Positions 1 through 64,000 of a DNA stretch of 64,000 nt are shown in pieces. The DNA comes from Auanema rhodensis (lineage: Eukaryota; Animalia; Nematoda). The stretch spans positions 13,640,001-13,704,000 of the forward strand of contig OZ059897.1 in NCBI GenBank assembly GCA_964057225.1. The letters run 5' to 3'. The notes beneath the pieces are model-generated. The model had not been told where the DNA came from. It searched no databases and saw only the letters and a program-made list of their open reading frames with translations. The position numbers and the translations under genes were made by a program. Within the stretch, counting starts at the first letter, position 1. Each line of letters begins with the position of its first letter.

Positions 1-2519
1 CTGTACGTACTCGGTAATATGAGTACAAGAGCCAACCATGCAGTTTTTTACATAGATGGGATGTGATCGGCGTCTTTTTGAACAAAGGAGGGCACGACTC
101 ACTCTTCATGATGATGGGTTCCCATGGATAAGATGTAGGTATTTTTTAAAACAAACGGCTTCGCAGTGACTGGTACCCCCTTTCCTCCTCATGTTCCTCA
201 GCAATTTTTTGAATGATCACGATGTATCAAACTTTACCCTGATGATTCAGATTTCTTCAAAGAGCATGGGCTAATGAACATGTACTCTCCAATCACAGTT
301 CAGCTGTCTCACATAGGTTGGGGTCAATCAAAAATTGCTTGAATACATTGAATTTTGAATGATGGTTACTAAAGGAAGACAATACACATGAAGAGATGGA
401 TTAGACGTGTTGGCATCTGCTGTTGCTGTTGTGTCCTCATATTTTTGTATCTGGTACTGTATGTGCTGTGAAAGATGAACCAAAAAGAGCCTAATGCACC
501 TGTTACTTATTCACTTAACAGTATAGTAAGAAAGGGTCGGATAAAATAATTTGGCCGACTATCATAAGTTTGATTCAATGACAATGCATAATAGGTTTTG
601 TTGTTTGATAGTGATTAAACACATCGTATGATGTATACAGTATTCAAAAAAGATTCAAACCTTATAACTTTAAGTTTAATGTTTAATTCTTCTAATTTTC
701 TGTTCAAACAAGACTATATAAATCTTAGTTGAGAAAAGTCCTATTATGCTTAGCTCCACTCAAGCTCTCTCAATAATTACTTACGTATCAAAGAGTAGAG
801 TCTCTTGAAAAAAAATAGTTAGATCATACGTATCGTCAATAACGGAAATTTCTACCCAGATTAATTGTTCTAGAGGCATCCGCCTAGCCATTAACGCTCA
901 ATCTTTTTCATAACCACACATACCGCTCAACATCTGGCGACAGTTGCTTCTTAGATTCAAACATAAAAGCGATAGCATGAGTATTTCTTTGTTTCTTAAC
1001 GGGTCAATTATGTGTTCTGTTGCAATCTTGTGTTATTTTCAAAGAGTGCTATTATAATTCCTGGGATTGGCAGTTATTTCTCGGGACGTTCAACATCTAG
1101 TTTGGATATCCTTGGACTGTGGAACGGAGTTCTATAGACGAGTTACTACGCGCCAAAAACCAATGAATTCCTTGAAGTTTAACTCACTGTGACATTAAAG
1201 GTTGTCAAGCCTAAAGTGATATGCATTAACTCGCGTGCCAATCGCTGTCCATCCAGCATATTTTCTTGAAATCTTGAGGGCGGCAACGTTTCATCGGCCT
1301 TGGCTACTCATGTTATCGTTGTAGATCAGTTAATGTTAGAACTATCTTTTGCAACCTTGGGTTTATGCTGGGCTTTTCCACTTTTCACACCCATTGAAGC
1401 AACATCTTGAAATAGTAAGCGTTTGATCTTTATCGTATTTGCAAGCGCTAAAATGAAGCAAATGACTTCTTGAAAAAAAGATACTTTTATACAAAAGAAT
1501 ATTTTTCAATTTCTTGATTAATGGTCATTTTCCCGCTTCAAATTGGCAGTTTGCTATCTTCTTCAACTATTTAGAATTACCTCATTTGAGACATTGTGAC
1601 ATTTTGTCTGCCTGTTGCTGATAGCTACACATTTTCGAAGATTTAGATTCAATCGACCTCCTAGATGACTTCGGTTTATTAACCTCCTGCCATTGATATA
1701 AACAAATGAAGACAATGAAACAGTTGTTGGATATGCGAATTTGAGACAGCCTGAGATGGAACATCGTATCGTAATAGCAGTATGGGGGAAGGTACATTCT
1801 GCTCAAACTTCTGCTGACTCTCCTGTTTATACTTCATTCAAAAGAGCTATGATCATAAAAAACTTACCATTCAAACGGTACTTCTGTTGTTACCCAATAA
1901 ACATTGTTCCAAATAAGGCAAGGTGACTTGACCTATCACCTATAATGTATTCTTCCTTCGCACTCTAAAGAAAACCGCCTATAGTTTATGATTACAATGA
2001 TATATAGAGAATATTCAAACTTATTCATGACCTGCCTAACTCGGGTAACATGAGATATCTACCCCGGACGCATAAAAACTTAAACAAGCGGTTAATCTCT
2101 TTTGTCTTATGTTTGCTAAGTTGCATCTCCATGGCTGTTTACCGTATATTAACTAAATTAGTGGGAGCTTACATAAACATTACTAGTATATTATCCTATC
2201 TTTAATGGAATAACTAGGAATAGATGGATGATGTACTGCTTGAGCAAAAATGTTTGTTATTGAGAGGTACGGTGAATTTTTATGAGAAACTAAACTAAAC
2301 AAAACAATTTAAATAAAAAAATTATTTAATTAATAACATGATTTTTTATTGAAAAATATTGTAAATGGATTGTTTCATTGATTTAGCTTACAGTTAATTT
2401 AAATCAATTCCTTTTCTTTTATACTTCTGGATTCTCCTCGGAAGGATTGAAACGTGCTCTATCGGCAATCGCAAGTTTGAACTACATATATTATTTATAA
2501 AGCTATAAGAAATATTATA

Positions 2520-4505
<1,986 letters not shown>

Positions 4506-4628
4506 ACAGGGGAAAAAGTTTCTAGTAAAGCTGAAAACTTCTAATAGGAACATTTAATGAATTTTCATACAATAGTTTTACTTCAAGTTCAAAATACAAG
4601 ACATGCCAAAATAGAAAAAAATAAAAAA

Positions 4629-7600
4629 TCAGCAAGTTGGATATATCGATAGTTCTCTTAGTACATCGATAAGCAGGTATTCTGAAATTTAAAAATTCAG
4701 CATGTATTCTGATCGCTGAAGACATAACCTTCATCAGTTAAAACTCCTTTTTGTTCACAGATTTCACAAGTTCTATTTATCAAATTTTCCACATGAGGTC
4801 TAAGTGCAGCCACATTTGATGCCGCAATTTGATCCATTGTTATATGTAAACTAAAAGAAAGTATTAGGATCAAAGAATTTCGAAATTATTATTACAACTT
4901 ATCCAGCAAAATAAGATCTTGCCCAATACATTCAACACTTTTACTTGCATACAGCAGTAAAAAAATTGGGGAAATGGTAGAGGATTCTTTACAAATTATT
5001 GTTCGCGAAACAATCTAAAAAAATCATAATATTAAACATTTCTTCATTATGTACTTTTTCTGTATAGAGAACTAATGCGGGAGTCTCAGTTTGAACACCA
5101 GAATGTAGAAAAATAGCATGTGTGCCATCCAATGTTATTCCCTTGAAGTAGACCAGAGTTTTAGAATTAATCAAAAAGACAAACCTTTTTCTTACTTTTT
5201 AAATAACAAATATTGGGATATAAAGATGGAGTAAGTACTGCGGTAAGAATATCTATATACATTTCAGAAGATTCACCCTTAATTGAAATATCATTGAAAA
5301 GTTCTGAAGGAAAGTTACAGTGACGCAGAGTATCAATGATTTGCGTTTTCACTTTTCTGAAACAAAAATAAACAATTGCCCTCTTATTTGAAACAACGAA
5401 CGCAGCTAAAGCCACCACAGGAACTTTAATAGAAAAAGATTGCAAAAAATTGTCAGCAGAAACTGGATCTACGGCTTTATTAAGCAGATATGATTGAAGA
5501 ATAGCAACCTAAAATAAGATGTTAGTCAACTAAAAAAAGAAATTTGTTTACAAGAATAGCATGATCAGAAACGCGATTAAACGAAAAGTAAGATTTTGCT
5601 TCAATTTCTGACTGAGTTGAAGAGTAAGGAGATCCAACAGAAATCATTGCTATTAGTTCTATTGTTAAAGAACCAACACTTAAAACATAAAAACGTCCAA
5701 AACGGTGATAACAATAATACTAACCCTAGGATTGTTCCTAGAATAATAGCTTTGCCCATTGCTGGTGAGACAGGAAGACGAGACAGCACTTGTCCTAATT
5801 TAGTTATATTATTGTTACCATCTATTGCTCCCAATTCTAAAAGCATTCTCGTAATATATATTTCAACTTATACAAACGTTTCAAGTTATCTTCTGCACTT
5901 TTAAGGCTTTCTAAATCTGGAGGATCCAAAGCCATTTCTAGAACATCGTGCGGTTCACCTATACCAAGCATTTTTATATGAAGGATTAGCTCATCTAGAG
6001 ATAAGCGTTTAATTTCAGGAATAGGATTATCTCTCAATCTACAAAAAAGCTCATTCTCTAGTTTAACTATTATATTACTATTTACACTTCGAAATGGTCT
6101 TTAGTACATAGATGGAAACAGATTCCAGCTTTCACTCTTCCAGCACGTCCTCTTCTCTGAATCATATTTGACTTTGAAATCCATGCTATATCAAGTTGAG
6201 TGACATTTTGGCAATGATATGCTTCCTTATGTCTAAAGCATAGCTTTATTAATTTATTATAAACTAAAGAAAACCTGCAGGAGTCTATGACATGTGAAAT
6301 GTCGTCAATAGTAATACTCGATTCAGCTATATTTGTTGACAAAATAATCTATAAAATAAAATATATATTTAGTTTTCAGAATGTTTTAACTTTCGTTTTT
6401 GCGCTTTTCAGGAAAACCCTAGACTGCTCTTCCCGTGTTAATGATGAATGTAGAGGATATATATCAGCTATTTCTCCTACAATTGCTTACATGAATATTG
6501 AAGAAAATAAATTAAAACCGACTAATCATCTCATTCGATTCAAGAATGTCTTTGAGTTGAGCAATTTCATACCACCCAGGTAAAAACGTTAAAATAGATC
6601 CTGTCACTTTTTTTGATAATATATTACATAATAGTTCCTGAAAATATTCATAAAATGTTGAAAAAACAAAGAAAAAAACTTTTATCAAATATAATGTTTC
6701 ATGAAGAGGTAAATGAATAATGTTTTTATCAACATGCTCTTCTTCTTCTAACGGTACTAGATTATATTGGTCTTCTATTTTCATCCGCTTTAAAATGTCT
6801 TCAATGAAATATGCTGAAAACAATAGAGAGGTAAAACTACTTATGTTATCACACTTTTCACAGGATATGCGTTTCCGGCTACAGTGATAATAGGACAGTT
6901 ATTTAAATAAGAGGAAAATTGTTCAGAATCCATGGAAGCGCTCATAAGTATGACACGAAGATTAGCCTTATTTTGAATTAACATTTTAACTAAGATCAGT
7001 AAGAAGTCCGTCTGAATAACTACATTGAAAAACAAAAATAATCAAACCCTTACTTGCAAACTTCTCTCGTGAATCTCATCGATTATTAGATGAGAAATTC
7101 CTTTTAATCCTTTTTGTAATTTGCGTAAAAGTATGCCAATTGTACAAAACACCATGGAGCCATAAGGACGAGGAAATACGTGATCTAATCTGTTTAAAAA
7201 AACATACGCCGAAGCATGAAGCATAGGAAGATACCTCACACTGTATCCAACTGAAGTTCCTAATTTCTCACCTCTCTCTGAGGCAACTCTTTTTGCTAAA
7301 GCAATAGCAGCAATTTTTCGAGGCTGTGTGATATAAGCTGAGAACTCTGCTCCCCGACCATCATTCAAATAATCTTCGAAAAGAAATTGAACAACCTAAG
7401 ATGAAATGTTTTTATTACCGAAGGTCTTGAAATTAAGGAACCTGGGTGCTTTTTCCACTACCAGTGCCACCTTTAATTATAACTATTTGATTATTTCTTA
7501 CAGTATCCACAATATCATTTCTGAATAAATTGAATGAGCATTTGAAATAATGGACAAAAAAAACTTCTTCTCAAATATGGGCAGTGTATCGTTCTTTTTG

Positions 7601-8818
7601 TTCGCCTTATGTTGCCGTTCGAATTTCTGAATCGTATCATTGGCAGCCTTCCAAGACAACTACAACTCAGTATTAAATATAATATATTAATAACAAAAAA
7701 ACATCACGCCAGATTCCATCCACAATTTCCTGTGATTTCCAGGGATTCCAGTTAGTATCTGGTCCACCCCAAACAAATTCTTTGTCATACTGCTGAAAAG
7801 CAACAATGATTGCAAGATATTGCATATTATGATCAAACAATAGTTGAATTCTTAAGGATTGTGCTATCCCTTAGTAATTGAACAGGCTCTGAAATAGAAG
7901 CTGAACCACTAATAACTTCTGGTCTCAATTTTGAAAGTAGTAGATAATGGCAAAGAACATCATCAGCTGTCCGTGTTATTGCCACTTTCATAGGAGACAT
8001 CTAAATTAAACAAATAAAACAATATAATGATATATTTTAAAACATTGCCCGTTCGTTTCTTGTTAAATACAATAGTGGAATTTGATTTAGAATCTGAGAA
8101 AGTCGAAGTTGCTTTAGGTATTAAGTTATGCTCTTTTAAATATGCGACAGCTTCTTGGCCACAATTGTATTTAGCAATTTGGGCAGTTTCACCGTTACAA
8201 ACGAAAGTCTCATCTAGAATAATGACTTAATTACGAAACTATAAGTAATAGTACCTAAATTAATAGATCGCACTTTTATCGTTAATGATCCTTTAAATGT
8301 CCTAAATTCATTTTTAAATATTAGTGGAAACAGGAAAAAAACTACCCCTCATATTCTTCACACTCAAAGCTCGGTTTCATTTTATAATTATATAGAAAGT
8401 TATTTACTAACATCAAATCTAGTCCACGTCCATGAATATGTTCAACCGCTGCTTTTCCAGAAGTCGATTGCTTCTCGCAATTGTTCAAGAAAACTGTACT
8501 CTCATTTGAACTACTGGGAGAACCTATTATATCTCCTAGTGAACAATTCATAATCTTTTCAACTTCAATAATAGCAAGTCTTGCTGATTCCTCGCGTGCA
8601 ATCTGTATTTGTTTGAAAAAATATACCAGTAATAAGCTTACCTTTTTATTTATACCGGATGCTGACACCCTGAGCGACAAGGAAAGAATGGATGTTGTGC
8701 AAATAAATTCATTATTTTCAAGATTATATTCATATAAGTAAGTTGGTATTCCCTTCTTATTTTGACCCAACCAGCCATACAATCTATCAGCACAGCTTCT
8801 TTTGATAATATCTGACAT
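4629..8818 (-). CDS. rha-1: DEAH-box RNA helicase A (DHX9/RHA-1-like) with N-terminal dsRBD-like repeats
   Basis: [105 protein letters not shown]. Last exon ends ...[10 protein letters not shown]. Confidence 0.9.
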
Positions 8819-8998
8819 ATCTTTGCTAAATATGTTTAAATTTCGGTCTAGCCGTCATATTGAAAATATTTTATTTTATGTGGCGTTTGACTAAAAATAG
8901 AGTTTTGTCGACTACCCGAAATTAAACTTTATAAACTCTTAATATTTACTGTATGAAATTTGGCTAATTATACTATTATTGCAGATCAGAAAGCAGAG
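8819..8998. promoter_or_regulatory. Compact bidirectional promoter between rha-1 (-) and UTP6 (+)
   Basis: Divergent ATGs only 180 bp apart; ATTGCAG acceptor (candidate trans-splice site) just upstream of the UTP6 ATG. Confidence 0.55.
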
Positions 8999-11530
8999 AT
9001 GGGAGAGTTTGTTGAGTCAAGTTTGGAAAGTTTAGTTCCGGTACTTGAACAGTTGGGAAATATACAATTGCTTGATAATCAAGAATTGGGTTCATTTATT
9101 AAACGCTGTAGAAGATATGAATACAGACTACAAAAAAAAGTAAGAAGTGTTTATAAAGTGTTTCTTAATATAATATTTAGGAAAAAAGTACGGAAGATTT
9201 CACTTTATATGCCGATTACTTAACAGATGTTCTCGCGCTTATTAAAAGCAGAAGAGCAAGAATAAACTACTACCATAAATTGAAACTAATAGACTTCGAA
9301 ATTATCAAAAAGATCGTTAGTTTACTTAGGCGATGCTGTGATAGATATTTGGTATTATCTTGCTTGTGATATTTAAATTATATTGTAAATGTTTTGAGGG
9401 GCGTACTGATATTTGGCGAAAATATTTCAAATTTCTCCTGGAACATCACCAATACAAGGATTTGAGTAAAGCATACAGTAGATGCCTACAGGTGAGCAAA
9501 AACAAACTTTTTTGTATTATTTTTTTTAGTATAATAACAAAGATACTGATCTGTACGGGGAAGCTGCTTTATTCGAGTTAACTTTGAATGCTAGTGTGGA
9601 AAACGCCAGAGTATTACTCCAACTTGCTTTGCGTCGTTTTTCTGATGATCTCAAATTATATAAATATTTCTTCAATGTAGAGATTCTTTATGTCGAGAGG
9701 TTTTACTTTTTTCAAATATTATTCTTATTGTGATATTTAGAATAATTTCCCGTAGAAATTATTTGGCTACAGGTGGAAAAAAGAAAAAGGAAAGAGGAGA
9801 TGATGAAGAAGACTGTATGTTTTTTTTAATGTTTTTTTTTCACGACTAATAAATAATATTTAGTACCGGAGTTCGATGTTACTGATGCTACTGATGCTAT
9901 AATGAATCTGCAAGTTGCGGAGGTGGTATTATGTAATGCCCTTCGTAATATTCCAGAAGATAAAAGAGGAGGCTAGACTTAGTTTAAAATTTAGATAAAT
10001 GAATTTGATTTAAGAATTCCTAAATGAAATCTGGATAATTTTGTCAGGTGCAAAGCTCGCTAGTAAAGAGTCTGTTCAAAGGCTCAAAGATCTAGTTGAA
10101 GCGGAAGTTGATAAGCTTAGTAAAGAAGATATTCATTCGTTCTTAGCCACTCGTGCTCACGTTAATAATGAGGTTGATAAAAAAAAATACAAGATAATAA
10201 TTAAAAGTTTACAGAATGTTTATGATGTTTTTGAAGATGCTATCGCTGTTTGTCAAACGGAAGAAATGTTCCGTAGATATTTAAAATATTGTAAAGATAG
10301 AGTGAACGGTTTGACTTTTTTAGATTCATTTATACCCCTTGGAATTTAGATCCTATTGCTTCTTCACGGATTTCTTACATACTTGGAAAACTTATTGAGA
10401 ATGGTTGGGCAAGTATGTCTGATTATAGTTTGGTAAGTATAATTCCTTGAAAGTTAAATTTTTTTTCTTCTTAGATATCTTCAAATATTAATTCCCTTAT
10501 TGATCAGTCCGATAAAGATAAGGTTCTGGAAGAAGCTATCAAGGTTTTGCAAAAATATTTCTAAAAAGTATTTGAGACTTTAGCATTATCCTACATCAGC
10601 GGAATTTTGGTCAAAATTCATCGAATATAAAATTGAAGAAGTGGATGATTTTAACAAGGAAAACATTACTCGAATTTTGGATTATTTCAATGAAGCAATC
10701 GAAAAGGTTATTCAATAATATGTGTATATCTAATTTCTCATCTAATTTATGTTATAGATTCCTATTGATGAAAGTTTTCCTGTTTGGGAAATTCTTATAG
10801 ACTTTTCCGTACAACATGCACCTAAAAATGTTGAACAGGTATCAGAATTTTAAAAATTTATTTCTTGAAATTTTAAAAATTTTTTTCAGATATTTGAGAG
10901 AGCTCTGATGATAACATCACCTGTTGTTGCTTCGGAAATAAAGTTGATTCGTGTGAAATATTTGGATGCTCTTGTTTCAGAAGGCAAACTCAATGAATCT
11001 GACCGTAGGACAGAGATTGAAAAGCTCATTTCTCAGAAACCTAATGAGTATGATGACTATTTTTTCGAGTTTAACTTAAATTTTTTAGGCCTTCTTTTTA
11101 TATTACCCTTGGAAATATGATTCTTTCTGCTTCTATTCCTGACATAGAGCTAGCTAAAATGGCTTATGATTCTGCAGTAACTGAGCATTCTACAAGCAGT
11201 GTTGACTCATGGATTGAATATATAAAATTTGCTTATAAATACAACGTAAAGCAAATTTCTGGATTATATCAAGTGAGAAATATTATTTTTTCATAAATAT
11301 TGATTTTTTTATAGAGAGCTATGGTTACACTTGATAAAGAGTTCTGTTCTGATTTTATCACCAAATGGACCCAAGTGAGTCATGAAGAAGCAGAAAAGGT
11401 AATTTTGAAATTTTCCAGCATTTGCTTTAAAACTTTTTTTCAGAGTGTTCGAAAAGATTCTGTTAAAAGAGTATTGGAAGTTGAACAAGGAAAAACGAAT
11501 GAAATTAAAAAGAAAAAGGCGAAATGTTAA
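8999..11530 (+). CDS. UTP6: U3 snoRNA-associated protein 6 (HAT-repeat SSU processome subunit)
   Basis: N-terminus MGEFVESSLESLVPVLEQLGNIQLLDNQELGSFIKRCRRYEYRL matches the U3_assoc_6 pattern. HAT-like repeats follow (DIWRKYFKF, ENARVLLQLALR, DSWIEYIKF), with a basic tail KKKKAKC*. Confidence 0.85.
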
Positions 11531-11601
11531 GTTTTTGTTGTTATTGTTGATTTTTATATTTTTGAAAACTGTTTTGAGTTGTTAGATTTGTTGCTGATAT
11601 G

Positions 11602-11714
11602 AATAAATAAAAAAATTTGCAATTATTTTGTTTTCTTCTATTAGTAGATAGGTTTTTTCAACCACGTATTCGAAACTGTGCATGATGCTTGATTTATCAT
11701 GCGAACAAGTATAG
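11602..11714 (+). promoter_or_regulatory. Operon-type intercistronic region (polyA signal to trans-splice acceptor), UTP6 to ddx-19
   Basis: AATAAA at 11602-11607, a U-rich tract, then an AG at 11713-11714 immediately before the ddx-19 ATG; spacing of about 110 nt is typical of SL2 operons. Confidence 0.55.
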
Positions 11715-14186
11715 ATGTCATCTTGGGCCGACGATTTCTTGGAGCAGGAAAAAGCTGAGGCAGCGAGGGACCCATCATACAAAATTGTAAAATTGCTTTC
11801 ATGAAACGTTTTCATATTTTTATTCAGACAGAGCAGAAACCTCAGCAATCTTCTCCCCAACCTTTCTCTCCACAATCATTCACCCCATCCCACCCTTTTC
11901 CACCTCCTCAACATTCTTTTGGAGCTGCTCGTGGTTTGCATTCTAGTGTCTGTTATTATATATAGTTCTTTCAAGGTGCAAATCATGGATTTAGCCCTAG
12001 GGGTGGTTCTGTTTTCAATCCTTCTTTAGTTCCTCAACGAGGAGGTAGATCAGTAGGCTAGTTGCTTTAATTGAATTCTTTGTTTTCAGGTTTTTCTTCT
12101 CCTGGTTTTTCTCCTCGACGTGGAAGAGGAGCTTCTGCTGCACCACCATTTGTAATTTTTATGTTTTTTTTTTAAATATATAGAAGTAAACTCCTTTCGG
12201 AAATTATATGCAATAATTTTATTGAAAATTTCTTTTAATCAAAGTTGTGTTTAGCCTCATCCTGCAGCACAGCAGCCACCTTTAGATGATTCAACCATAG
12301 ATAATCGTAATAAGCGTTTTGGATTCCTATTTTTAATTTTGCTTATAGCTATGTCTCCGGAAGAAATTGCGCTCCTCAACAAATTTCTTCATAAAAAGGT
12401 CCAAATGATGCGAGAAGGAACAGTAGATGTTCAAAAGCAAAGGGCAGACCCTACTAGTCCTCTTCATTCGGTCATAGCTTTCAGAGAATTAAGAATGTAA
12501 AACTATTAAACAGTCATATAGTGATAACTAATTGTTTCTACAGCAAACCTGAACTATTGAAAGCATTGGATTTGATGGGTTTCGAACAGCCTTCTAAGAT
12601 TCAAGAATTTGCTTTGCCATTATTATTGATGGAGCCGTATGTCTTTTTCATGAAAAAGAAATGGATTTTATTTTTTCAGTCCTACTAACATGATTGCTCA
12701 ATCTCAATCAGGAACTGGAAAAACTGCTGCGTTTGTCTTAACAATGCTCTCTAGAGTTAACATTGAGAAGAAATATCCTCAATGCTTGTGCTTAGCTCCT
12801 ACTTATGAGTTAGCAAGGCAAATTGGTTGAATAGGATAATATTAGTTTGCATTACAAAAATGTTCCAGGAGAAGTTATGACCGAAATGGCTAAATTCATG
12901 GGCGATTTAAGAATTCACTATGCCGTCAAGGGAAGTACTGGTGAGTCAATATGAAGAAGTTAACATTTAATTAGTATTTCTACAGTAATTCGTGGCCAAA
13001 GCCTTACTGAGCAGATTATAATTGGAACGCCTGGACGAGTAAGCTTTTTTTTCTTGATTTTGAACATATCTGTTATAGGTCATCGATTACATTACGAAAT
13101 TCAAAGCTTTTGATCCTGCCGAAATAGTTTGTATTGTGTTAGATGAAGCTGACGTTATGATAAGTCAACGTGGCCATTTGGATCTTAGTTATAGAATTTA
13201 TAAGTACTTCTGCATGTTGTTTCTTTCAAACACAATTTATATTTAGTGCTATTCACGAATCTTCTCCTCATGTACAGGCTATGCTGTTCTCTGCTACATA
13301 TGATCCACCTGTAATGGAATTTGCTGAAAATTTGATCAAGGATGCTGTTTCTGTGACGTATGTTTTGGAGATCAATTTTGAGTAAAATACCTATAATCAG
13401 ACTTAAACGTGAAGACCAAGCTTTACCAAATATCAAACAATATTTTGTTGAATGTCATAGCAGAGATGCTAAATTTAAGGTTTGATTGTGTGATAAATCG
13501 TAGTTTTTATCAAAAGTTCAGGCAGTATGTGATCTGTACAGTGGTCTAGTTATTGCTTCTTCTGTGATTTTCACGCATACTAGAAGTAGTGCCGCGTGGA
13601 TCGCAGCGCGAATGTCTGAGAGAGGACATGATGTAAATTGTGGAAATGTTAACAACATTTTTATTTACCTTCGGTTTAGGTTGCTCTTCTTCATGGAGAA
13701 ATGACTGTACAAGAAAGAGCTTTGGCTATTGAACAATTCAAGGAAGGATTGTACAAAGTTCTTATTACTACCAATGTGTGTGCTCGAGGTTTGTTCAAGA
13801 GTGGAACAGAATGAAATATTTTTTGGTTAGGAATTGATGTATCCCAAGTATCTATTGTGATTAATTACGATGTACCTTTTTACATGGATAATAAGGAAGA
13901 ACCCGACTTTGAAACATATATTCATAGAATCGGAAGGTGATTTGACCATTTTATTTCATAACTATGTTTAAAATAACGTTTAGAACTGGACGATTCGGAA
14001 AGTCTGGAATTGCTATCAATTTTGTTGATAGTCCTCATGCTTTAAGATTAATCAAGAAAATCAAAGATCATTTCGGTACTATTTTTGTATTCTTTATATA
14101 TATATTTTTTAACTTATCTAGGGAAAGAAATCATCAAGCTCGATCCTAGTGACATGGAACAATTAGAAGCTATTGAAAAAGATTAG
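11715..14186 (+). CDS. ddx-19: DEAD-box mRNA export helicase DDX19/Dbp5
   Basis: [101 protein letters not shown]. Ends LEAIEKD*. Confidence 0.95.
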
Positions 14187-17100
14187 CTTGGCAATATATA
14201 TTTAACAAATCCAAATGATCACTTACGAAATTCGCTCAATGTTTAGGGTACAGCTTGGTAAACGTATCATTCTGTTTTTTTTTAATCATCAAATGATTTT
14301 TCTTGGATATGTTTTTACGACAAAATGAATGTGTTTATCCATTTTGTTAGTTTTCACTTCTTTAAAAGATCAAAGAAACCTCGTTTTCATCAATTATGTG
14401 CTTACGAGCTGTCGTTCTTTATGATAGCAATTATTTTTTTTAGGGCAATAGGTTCATATTTCAATAGGTCAGTTATGAATATAAAGGACAGACTTAAATA
14501 TAGTCTTTAAAAAACAATTGTGTTATGCTTGGAAGGAAGTTGAGAGCTAGTCATTGGTTACAACATCTTTTGTTTGTAAATTGAATCTCATATTGTTTCT
14601 ATGAAAGTAATCGGAGACAAACAGTCCCTTCATGTGCTTTATTCAATAAATTCAGTCAAATCTTACCATTTTAATGACTAGATTGCTAATTACTTCGATT
14701 ACGAGAGGATTACGAGAGTTTCAGTAGTCATGTTTGCTTGTAATCTCAGTAAGAAGTCGTGTAAAGGTCAACCAGGTGTTACAATCCCTAAATACCTTAA
14801 TCTGTAAATTGCGCAACTGTGAATTTTCGCAGACATAGTTTTGCTTGTTCTTCACATTTCCTAATTAATTGCTAATTCATACTTCAGAATAAGATATACA
14901 AACGTTAACTGCTCTTAAAGACTTCTGTACTCGGTCATCATTCAAATGTTCTGAACAACATCATCAACATCATGTAGATAATGTTCCTTTTTGTGTGCAT
15001 ATGTGGTCTCAACTAAACCATAAATAGGCATAGTTAAAACATTGTATACATACATGTACAACTAACTATAGGAGTGCATATCATGTAGATGATGAATATT
15101 GAATAATGACACAGCTGAATATAGCTATATTCATGTCGAAAAACAAACAACAACAGATGACGCACTCATTACATGACCAGTCGCTAGTTGTCTCTTGTTT
15201 TTCCTTAATTGTAAGGCAGATGACAGCCTGATACTCCATTTTAGGCCATTCAGCCTGTGGCACTGACCCTCATCAAGTCAAGATGCTGCCTTTTTCTGCT
15301 TAGTCTTTCTTGATTAACAGTTGCCCCATCAGAATACAGTCAAGCTTTCGTTTCTATATTTATGTTCTAAAACTCAAGACTTATCTAACGGCTATATCAT
15401 GATGATTCATGGACACTATCAGCTATTCGCTGTAACTGTAACATCCCACATCTATTTTGTAATGATGATGCGTCAAACCGGGAATTGAGTGTAGCATTCA
15501 TTTATATTATCAAACGTCGAACTATTTCTTCAGTTATTCAGATGTTCTCCTAGAGCTCCCAGTCAACTCTACATTATCCACAATCGTTAAGAGTATCAAT
15601 AAACCGTTGTACTATGTTTTACTCAGTGCTTCCCTTTCCTGTACATTCTGGAACAAGTTATTATAGAGGAAAGATCGTTTTTTTCCTAATTATTTCTCTT
15701 TAGTCTTTACTATCCCTCGACAGAATAGGTTAGTTATCCTAATAAAGCGTAAGTTGAGAAGATGTATTGTTGACTCAGGACTAAAACGCAATTAACAAAG
15801 TCCCAAAGACTATATCATGACATTGGAACAGAGGCCAGATGTCATGAGATACCGTGTTGACCAAACGGATTTAGAAGCGGTTGGGTTCCATGTGATGACA
15901 ATCTGGAACCGATCCTCTCACCTCCGCTTTGCTCTTTATGTGCCCTCTGCTCCCTCCTTCATCTCTCGTATATATGACAACTTGGAGATCAATCTGTTCA
16001 TTATCCTCTTTGAAATCTCCCAGTCAACCTGCTGCTCTCGCTTTCTTTGGCCTGATGCGCTGCTCAGAGCATCTGTCCAGATTATCGCACTTGATTTTTT
16101 TGTATTAAGCTACTCCACTAGCATATACTGATTATAAAGAAGATATAATAGTAAAATATGTTTCTTAACATAATGTTTCATTAGCGAATAAGAAAATAAT
16201 CTAAGAATCATAATACAACCGTTAAGCAGAAATGACAGTGAATAATGGTTTCTTATGTTTGACTTGTTAGATGACGTGGCATCTAATTAACATAATCACT
16301 AGATTTCATGCAACAGACTTTCTATTTTGCAACCAGAAGGAGATTTTCAATGTTCAATATACAGAGTTTGCCTAATTGTGTTAGTTCAATAAGCAGAAAA
16401 GACATATGCATGCATGTATATATGCAATATCACGTAAATTGACTAATAGATGATTAAGTGGTAAGGTATTTCGATCTAATTTACGAATAAATAATTTCCT
16501 TTATAGTATTACGCTAAGGATTTGGTTATATACTACATACCTCATCTGGTCTTTCCGGGTGATTCGTATGCCCCCTAATTGCAATAGCAAACCACGCTTG
16601 TCCAGCATTTCATATTTTCATGTTTCATATAGTAATTTCTCAGCAATTCATTCTAACTTGTCAAACATTATCGAATCGAACACATGGTTCGGCATTCATT
16701 CTCTAATCGGTCATAACCAACTTGTCGTCAAAGCCGTACCCTTCAATAGTCACCGAACTTAGTCACGGTTTATCCAGCATCTCCACTTTTTTTAATCTTT
16801 AAAGCGCTGTATAGGTCCTCATCTCATCAAAGCTATTGTCATTGAGTCACCCACACATACACCACTCTGAACCATTGATTCGGAGTCTATTATCTCTTTT
16901 GCTACATACAGCAATCTACCACAGATCATCCTCTTTAGATCCGAAACTCTGGAGTTATCCTTTTTTTATTTTTTCTTCACACTCTTTATATTGCATTATG
17001 TCTCTCTTTTCTTCCTGAACTATCTGATGATTGTCTTTCTGTTTTTCTATTGCGCAATAGAAGTCAGAACCTTCAGTCAACATAAGATATCATCTCAAAG

Positions 17101-20100
17101 GCCAATCATTACGATTATTCCATTATCTATTAATAACTCATCAAACAATCCCCCGGATTACTCTCTATCTCCCTTTCTTCAAGATCAGTCATCGTAAGTT
17201 AAGCGATATGTAGAAAAAATAAGGAATGTTTATGAAAAATTAAAGAAGAAGTCTGAGCACTCATATTATTAGCTTTGTCTTCTTATAATGAAAAATAAAT
17301 AATATATAATATCAAGATAAGACTGTTGGAAAGGTGATAAGTTTCCTTCATTAATTGTGATTGCTCATTCTCACATGGCTTTGAAATTCTTTTTTTTCTG
17401 CTATAACATGAAGAATATACTTTGATACTGATATTGATATTAAGAAATCAATTTCATTCTCAGCGGAAGTGTTAAATATTATTTTGAATTCACGTCTTTT
17501 TAAGTACAAACTTTGCAGTCTTTATCAGATCAAAAGAAATGTTCATTGAGTGTAATTTTAAAATTTAAATGTTGTTTAAAATATAATTTTCGATATTAAC
17601 CAAATAATAAAAAATCATTGATTATATCGATTTTATTATAGTTTGATTATATAACTTTTGGTAAGTTTCAACACGTTTTCTTCAAATAACCAGTGAGTTT
17701 CTGCTAAACTTGTATAATATTATATAACTTAAACAGTTCGTAAATATTTCAATACACTTATTTTATTATTTGCATCATTTATGGTTATATTTATAGTTTA
17801 TATCAGTTCATCATATCATATTATTTACTCTCCCACGCTTGAATAGTAACTATTATCTTATTGACCTGTCAAGTGGTCGATTTATAGTGTTTCTAATATT
17901 TGAAACATTCGCCATATTTTTATAATTTTATTGAATAAAATTGAAAGATTTAATTCCTTTTGTTCCAAGCATCTGTTTGTTTTTTGTCTTCATAATGGCT
18001 TCTTCTTTTTCAGTCAAGCCTTCCATTTTTCAATGCATTTGAACCACTTAACACGAGACTAATCTCTCTTGCCATATTATTCAAACTTTCTAAATACGCT
18101 TTTTGAAATTCAACAAGTCACGAGAAATCTTCTCGGTTATTCATTCTTTCGTTTGTCTTTTCCTGTTTCATTCGCTTTCTCCTTTGTCAGTTCGGATTTC
18201 CACAGATGGCCATCAGGCTTTCGAACCCAGCTGCCACCTGCGTCTTCTCTCGTCAGTTTAAACGCTAAATTTGACCTTTCTTGAATTCTCGTTTTCATTA
18301 TTTATTCTACCTATACCCGCGAATTCTGAATGTTTCTGTATCAGCGTCTTCTTCTCAATTGTCTATTTAATTATTTTGGAAATGGTGCAATCCCTCCAAG
18401 CACAACGACTTCTAAACTAGAAAGCCCCCAGTATTAATTCGTTTGCCATTTATTAGCTCAGTTCACTTTTTACTTCTCCAAGTAAACCCAGCATTATGGT
18501 TCTTTCAAACCTCAGAGAAGCTTCTGAATACTCTCTCTTTGATTGAGCGCTAACTAATCCCTTGGAAATGAGAAGCAGTCATCACCATCTGGAGCTTGTT
18601 TTTGCCATTATTGGTAGTTGGAAATAGAAAATGAACATCCTTTGCTTCTTCCTCTCGCTATTTTCCTTTTTTCTTTCTCTTGCTTCTCATCCTCTCATCA
18701 TTTGATTGAAACCTCATGCTTTTTGCGCCTGTCATCTATTCTCTATCTCATTTCGGTTCTCTTTCTTCCACTTTAGTCTTACCCCCATCCATTCCGTTTG
18801 ACCAACACCAGAAGGCATTTTGTCATAAGCTTTATGCCGTATGGCTTGAATCATGCTTTTCCTCAGCTCATCATCTCAACTGACCGCCTTTTCTCGCTTA
18901 AGGATCTAACTCGTCAATTATCAAACGGCTCTTGTGGGAAACAAATGGTTATGTAGCTTTGGAAATCTTTATGCTTAAATTCTTTCAACACTCCTCGTCT
19001 GATACATCTCCTGCTCGATTCATCATCATCATATAGCCTTCTTGGAAGCAAGTGATTGGCCTCTTCATCAGTTCTGCACAGCTCAATTATTCACATTCTT
19101 CCAAATACTCAAATTCCAATATCTAACGGATTTTACCTCTTAGCCACAATATATTGCATTGACCTACGTGCTTATTGCGTTGAGTTGTGATTAAGGTTAT
19201 AAACCTTTAATCCTCCTCTTTTAGTCAACTTTCTGTTCAAATTTTCAGTTGCTGCAGACGACACATGCGACCTCTTCTTCATCTGTCAAGTTGGCGTAAA
19301 TTCTCATACAAACCAGCCTACAGCATCATTCGTTTGTTGTTTTAGGCTTCTGCGTATTGTTCTATCTATTTATTCCCCAATCACTCATTCAATCAACATA
19401 AAGACCGTTTTTGCATTTTCCAACCTCTTGAACAATCCCTGGCTATTGTGAGACCAATGATATCTACTGCCCCCAACATTAGGACCAATACTTTTATCAT
19501 CTCATCAAGAAAACTATTATATAACTATATCATATGATCTTTTTGTCTCTAATCAAAATACATTACCTCATCAGTTTGCTATCTAAATATTATTTTCTAT
19601 TAGTCATCTCTACAGGTTATCCGAATCTGAAGGTCCTTTCCATCATCTATCTTGTTCTATCTCCCCTTCATGGAATAATAATCGGATTTCCGTATGTCAA
19701 TATCGTTTCGATTATATGTATGTTATCGTATCCATACGGAGAAAACTTGTATCTGTCTGAGAATACGTTAACTTCCATTCTTCGAAATACGGCGAGGTTC
19801 ATCCAATATCCTTTCTTTTGAATACCTTTATGGCAATCGCAACTTTCACCCATTTGCACTGTTCTATTATATATATTCCATTTGCTATTACTTTCTCTTT
19901 TTGCTTTCGTAGTTGAATATTGCTAATCTACCGTAATCTCTATGTTTGTGAATCTATGATGGATTGCTCCGGTCAAGGAAATAGACTGGATTCGGGTCCT
20001 AGATGGGTGCCAGACTTACTGCAGTAGACCTCCAACCAGTCTATACTGCACATAATCCTTGGGTCCCGGAGTTAATGGCCAAAACTAACATTACGTCCAG

Positions 20101-23100
20101 ATAGGATCAAGAGGTCACGACAGATTGGCCTAAACCTTCTTCCCCAACCCTGCTCCGCTTACCCCTCATCGCTCATCTATCACTAGATTTGTGGCAAAAC
20201 TAAGACGACCTCGACCACCTATGGCAAATTTTCTCCAAGCAAACAAGATTTAACACTTCTGTTACTTTCCTTCTGGGCTTCTACACCTTGCTACATGTTA
20301 TCTTGTTCCATCTTTTTTGTTAGTTCTATGGATGAAGCCCTGAGTCTCTATGAGCAGTTTCTCGTTTTCTTTTTTCCATGGAAGCTTATAAGAATGATGT
20401 GCTATTGATATGTGGATCTTCAAAGCGAACCAGTTAACAAATCGTCAGTACTTCGTCTTCGTAACCATTGTTCACACTTTCTTTCATCACGCTGAGGCTA
20501 AAGTCTTTCGGCATTGCGCTTGTCCTGACAATAAGAAGCCTTGCTTATTTCATACTTCTATCGACATATATGTATATACTATATCTCATAACTCTCTTTC
20601 AATCTCTTCGTTTTACTCTTTCTTTTCCGTTCTCTCACACTCACCCATCGTTCTCCCACATTTTCCATATTCATATAATATTTCAATATTCTTACTTGTT
20701 CTTTAGTGATGGAAAGAACGGGTGAAGATAGAATTAAGACGACCAATGTCTAGATGGACATACTATTCCCTTGGCGAATCAGTCCAACTGTTTTGCATAT
20801 TTTCTTTTTCAACGAACAAATTCTGTTTTCTAGTTTCTTAAACATCTTTTCGTTTCCAATTTTCTTTCCTTCCTGTGTTCTCTAGGCTCTCATTCATTAG
20901 TTTTGGCCTGAACACTGCTCAGAAATTCTCTATTTCCCAAACACTGGACACATAGGAAAAAGAATGAGCAGGCAATTTTCATTATTTTCAACCCCGATTA
21001 AACTGCCGTGGTCAGTCATATTGAAAGCTTACGTCCAAATTTCATTTCTCATTTGCTTTTCATATATATGTAAGTATATTTAATTCGAAATTGACAGAAT
21101 CGTTCACAATGTGTCGCTTCTCTACTTATTTTCTTTTCTTTAATTTGATCTATAAACATCTAAGTTTAAAAAAATAAATATATAAAGTAGAATTGAATAT
21201 TGTGCAATCTTCTATTACTCCTAATCTATAAACCTAAAGCGCAGATAATTAATCTTCTAGATCAATATAGAGAATTGTTTATCACTTCACTTAAAAACTA
21301 CTATTTTCTAATAACTTCTATTGAGTATGATTTCTTCTTCTTTTTTTTTATTCTCACTTTTTTTTGCAAATAATAGCTCATGAACTAGTCTTTCTCGTGT
21401 GAAGATACGAATTTTTGTTTAAGCTTGCTAAAAGAAATTTTTTTAAAAAAGAAATGCAAAACTGAGAAGCTTGTCGGCGTCATCAACACCATCTGTACTG
21501 TATTCTTTTTGCTTCACAACCTCTGTCCAGTCATTGTAGTAGTCCTGCCTGTAAAACAAGCACTGTGAATGGAACTGAGGTGGTAAGAGAAGAAAAGAAG
21601 GATATATTGACAGTGGATAGTTTGCACAACTGAGGCAAGAGAAGACGCACTGTCTTCTGAACTGAAGCCGAAGAAGAGACGTCGCCCTTCCTTTATAAGT
21701 GAAATAGCGAACAGAATTGAGAGATATTAAGCAAGAAGATTGAAAAGGATTGTTCCGATCGGCACAATGATGACATAACGGAGAATCAAAAGCTCGTGCT
21801 GCATACCGTCGTCCACACCAAATTGCTATAGGAGTTCAGAAGACAGAAGCATGCAACAATAAGAATAAGAATTAAACGGGAAAGAGATTGAGGAAAAGAG
21901 AGATTGTTAGAGAAAGAGGTAAAGCAGAAGGAAGAAGAAGATACTCCTTTCTGAGGAAAGAGATGGACTAAAGTCGCGAAATTCATAATGTGCTACGATA
22001 CAAAGCACGTTATACCACTGTCTAGGCCAATCTGTTCTTTCTTGACTTCTCTCTTTCGTTTTATTTCTCACATACTTTTTCTCACCGTTGTCGCAAAATT
22101 TACTATAACACATCTGTCTATCATATATTTCGATTTACAGTACTTTTTCCGTCTGTCTCTTCATGTATTAGGTCAACCACTATGTATACTTCTATACATA
22201 TATTCATTTGTCTGTCTCCTAATAACAATCTGCAAGCACACTATATATGAGTTTGTTAGAATATGTATAATATGCTGAAAAAAATTAAATTTATAATGAT
22301 CTATTTTTCAAAATGTAAACATACTTTCTGATTCAAAATCATATATTTTAAAGAATAATGTTAAAAAGAAAACCATTCTTACTATTACTTAGTATTTCAT
22401 ATTAAAACATGAAATATGTTTCGTTTATCTGTTACTTTCCACTCATCTAATGATGTCTTCTATGAGGTTCCACTTGCTTTTGTATTTGTATTCCTAAAAA
22501 CCGACCTAGTGTAGTACTTCTAATTCTTAAGTTCAGCTCAACCTCACAGCATTTGCTTCTTACTTTCTTTATTAAAGTCTATTCTTTAATGCTAGTTTCT
22601 AAGTGATTACTTTCCCTTTCGTTTTCTCGATATTTCACCAAAAATGAACATCAGATTGCAAAACGTTTGACTCTTACCCTCCAGCTGCTGCGTCTTGATC
22701 GTCCCAACCAGAGATATCTTGTTTCTGAACTAATGGATGACGTGAGAGCTAGCACATATACATACATATAATAACAATATACGATCCTTTTCATTGATTT
22801 CATGTTTGGTTAAAGGAATAAAAGCTGTTAACATTAATATATCTGGACGCATTTATGTACTTTTAGTCATTCTAATAGGCTGGCGCCCTCTCTTTTCCTC
22901 TTCTTTATTAAGTTATTTAAATGCTTTTTCTATTGACAGTCTCAAACTGGATCTAGACAAGATGATGAAGAAAATAATAATACTTTTTATTATTATTATT
23001 ATCGTAACTATTATTTCTATTATTTTTTGTTTATTTAAATGTTTTTCATTGTGCCATCTTAAACGTGAAATTTTACGTGTAAGTATTATTCCAAAACTAT

Positions 23101-26100
23101 ATTTCATCATGTTTACGGCAGCAGTTTCTTCAAACGGTTGCTCTCTTTATTTTTTCATTATTTTCTCTAATTTTTGTTTTTCAATCAATTTTTCCACAAA
23201 ATGCTCTGATTAATATATTTTTTTGTGTAAAGTATATATCTTTTCTATATCATTCAAATTTAGTATTGTAATCATTTATTGATTTATAAAATTGTACTTA
23301 GACATATTCGTCTATTGGGTTTGGCCTTCTGTCGGCAAAACGCCGCAGAAGACAAAGACCCTGTTATCAGCTGGTCATTAGATGACCATTCCTCTTTCTA
23401 TTTCTTATTCTCTATCTCGGCTGGCTGAAACAACTTGTCATGTAATTTCATTTCACAATGACCTTTTCAACACTATAACACTATATTAGGAATCATTAAT
23501 TAATTTGTATTAATTGTTCAACAGCTTTCTATCCATCTTCGAGCTTGATCCTCAAGCGACCGAACAGCTTGCTCTTTAATCACAATTAGCTAATATGTAA
23601 TCTTTCTCATGGGAGGTTTTAGCTGATGATCATATTAGTTTGGCGGTCAACTTCCCGCCACTTCTGCCAACTGAAGAAAACTGTTTGCAACGCTTTAAGG
23701 ACATTGTTAGTACTTTCATTAGATATTAACCATGAGCCTTGAAAGAAAAGAAGATTTCTTAGAGCAGCAGACACTGTCCTGATCTTTCTCTTTCATTATG
23801 GAATGTATGATGCTCAAAAGGATTTCTTTTTTTTATTTTATTTTTTTACCTGCGTCATCAAACATTGTTATTGAAATAGATTCAGATGTCAATGTAACCT
23901 TGTATTTCTTGTTCATATTTCGAACATCTGGCTCCTTATTTGGTAACAGCTCTCTTTTAGGTACATTTTCCGACGTAACAGGTTAACAGAATCTGAGGTC
24001 TTTCATGAGGTCCTGGCAATAATGACGGCTGGCAGATACAAATATAAGATATATTTATACCTTTCTGAACAATCAGCTGCATGCATTCATTATCTGTCTC
24101 GCAGCCAGATCTGAATTGTCGCTCTTCCATCATCGACTATCATCGTCAGATGCTACATATTGAGTCATTTGAAGCAACAGCATAAATGACGGAGAAAAGA
24201 AAAACCATTTGACATTCTCTCCTCATTCTCACTTCGTAATCCAGTCGCCAACTGTATTTAGCCACTTGATAGTTCATGATTACACCCTCATTCACGCTTG
24301 ATTAATCAACACCATGCTGTCTAAATCAGGTGTCAATTTGTCATAGTAGTCGACTTCCTCAAGCTTTCTCTGTTGATTTGGTCTAACAACAGATATTTTC
24401 TCAGCCCATTCGATAGACAACATGCATTTACATAAATGTATATTCTGTATGATCAAAAGGAATTCCATTTCTTATACTATAAAGAGGACAAATACTATTG
24501 ATAATTAAAAAACTTATATTCCTTCTGTTCATTTTCTGTACAACTACTTTCTCTTCTTCATTCTATTCTTTTCTTCATTTTTTAAACATCTTTTTTTCCT
24601 ACCTTCTTCTATCTTCCTTTGCCTACATACACACACAAAAGAAAGACATACGAAGCCAACAAATGACTAATCCAAGCGTACACGCTCAGACTGCGTCACC
24701 TTTTGCGGATCTATAGCTTGAGTCTTTCAAATATTCCCCACAAACTTACTACTTTCTAACTCACTGGTTTTACTTTGCTTTTTTGATCCAGCTTGCTACT
24801 GGCACTTTATGATCTTTTCAGTTTCTATCTTCTAAGTGACAGAAACTAATTCTACATGCTTTTCAATGTCTTGAAAAGATTTTTACCACAATTCAATTGA
24901 CTAGATGCATCTCTATAAGACGTTTTGCCTTACGATCTGCGAGTGACTTTCGTAATGCAATATCATAATTTCGAGCATTTGATACACTCCATATCGAAAT
25001 CTCTCTTTACTCTTCGACTCACTTGCCCTCCCTCTCATCCTCTTCATCGGATGTAAGGCACTTAAGAGAAAGAGACAGAAGAGCAGAAGCTTCCATTTAT
25101 ATCCCTCGCATGAGTGCTGAAACATTGGATTGAATTTGTGCCAATTACATTGCTCTGCTTCTCTTGTCACTTCTTGTTCGGCTTCATCTTCGTTGTTGCT
25201 TCTGGCCTTTACTCATCGTTATCGTGCCTGTCTTCATCGTCATCACAACTCGTTCAAAGGCTCTGTTTCCGGCGGAGCAAATCACCAAAAAAATGGCCAA
25301 AATCTGATGCATAATTTATCATTTCATTACATTTTGATCGAATCCAAATAGCATACGTTCCTTTCTGGGCTTTTCCTTTATGAATCAGAGCTTTGGTATT
25401 GTGGTTTTACACACTCTTTTCAGCTAACGACTCCAAACCTTATAATTTGTAATTGCTAGTCAAACATTGCTATCTCTGTTCATCACTTAGCTCACACAAA
25501 CATAGCGCAACCATTATAATCTACACTCGCTGTAGAACTTTCAGTATCTCTCTTTCTCTCATTTGTTCTCTATCTTTCCAAGTCTTTACTTATTCTCTCA
25601 GTTTCTCCTTTATGCTTCATATCTCCCCTTTTACCTTGTATTTCATTTGCCCTTCTATAAGCTAACAACACAATGAGCATCACCGCTGTTGTCGTCATCG
25701 TACTCATTACCCGGTAGCTCATCATATTATGTACAATTTATATTATTAGCTGCTATAATCTCGGTTTTTTCCTTTTTCTGTCTATCTTTTTCTCTGCTCT
25801 CATCCACTTCTTTAGTCGAAGTTCTATTTTTCTTTTTATTGCCTCCTTCGTTTGGTCTCACGGAATACATTATTCAGAGCGTAAATGGCTTTAGTTTTTG
25901 CCTTCGGAATACTTCGAATATCCAAACTACCCAAAACAATACATCAAAAGCTGCTTTAGGTGAAACAAAGTACTCTATTCCTACAATTTAGCTTTGTTTT
26001 CTTTTTTTCCTTTTTAGCAATTGGTCAAATTTTATCCAAAGTGTTGCTTATTGAAGCACGTATATCTTTTTCTCTTTCGTTAGCATTTTCCTGCTGAATC

Positions 26101-28816
26101 ATCAGAGTTTTCCTCAGCTACTTATACGCTAACTCAACCTTTGATTATGCTTGATTTCTCCTACTAAAATATGCGCTGCGTAGTTTTGATTTTAGAGTAA
26201 TATATCATTATCATTCTACTTATTACTTCTTTTTCTCTGATTCTTTCTTCCACACACTCCGTCTCGGATGCGTGATACTTAAAACAAACCACATAGATTT
26301 CTTCAGCCTACAATTGACATCTGTTTCCTTTTTTGTCATCTGGGAGTCTAGGTAACAAATCGGAAAATTATATTTAACTAACGGCTGGTTGACTATGGCT
26401 AACGAAATAAGAAAAATCTATGAATTATTCAGCTGAGTTGCTTACTGCAAAATAACTTTTCAATCTTTCCATCTATTACGATTATTGTTTTCTTGAAATC
26501 ACAACTTCTTTCACTACTTACCCAAGACTTATACTTCTTTTCTTATTTTCCGACAAACATCAAGAAGGCGAAAAAAAATTTAATATTATAGCATTATTAA
26601 AGGAATCTTCTCATGTGATATTTTGCTTATTTGTGGCCATCTTAGGCAACTGAAGTCTTTCTTTTTGTCTCTGCTGTGCAACAAATAGAATGGAGCAAAA
26701 GGCTTCAACCCGATTAACTCTCTGGACATCAGAAGCGGAAGAATTCGAAGGTCCATCACGGCAGTATTAGTCACGTCGTCATCCAACACCAGTTCAAAGA
26801 CAAATGTTTCAAATTGAATTGGCTCTCCCTTCTTTTCTCCTTTCTCTCTATCTGTCTATCTCTCTCTTTACCCAGAGGATGTTGTGAAAGCTATCAGCTA
26901 CTTTTCTGGCCTCTGGGCGAGAATGACAAATCCACTTTGCAATTGTTTCTTCTCTGCCAAATACCCCTTTACTCTCATTCGCGCTACTCTTTTCTATCCA
27001 CTTATGTTTTTACTTTTATCTGAAATATAATTTGTAAAGCTGTAGGAGCGCGATAGAGTAGTGTTCCAATAATCACTTAATTGTGCCAAATTCAATAGTA
27101 GGCCGAACTAGTCAAGGCATGTACATAAATACATAGCTCCGACTTTTACTATTCCTGCTCAAGTCCGAATCTCCGTCATTGCGTTTTTTTGTCCGTTTAC
27201 TTTCTCTTGAAAGTTGAAGGCTTTCTTTTTCATTTTCTCGTTATTACTTTTTATTTAGTGAAATATTACATATTTTAAACTCCCATTAAACATAAAGTAT
27301 CTCTAAATCAGTATAAAATCTGAAAATTTTTGATACAAGTCTATGAAAATGTTTGATTAGAAGTAGTTTTTGCCCAAGGGATCATCTGCAACGCAAATGT
27401 CAGATCTTGAAAACGATACATTCCATATCTGACATGTTGTCACACATACCTTCTAACAAAGATGAGATGACACCCTTGTTTAAAAACTCAGTACGTGCAC
27501 TCCGTTTAGATGAAAGTCACAATTAGTCACGACGAGAAAATCGTTTTCTAGCCAAACAAAATGTTTACAACCGAAGTCAATGCTTTTTGAAATACATATA
27601 AAAATGTTTTCTCTAAATTTGATATTTTTATTTACATAAAGTAAAATGTTTTCTATTTTCTAATTAACCTGAGATAAAAATAATTTTTTGACATTATTTT
27701 ACATTTTTCTTGCTGTTTGTCAGAATTATTTTATTCTAATTTTTTACTTGAACAGGGAAATTGAGTACTATTGCATGCCATTTAACTGTTACATTTTTAT
27801 TTCGTACAAACAGTAAACGAATGGTTGGATTTGACTTTATTATCCCATATGGTCAATCCTTTCCTGTTGTTGTATACGTCATGTAAATGTCAGCTTTAAT
27901 CTCTTATTAATAATATGATTATAACTATATTATTTATTAACCCTAATTTTTCAAGATTAACCGGATTGCTAATTTTAACTCTTCTGATCCAGAAATAGTT
28001 TTATGGCTCTCTGTTCATGATATTTCCGTAATAGATTTACGACCCGTTCAGGCATGCCCTCTGAACACCTTGGGATTGTAAATTTCTATTTATTACGAAA
28101 AAACTTTCCTTGGGTCACCGAGCTTTCATGCAATGATTTAGCTTCATTCTATTGGGTTATAAAGAGCATATTGTATATTCTCTAAGCATCCAACATTACA
28201 ACGGTCAGTTAAGCTTTTGCATTTTAATGTCTCTTATTTGACCACTAGCAATTCCTTAAATAATTCATCTAATAGCTCTACGTTCGATGAGAATTCTCTC
28301 ACGCATACCTATTCCAATTCCTTCCGTTCCATCTTTTATAATTGCACTTATTTCTTATAATGCATTCATTCCGTTTGAGCTCTATGTTTCAGAGTAACTT
28401 TTAATAACGCTTTTCAATTTTTTTGGCAGACATTTATTTTAGATTTTTTAATCATTTAGTCTTATTTCATTTTTATTATGTTATTTTTGAAAAATAGTAT
28501 TATTTTTCAATATTATTGTTATTATTATTCATATATAAGAAATAGCCCATTTATTTTCTATTATCTCTTGGTTTTCTGTATGGGCGGGGTTTTGTGGTTG
28601 GGGGTAGTCGCAACGACCTCTTCATGCCCCGCCCTACCCTTCCCTTTTGACATGGTTGCCCGAGCTCTGTACACCCTTTTGCCTTTCGTATTTTCCGTAT
28701 TTCTTTGTTCATTATTTGTTTTTATAACTTCAAAGTACTTTTTTCAGGCTTTTGCTCGTAGATTTTCTTATTCGCATTCAAAGTCTGAAGTAATGCTATT
28801 TGTCTAAAGCTTAGAA

Positions 28817-31800
28817 ATGACTAGATATTCATACTACTTAAGTATTATTCTATTTCTTGGAGCTACTATTGCTCACTCGCATGGATATGGAAAGAGTAAG
28901 TCTTTTAAATATTTTTTCTTTTCTTGATTCGAATATAATTATATTCCATTTCCTCTCAATATTTCTCAGAAATCACTGTTATTTCTCAATTTGCTGTACT
29001 TGACACCAGCTACTAGTATTTTTAAGCTATGCCGCTGTGTGGCGCAACAGTCTTATGTAACAAATACTCATTCAAGCATACATTTTGTTTACTTAATTTT
29101 CATAACTTAGTTTTCTTCCTTGAATATTAGTTAGTATGTGCTGGCCATACATATACGTCAGGGTTATATTTAACTATGCACAATCCCTGTGTTACTTTTT
29201 TTTTGAAATATCCTTCCCAATGGCTAATACGAATATATTGTTGCTTAAACATTGAAATTATTTAACATTTCTTACTGATGGTTACTCCGGAAATTGGGTC
29301 TTCTTTTAGTTCTCTTTTATTTGCAACTGACCAAATAAGGGTCATGGATCGTTTCTTAATGAAAAATCTCTTCCCACTGATGAGAATGTACTACCCATTT
29401 GCGTTTAGATTGGTTTTCGCACGCAGCTTAGATTAGTATAAAAATTTTAAACATTTCTGTAGTTTTGATCACGTAAGAAACATCGATTATCGGTTATTAA
29501 CTGCTTTCGACAAATTTTTCACCTGGCAGTATTGCCTGAGTGCATATGTATGGAAGATAATCATGCACCTGTCTGGTTATTAACTGATCAACTGTAGGAA
29601 TTAATGATGGTTATTCAGCATACTTAGGATGAGCATAATTATCCATGAAATGTGCGTATATATACTATCGCAATACTAAGCGTATTCATTGTTTCTGGAG
29701 GTCATTCCTTGTTTCTGCTAGATTGCTTTCAGTAATAACATGGTTTCTGTTACCGGAAATATGTTCTGCCTGGTTTGTGTTGTTATTCTTACAAACAGCT
29801 CTTATGGCTAGTGCAATCTACTATATTATGATACTTCTGACGGTTTCTCCAATTTAGTAAAGAGCTAGGTTCTGATTAGTATGGCGCAAGGGGTACTTAT
29901 TTTTCTGCTTCTGTTTCCGTTACTACATGTAATAGTACTTGCTAAGTGTATTAAGAACCATTCTCTTAACCTTTTTATGAGAATACACATATGTTAAAGA
30001 TTTCGGGTAATCATCACCTTTGTCGTTTGATTATGATATATTTCGCAATTATATATTACATGTTCTTGAAAATTTATAGCCCCAAGAAAAAAGCGTGCGC
30101 TGGTAGTTTCTTTCTTACCGATAAAGAAGGTCACACACAGCGGTCGATTTATGATTCAGATGATGTGTCAAGCCAGTGCTAAAGATAGTGGATTGCGTAT
30201 GCAAATCTTTCCGAGATTGTCATCGTTTGATGCGCGAAAAGCGGTAGACGAAAAGGAAAGATGTAACGATAAGGTATTGCATACGATAACTGACACATTA
30301 TCCAACAAGCGGAAATAAATGAGGAAAGTAAACCGACTAAGCCTTGGGTATCGATGCTTCACGCCAATTAGCGAAAATCCTTTTAACTGAACCGTTTTGC
30401 CTCTGGACGTTCATATCCTGCTGACATCTCACATCGCTGGCACATGCTTGCCATCGGCAGAATATCCATGTCGTTTTAGCGGATAATGTGCTATTCATCT
30501 TGCGAATGTCGGATTGATGAAGGTGGCTTTATTGCTAATTAAAGCATTTGTGTTCATATCGATGTGTGGATGGCACCCTGAGCCATGTCCTTAAGTAATC
30601 GTTGAATCGTCTCTAATATACTTGGAAATCGGATTCTACATTGTATTCTTCACCAAGCAATGATCCACTTAGTGAGTATTGATTGTCATCAGGTCGTTGT
30701 TAGGCTTGGATATGCTATAATTTTCACTTTTGTCAACTAGACGGTTCAAAATCACAATAATTATCTCGTCTTCGTGAACAAAAGTTTTGTGGCATCGGTG
30801 ACTTGAAAGCTCAGCGGGTGTTTGACGAAAGGATTAGTTGTAGTTTTGCCTGTTCGGCAGTCTCTTTCCGTTCAACTATAAGCATATGGCTCTTGCCACA
30901 TCATACAAACCGAGAGTAGTTAGTAAATAATCATCTGGGATCATATCTATATGACTGAGTACTTGACTTTTTTTTATTAATTACCAGCGGATTGGTGCAG
31001 CTTTCGTGTATATAAGATTAGTTTGACACTGTTGCGAACATTGTTCTTGTGGAAAGGTCAGTTGGCATCGGTAAGGGGATATGACAAAGAAAAGTGTAGC
31101 ACTTTCGATAGTGTTTCAAGTTTTGTTTTCTATTTACCATTGGTGTTCTTATATCGAAGCCAGTAACACTTGTCAGTACAAGCTTGTCATTGACACTCGA
31201 ACATCCAAATAGGCTGCCAATTTTACTTTGGCATAATTGGTAAATGTGAACACTAAGTGCGTCAGTAACGGGGTTCCTCTACTGCCTGAGAGCTTTGTCG
31301 ACATAATGATTTCCTTTTCCCTTTCTCACTTTAGTCATATCCAAATTAGCTTTCTACCGTTGAATATTGCAATTCAAGGGTATGTTGTCTTTTCTGGTTT
31401 AAGAGCAACCTGATTATTTTTGCGTGTTGATGAGTAGCACATCGAATATTGCTAAGTGGTTGCATTATTTACGTAAGGTTATGCTTTTGGCTGGAAAAGG
31501 AAGACGATACGCCACGCGGGTGGCCATATAGGCAAACAGAAGCCGGTGGTCAACAACCCAAAATGGGACAAGAAATCATATGAATAGAAGTAAAGGTCAA
31601 ATTTTTACAATTTGTATAATTTCAGAATTCAATAGTCATGCATGCGAAGGACAGGAAGCGTATCTGCAATGCCCTCCGGGACAGGTTATCAAAATTGAAT
31701 TAGCCAATTATGGCCGCTTTTCACTTAAAGTAAGAATTTCATCAGTAAAGAAAAAAAACATTTTCTGTTTAGGTGTGTATCGATCCTTCTGCAGTAGAAG

Positions 31801-34800
31801 ATTTTCTAGATGAAACTATCTGCGGAAATCCCCGTACATTAGGAATTATGCAGAAAAAGTGAGTTTCTATTTCATTTATAAAAGCCATAGCGCACAGGGG
31901 GTTGCATTTGTAAGAATTGAATAATGCATCAATAATGCAATGCGTTGCACTACTTCTTCAATTTATGGGGAAGCGGATCTGTTAGATGGTCAAAATGCTC
32001 AGTTTTAGATAGAAATGCTGTTTAGTGAATGATTCATTCACAATGACTGTTATTCCTGTCTTTGCGAGTTGTTACTCTGATTAGTCATAATGGAAATGCT
32101 CATCATAAATTCTTTATGGCCATATTCGATAGTGTTTATCCTTTTGTTCTTAAATGCCATTGGCATTTGTAAAAGTTGTTATTCGTTTGAGATTTTAACG
32201 AATTGGCAACTATTTGTACGTTTGTATGTTACCTAAGAACAACATTCTCAGCGGGTGTCCAAAGAAGTCCTTGGAATCGTCTTAGAATTTGTCTCGATCA
32301 GATTGTACTCAACCAATTAGGTTATTGATTTACGTGATGGTAAAGAGGATATGAATGGTGCTGTAATATTTTGTCTGAAGTGTAGTACCAGATTGTGGAA
32401 ATTCAAGATGAATATCATCATGATCCTTGAAGCCAAAGGCGTGCGCCTTATTTTGAATATGCAGATTCGATCGGCACTTGTATTATAATCCCCTTTGGCG
32501 ACCGCATGAGGTTTTCATCCACGAAGATGTAGCTCCTATTGTACAGTAATAGGTGGTGCATCTTCTAGGAGAACAGTTTTTTTTTGTTGGGGAAGGCTCA
32601 GTAGGGTAGCATTTTATTCGCGCAAAGCTGTAATTTTCTAGTCAAGCAGAATAGAAACTAGGTCTGTCTGCACCATGTGTTCAACATGGGTCTAATCTCG
32701 TGCACTGTCATGTCCTCATTAATTTTTGGGTGGAGAAGCGTTGTTAAATTCTCGTGTTGCGTGGGTTATAAGCGTTCTCTAAATCTGATTTTACGATTCT
32801 AAGATGAGATACAAGCGAATGATTTTATACATTAATGGTTTCTGACATCATGCAAGTGATGATAAATGTTTCTTGCTGACAGCATACAATGGATATCTTA
32901 CTTATATACAAGCAGCTTGCGTAAGCAAGTATGATATAGGGAATTAGATGACCCACAAGTTGCAACTTTTTCGGTATTCAGTATTTTCTAAAGAAGATTG
33001 TCTTCGTTTCAAAGTATAACTACATGGTGCAGTGACCCGATGGCCACTATTCATCTAGACAATGGGTAAGCCTCGGCACGTAGCAGAATCATACTTACTA
33101 TACCGACAACTTATCTTGCGAAGTTGCCGAACGAAACTTGACCCTGTATTTGTTTCCAATTTGTGCTATTGTAATGCTTTCTTTGACCACTAAACAAGAC
33201 TTTTTTCTTTAGTATTCTACAATTCATTTTCCCCCAATGAGCGAAATAACTTTTTTTCAAACGGTGTTTTATCGGGTTCTTGAAATAATTTCCAATAAGA
33301 TTACAACTTTGAATATATTCAAGAAGAAATATGAAATCTGTTGTTTGGAGGGTAAATAATTCGTTTCATTTTGTACAGTCATTTAATTTTTGTAATGAAT
33401 TTCATGGTTGGTAGAAAACAAGCAGATGACCACCTGGGCTTGTACTGACATTTGTTCGACATAGTGTATGCCTTCTGTCAACCATTTCGCTTGACTAGCT
33501 CTTCTTTACCAAACCTACCATCAGCTGTTTTCGCTAATTGTTTTGTGCATTAGCTAAAACTCATAATTAAGGCTGCGCTTTCAAGCCATCCCTTAGGCTT
33601 CTTCCCAAAAATGTGTCGAATGTAGGGGGTAGAACGTTTACTTTTTTCTTGGTTACTAACAGGCACTTGATTCTAGTTGACCTTGTAGGAATACTGCCAT
33701 GATTGTTTAATTTAACAGCATGATTCCATGTCATTGCTTAAAGTTTGTATGAATAAAGCTTAAGGAACTCATTGTCTGCTGGCCCTCAACGGGTCCTCCT
33801 ATCGGTGTGGTGTCTAAAGAATGCCATTCCAAATTTGAATATGTATCTCAGAACATTCTAAAGTGGTGTGCGTTGAACACTGTTTTAATGTGGTTTCAAT
33901 TATTCTCAGATGACACTAACGCATTGAAGCAAATATTGTCCTGACCAGCTGCTGAATCTTCATACCCAGAAAGTCTTTAACTATGTTCACTTCACCATGT
34001 TGTCGTTCACACTAACTATATCCGATGTTGAACGGCAGGTGGTTGTATGTGTTATGTTTCCTTCAACACCTATTGGAAATTGACTTCCGAAATACATATT
34101 GGCTTTTGCTCGGATGCTAGGTGACATTAGAAAAGGCGTTGAACCATAGCGCTCTTTTCATAGATGAAAGGAAGTGCGCAATGCCAAACGAAGCCATATA
34201 GATTTACACTAAGGGTTTTCGAGACTGATGGATCTATTGCATTGAGCCTTCACAGCTCAGTGTGGAAGAGCATAAAGAAGTCTTGGGGTCAAACGGGTTT
34301 AGCCAGACAAGTGACCTCATTATTCATACTATCCTTGACAGCTTATGAATAGCAATCGGGTGATCAAAAGGAATCAGCTAGGTGGAAAACTATTTTGATG
34401 AATTATAAGCGTCGCCTTTTTTGGGCTACAAATCTTGAGACAATCATCTCTGGAAATTCTTCAGATGTGATGGGCAACGGGAATGTAAATTTATTGTTAA
34501 TCGCTACATGTTCCCTGATCCATGCCCACAAGTCAGCAAATATCTTGAAACTACCTATTCTTGTGTTGAAGGTACAATATATTGAATGTTATCCTTTATG
34601 CTTGTTGTTGAGTTGGTGATAGTACACAGTTATAAGTTATCGTGTAATTGGTTAATACAAAAAGAACAATACTGTTATTTCGTTACTTAATTGCTTATTG
34701 TGTTGTGTTTGTCAGATGTGATGGTAAACGAGAGTGTGCTCAACGTTCTGTAACCGAGGATTTTATTGGAGATGTGCACCCGTGCCCAAATTTCGCTCTT

Positions 34801-37800
34801 CCTCTATATTTGGATGTAACGTATACATGTGTGCCTGAAGGTTTGTGTTGTGTGCCTGCATGTGCTTCGTTTATTTACGCCAGACTATGTGCTTACTTAT
34901 GATTAATCTTTTAGAAACAACGACCACTACCACTACTACTATAGCTAGTACTACCACTGCAGCTAAAGATGAGCACCATCCAGATGTGGTGATTGAAAAC
35001 AAGCCGTGAGTCTAGCCAATTTGTTAAGGATTTACTTAGTCCCGAATTTTTCTAGTTCTCGTCACGATGATGTCCAAAAACCTATTCTCGTATGCCCTTC
35101 AAAAGTCATCAATGGTGTTGAATATCCAGCAACTGCTGCTGGATTTACCACTAATACAAGACCTTGCATGGATGGAGCTAGTGGAGAATCCTGGTGGAAA
35201 TGTAGTGAGGAAGGCTTCTGGCTCGGGAAGTACCCAAATACTACGAAATGTATCAGCGATTGGATTTTCTCAAAGTCTCAATTATTGGAAGAGCACAGAG
35301 AAAAGGCAGATGGGCCAGGAATCGCAGATGTAATAATCATTGACTCTAACATATATATATATATATTCTCTATTTTTAGTTTCTTCGCGATTTGGCTGCA
35401 AAAGCTAGAGGCACAATTCAAGCTGGTGATTTACCATATCTTCTCACATTTATTGAGAAGACTATCACTGCACTTACCACAGAACCATGGGCTCTTAGAG
35501 TTCGACAGCTCTGTAACGATGTAAGACTTAAAATTCATTTTCTTTTGAAATTTATTTTATCTTTAGAAAATGTTCGAACTCGTTTACCACCTGAGTACTC
35601 ACGTTGATGCCTGGAGTGCTTGGCCAAGACACAAAAAAGGACAAATGGCTGATAAGCTATTGAAGTATATGGAACAAGTAATAGCTTGGAGTTCCGGAGG
35701 AGATAAGCCAATGACTTCTCTCTATGCTCGCGGACATTTGTTGGCTCAGATGAGTGATTCGTATGAGGTATATATTGCTTTTTTCTATTTTTAATACGTG
35801 TTTTATTCTAGGTACTAAAGAAATCAGGAGGAAGCTATATTAGCCTCCCATCTTCTCGCACCTTCGATTATATGGACGATAATATTGATGCACCATTGAA
35901 AGCTTTGCGTCAATTTGATGGACGATCCGTTCTTTACTTTTCTGCTATTGATACTATGGGAACAAACTTTGAGCCTGAACCAATTCGTGCTTCCTCTCGT
36001 CCTGATATCAAGCATTCCTTGATTCAACGCAGAGTAGTATCTAATATAGTGACAGCTTCTATTGTCTCGAATGGAATTGTTCAGAAAGTTTCTAATTTAG
36101 TCGATCCCGTAAGTGATACTCAATGCGAGATTTTACTTGATTTTTTAACTTTTAGTTGTTCATTACTTTCGGTCACAGTGCTGATCGTGTTCGCCATTTA
36201 AGTAACCCTGAATGCTCTTGGTGGAATTCCGAAGGACTCAAGGTAGTTTTTTAAAGTATCGTCTATTATAATGTTTTGAAACTTTAGTGGCAAAATGATG
36301 GATGTGATCTAGTAAGTCACAACCTTACTCATACAGTGTGCTCATGTTCACATATGACACATTTTGCTGTGTTGATGGATGTTCGTGGGCATCAATTATC
36401 TGATTTTGATAATCAGCTTTTGACTTTCCTCACATATTTTGGATGCTCTCTTTCCGTTGTTTGCCTTATTCTAACTTTCTTGTGTTTCGTTTTATTCTCA
36501 AGATCTGGTGGTGATAGGTAAAAAAATTTAATAATTATATTGTAAATTCATCCAAATTTTACAGGGTTTTTATTCATAAAAATCTTTGCGTAATGTTGGC
36601 TGCTGCTGAGCTGGTTTTCTTACTTGGAATTTGGAGAACCGAAAATAAAATTGAATGCTCGGTTATTGCTGGAGCTCTTCTCTACTTGTTCTTGTCAGCC
36701 TCGACCTGGATGTTTATTGAAGGATACCAGTTGTATCAAATGTTGGTTGAAGTATTTCCTACTGGATCAAAGAAATGCCTGTATACCTTCCTTGGTTATG
36801 GATTCCCTGCTATAATAACAGCTGGAGCTGCAGTATACGATTCTAATGGATTTGGAACAAAAGACCACTGCTGGTATGCCACAATTTTCTCTCTTTTGTT
36901 CTTACTTTTTTATTTTAGGTTGAAGACAGATAACATGTTCATTTTGGCTTTTGTTGGTCCTGCTGCGGTGATCTTTGCGCTCAACACAATATTTCTTGTG
37001 ATGACTTTATGCATTGTCTGCCGTCATTCCTCTGGAGGATACCTACCTTGTAGACATGACTCTGACACTGGTAGAAACGTTAGGTACGAGTTTCAGCTCA
37101 ACTATGAGTCTATTTCTAAGTTTTAGAACTTGGGTCAAGGGAGCGCTAGGAATTTCTTGTCTTTTGGGTGTAACGTGGACTTTTGGACTGTTATGGATTG
37201 ATGATGGTCATTCCATCTTTATGGCTTATGCATTCACTATTGCCAACTCTCTACAAGGATTGTTCATATTCCTATTCCATATTATATTCAGTGAAATGGT
37301 AAAAAAATGTAATAACTTTCATCCTCATTTTGATATTTAAGATGCGCAAAGATATTTCTCGTTGGTTTGCTCGTAGAGGGTGCTGTGGCGTCGATGATTC
37401 TACAGATAGAAAAAATAATCTTCAGAGAGGTGCTCTCAGTCCATCTAATGGAAGTGGTAGTGGTAGCGGAAGCGAGTTCTTGGTAAGTATTTTCCCAGAT
37501 CATTATTAAAACAATTTGCATTATTATCCTTCGTACCCTCTATATTCCTGCAGAAAAAACTTTTTAAAAAGTCTTCGCCAAGTTATATTTCCACGCAGAA
37601 AGAAAACAACGAAGTTCAGAATTGTAGGATCTGGTTGAAGTGAATTTGTACTAATTCCTTCTTCCAATCAACAATATACAACTATGTATAATTGCATGAA
37701 TTTTGTATAGTAACCCAATTAAAACACCCTTACCTTTCTAATCTAACTAAATGTTTTTATAGTATTGTGATTTAATCTATTTATTTTTAGTACCCATCCT

Positions 37801-38356
37801 CTGAAAAATATCATTCTACTCCTCGGCGTCTTGATAGTTCGACCCCTTATGGGCATCAAGCTCTTATTCAACAATATCAACAGCAATGTCTTGCACATCA
37901 AGGAACATATGACTATGCAACTATCCAGTACGGGGATATGATGCCTGGACAAATGTACAGGTCTCCTCCAAATTATCGTACACAGCCCAGAATGGATTAC
38001 CGTCCATATGGTGGAACAATTTATCGTGATCAGGTAAATCATATAGTCTTGTTTTCATATTTCTATTTTTTATTTTATAGATTTACGGAGTTAATGTTCC
38101 TAGTATGATTCCTAACCAACAGCAACAGTATCACCGTCCCCCTCCTGAGTTTTCCCCTCCTCCTCCACCACCCCAAGGAGTGCCACGTGCCCTCTACTAT
38201 GCATCACGTAGACCTCCTAGCAGTAAAATGAGTGACGATTCTGCCTATTCTGAAGGCGGATCCAGCATGCTTGCAACGGAAGTTACTCCAACCGGAGCTA
38301 CTGTTCTTCGTATGGATTTAAGCAAGAACCCACCTGTCTACTGCCAAGACCTGTAA
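28817..38356 (+). CDS. lat-1: Latrophilin-type adhesion GPCR LAT-1 (signal peptide, RBL/SUEL lectin, Thr-rich linker, HRM, GAIN/GPS, 7TM, C-tail)
   Basis: Signal exon MTRYSYYLSIILFLGATIAHS; lectin ACEGQEAYLQCPPGQVIKIELANYGR; HRM W-K-C...W...PNTTKC; GPS CSCSHMTHFAVLM; 7TM IHKNLC...WMFIEG...LLGVTW...NSLQG; tail SKMSDDSAYS...YCQDL*. Confidence 0.95.
34465..34571 (+). CDS. lat-1: lat-1 lectin-domain exon, variant A (canonical)
   Basis: TTCAG acceptor, GT donor, 107 nt; encodes CDGQRECKFIVNRYMFPDPCPQVSKYLETTYSCVE. Confidence 0.88.
34716..34840 (+). CDS. lat-1: lat-1 lectin-domain exon, variant B (mutually exclusive paralog of A)
   Basis: GTCAG acceptor, GT donor, 125 nt, same phases as exon A; encodes CDGKRECAQRSVTEDFIGDVHPCPNFALPLYLDVTYTCVPE with the four cysteines kept. 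Confidence 0.85.
37554..37643 (+). CDS. Candidate alternative terminal exon of lat-1 (short C-tail)
   Basis: CCTGCAG acceptor inside an unusually long intron; in frame with the preceding exon; KKLFKKSSPSYISTQKENNEVQNCRIWLK*. Confidence 0.45.
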   Translation, partial: KKLFKKSSPSYISTQKENNEVQNCRIWLK

Positions 38357-39199
38357 ATGATTATGTATAATGTATTTTAATTTCTTTCTATCTAATAGCC
38401 AGAAGTATATATAGCTATATCAATTCTTTTTGCCGGTTGTATACGGGTATCGCTCAACATTTTTCCTCACTGCCATGTTGTTTGTGCAATTTCCATTTTA
38501 CCTTATTCTTTTATGCAACTTAAGAAGTGCCTAATTCGACATTATTTTTTTAAAAACATATAGATCGTAATATCTCTTTTTATTTTCTTCATGACAATAT
38601 TTGCCAGAACGTAATGTAATTTCACTTTTCACCGGTATACGTACATACAGATCAGGAAATTCGATTTTTTTCATGAACTTTTGTACAGCTGTCTCTAGTC
38701 AAGAGACAAATTATAATAACAATTGTTATAGATGTTCTTTAAAACTTTGCAGAGTAATAAATCATTTATGTTTTACTTTCTTTTTGCAATGTTAAACAAA
38801 CCGGAAGAGTTTAAACCATTAAAGCAGCGATCTTCAAGAAAGAACATATTCTGATGTTTTCCCAATGTTCCTTATCTCAAAAAATATTTTCATCACAAGT
38901 AATAGCCGTAAAAATAATCTAGTAGAATTCAGAAGGTACATATAAAACAGAAATCGAAATACTTTGAAGCTGAATATTAGCAAATCTTCAATCTGTTCAC
39001 GAAGATTTTAAGCCATAGTTGCCACCATATTAATGAATCGATTTGATTTAACAATCAATGATATAAACATATTATCGAAATACTGTAAGTTGATAAACTT
39101 TAAAATGAAAAACAAGATACTGAGAAAAAATTTGTTAAAATGACGATCAAAACTGATTTCGATACTTAGGGCTGATGAAATGAATATTCTCATTTTGCA

Positions 39200-39640
39200 T
39201 CAGGATAAAGTACCCAAATCAGCTTGATATTTATGAAATAATTTAAAAATAACCTGATAAAATATACCAGCGAGACGAAGTACTATATAGCGTTCATAAT
39301 CTGTCGTGGATGTACCATATGGCTTAAAGTGTGGGGAGAGGGTGGGGTGGAAATGAAAAAAGATTTGTCCCAAAGATAAAAGGGTATGGTACATAGAACA
39401 ATTCTGAAGAACTTTCTGGCAATTTTTGTTTGATAAACTCAAAACTTAATTGAACGACACGGTTCCACTTTGAAGAACAATTATAGTCAGACAACATGCT
39501 GAAAACGGTAAATGTTTGAGGATCAAGTCAAACATAGAGCCATACAGTTTTTTGAAAATTTTTGGAATATTTACGCCAGTTTCGTGTTTCTGCGAACCTT
39601 TTATATCTTTATTCTGATAGCTTGAACAGTCTCTCGGAGA
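39200..39640 (-). CDS. Uncharacterised spliced ORF or pseudogene fragment
   Basis: Three segments join in frame across GT-AG introns (DCSSYQNKDIKG...LYGSI / MLSDYNCSSKWNRVVQ...ELFY / PYGTSTTDYERYIVLRLA). No family recognised; ends uncertain. Confidence 0.3.
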
Positions 39641-40449
39641 AAATTGATATAATAGTAATGTTTCAATCAACCTGTCTACATGGAAAATGTCAAAGACAAA
39701 ATCTTTTTTTTATTTCCTCACATATGTATAGTATACGATGCCATATCACATTTTTTTACAAATTATATGTGATATTCTGGCGTTTTTTACAGTTACAAAT
39801 AATTTGTAGTCATCCACGATGAAAGTTGGACATTTAAAGTGAAAAGTCAAAGAATCTCTTGGTAAACCAAAGAAAAACAATTACATTTTTTACAAGCATA
39901 GAAGTCATATTTTTGGGATAAAACAATTGATAATACCAATTTAGAGATTAATAATATTTTTTCTTGTACTCCTGAAAGTGTTCGACATGCTTTGGATAGG
40001 AGCTTATATTAACTATCTTTATGAATAAACTAAACTTTTCTTAACATAAACTATAGTACTGGTTAGACCTGAAACTATTGATATCAGAGATTACAGTTCA
40101 ATAGCACCAAATGATTACAATTGCGAATTGCCAGTTATCAGTATTTTCCGAAACAAAAATTAAAAAAAAAAAAGTATTATCTATTACGAAGTGTTAGATG
40201 TTTTTTTTTTAATAATATATACAGTAGTGAAACAATTCATGGCATTTATTATTTAATTATTCAATATTTTCAAAATCTAGAAATATTTATATTTCAGCCG
40301 ACGATATCCGAATTTATAAGAAAGAATAAGAATCTTTATCAAAAAACCAACAAATAAACTGAAAGTTATTAAAAATAAAATTATTATATATCGTCTAAAC
40401 ACGCAAAAAAAAACAATTCGTCCCGACATTTTAACAATTTGTGTTTTTT

Positions 40450-42513
40450 TTAATACACAGTCATTGATTTCTCATAAAGTTTGGCAATGATTTCTCTGTC
40501 TGTTTTTCTTGGAGCGATGGCAATATTCGGAACTGCAGCAACAGCTGATTCGGTCAACGCCTCTGAAAATACTACTCAGTATAAAAATAAAACTTATATT
40601 TTAAACCGATATCACTGAATTGGAAGCCAAGTTCTTTTAAACCATTGGGAACTTTGAAATCACTCATGAAACCACGAACTTCATCGCACAACTTGCGAGC
40701 AATATATTCTGAATCAGCGGACACCTAAAGTCTGACACTAAACAATTCCTCGTTTTATAATATTTACTGGAATATCAGCGCCTAAACACCGAGCAGCTTC
40801 GGCATGCCTATCAGGAAAAGCAGAAGCTGTGAATTCGAAGTCTGCTACTGCTGTTGTAACAACGGATAAACCTTCAATTACATTATTGAGGATTAACTTG
40901 TAATCGCTTATTTACCATGAGGAATTAGAGGCTTATTGCTTGGGTAATCGCAATCGTGATAAGATTTTCCTTGAGAACTAGATGAAAATTTTTCATTTGA
41001 TTATATCCACTACAGAGTTTGATAAATTACCTTATCGGGTAGCTCAAACCATGACAAAGATGAACTCCGGCATTTCCAAATCCTACTCCCGCGAAAGAAC
41101 TTGCCATCATCATATGGGTACGTGCTTCCTCATCCGAAGCATCTTCTACACTTCTACGGAAATATTTTGCAATTATCTACACAAGCACTAGTGAACCATC
41201 TATCTCTGAACTTTTTCTTACTCTTAATGCTTCTTTGCTCCAGACATCGCTAATGGGGTTTGATCCTTGATACAATGGGCGAAGTTCAGGCTTCAGAGGT
41301 CTTGGCGATCTCTTAAGTTGGATTATTTATTTGTTCATAAACGTATAATCCTACTTCATTATAAGGTAAGGCTGTGTAACTTTCTAATGCATGGCATAAC
41401 ACATCAAAACCTGAATAGATAGCTACATTACGTGGCATACTGAAAATTATTTGATATTTGCCCAAAGAACGTTCAACTATCACCTAAGAACGTTCAAGGG
41501 ATCAATTAAGGCAAGTAGTGGTTTCAAACAGCGAATGCGTATTCCTGTTTTACATTTTTTTTCTGGTAAATCCATAATAGAAACAGCTGAAACATTAGCC
41601 TTTTCTGCCAGCTTATAATATTAATTTTACCAGTTGTCTCACTTCCTGTACCAGCAGTCGTAGGAATCGCAATGAGAGGTAACATTGGGTTTTCAGGAAT
41701 TAATCCTTTCCCAAAGGGCAAACCCACAAAATCCAAGAAATCAGAATCAGGATTAGAACAGTATAAAGCGGCTGCCTAATATATTTTTAAAAACATGTTT
41801 CAACTAACGGAACTACTTTTGCGGTGTCAATAACAGAACCTCCCCCAATAGCAACAAAACTATCACAGCCTTGTTTTCTAGCAAAATTAACAGCTTGAAG
41901 CATGCCTGTAGTAAATTTATAACGTTTATGACGATATATTGTGGATTAACTAGTGTCACTAGGCTCAATCATGCATTCTTCAAACACAGAATACGGTACC
42001 CCAACATCCTTGAGAGACTGGGCAGCTACCCTAAATAATTAATTTGCAAATGTTAGAGCGCACACTTATGATATCATGCTGAATGTTCTACCGTTAGCAA
42101 ATATTTTCAGATAAAAAATAAATTCAAGTTGATGATCAACAAATATAAAAGTTGCCTTAGGCATGGAATACAACTCATATATTTTGTATATTAGATATAA
42201 ACATACTTGAATGCATTGGTGTTGACAACATTTTTATCTGTTATCAAGAGAGTATGTTTGGATTTAAGCTTTTGAACGTCATATCCCAATTCAGCTGTAA
42301 CTCCTCTTCCAAATCTAAGAGTAGAGCACACCATTTCAAAAGCATAATCTTTTGTTAAGCCTAATCATTTAATAGAAAAACAATATATTTTCTTGCTAAA
42401 CCTCCTCCACTCAATTTCGCAACCTTAAATGGCTTATTGTCAAACGAGTGATGAGGACAAGTATGTCCAGAAAATGCTTCCATTATTCCTCGGGCAAACT
42501 TTGTTCTCGACAT
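40450..42513 (-). CDS. ADHFE1: Hydroxyacid-oxoacid transhydrogenase, mitochondrial (ADHFE1/hphd-1)
   Basis: [105 protein letters not shown] 3 nt before the ATG. Confidence 0.95.
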
Positions 42514-42961
42514 TCTCTGAAAGCAATAGAGTAATTTAATATTTTAAAATATTCTTAAAAATATTTAAAGATACTACTTAAATTTCAATTTTTTTTAAAC
42601 AAATACATTCATATTCGAAAAAAAATAAAGAAATTTTTATCGAATAGGTCACGCCGTTCTCCTTGGAGACACGTAGAGCGAATGGCCTTTCTAGGCGAAG
42701 TGGCGCCTCCGTTACAGGGGAAAACCATAACCAGCGCAAAAATCTACAATGTACGTGATACGCCTATTCACGTACGCGAAAATGACCCAAGCATGTAAGC
42801 AAACGCTTGATCACCTGTTACTAACCATGATTCAGCAAGCTATTCCTTCGTATTATTGGTCTATAAACTGAAAATGATTTCTATTGATCTTGTCTACATT
42901 TTGAATACTCTTCTTGTTATTTTAAAATCTTTAAATGTAGTATACTGAGTTAGTTTCAGAA

Positions 42962-44010
42962 ATGGAAGCTTTATTCGGTAGACGTAAAACTCCAGCAGAG
43001 CTTCTTCGTCAAAATCAGCGAGCTTTAAATAAAGCTATTCGAGAACTTGATAGGTATTAGTAATTAATATGAAATATGCTAAGCTAATTTGTAGAGAAAA
43101 ACAACGTATGGAAATGCAAGAAAAAAAAGTAATTGCTGAAATTAAAAAAATGGCTAAAGCTAACCAAATGGTTTGTTCTTGTTTTTTTGTATTCAATATA
43201 TATTTTCATGATTTCTTAGGACTCAGTGAAAGTAATGGCAAAAGATTTGGTCCGTACTCGGCGATATATAAAGAAATTTATAATGATGAAGGCTAACATC
43301 CAGGTTTTTTTTTTTTTTCGAAGTTTAATTTAATAGTATTTGAGGCTGTTTCTCTTAAAGTTCAAACATTGAAAAGCCAAGACGCTATGGCCCAAGTAAG
43401 ATATTCAAGCAAATAATTAGATTGGAAATATATTCAGGCTATGAAAGGAGTAACGAAAGCAATGCAATCGATGAACCGTCAACTAAATTTACCTCAAATT
43501 CAAAAAATAATGATGGAGGTTTATTTTTTCAGTTATAGACTGTGAATCCTTTAATTTAGTTTGAGAAACAAAGTGAAATTATGGATATGAAAGAAGAGAT
43601 TATGGGCGATGCTATTGACGATGCCCTAGGTGATGCTAATGATGATGAAGAAAGTGAACACATCGTAAACCAGGCAAGTTGTTTTTGTATATGTAAAAAC
43701 ATCGCAAATTATTAGGCAAACATTTTCTTTAGGAAAGTATGCATTTCCTATTTATCTTGACTCTGTCTTTATTCTCATTTTGTTTTTAGGTGCTAGACGA
43801 ATTAGGTATCCAAATGGGAGAAGAAATGGCTAATATATCTGTTCCAACTGGCCAAATTGGAGCAGCAGAGAAAAAAGGAAAAACTGCTGTACCCGCTGGA
43901 TCAGGTATATAGTTATTTTTCTTATTTTTCTTATTATTCATTATACTTTCCTAGGAAATGATATGGATGACGATTTGCAAGCTAGATTGGACCAATTACG
44001 ACGAGAATAA
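42962..44010 (+). CDS. vps-2: ESCRT-III subunit CHMP2A/Vps2
   Basis: MEALFGRRKTPAELLRQNQRALNKAIRELDRE, MAKDLVRTRRY, ANIQAVSLKVQ, LNLPQIQKIMMEFEKQ; MIM tail DDDLQARLDQLRRE*. Confidence 0.95.
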
Positions 44011-44252
44011 AGCCTGTTCCGCGATATACATTTATTAATCATTGTTTTGGTTTTTGTAAATATATATTTTTGTACTTAAATGAGCTCTCCCCATGCATGT
44101 GATGGCATACTTGTGTTTATTTATTTTTTTTCTCGCTAAATATTGAACATCTATAACCAGTTTTCTTTTTAGTTACATGGTTATAACCATATATTCATAC
44201 TTTTATTTCGCTCATCAAGTTATTGTGTATACATTTGGCCTTTGTAGGTCTA

Positions 44253-46014
44253 ATGGATCCTGCGAACGCTGGATTCGTGGACCCTGAAGATGGGTTCGCT
44301 GATGATGATCTACTAGCAGCGGATGATATAACTGGTAGGTATTTAGAAAAATAAATTGTAAGAAATAAATTTTTTTATATTGATTTCTCTGTTCAGTATC
44401 TCCTATGGATATACCTCCATCACGTTCTTTTTTGGAACGCGAAGATTTTGAAACGGAGCTTGGTTGTGTAGATCCATTTGCTGAGGATTTCACTTCAATT
44501 TCCGCAAACGATATCGTTGAAGTTTTAGCAGAAGGAGATCGAGTTGCGAGGTTATTTCTATTTTTGCTCCTCATTGAAGAGTTTTGTTTACAGACCCATC
44601 ATCGTAATTTACGCTTATCGTCTCCCGTCAAATAAATCTGTTGATCATGCAAAATTACTTAGATATATTCAAGCAACATTAGATAAAGTATCCTCTTTCT
44701 ATATCTATTCTAAATTTAACAGTCTTCAATTTTCAAGGTTGTGGATCTTGATTACACCATAGTATACTTTCATTATGGTCTTCGTAGTCACAACAAACCA
44801 CCTATCAAGTGGCTCTTTCAGGCTTATAAGGTTTTAGATAGAAGGTAAAGTAAAATTAATCTTCTCATAAATGTATTTATATGATTCTAGGTACAAAAAA
44901 AATCTCAAAGCATTATATGTGGTTCATCCAACGAGATTCATTCGTATTCTTTGGGGCTTGTTTAAGCCTTTCATTTCTAATAAATTTGAGAATAAATTTC
45001 ATTACGTGAACTGTATTAAAGATTTAGAAGATGCATTAGAAGTATCAAGGTTTTTTAAAATTATCATTAGTTTCTTATGAAGTTGTTCAGATTGCACCTT
45101 CCTCAGCCCATAAGAGATCATGATGCTCAACTTAACATTCACGCATGCGATGGACGACCATTAACTCCTCCAACTCCTCCTAGACCAACTCAACAATTCG
45201 ATGCTACTCTCAGCTTGTAAGTTTTTCTGTTATTGTTTATATTTGTAATGTTTTCTCTTGATAGTATTCTCTCGCATAATCCGGATCATGATGTCCCACC
45301 AATTGTTTCTGAATTAATAGAGTTCCTCGAAGAATACGCTTTAGAGGTGGAAGGAATCTTCAGGAAAAGTGCAAACGTAGGCAGTATTAAGAGACTGCAG
45401 GAACGTATCAACATGGGTATCAGAGATACAATGATTGAGGCTATGTATCATCGTTTGCAGGAGAGAAAGTAGATTTCGTGAACGATCCAGAATATAAAGA
45501 TAATATTTACGTTGCTTGCATACACGCGTCAGTCTTGCTGAAAACATTCCTGCGATCACTGGGCGAACCTGTTACAACCAATTCATTATTTCCTAAATTA
45601 GCTGAGATAGCAGGTTTGATTATAAACATTAATATATTTAGAGTTTTATTACTACAGACATACCAAAGCCTGAGAAGACTGCTGCTGTTCGAGAAATTGT
45701 AGCTTTACTGCCAAGACCAAACTACGTACTATTGAAAACTATCATAAAATTCCTGACCAAAGTTCGTTAAAGCTTTCTACGTAATTTTCACTTTTTTTTC
45801 AGGTTGCCGCCAAAAGTAATATTAACCTAATGACTGCAAATAATCTTAGTGTAGTTTTCGGTCCCAACTTAACATGGCCAACCGACCAGCAGGTTTGAAT
45901 TTTTATAGTTAACATTCATATCTCATATGGCTTCAGGTACCAACGCCTCAACTTAACAATCTGAATAATTTTTGCTATCGACTTATTGTCGACTATGATA
46001 AAATTTTCCAGTGA
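44253..46014 (+). CDS. rga-1: p50RhoGAP/ARHGAP1-like (BCH/Sec14 domain plus RhoGAP)
   Basis: [78 protein letters not shown]. Confidence 0.92.
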
Positions 46015-46179
46015 TACCTTGCATCTTTTTTTCATTTTCACTCTTCGAATCTGTGATTCTGCGTTTGTGCATTTCCGATTTAGACAGTATTTATTCTACC
46101 TTTTAATAAAATGTACAATAGCGTATTTTAAATAAATTGTAACAAAAAGCTGTCTAGTCCTGAGGAGAAATGTCCTGAT

Positions 46180-46673
46180 TTAGTTAGCAGGCTTTCCCTT
46201 GACAGTAATTGGACCGACGTTGTCACCAGTTTCCTTATTGTGCTTGTTATGAGCACCATCACAGTAAGGGAACTAAAATAAATTTTTTTTTTTCAAATAG
46301 GAGTTTTAGCTTACCTTCTCGCTCTTCCAGCATCTGCAGAAAGACTTCTTCTCTCCAATATCTTCTATATCACAAGCATCCGCTACCTAAACAATTATAT
46401 TTATATTACAAATGTTTCAGCCGGTAAAAACCTTAGGGCAATCAAGTTTAATCATATGATTAATTCTTTTTTTATTGAGTTGTTGGGCAACCTAAATACG
46501 AATCATTTACTCATCTTTGAGAAACATGCAACTAACGAGGTACCCAACAAGAGCTCCACCGGCAAAAAGTCCGACGGCTAGAAGAGTGGCCTTAGAGTGG
46601 CATTGAATAGAAGCCGTACAGTCTATTTTGTTAATAATGAAAAAAAAACGAAATCAAGGTTTTACTAACTCAT
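46180..46673 (-). CDS. cisd-1: CDGSH iron-sulfur protein (mitoNEET/CISD1-2 type)
   Basis: Spliced: [30 protein letters not shown]...[15 protein letters not shown]...[30 protein letters not shown]...PAN*. Not visible in the ORF track because the exons are short. Confidence 0.92.
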
Positions 46674-47479
46674 TGTTCCGGGTATTGGTATATCTGAACT
46701 TTGAATTTGAGTAGATCCTGAAGCATGGGCAATTAAACGATTAAGAAAAAAGCCGCTGAATGTCATTTCCAGAAAGCAACAAGAGAATAATTAGAGGACT
46801 ATGAAGATCAGCACATGCTGCTATGGTGGCCACTACAGCAAGTAGAACAGTGAAGATAAATAATGACCTTGAGAAATAATTTCCCTATCAATCATAGGAG
46901 TGAGATGGAAAAAGCAATATTTTTAAAAACCAATAGTCTAATACTTAAGATATATAGACCACCAGAAACTAATTTGGTGACATAAAAAAACGGTTTACAA
47001 AACAAAAATAGAACAAGAACTGTGAAAAAAAGTAATGGCAGTGGAATTATAAAAGGCTAAGAATAAAAACAAAACTATCATTAATCAATAATTCGATATT
47101 CAGTCGTAATAACGTGATAAATGAATCAAAACATAAAACAGTTATCGAATTTTTTATACTTCCTTTCGCTAGCTATTATCTTCCAATAGAACATCTAATA
47201 TCTCTAATTCCTAATAATCGTTATGAAAGATTTAAAGTTTCAGCAAATGGACAACAAGTGGAGAGCAGAACACAAAAAAGGCATAACAATGGTAGAATAA
47301 AATATTCTAATAAAACAATAATAGGAAAGAAAAATGCATGCAAAACGGTACAGTTAGAGGTCATTTTAATGACTTTTCCAGTCTTTTCTCCACTTAAAAA
47401 ATTGACTGCCATGTTCAACAAAACGCTGAGAGAGTTAGGAGAGGGATGAGTGAGAGCAAATGAGATATAGAAATACGAA

Positions 47480-48868
47480 CTATGACTTTTCGCTGTAACC
47501 TAGAACATATTTAAACAACTCGTAGACAGACCATGATAAAGCTGTTGCTGGTACCTAAAATAAAATCACATATGAGAAAAAATTCTCATTTCTTAATCAA
47601 AAACATACCTGGAATATAACTCGGGCTTGTAACCCACAAGCAAATCCGCTCCATCCACGCTGGCTATAAATTGTGCGAGCAGCATCGGAAACTCCCCGAT
47701 AAGAACTAGTAGCCTAATAAGAATTTTGTTTATACCAAATTTTTAGCAGGATTTCTCACCTTGAGGAATATCCTATTATCTTTTGCAGCCAACTCTGGTT
47801 CCGGCGTTTGTTGAGTGTTTAAAACAGTTTTAATACAATCCAAAGGCGTTGTAAGGGCAGCAGCAAGCCCTCCAGCAAGACCTCCAGCGATCAAATGAGA
47901 TTTTGGATCGTATTTATGTTCAGGATTCAAAACCTAAAAACTTATTAGTGTCCATTCTAACAGTAGATTAAGCACCTGTTGCCAAAATTCATAAGTCATG
48001 AAATGAACAGCTTGGAAGGGAACATTCATTGCGATTTGGGTAGTATAAGAACGGTAAAATGCAGCAATACCTTCTCTTCTAAATGTTTTAAATTAAAATC
48101 TAACAAGAAGATGGAACTAACTTATAGATGCATTTTACACATTCCATTGAAGATCCATAAGGTGAAAATGCCATTTGCATACGTTGTTTAACGACCTAAA
48201 GAAATACGAATATTTTTCGATATCAAAAAATTACGAGCTTATTTATTCTGAATATATAACTAGTGTTTTTGAAAAGGTATATTAATACCAATTACATGTG
48301 TAGCCAAATAGGAGAAAACAATGAAGTTAACATAAAAAATTACCTCAGCTGGATTCATTATGGCATCGTGTATTAATGTAGCTACAACGCCTGAAACACC
48401 ATATGCAAATGTATTTGCATGACCAGTTGTGTTCCCAGTGAGAAAACCCTGTAAATCTAGTTCTTTAAAAAAAAACGAAGATTCTTACTTTTAATTTTTC
48501 ATAAACAGTAAAATACAAAGCATGTGCGGGCATTGAACCTGCCGCAACAGCATTAACTCCTCTTAATGGTCTGAGCCATCCTTCCCTATGAACAAACATA
48601 TAGAATTTTAGATTTTTTGTTAGTACCTTTTCACTATACTCATAAGTGAATGCATAGGCGTGGGACATTTTGTCTCCGGACAGGGGCATAATGATTGCAT
48701 TCTAGTCTTAACACTGTCAAAGGGAAACATCACACAATGCTCGACAGCACCAGCCAGTGCGCCTGCGGCGAGGTGAACCTAAAACGAAAAAAATACCATA
48801 AAATTTAAGTAACCAAAACTTACCCCAATGCTGTGAGTTGGCAATGACTCATAGACATCGTCACCCAT
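47480..48868 (-). CDS. mfn-1: Mitoferrin (SLC25A28/37 mitochondrial iron carrier)
   Basis: [95 protein letters not shown]. Confidence 0.95.
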
Positions 48869-49046
48869 TTAACCCTATATGAACATACAGAAACATTTAC
48901 ACTATAAATTCCGAATAATTGAATAGGTTTCTAACCTCATTATAAAACTATTATAATTTTTCAGTAAGTAACAACTTTAAACAATGAAACAACAAGTGCA
49001 ACGCACAGACAACAACTTTAATAAAATAACGAAAAAGTAAACGTAA

Positions 49047-49957
<911 letters not shown>

Positions 49958-50522
49958 TCTGAATATATAACATATGTTAATTATGTTAACAAAACAAAAA
50001 TACGAAATAAAGTTAAGTAAAAATTTCTTAAAATGATGATAGTAAAATAATTGTTCTTTAGTTATAGCAGACTTATCACGACCTTGATATGAACAGAAAT
50101 ATTCCAGTATCAGAAGATTTTAACTATCAATAAGAGCAAATATTGAACAAATCGATTATGACAGAAAATAAAAACACGTGGGGTTATATAGAATTGCAAC
50201 TTGTCACTGTATGTCAACTAATATATTAACCGTGTCGTTATTGTAAAACTTCGTGATACGAAATTTTATCAAAATGAAATATTAAAGTTTTGCGTACAAA
50301 ACACTCCAGCCCACGACACGGTATGCCGTAAAAATACGTAAAAAATCGTGACACGTCATGTTATTGTTAAATCTCTGAATATCTATTAAGTTTTTTATAA
50401 AATTTGATGATGTGTATAGCTAGTATCCTTATGGTTTGAATGAATTTCCAAAGTTATCATGTAATAGAACAACATCCTGCCGAGAATTTTCTATTTTTTC
50501 ATGTTAAGTCTTAATATTTCAG

Positions 50523-51193
50523 ATGAATTTCGAAGTGAGCAGTACAAAACGTGAGAACACGCAAAGGTATCAAACAATATATTAATTTTTGCAGAGATTG
50601 GCGTAGGCTTAACAGCCTTTGGAATTTTCTTTATTTTCTTGGGTATTTTGCTGTTTTTAGATTCGGCTTTATTAGCAATTGGAAATGTAATTCTTGCATG
50701 ATTCAGCAGATTAGAGCTCATAATACTATCTTTAGCTTTTATTCATTGTTGGAATCACATTTGTTATTGGTATTCAAAGGACAATGGTTTTCTTTTTTGA
50801 AATGAGGAAGCTAAAGGCCAGCGCTCTTTTCTTTGGAGGTATATATTGTATACACCAATGAAACATAAAATTATGGTCTTCAGGAATTTTCATTGTTTTA
50901 TTTGGATATCCCTTAATTGGAATAGTTTTAGAAATCTGGGGATTCATTCTTCTCTTTGGGTTAGCACTGGCAACTCTTTCGTCTCATATAAATTATTTTC
51001 AGAGGTTTCTTGCCTGGACTTGTCAATCTCCTTCGAAGCATTCCAGGAGTAAATGCCATAACTTATTTGCCTGGAATCCGACAGGTAAAGTCTAGTTTCA
51101 ATTAAAATTTTACGCATTTTCTTACCAACTTTTAGTTCTGTGATTTTATAGATTCTCGACAGACTAGCTCCTGAATCTAAGTATCCGGTCTAA
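50523..51193 (+). CDS. GOLT1: Vesicle transport protein GOT1/GOLT1
   Basis: Spliced [40 protein letters not shown]...[23 protein letters not shown]...YPV*. Confidence 0.88.
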
Positions 51194-51771
51194 TTTTCCT
51201 GTGGATTATAGGTATTATCTTTTTGCTTGAAAGAGATGTCAAGATTGTAAATTTGTTATGTTATATTTATTTATTATGATAATATTTTAATTTTAATGTG
51301 CTCTTCGTATATTTCGTGAGGTGAAACATGTGTTTTTGAGAAAATGGAACATTTCTAACAATTTAGAGGATTTAATTCAAAATATTTAAACGATGAAAAG
51401 CACATTAAATTTCGTATTTTTTTGGGTTTTTTGCAATCTCTTCATCATGATTATTTTCTCTGGAAGAGTAAAACGCGTTTTATCGCATAGACCAAAGATT
51501 TTCTTGTATTTTCCGTACCAGAGAAATGTTGGTTGCTATGCTCGTCTATAACTCATTCTAGTTTCGTAAAGATTTTCCCTGATTTATAAAAGTTATATTG
51601 CTTGTAATTCATGTTTCGATGTTAAACTTATATATATTGAATGTTGCACATATATTAGTTTCATGGAATGCACCAGTAATTATACATAAGATCTTTAGAT
51701 GCCCCAATTGTTTTTTCATCAAGATCTTTAGATATTTAATAGAATCTTCGAATGGAAAAATGTATCCAATA

Positions 51772-53280
51772 TTATCCTATGTACAGGTAGCCTGATGTGA
51801 TTTTCTTTAATTGTAGTTGGCTATTCTTTGTTTTAAATAAATTGAACCAAACTTCTTTTATCTGAATAAATTCTTTATGATTCAGTTATTTCGGTGACAT
51901 GAATTTCAGACTTATTTTATTTATTCTTATAACGTTCGGTTTCGCAACAAAGCTTTGTTCTACAAACAATCCCGGAGCCAGTTTTTGGGATAACATTTGT
52001 TGGATTTCTTTTAAAAATACCCTTCTAGGGAATACCCACATCTATATTACAATACAGACCACTGATTAAAATTGAATTTATCAAAAAATATTCATCAATG
52101 AAGTAAACTAAACATTCTGTTATATTTAAATTGGTCCGTGGTTAAGCTATACGAGGATTTTATATCAGTTATATTTACACCAGCTTTCATTCTCAAAAAT
52201 CCTGTTATGAAGATATCATCAATCTAAGGATATATTATAAAATAAGGTCATAAGAACATGTCTTACCCAAAAAATTTCCGTTATGTTAAAATATTGTATT
52301 AGCAATTTTGCCGAATCTCTTCTGAGCAAGTAAGCCATACCACCACAGTATGGAGGATATACTGCGTCTGGATAAACAGATTCCGGAACATACCTATTTA
52401 GCAGAAATATTTAGTTTAACATTAGAATTTTTCGATATACCATTTGCTTTTAAGTTTACGTATAACCGGCATAGCACCCCATCGGAGACAAAAAAAAGAA
52501 TTGGTATTCAGCACCGTATCAGACATTTCCGAAACTTTTTGCAAATTACAAATGACATCATCATCTAGCTTAACCAGTATTGTGTTGCTCGCACAGTTTG
52601 AGGCGAAGTATTTGAGGTGTGATATTTGCTAAACAATGTTTGTCATTACTGAAATGCTCTAAACATCGATATCAACTTTTTTACTCAGATTACGATAACT
52701 ATCAGTATAATCTGATTGTAATAAGTCTCCGAACTGTGTCTGTTCTTCTCGAACCAGTGTTTCAACGTTATTACCCTGAGGACTAAGACCAATAGGAAAC
52801 AGAAGTTTATATTTCAACTGAAACCGAAAAGGTATATTCCACGCCGTTAACTGTGTAAAACCTTTGTAGACTTATACTTCAGTTTAAATCGAGTACGAAT
52901 TCTTTTCCTAGTAGCATAATCATCAACACGAGTGTGAATAGTAACAAGCATGAAAACATCATTGCAATAGTTTTTTTTCGGTTCCAGGATATTTGATGTT
53001 TTGTTCAACTGTAAGGAAATGCCATATTTGTGACTAAGAGTAAGCAAAAACTGTGTGAATGAAATAGGTTTAAAATTAAATAAAACCAATGCATACTAGA
53101 TCAGAAGTCATATACTCATTCGAAAAGTTAAAATTTGTTTCCTGTAAAAACAAATATATTATTTAAAATTGACGAAGTATAGAGTACCAATGTGTGCTTT
53201 GAAGATTGAAAGCAAATGAAAACTAGAAGAACAATTAGTACAGGAAGTTTGATACGTTTTGGCAACAGCCAGCGTATCAT
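51772..53280 (-). CDS. GT31-family beta-1,3-galactosyltransferase-like type II membrane protein
   Basis: N-terminal MIRWLLPKRIKLPVLIVLLVFICF anchor; FMLVTIHTRVDDYATRKRIR, EEQTQFGDLLQSDYTDSYRNL, LVKLDDDV, YPPYCGGMAYLL, IDDIFITG. The 3' exon assignment is approximate. Confidence 0.82.
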
Positions 53281-54093
53281 TCAAACCGACTCTACTACTG
53301 ATTATGATATCAATATACATTTATAGCTTGTTGAGTGCAAAACCGTGGAGCACATGCCCACTTTTGGTCGACCGATCACAATAAGTGTTTTTGACCAACG
53401 AATACATAGAATGCAAACTTTATAAAAATTACCACATATCGATGTAAAATGTACTAGATGATGTAGTTAGCCCATGATTTGGACAATGCAAAAAATGTTA
53501 AATCGCGCAAGGTAGCAATAAACAATCGGATTGTGAGAAAAAGAGAAAAAGTTGGTGCACAGGACCGATCTATTTTTTGAAATATGGTGTTGTTTTTTTT
53601 CTTTTAAAAAAGTCAGTCCGTTGCGAAGGTTTGTTGAAAAGGATAAAACGCAATAAATAGGGAAACAACCTTTCATTAGGTGTAGAAGCACCAGAAAGCC
53701 ATGATTAAATTACGCTTATACATGGGAAAGATTGGGTATTATGCGGACGTCAAACGGACGAATCAGGAAATAAGAAGTTAGATAGAGGAATGTAAGATAT
53801 TTTAAACTAATTTAATAAAAGTTAACAAGAGGTAATGATGCACAAGAGAACAAAATTGAGGTCTGCGAGAGAAACATTGAAAATTGCAGTAAGTAGCTGC
53901 AGTCCGACTGCGAAGTTGCAAGCCAAGTTTCAGAAAAAAAGAAAGAAAGGCACAACAATGCGGAAGAACAAAAGTGGATAGTAACTTATAATGAATCAGA
54001 ATCAGTTAACGCCACCGGTGAAAATTTACCCGCAACCACATTGCAAAAAAAAACATTTGTGCAAACTAAAACGCTAGACATAGATCACAAAAC

Positions 54094-57004
54094 TCAGTAG
54101 GCATTTCGACCGGCAGGTCTGTTATTGCGACGGCTCTTAAAATATAAAATATTTGAACAAAATATTCAAGAATCTCACCTGTCCACCACGCGTTTGTGGC
54201 CCGTATTGTTGGTGCTGTTGTCTGTGTTCATAATGCTGACCACTCTGATAAGTACGAACATTGTCTCTAGAGTGACGAGCTGGCTCTTTTAAAGGTGCTG
54301 CATCACTCTTACGCTTGCTGTCATCTTGAAAACAATTTTTAAAATTAAACTCTTTAATATACATACCTTGTTTCTTTGGACAGAATGGCGTTGCATGAGC
54401 ATCAGGTCCTCCCTTCAGATGGCAATAGCCGCACTCCAAATTTATAAGAGCATCTGGACAACGAACTTTACCATTTTCACGCAAGCTGAATAAAGAAAAT
54501 GAAGCAGTGTATAGCTTTAAGTTTACTTACACATGACCAGTATACTCAACATCGCTTTTACCTTTACTGCGACAGTAAGTGCATTGTTTAACTGGTTCTG
54601 ACATTTTCTTCGAAACCTCTATATGCTCTTTACCCTTTTGTGTAGAACGTGGGCTTCCAGTTTGTTTTGTTGGTTTTTGACTGGGATCCTCAACAGGACA
54701 AGCCCTATCATCAGCATATTCTTTCAAGAGTGGTCGGGGAGAAGGCTGGGTAGGCTCATCAGGAAGAGACATGGATTCATCTGAATCCATGTGAATTAAA
54801 TAAAGAAACTACCAAAGAAATCCTACCCTCTTTGTGCTGAGGTACTTCCTTGATAGGGAAAGGCTCAACATTTCCTGTGGCTGCGTTTCCGCCAGCATCC
54901 AACTTAAATTGTTAATTAAAAGAAAATTGTATGTCATTTACACACCGATAACTGCTGGAGATTAGCAATAGTCTGTGGATCTATATCATTCTTTTGAATA
55001 CCATGATCAGTTGAAACAGAACTCTGCCGAGAATACGACTGAAAATTAAAATGAAATAATTCATTGAAAATAAAGAACCTACCTTATTCTTGCCATCTCT
55101 GTTATAGTTGAAATTACCTCCACGGCCCGAACGGTTCATTCGGCCTCCTATAAGGAAATTAATTATTGATTAGATTATTAAGCACACACCTCTGTTATAA
55201 TGATTGGGCACATAAGACGTAGGCAAGTAGGAGACAATACCAGGGCCTGGAATCCAATGATTGGGTTGTCCTTGGGCAGGTAAAGGCATTCTAGGAGGAT
55301 AACCCGGAGGCATAGCTTGCTGATCACCAACATAATATGGCTGAAGAGGCATAAGGCGCTTGAATACACTATTGAAAAACACAATACGACGGGTTCAACT
55401 TACAGTAGGGGGGGCAGCAACCATGTTAGGAGGAGGTTGTGAAACGTTTTGAGCAATATTATTATCCATCGGATTCTCATTTAGCCGCTCACCTGAAGTA
55501 GAAGATATAAATTTACATGCTCTTACAAAATTAATGAAACCTCTTGGATTTGGTTGTCTGACAACCAGGGCAGGGGACATTCCAGGAGGTTGACGCATCT
55601 GAAAAATAATTTATGATTTTCTAAAATATAACACAAACACACCTGTTGTTGAGGTTGAACCAAGTAAAGCTGCTGTCCAGCATTAGAATTTCCATCTTGC
55701 ACATATTGCTGGTGGGGGACCATCTTGAAGTTAAAATTTTTCAATCATGAACTTATAACATTAAAATACCATAACTGGTTGCCCAGGTGCAGTGGGGATA
55801 ACAGTAGGTGGAGGTGGTGCCATAAACACAGAGACAGGGCTAGGAGCACTCATCATAACGGGTGGCTGTGATGGATACATCATAACTCCGCCGTTATTAG
55901 GGATAATATTCTAACAAGACAACGAGTTAAACATTGGGAAAGGATGGAAATGATAAAGACACTCACTTGCTGATACGGGGAATAATATTGATGATTTCCT
56001 GGATGAGGAGCATTAGCCATCATTGATCCATCGTTATCATATCCAGTGGATACAGCGGTAGATGTTGCAATCACAGCTCCAGTGGGAGGATGCTGCATCT
56101 GTTGGTTGTGCACTATACATACAGTGATTAAAATTCTTTCAGAAGTACTCGTACCATATTGCGAATCATATTGTCCATTGGAACACTGCATGTTCTGGGG
56201 AGGCATATTGGGGGGAACCTGTTGAAAGATAACATTATGAGGAGGGACTCTTCCATGTATAGGAACAGGAGGGCCTCCTAAAAGTCCAGGTCCCATATTC
56301 GGCCCCATACTGGGAGGTCTAATATATAGTTTTAAACAACAAAAACTTTATAATTAAAAAACTTACCCATTATGGTTAGGATGATAATTATCATCATAAT
56401 GCATAGACGACAGTTGTTGAGATCCACTCATTGTATTCTAAAAAATTTTTTTACAAAAAAAAAATCGAAAAAGCAAAACAAACTCTATAAACTACAGCGC
56501 GTGGATTTGATGGATGGACCATATGCTGATGCTCATATATACGTCCAGCCTCAGGTGCATCAAACTGACCAACCTACAAATAAAAGTCAATAATCAGTCA
56601 ATTATCAAAAACTACAAAGAATTACCTTATGCCCATTGTTTTTGTAGTCATAATGGTTATCTGAGTTAGCTGAAATTAGGCATAAAGACAATTTTTATTA
56701 TGTATTGCAACTTACAATAATAAATTTGTTGATGTGGAGCACGCATGTGTGGATAAAAATTACCTTGCTGAGCAGGCGGTGGATTAGGTTGTTGTTGCTA
56801 GATAATACATACATCACTTTCTGGGCGTTGAAAAAGGAGAAAACTCACAAATCCTGGGGGTATTTGCCGACCTCTATCTTGTTGATTGCGATCATCGCCT
56901 AGGCCGGAATCAGGTGTAGTTCTCGTGGTATTAGGTTGTGATACAGAAGGACCGCTATTAAACTCCATGCCATTGCCGGTTGCTTCTTCGCGAATCCCTG
57001 ACAT
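54094..57004 (-). CDS. nos: Nanos-family CCHC zinc-finger protein with long P/Q/N-rich N-terminus (nos-3-like architecture)
   Basis: CTYCRSKGKSDVEYTGHVLRENGKVRC-PDALINLE-CGYCHLKGGPDAHATPFC tandem CCHC; many low-complexity upstream exons; stop at 54094-54096. Confidence 0.85.
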
Positions 57005-58012
57005 CTCAATTTATACCTAGAAAGCGCGTAATTTATAACCTTTTATAAGATCTTAGAATTGTGAAGTGAACAACAAGGAGAAAAAAAAGTAAAATATATA
57101 AACGGAAATAACTTATGCAAATTTTAAATAAACATTTTAAACAGTAGTATGCGAATAAATAAAAACATAAACTATAAAAAAATTATTACCAACGAAAAAA
57201 ATTATAAACGACACTTATATGACATGAACAGACATCACGGCCAGCGAAAAAATCGATATTATGTTGTAAACAAGAACAATTTAAATTTTTTAAATTAGAA
57301 TTGAAAAAATATAAAATTGAAATTTTTTAATTATGCAAGATTTTATAAGCTATATTAAAATAAAGTTTTTGAAATTCATTTTATGAAAACCTTTACGCAT
57401 GATATGTTACAAGTAGGCACGTAAATTTGCGTATGGGTGGGTATATTCTGAGGTAATAAACAATAATTAATTGACTTATCATAATTAGAAGAAGCCCTGA
57501 AAACTTCAGAGTAGGGCTTGAACATCATTGACGAATTCAACCATTGCGTACAAGGAGGTTATCGCGTACACGAGCGCCGCATTTGTTCGCCGGCTGCCAC
57601 AGGATCAAGGCTGTAATTCTATTGAGAAGTATTCCGATCTTTGGATAAGAGATCTTATTACATTATACCACGTTAAGATAATTAAGAAATTATGCACATA
57701 CTACTCTTAACAGGAAAGCAGACAATAATCATAACAGCATGTATAATTATGAAAATACTATACTAAAAGAAATATGCTTTGAAACTACAACTGATTAAAG
57801 ATAAATATATGAGTAATAAGTTTTATTAGCAAAGAAAAAGTAAAACATCTTCCTGGTAAGACACTATATTACCAGATTCTATGTAGGTCAGTTTCAAAAA
57901 CATAATAATTCATCAGTAAATCGGGGGGTTATATATAATATATAGGAACAAAAGTGATATTGGTTATATTGCATGATAATTTTAGGAATTACAAATTGTA
58001 TGAGCGAGCTTC

Positions 58013-59849
58013 TTATTTTGGTTCTTCTTCAGCAACCGGATCCTTACATTGCGTTTTAAGGAATGATCGAACACCTTCAGAAATTCCACCACGAGCATCA
58101 CCGTGCTAAACAGAGGTCAATTTCAAATGAATAATCACAAAAATTACCTTAGCAAAGATTTCCAAATGATTTTTGCCCTTCCAGACAAGACCACAACGGA
58201 ATTCCTCATCATTTTTCGTCAAAAACTTATAAACCTTATCTAAGCAATCGTGTACTGGAAAGAGACAAAAGTACGAAAAATGCATAAAATGAGGACAAAG
58301 AATTTCTACCTTTGCTGAGGGTCACATATGGAAGAGGTTTCAGCATTTTAGAGATGTCTTGCTGTGCATAGATAGCAGGTTTACCGAAATCACCATTTCC
58401 TTTAAACCATCCAATTATTTCCTGGAAAATAGTTGCACTTATTTAATGTTTCATCTTTAAAAAGGTAATTATACCTGAGAAGCATTGGTGAAGAACAATT
58501 GTGCCCACGTGAAGAAAGGAAATCCAGCTCCTTGGGGATATGTGGTTAAGAGTTGTAGTGGAACATCTCTAGGGATTTCTCCATACTCTATTACCTGAAA
58601 AAAAATTATAAATTCATTTAACTGAATTAGAATCTACATCAATTTTGTCATTCTCAGCAGCTTTTGTTTTAGGTGGAAGAACTTCGGATTTGTCAACAGT
58701 AACACTGAAAAAAAAAACATAACTAGAAATAGATATCTGGCTTACATTGGTGCTTTAACAGCCATATAATCGGCACAATCAACTTCATATCTATAAATAG
58801 AAAGAATAAATCACATTTTGTAATAATATCAGAAAATTATTTCATTTGCATTATTGCAAATCATTTCTGTAACAAAAAACTCAGAGTTTTCTCGCTTGTG
58901 TTCCATAGAGGAACAGTTGCTGTTGCTTGATCCGCATTGAACCTTAGCATTCAGCAATCTTTACTCCTTTTAATGTTTGACTGAAGTTTTCTCAAGAATA
59001 AAAGTCAAACCTGACAAGAATTCGGAAAGTTCCAAACTGATAAGCAACCAGTTGGAAGAACGGACCATTAGCATGAAGACCACGAGGTCTGGTCATTTTT
59101 TGCTTTAGCCCTTGATCAAAAGTAACGTGAGCAATTTCCATAAGATCAGAAGCCTCCATTCTGAAGTTTAAGTATTAATTTAAGCATATATTAATAATAA
59201 AAACCTGGTCATAAGAACAGTTTGTCCGACCCTCTCACAATCAATACGGAAAAGACCATCTCCAGCTTCCTACATTGTAAAATAGTTAAAAGTAAAATGA
59301 TATAAAAATACTTGACAAAAGGCAAAAATTTTTTGAAGATTTACGGCATCGGTAATGAATTGGAATTGGCTAAAATCTAATGGCTTCTTTTTTTTTTCAG
59401 ACAGAAGTCTCGCAGCAATAATAGCAGCGTCCAATGATCCATCAGGAGTCTAAATATAAATGTTCGATGCTATGAAACGTAAATGTATCACCTACTTTTA
59501 AATGATTAACATCATATATGACAACACCATGATCTTGAGTTAATTTTCCTCCAGGCCAGTAAAATGATTCGATTGGCATTCCAGGAACCTAAATGTTTTG
59601 TTGAAAATATAATAGTTTTTTAATTTATAATACTAACCATAATAGTTGGATTATCCTCATTTAAATACCATTGATAAGATCCGATTCTGAATTATGTATT
59701 CTCGAAAATATATAGATTACAAGTTCTAACCTGTCAACATATTTTGTAGAAGTAGGCCCTCCTTTTCCGGAAAGATTAACAAGAGGAAGAAGACCATATG
59801 GTTCTTCCTCTAAACCATCAAACAACCAGAAGCCATCCAAATCTCCCAT
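58013..59849 (-). CDS. Conserved protein with RAI1/DXO-like (PD-(D/E)XK) motif order, resembling a fungal uncharacterised family
   Basis: Spliced: IGSYQW...PTIMVPGMP...FITDAVNLQKI...FRIDCERVGQTVLMTRME...YQFGTFRILVRYEVDC...TWAQLFF...IIGWFKGNG. The gene structure is clear; the fold assignment is from motif recall. Confidence 0.7.
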
Positions 59850-60782
59850 TCTGAATTATTAGGTTAACAAACTTAACTAAATCAATGAATATTGAGAGCT
59901 TTCATATTCAAGCAAGTAATTAGAGTATAGCGAATACTCAGTGCATACATTCAACATTACATTCAACAGTGTCTACTCAGTCAATTATATTAAGAACATA
60001 AGTAAAATCAAGAAAAGGAAATGTGAGATGTGCCAACTATTCATAGTATATGAACGGATTAGCCGATCAGGCGGGGGAGGAAGATGGAAGAATAAGAGAT
60101 CAGTAAGAAAGAAGCATTTGAAACAGAACGACATAGAAGCGAGGGGGAGTAGAAAGAAATTACACAACGCAGGAAGACGCAGCAGAATCACTAACAAAAG
60201 CAAAGGCTCTCTCCTATATCTATCCTCTGCTGTTCCATCTTTTCATCTCTTTCGAGTTATAGCTATTCCAATCAGTTGATCGCAATGCTTAGGGAACAGA
60301 GCAGAAATGAAGAGAATATATCAGGTCAAAGCAATTCCAGACACTATTATAAAATGACGTATGTGAACAATAGTTTCAAATTTCTTAGTTGAGATAAGTT
60401 GAAAGCAAAGATGCATAGTCAAAGCTTTAAAAAACAAGTTTCTCGTTGCAACTTTAGAGTTTGGAACGTTAAATATTATGTGCATAATAAAAACACCAAC
60501 CTAATAATCAATTTCTCAGCATTAATCTAATGATTTCGTTTAAGACTATAGCATTGTCACAATGAACAGCTGACCATCATCAAATAGCTTAATTTGTCTT
60601 CTGCCACCCCTGTCTAGTTCCAGCTTAGACGTTGCCAACCTAAACACTACATTAGGTTTGAAATCTGATACACAGAAAGGTGGCATTATGATACCCAAAC
60701 ATATTTAAAGAACACGAATTTGACAAACTGATTGAAGAGTCAATTATGAAAATTGATGTTGATTGTATGAGTATGATTCACC

Positions 60783-60792
60783 CTGACGTCAG
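60783..60792. promoter_or_regulatory. Perfect CRE palindrome CTGACGTCAG
   Basis: 10-bp palindrome containing TGACGTCA about 0.9 kb upstream of the DXO-like gene; function unproven. Confidence 0.3.
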
Positions 60793-61432
60793 TGTGTAGG
60801 AGGCCAGCTGTAGAGCAGGAGCTAACAAAAACTCATGAAACAACTTGAATTCGAAACTTTCAAAACGTATGTTACCTAAGGCGTCCAACGATCAAAATTT
60901 CTACAAGAAAAACGTATTTCGTAATGAAAAACGAATCAGTTACGCTAAAACCTTCGGAGCACCATATGACTAATATACATCTGGAAAATTACATAAAATA
61001 TTTGAAAGCCAGTTCCAACAAGTTGAAAGTTTGATTTTTCATACAACTCTGAAATAGAAATACTGGCAACCATGCAGGCAATGTGATATATTTACGTTAT
61101 GGTACAAATAAAGAAAACAAAGTCAAGAGCACACTTGACAAAAGTGAAATAAAGAACATTCTAACATATTTTGACAAGCAAATTTATAAAATTTTCAATA
61201 TATCAGTGATCATATCATATACAAAATATATTGCAGATTATATTAATATTAACAAATAACATATGATTGACTAAATAGCTAAAAGCTTACCCGAAACAAT
61301 ATTTATAAATATAAAAAACGCTTTGGAAATAATATTAAAAGATCAAGAAAGAGATATCATCAATATCAGAGGTCAAATGTTATGGCAAATATATATATAT
61401 AACATTCATTATTAATAGAAAACAACTTACAG

Positions 61433-61876
61433 TTACCTACGACGAGGTTGTGATCTCATAGGTATCACTCGTATTTTACCTACGATTCTCGGTTTATCAA
61501 CTTCCGGAGCAAAATCAAGACCTCCATCGAAACCAGCAAGAATCCAAACTAGATAATTGATGTTTCTTTTCGTAGTATGAAGAAATCGAACCCAAATTCT
61601 ATGTAGGTAACTGTAACCGAGATATATATTACACATAGAGATGTTTTCTTACCACTCATTGAAATTGACATAAATTTCGTAAATCATAATATAACCAAGT
61701 TGAAAGCTAAGAGAAACTAAAAAAAATTCTTCATAATATGCATTTTCGCAAAAAAAGAACAAAATAAACTTTCTTAGAAATAAAGAGCCGATCACGATCA
61801 GGAACTCCACAAACATGTATCCCATCTTAATTGCAACCAATACATAGAACAGAATAAGCAGTATTTCTCGTAACAT
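61433..61876 (-). CDS. Small two-exon hydrophobic orphan protein
   Basis: Exon 1 ends TG|GTAAG and the acceptor TTACAG restores the frame of ORF 61433-61636; hydrophobic N-half, basic tail RSQPRRR*. Confidence 0.4.
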
Positions 61877-62482
61877 GTTCTCAAAATAAAAAAAAGAAAA
61901 TTTTGAAAATTAAAATAATTACAAATTTAATGAATTATCATCTAGATTCGAATGGTGGTGCGAATAGAGCACAATAAGATTTTTTGGTTAAATCTTACAG
62001 ATCAAAGGAGTTGTTAAAAACCTTGCAGATCAAAAGAAGCCTTCAAAATTAAATGATTTATTTTTAAGCTTCTCTATGTTTTTCGAACTTTTTTGAACAA
62101 TTTCTGTTTCTTTTGAAATTTCATACTTTTCTGTATGTGAGTTAGCGTATCTGATAATTATAGTGCTTACGTTCCAGACGTTTTTCTTTCGAAGTCAAAT
62201 GATCTAATCAAATTTTTAAAATTGATCTGTTAACTATTAAAATATATTTGGAAACTTATGTAACGGTAGAATATTCAATATATAATATTTCATACATATA
62301 TAAGCGTGCTGTCGAAAGTTCCTTAAAATGGCAACAACATACGTAATCATCCTAAAACGCCAGATAATGTTTCATTTTGAATTTATATGAGGAATATTTG
62401 TTCAAAGCATAATCAATATATTGTTATCAGCTATGGCAACATACATATATAGTCAGTGTAATGAATTAATATACTGTCTATT

Positions 62483-64000
62483 ATGTGGCTATTCTTCTTT
62501 TCAATATCTCTAGTATTTATTCCGGTTAGTTATGATATTAACCCGATTCTGAAACATGTTTTATTCTCTTAGACTAGTAGCATTGTCGAGCCACAAGTGT
62601 TTACTAATAAAGAGTTTCCTTCTCCTTATACTGGATCATTAACAAGGTAAATTTCAATGTGTTTCATCTTATACATTGTGCTTATTTGAAGAGTTCGGAC
62701 ACAGTATGTCGTCCCAGACGGATTCGGAACAGTAATCCTATTTCGACAATTTCTTTTATCAGCCAAAGATTGTATATTTATTTGTTCGCTTAAAAATTCT
62801 TCTAATTGCGATAAGTATGGCTAATCGTATAATCTTTTGAGAATAATTGTTTCAATTTAGTTTATGTGGTGATGCATTTGATCACAGATCTATGAAAAAA
62901 GCGTTAGCTGTTAGCGATTCAGCAGTTATAACTTTAACATCCACTGGTCCACCGGACAACTTATTCCACTCTGGTGTTTATGGGCTCATAAAGGCGTTTG
63001 GTATTGTATTAGTGAAAAAGTTTACATATATCAAATTTTTCTTAGATATTTCCAATCCTCGCATATCTGGCTGCAATGAGACAATTAATTTATTACCTAA
63101 TTCACCTTATTTTCTAGTTTCCCCTAATTATCCAAATTCTATGTCTATTTCTGATTCATGTGTTTTGCTTTTCCAATCATCAAGGAGTATTCGATTAGCA
63201 GTTTATTTCCTTAGCACTTCGTCAGCACTTGATAGGCCTTTTAAAATTATTGGGCGAGATCCTGATGGTAACTGGAATAATCAAACTTATTCGTTAGTTT
63301 ACCAAATTTCCAGCTTTACTTAAATAATTGATTTAGTGGAAAACGTATTAACGATGGTGATCCATTTGGATTATATTATAGTCAATCAGTTTCAATTTCT
63401 TACCAATTTACAGAAGGTCATTCACCTTATCAAAGAGGGTTCTATATAATTGTTGACGAATATGATGGTTTGATTTATATTAGTTTGTTCTTAGTGAAAT
63501 AGTAAACTTTAATTTAGAGGTACCCAAAACTTCAATCGGATGCTTAAACACGGGAAATTTAACACTGAGTTCTAGTGAACCTATTTCTATTCAAACCAGC
63601 AGTTTTGGCCATTCTTCATATCGTCCATTTTCTGACTGTTTATATCAAATTTTAAATCCATCAGAAAATCACCTCATACTAATAAGTATATTAATATAGA
63701 CAATCATTTTTAAATACCTACCACAGATTTACAATATGAAAGCGAAAAGTGCTGTGATTTAATGGATTTTGATGGTATTGGAGTTCCTCCATTCTCCGTA
63801 GGAAGCTTAATTCTATTAAATTGATCCTGTTGTTATTTTTTGAGGGAGGAACTTATCAAGGATCTCAATATGAATACTGGAATTTCGCACATTCGAACTT
63901 TATAACTATGCATTTCCAATCTGATGGCGTTATAGACGGTCCTGGGTTTTTTGGTAGTTTTTATGATGTTGGTAATAAAAAAAGTTGAATAATGAGTCAT
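62483..64000 (+). CDS. Secreted CUB/CUB-like domain protein, 5' part (runs off window)
   Basis: Hydrophobic start MWLFFFSISL; CNETINL...LVSPNYPNSM...CVLLF, YRPFSDCLYQI, ESEKCCD, MHFQSDGVIDGPGFFGSF. Confidence 0.75.

What the first reader, a model, noticed from the sequence alone, without database searches (positions are those of the whole stretch)
34465..34840. Tandem mutually exclusive exons swap the C-terminal half of the latrophilin lectin domain
Seen: two homologous exons (107 and 125 nt) lie 144 nt apart, both entering in phase 2 and leaving in phase 1. Including both or neither shifts the frame, so exactly one can be used. A keeps the canonical F-x-DPC...KYL-x-x-x-Y-x-C signature. B keeps all four cysteines but has 6 extra residues and loses the DPC Asp and the KYL Lys. 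Established: the latrophilin RBL/SUEL domain is a ligand-contact surface (teneurins in vertebrates). Inference: this is a splice-controlled ligand-specificity switch in an adhesion GPCR. I recall, without certainty, that C. elegans lat-1 appears in lists of mutually exclusive exons, so the event may be conserved rather than new; the function of variant B remains the open question.
Basis: partly seen in the sequence, partly recalled or inferred. Interest (0 to 1): 0.82.

Follow-up and report, generated by a model that had tools for sequence, protein, structure and literature searches.

The report
Latrophilin lectin-domain mutually exclusive exons
A nematode latrophilin (lat-1) gene really does use one or the other of two tandem exons for the second half of its lectin domain. 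The same switch is already documented in C. elegans, and what is new here is that exon B in this species has lost the lysine needed for sugar binding.

Summary
Exon A (34465-34571, 107 nt) and exon B (34716-34840, 125 nt) are homologous, have AG/GT splice sites, share the same phase, and encode Cys5-Cys8 of the SUEL/RBL lectin domain of a LAT-1 orthologue.

Spliced transcript contigs from one public study show all four predicted junctions. B is present in 4 of 4 runs laid and A in 2 of 4. No A-to-B or skip-both junction was seen, and either would create an early stop.

The event is not new in kind. C. elegans lat-1 exons 3a (107 nt) and 3b (113 nt) are an RT-PCR-validated mutually exclusive pair regulated by the neuronal CELF protein UNC-75 (PMC4165533, PMC3627589). 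I found the same pair in C. nigoni, C. angaria, Angiostrongylus, Heterorhabditis, Mesorhabditis and one unidentified contig.

The only two + strand (G/U)UGUUGUG motifs in the 64 kb window bracket exon B, followed by UGCAUG.

In this species B has 4 extra codons and reads LYL instead of KYL. That lysine is essential for sugar binding in mouse latrophilin-1 (PMC2430599). Isoform A keeps the full sugar-binding set.

Best reading: a conserved, probably CELF-controlled switch of the sugar-pocket loop. The functional consequence is inferred, not shown.

This scan noted this same stretch before (s1-430820); I saw no note of it on other DNA.

The parts
28817..28895 (+). lat-1 exon 1: start codon and signal peptide
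   Evidence: ATG and GT donor. The loose end of the transcript contigs before 31626 matches this exon (table 7).
31626..31729 (+). Constant lectin exon: Cys1, Cys2, Glu at +1 of Cys1, ANYGR motif
   Evidence: Junction 31729>31773 in 4 of 4 runs. Pfam SUEL_Lectin profile positions 1-19.
31773..31858 (+). Constant lectin exon: Cys3, Cys4 and the long loop1; ends in phase 2
   Evidence: Junctions 31858>34465 and 31858>34716; translation.
34465..34571 (+). Alternative exon A (107 nt): canonical loop2 with DPC and KYL, Cys5-8. Corresponds by position to C. elegans exon 3a.
   Evidence: Junction 31858>34465 in X3 and X4, and 34571>34915 in X3. Runs X3-X6 hold both exons. The upstream exon is 107 nt in all six other loci examined: five read here and C. 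elegans from the literature.
34572..34715 (+). Intron between A and B (144 nt)
   Evidence: Never retained and never spliced A>B in the contigs. No inverted repeats and no excess RNA structure.
34700..34707 (+). GUGUUGUG, a match to the UNC-75/CELF element, ending 8 nt before exon B
   Evidence: One of only two + strand matches in 64 kb. UUGUUGUG is also present in the A-B intron of C. nigoni and C. angaria. Element defined in PMC3627589.
34716..34840 (+). Alternative exon B (125 nt): Cys5-8 kept, loop2 lengthened by 4 residues, KYL changed to LYL. Corresponds by position to C. elegans exon 3b.
   Evidence: Junctions 31858>34716 and 34840>34915 in 4 of 4 runs; part of the 3.2-3.5 kb main contig in X1, X2 and X4.
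34845..34862 (+). Motif cluster just after exon B: GUGUUGUG (34845), GUGUGC (34850), UGCAUG (34857)
   Evidence: UGCAUG lies 6-7 nt after exon B in C. nigoni and C. angaria as well.
34915..35005 (+). Constant exon: Thr-rich linker after the lectin domain
   Evidence: Junctions; translation.
35056..35329 (+). Constant exon: hormone-receptor (HRM) domain
   Evidence: Junctions. Matches the HRM regions of nematode latrophilins.

Best explanation
This is the counterpart, in a chromadorean nematode, of the C. elegans lat-1 exon 3a/3b mutually exclusive pair. Each transcript carries exactly one of two duplicated exons encoding Cys5-Cys8 and loop2 of the rhamnose-binding-lectin (RBL) domain of the adhesion GPCR LAT-1.

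Shown: both exons are spliced in, each to the same flanking exons. Using both or neither shifts the frame into an early stop.

Inferred:
- Choice is set by trans-acting splicing factors, not by RNA pairing. CELF/UNC-75-type GUGUUGUG elements sit immediately before and after exon B and an RBFOX-type UGCAUG follows it. In C. elegans, UNC-75 shifts the balance toward the upstream exon in neurons.
- The swap replaces the loop that forms the sugar pocket. In this species isoform A has every residue needed for monosaccharide binding in mouse latrophilin-1: Glu after Cys1, Tyr of YGR and Lys of KYL. Isoform B has Leu in place of the essential Lys and a loop 4 residues longer than the usual B exon. 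I predict B cannot bind sugar in the canonical way and presents a different surface.
- B appears to be at least as abundant as A in the available libraries.
For: - Anatomy and frames.
- Lectin homology.
- RNA: junctions 31858>34716 and 34840>34915 in 4 of 4 runs, 31858>34465 in 2, 34571>34915 in 1, and none for A>B or skip-both. Four runs hold 0.46 of the words of A+intron+B, which equals both exons without the intron.
- Literature: lat-1 3a (107 nt) and 3b (113 nt) were validated by RT-PCR, with 24 versus 72 supporting reads and NMD dependence scored 'partially' (PMC4165533). In the unc-75 mutant, 3A inclusion falls by 25.6 PSI points (PMC3627589).
- Conservation: a tandem pair in the same position in A. 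cantonensis, C. nigoni, C. angaria, Mesorhabditis and a Logan contig, and in gene models of Heterorhabditis and C. nigoni that read through both exons.
- Motifs.
- Sugar pocket: it is formed by loop2, and K120R and E42D/Q abolish binding (PMC2430599).
- Gene identity: the LAT-1 tree places the gene with the chromadorean orthologues at 100/99 support.
Against: - The RNA evidence is contig-level, from one study with unknown stages and tissues, so relative abundance is only approximate and rare A+B or skip-both forms could be hidden.
- A 35-column exon tree cannot prove that A equals 3a and B equals 3b. All A exons as one clade is rejected (p-AU 0.007), and window A+B as sisters is not rejected (p-AU 0.10).
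- Exon B has a GUGUUGUG on both sides. Under the published position rule these predict opposite effects.
- Vakonakis et al. argue that sugar binding is dispensable for receptor RBL domains, so Lys to Leu could be neutral.
- No structure or binding data exist for isoform B.
- I could not fold the spliced domain with the tools available.
Confidence: 0.8

Rival explanations
1. Exon B is a decaying duplicate (pseudo-exon) that is not used productively.
For: B has by far the longest branch among the lectin exons compared (1.95 against a median of 0.12). Its Pfam score is weak at 16 bits, and the DPC and KYL motifs are broken.
Against: B is in the main spliced contig in 3 of the 4 runs laid, and its junctions are in all 4. 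It keeps the frame, all four cysteines, good splice sites and flanking regulatory motifs. A B exon is kept across nematodes and is the more-read form in C. elegans.
Confidence: 0.03
2. The switch is real, but the B-specific changes are functionally neutral drift. Receptor RBL domains do not need sugar binding, and both isoforms bind the same protein partners through the constant N-terminal half.
For: Vakonakis et al. note that sugar-binding residues come and go between closely related species. The known protein contacts for Ten2 and TOL-1 lie in the constant half. Mesorhabditis B has DSC and Caenorhabditis A has DAC, so the motif varies elsewhere too.
Against: Keeping two exons with regulated, frame-enforced exclusivity across the sampled chromadorean genera implies that the two versions are not equivalent. 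Lys120 is also structural in mouse, and K120A/R disturbs the fold, so its loss together with a 4-residue longer loop should change the surface.
Confidence: 0.3
3. The pairs in different nematodes arose by independent duplications or were homogenised by gene conversion. On this view, window A/B are not one-to-one counterparts of C. elegans 3a/3b.
For: The exon tree is unresolved, and A+B of the window as sisters is not rejected (p-AU 0.10). The first 25 nt of A and B match at 18 of 25 positions in the window, against 12-14 of 25 in the other species.
Against: The intron positions and phases are the same. The upstream exon is 107 nt in all seven species examined (six loci read here plus C. elegans from the literature). 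The downstream exon is 113 nt in five of them. Shared signatures separate the types: upstream ...CPQ(V/T)SKYLE(T/A)TYSC, and downstream an extra residue before DPC plus YL(D/E)VTY.CV.
Confidence: 0.12
4. Exon choice is governed by competing RNA secondary structures (docking site and selector, as in insect Dscam1).
For: None found.
Against: There are no inverted repeats of 10 nt or more in 34200-34920. The segment 34572-34914 folds less stably than its shuffles, with z = +2.8.
Confidence: 0.03

Closest known systems
C. elegans lat-1 exons 3a/3b (homologous mutually exclusive exons; Kuroyanagi et al. 2013 NAR PMC3627589; Kuroyanagi et al. 2014 Worm PMC4165533)
   Same: Same gene family (LAT-1) and same place in the lectin domain (Cys5-Cys8). 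Both exons are 3n+2, the upstream exon is 107 nt, and the intervening intron is short (112 versus 144 nt). The downstream exon is the more abundant one. A CELF-type UGUUGUG element lies in the intervening intron (seen here in C. nigoni and C. angaria). The skip-both product is truncated (C. elegans isoform c).
   Different: The downstream exon is 125 nt here, not 113. It has LYL instead of KYL and VH inserted into DPC. In Caenorhabditis the downstream exon is the canonical one and the upstream exon has DAC. This species keeps Glu after Cys1, whereas Caenorhabditis has Asp. Only here, therefore, does the swap toggle a complete against an incomplete sugar-binding set.
Mouse latrophilin-1 RBL domain (PDB 2JX9/2JXA; Vakonakis et al. 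2008, PMC2430599) and fish/urchin rhamnose-binding lectins (CSL3 2ZX0, 5H4S)
   Same: Eight-cysteine SUEL/RBL fold. Exon A aligns to the C-terminal 34 residues of these domains with E from 4e-15 to 8e-6 and keeps PDPCP...KYL.
   Different: These domains are single-form. Exon B matches only weakly (E 0.005 to 1) and lacks the Lys that H-bonds the sugar and stabilises loop2.
Vertebrate latrophilin and teneurin alternative splicing (Lphn SSA insert between Lec and Olf; Tenm beta-propeller insert; Boucard 2014, Li 2020)
   Same: Alternative splicing in the extracellular region of the latrophilin-teneurin axis is used to tune partner binding.
   Different: Those are small cassette inserts outside the lectin fold. 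Here half of the lectin fold itself is exchanged by mutually exclusive exons.

Membership tests
Homologous mutually exclusive exon cluster | Tandem exons that are homologous to each other | tested here: met
   Both map to SUEL_Lectin profile positions 47-80. The DNA alignment, including flanks, has mean column identity of 72%. The four Cys are in register.
Homologous mutually exclusive exon cluster | Either exon preserves the frame; both or neither disrupts it | tested here: met
   A-only and B-only are open. A+B stops at residue 138 and skip-both at residue 101.
Homologous mutually exclusive exon cluster | Transcripts contain exactly one of the exons | tested here: met
   All four single-inclusion junctions were seen, with no A>B or 31858>34915 junction. 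This is contig-level evidence only, so rare forms could be missed.
Counterpart of C. elegans lat-1 exon 3a/3b | Host gene is the LAT-1 orthologue (RBL + HRM + GAIN/GPS + 7TM) | tested here: met
   Domain order is visible in the translations. The protein groups with chromadorean LAT-1 at 100/99 support, with Trichinella outside.
Counterpart of C. elegans lat-1 exon 3a/3b | Same intron positions, phases and exon sizes | tested here: met
   The upstream exon is 107 nt in the window, in five other loci read here, and in C. elegans. The downstream exon is 113 nt in five species, 107 nt in Mesorhabditis and 125 nt here.
Counterpart of C. elegans lat-1 exon 3a/3b | Exon phylogeny: A with 3a, B with 3b | tested here: inconclusive
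   The 35-column tree is unresolved. The B-clade is not rejected (p-AU 0.098), the A-clade is rejected (p-AU 0.007), and B of the window has a very long branch.
SUEL/RBL lectin domain (PF02140), sugar-binding competent | Eight cysteines; YGR, DPC and KYL motifs; Glu at +1 of Cys1; loop2 Lys | tested here: met
   This row applies to isoform A: ACEGQ, ANYGR, PDPCP and SKYL are all present. The criteria come from PMC2430599 and PMC3269628. Actual binding was not tested.
SUEL/RBL lectin domain (PF02140), sugar-binding competent | Loop2 Lys (KYL) and an intact DPC motif | tested here: not met
   This row applies to isoform B: it has LPLYL and GDVHPC. It still has the RBL cysteine framework, so it belongs to the fold but not to the sugar-competent subset.
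UNC-75/CELF-regulated exon | (G/U)UGUUGUG element in a flanking intron | tested here: met
   Matches at 34700 and 34845 are the only + strand matches in 64 kb. By my own estimate, about 0.007 would be expected in the 218 nt of flanking intron.
UNC-75/CELF-regulated exon | Exon ratio changes when the CELF protein is lost; the protein binds the element | not testable with these tools
   Shown only for C. elegans lat-1 (PMC3627589).
RNA-structure (docking/selector) controlled mutually exclusive exons | Conserved complementary intronic elements | tested here: not met
   No inverted repeats. Folding z-score is +2.8.

The most novel reading that the evidence does not exclude
In this lineage the conserved lat-1 exon switch may have become an on/off switch for lectin activity. 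Isoform A would be a complete, sugar-competent RBL domain, perhaps restricted to neurons by CELF. Isoform B would be the predominant form, lectin-dead with a remodelled loop2 that binds a different, non-glycan partner. One adhesion GPCR would then read glycan and protein cues in different tissues.
Probability: 0.25. Interest if true: 0.6.

Novelty: new member of a known kind. Interest (0 to 1): 0.4.

Why it matters
The lat-1 3a/3b switch appears in splicing lists, but I found no mention of it in the latrophilin papers I read. The TOL-1 complex structure used isoform a, which carries exon 3b, and the reviews I read do not discuss the pair.

The pair is kept across the chromadorean nematodes sampled, and it exchanges exactly the loop that forms the sugar pocket. 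This species offers a natural contrast between a complete and a Lys-less pocket. That gives a concrete, testable handle on an open question: whether the RBL domain of latrophilins works as a lectin or as a protein-binding module. LAT-1 is also implicated in the action of the anthelmintic emodepside, so isoform content may matter for parasite pharmacology.

The finding also flags annotation errors. Exon A is missing from the A. cantonensis gene model, and both exons are read through in the C. nigoni and Heterorhabditis models.

Tried and rejected
- Close relatives of this species: the exhaustive representative search with the HRM exon gave only 22 weak hits, the best at 44% identity. No close relative is in the library, so dN/dS on exon B could not be computed.
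- Profile search seeded with window exons: it found Mesorhabditis, Trichinella and arthropod latrophilins, but nothing close to this species.
- Loci that could not be fetched: Trichinella (three look-ups) and C. elegans were not on record. Whether the pair exists in clade I is therefore untested; the annotated Trichinella proteins show one A-length exon.
- Exon phylogeny: too few columns, unresolved.
- RNA-structure control: rejected.
- A third exon copy: none in the window.
- Structure prediction of the two spliced lectin domains: not attempted.
- Species identity: not established. Run and organism names are coded.
Full report
**What is in the sequence**

The + strand from 28817 onward encodes a latrophilin. 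The order is a signal-peptide exon (28817-28895), two exons for the first half of a SUEL/RBL lectin domain (31626-31729 and 31773-31858), a Thr-rich linker exon (34915-35005), then HRM, GAIN/GPS and 7TM exons.

- Exon A is 34465-34571 (107 nt).
- Exon B is 34716-34840 (125 nt).
- They are 144 nt apart. Each follows a cag acceptor and precedes a gt donor.

Both translate, in the same phase, to the Cys5-Cys8 part of the lectin domain. Both hit positions 47-80 of Pfam PF02140, with A at 34.9 bits and B at 16 bits. No third copy exists in the window.

With A or B alone the frame stays open. With both it stops at residue 138, and with neither at residue 101.

**Are both exons used?**

Four runs from one study hold this locus as contigs with the introns removed at GT..AG boundaries. 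This means they derive from spliced RNA.
- Junctions 31858>34716 and 34840>34915 (exon B) are present in all four runs. B is part of the 3.2-3.5 kb main contig in X1, X2 and X4.
- Junction 31858>34465 (exon A) is present in X3 and X4, and 34571>34915 in X3. These appear as short unitigs parallel to a B unitig, which is the assembly-graph bubble expected for alternative exons.
- No A>B junction and no 31858>34915 junction was reported.

A second look-up with A+intron+B found four runs (X3-X6) holding 0.46 of the sampled words. That is the share expected if both exons but not the intron are present.

Unitig depths are 7.4 for A against 12 for B in X3, and A is absent from the X1 and X2 contigs. 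This suggests B is at least as abundant as A. However, contigs are a poor measure of level, all runs come from one study, and the stages are unknown.

**It is already known in C. elegans**

Kuroyanagi et al. validated lat-1 exons 3a (107 nt) and 3b (113 nt, with a 112-nt intron between) by RT-PCR as homologous mutually exclusive exons.
- There were 24 and 72 supporting reads respectively in L1 larvae.
- Double-inclusion and skipping forms rose slightly in an NMD mutant (PMC4165533, Table 1).
- The same group showed that loss of the neuronal CELF protein UNC-75 lowers 3A inclusion by 25.6 points (PMC3627589, Table 1). UNC-75 acts through (G/U)UGUUGUG elements, repressing exons when upstream and activating them when downstream.

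Database proteins confirm the assignments:
- C. elegans isoform b carries the 35-residue 3a peptide, which has DDACP...SKYLE.
- The isoform-a construct crystallised with TOL-1 (8SUF) carries the 37-residue 3b peptide, which has EDPCPNTPKYLE.
- Isoform c is the truncated skip-both product.

**Conservation**

I fetched genomic loci and found the same tandem pair, in the same phase, in the following:

| Source | Locus | Exon A | Exon B | Note |
|---|---|---|---|---|
| Angiostrongylus cantonensis | L001 | 13060-13166 | 13332-13444 | A is unannotated |
| Caenorhabditis nigoni | L004 | 6836-6942 | 7106-7218 | |
| C. angaria | L005 | 5102-5208 | 5312-5424 | |
| Mesorhabditis spiculigera | L006 | 5133-5239 | 5721-5827 | |
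| Unidentified Logan contig | L002 | 3474-3580 | 3820-3932 | |

The Heterorhabditis and C. nigoni gene models read through both exons.

The upstream exon is 107 nt everywhere. The downstream exon is 113 nt in five species, 107 nt in Mesorhabditis and 125 nt only here.

Single-exon latrophilins of arthropods, fish and the annotated Trichinella proteins have the A-type length. A tree of the extracellular region places the window's protein with the chromadorean LAT-1 sequences (100/99 support), with Trichinella outside. Its branch is long and its identity to any sampled species is at most 35%.

A tree of the exon peptides alone (35 columns) is unresolved. The one-to-one correspondence of A with 3a and B with 3b therefore rests on position, exon size and shared sequence signatures, not on phylogeny. 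Exon B of the window has the longest branch by far (1.95 against a median of 0.12).

**How the choice is probably made**

There are no inverted repeats around the exons, and the region folds less well than its shuffles. A docking/selector RNA mechanism is therefore unlikely. The 144-nt intron is also long enough to be spliced, so steric exclusion does not apply.

Exclusivity is enforced at least by the frame: other forms carry early stops, as with C. elegans isoform c.

The (G/U)UGUUGUG pattern occurs four times in the 64 kb window, which is the chance number. However, its only two + strand matches are at 34700, ending 8 nt before exon B, and at 34845, starting 5 nt after it. These are followed by GUGUGC (34850) and UGCAUG (34857).

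C. nigoni and C. angaria also have UUGUUGUG in the A-B intron and UGCAUG 6-7 nt after exon B. A. cantonensis and L002 have only partial matches.

Together with the C. elegans genetics, this supports CELF-type control, and perhaps RBFOX-type control. This is inference. The presence of an element on both sides of B predicts opposing effects, and I cannot resolve that.

**What the swap changes**

RBL domains have disulfides Cys1-3, 2-8, 4-7 and 5-6. The alternative exon therefore supplies one internal disulfide and two that staple it to the constant half. Both versions keep all four cysteines.

In mouse latrophilin-1 (PMC2430599):
- The sugar pocket is formed mainly by loop2 (PDPCPG..K).
- Lys120 and the Gly117 backbone bond to rhamnose, together with Glu42 (the residue after Cys1) and Tyr63.
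- K120R and E42D/Q abolish binding.
- Lys120 is also a buried structural residue.

The window's constant half has Glu after Cys1 and ANYGR. Isoform A (PDPCPQVSKYL) therefore has the full set. Isoform B reads GDVHPCPNFALPLYL: two residues are inserted into DPC, two more before the KYL position, and Leu replaces the Lys.

By contrast, Caenorhabditis has Asp after Cys1 and keeps Lys in both exons.

The protein contacts known for the lectin domain lie in the constant half. These are Lphn3 R44, D49, D67 and C36-C66 with teneurin-2, and LAT-1 F69 and D79 with TOL-1. A teneurin glycan, however, inserts into the sugar pocket.

My reading is that the switch exchanges the pocket loop rather than the main protein-contact face. 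In this species it toggles between a sugar-competent form and a sugar-incompetent, enlarged loop. This is an inference from homology. Vakonakis et al. themselves argue that sugar binding may be dispensable in receptor RBL domains, which is the main rival reading (neutral drift).

**Verdict**

The finding is a real, expressed, frame-enforced mutually exclusive exon pair. It is the counterpart of a pair already validated in C. elegans, so it is a new member of a known kind.

- conservation of the pair across several nematode genera;
- conserved flanking CELF/RBFOX-type motifs;
- the species-specific loss of the loop2 lysine in the apparently predominant exon B.

The functional meaning of the two isoforms remains open and is directly testable.

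Noticed in passing
L001:13060-13166 (Angiostrongylus cantonensis, GCA_009735665.1): The A-type lectin exon (CEGLRRC...DPCPETSKYLEATFHC) is intact, with AG/GT sites, but is absent from the deposited gene model KAE9418429.1, which uses only the B exon.
   Followed up: partly
P0039 (C. nigoni, 1060 aa) and P0003 (Heterorhabditis bacteriophora, 257 aa): Both gene models read straight through exon A, the intervening intron and exon B. This produces a protein with a duplicated half-lectin that probably does not exist.
   Followed up: partly
L002:3474-3932 (Logan contig SRR25018404_12143, organism unknown): This contig has the same 107/113-nt tandem exon pair, with both exons carrying DPC and KYL. 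Its N-terminal lectin half reads RANYGRFS, as in the arthropod proteins seen here, not LGNYGR/LANYGR as in the nematode proteins seen here. If the source is not a nematode, the pair would be older than the phylum.
   Followed up: no
L003:5181-5514 (GCA_041192925.1): This latrophilin-like locus has a single C-terminal lectin exon and no tandem duplicate within the 7.9 kb contig.
   Followed up: no
window:32738-32962 and 33481-33698: Low-depth contigs (depth about 3) from runs X1 and X2 lie inside the 2.6 kb intron upstream of exon A. They could be unspliced pre-mRNA or a small independent transcript.
   Followed up: no
window:34465-34489 vs 34716-34740: The first 25 nt of exons A and B match at 18 of 25 positions here (CDGQREC against CDGKREC), compared with 12-14 of 25 in the five other loci. 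This could reflect partial gene conversion at the 5' end of the exons, or stronger constraint.
   Followed up: partly
L006:5828-5850 (Mesorhabditis): Exon B is followed by a UG-rich stretch beginning GTTTGTGT. This resembles the GTTTGTGTTGTGTG that starts the intron after exon B in the window.
   Followed up: no
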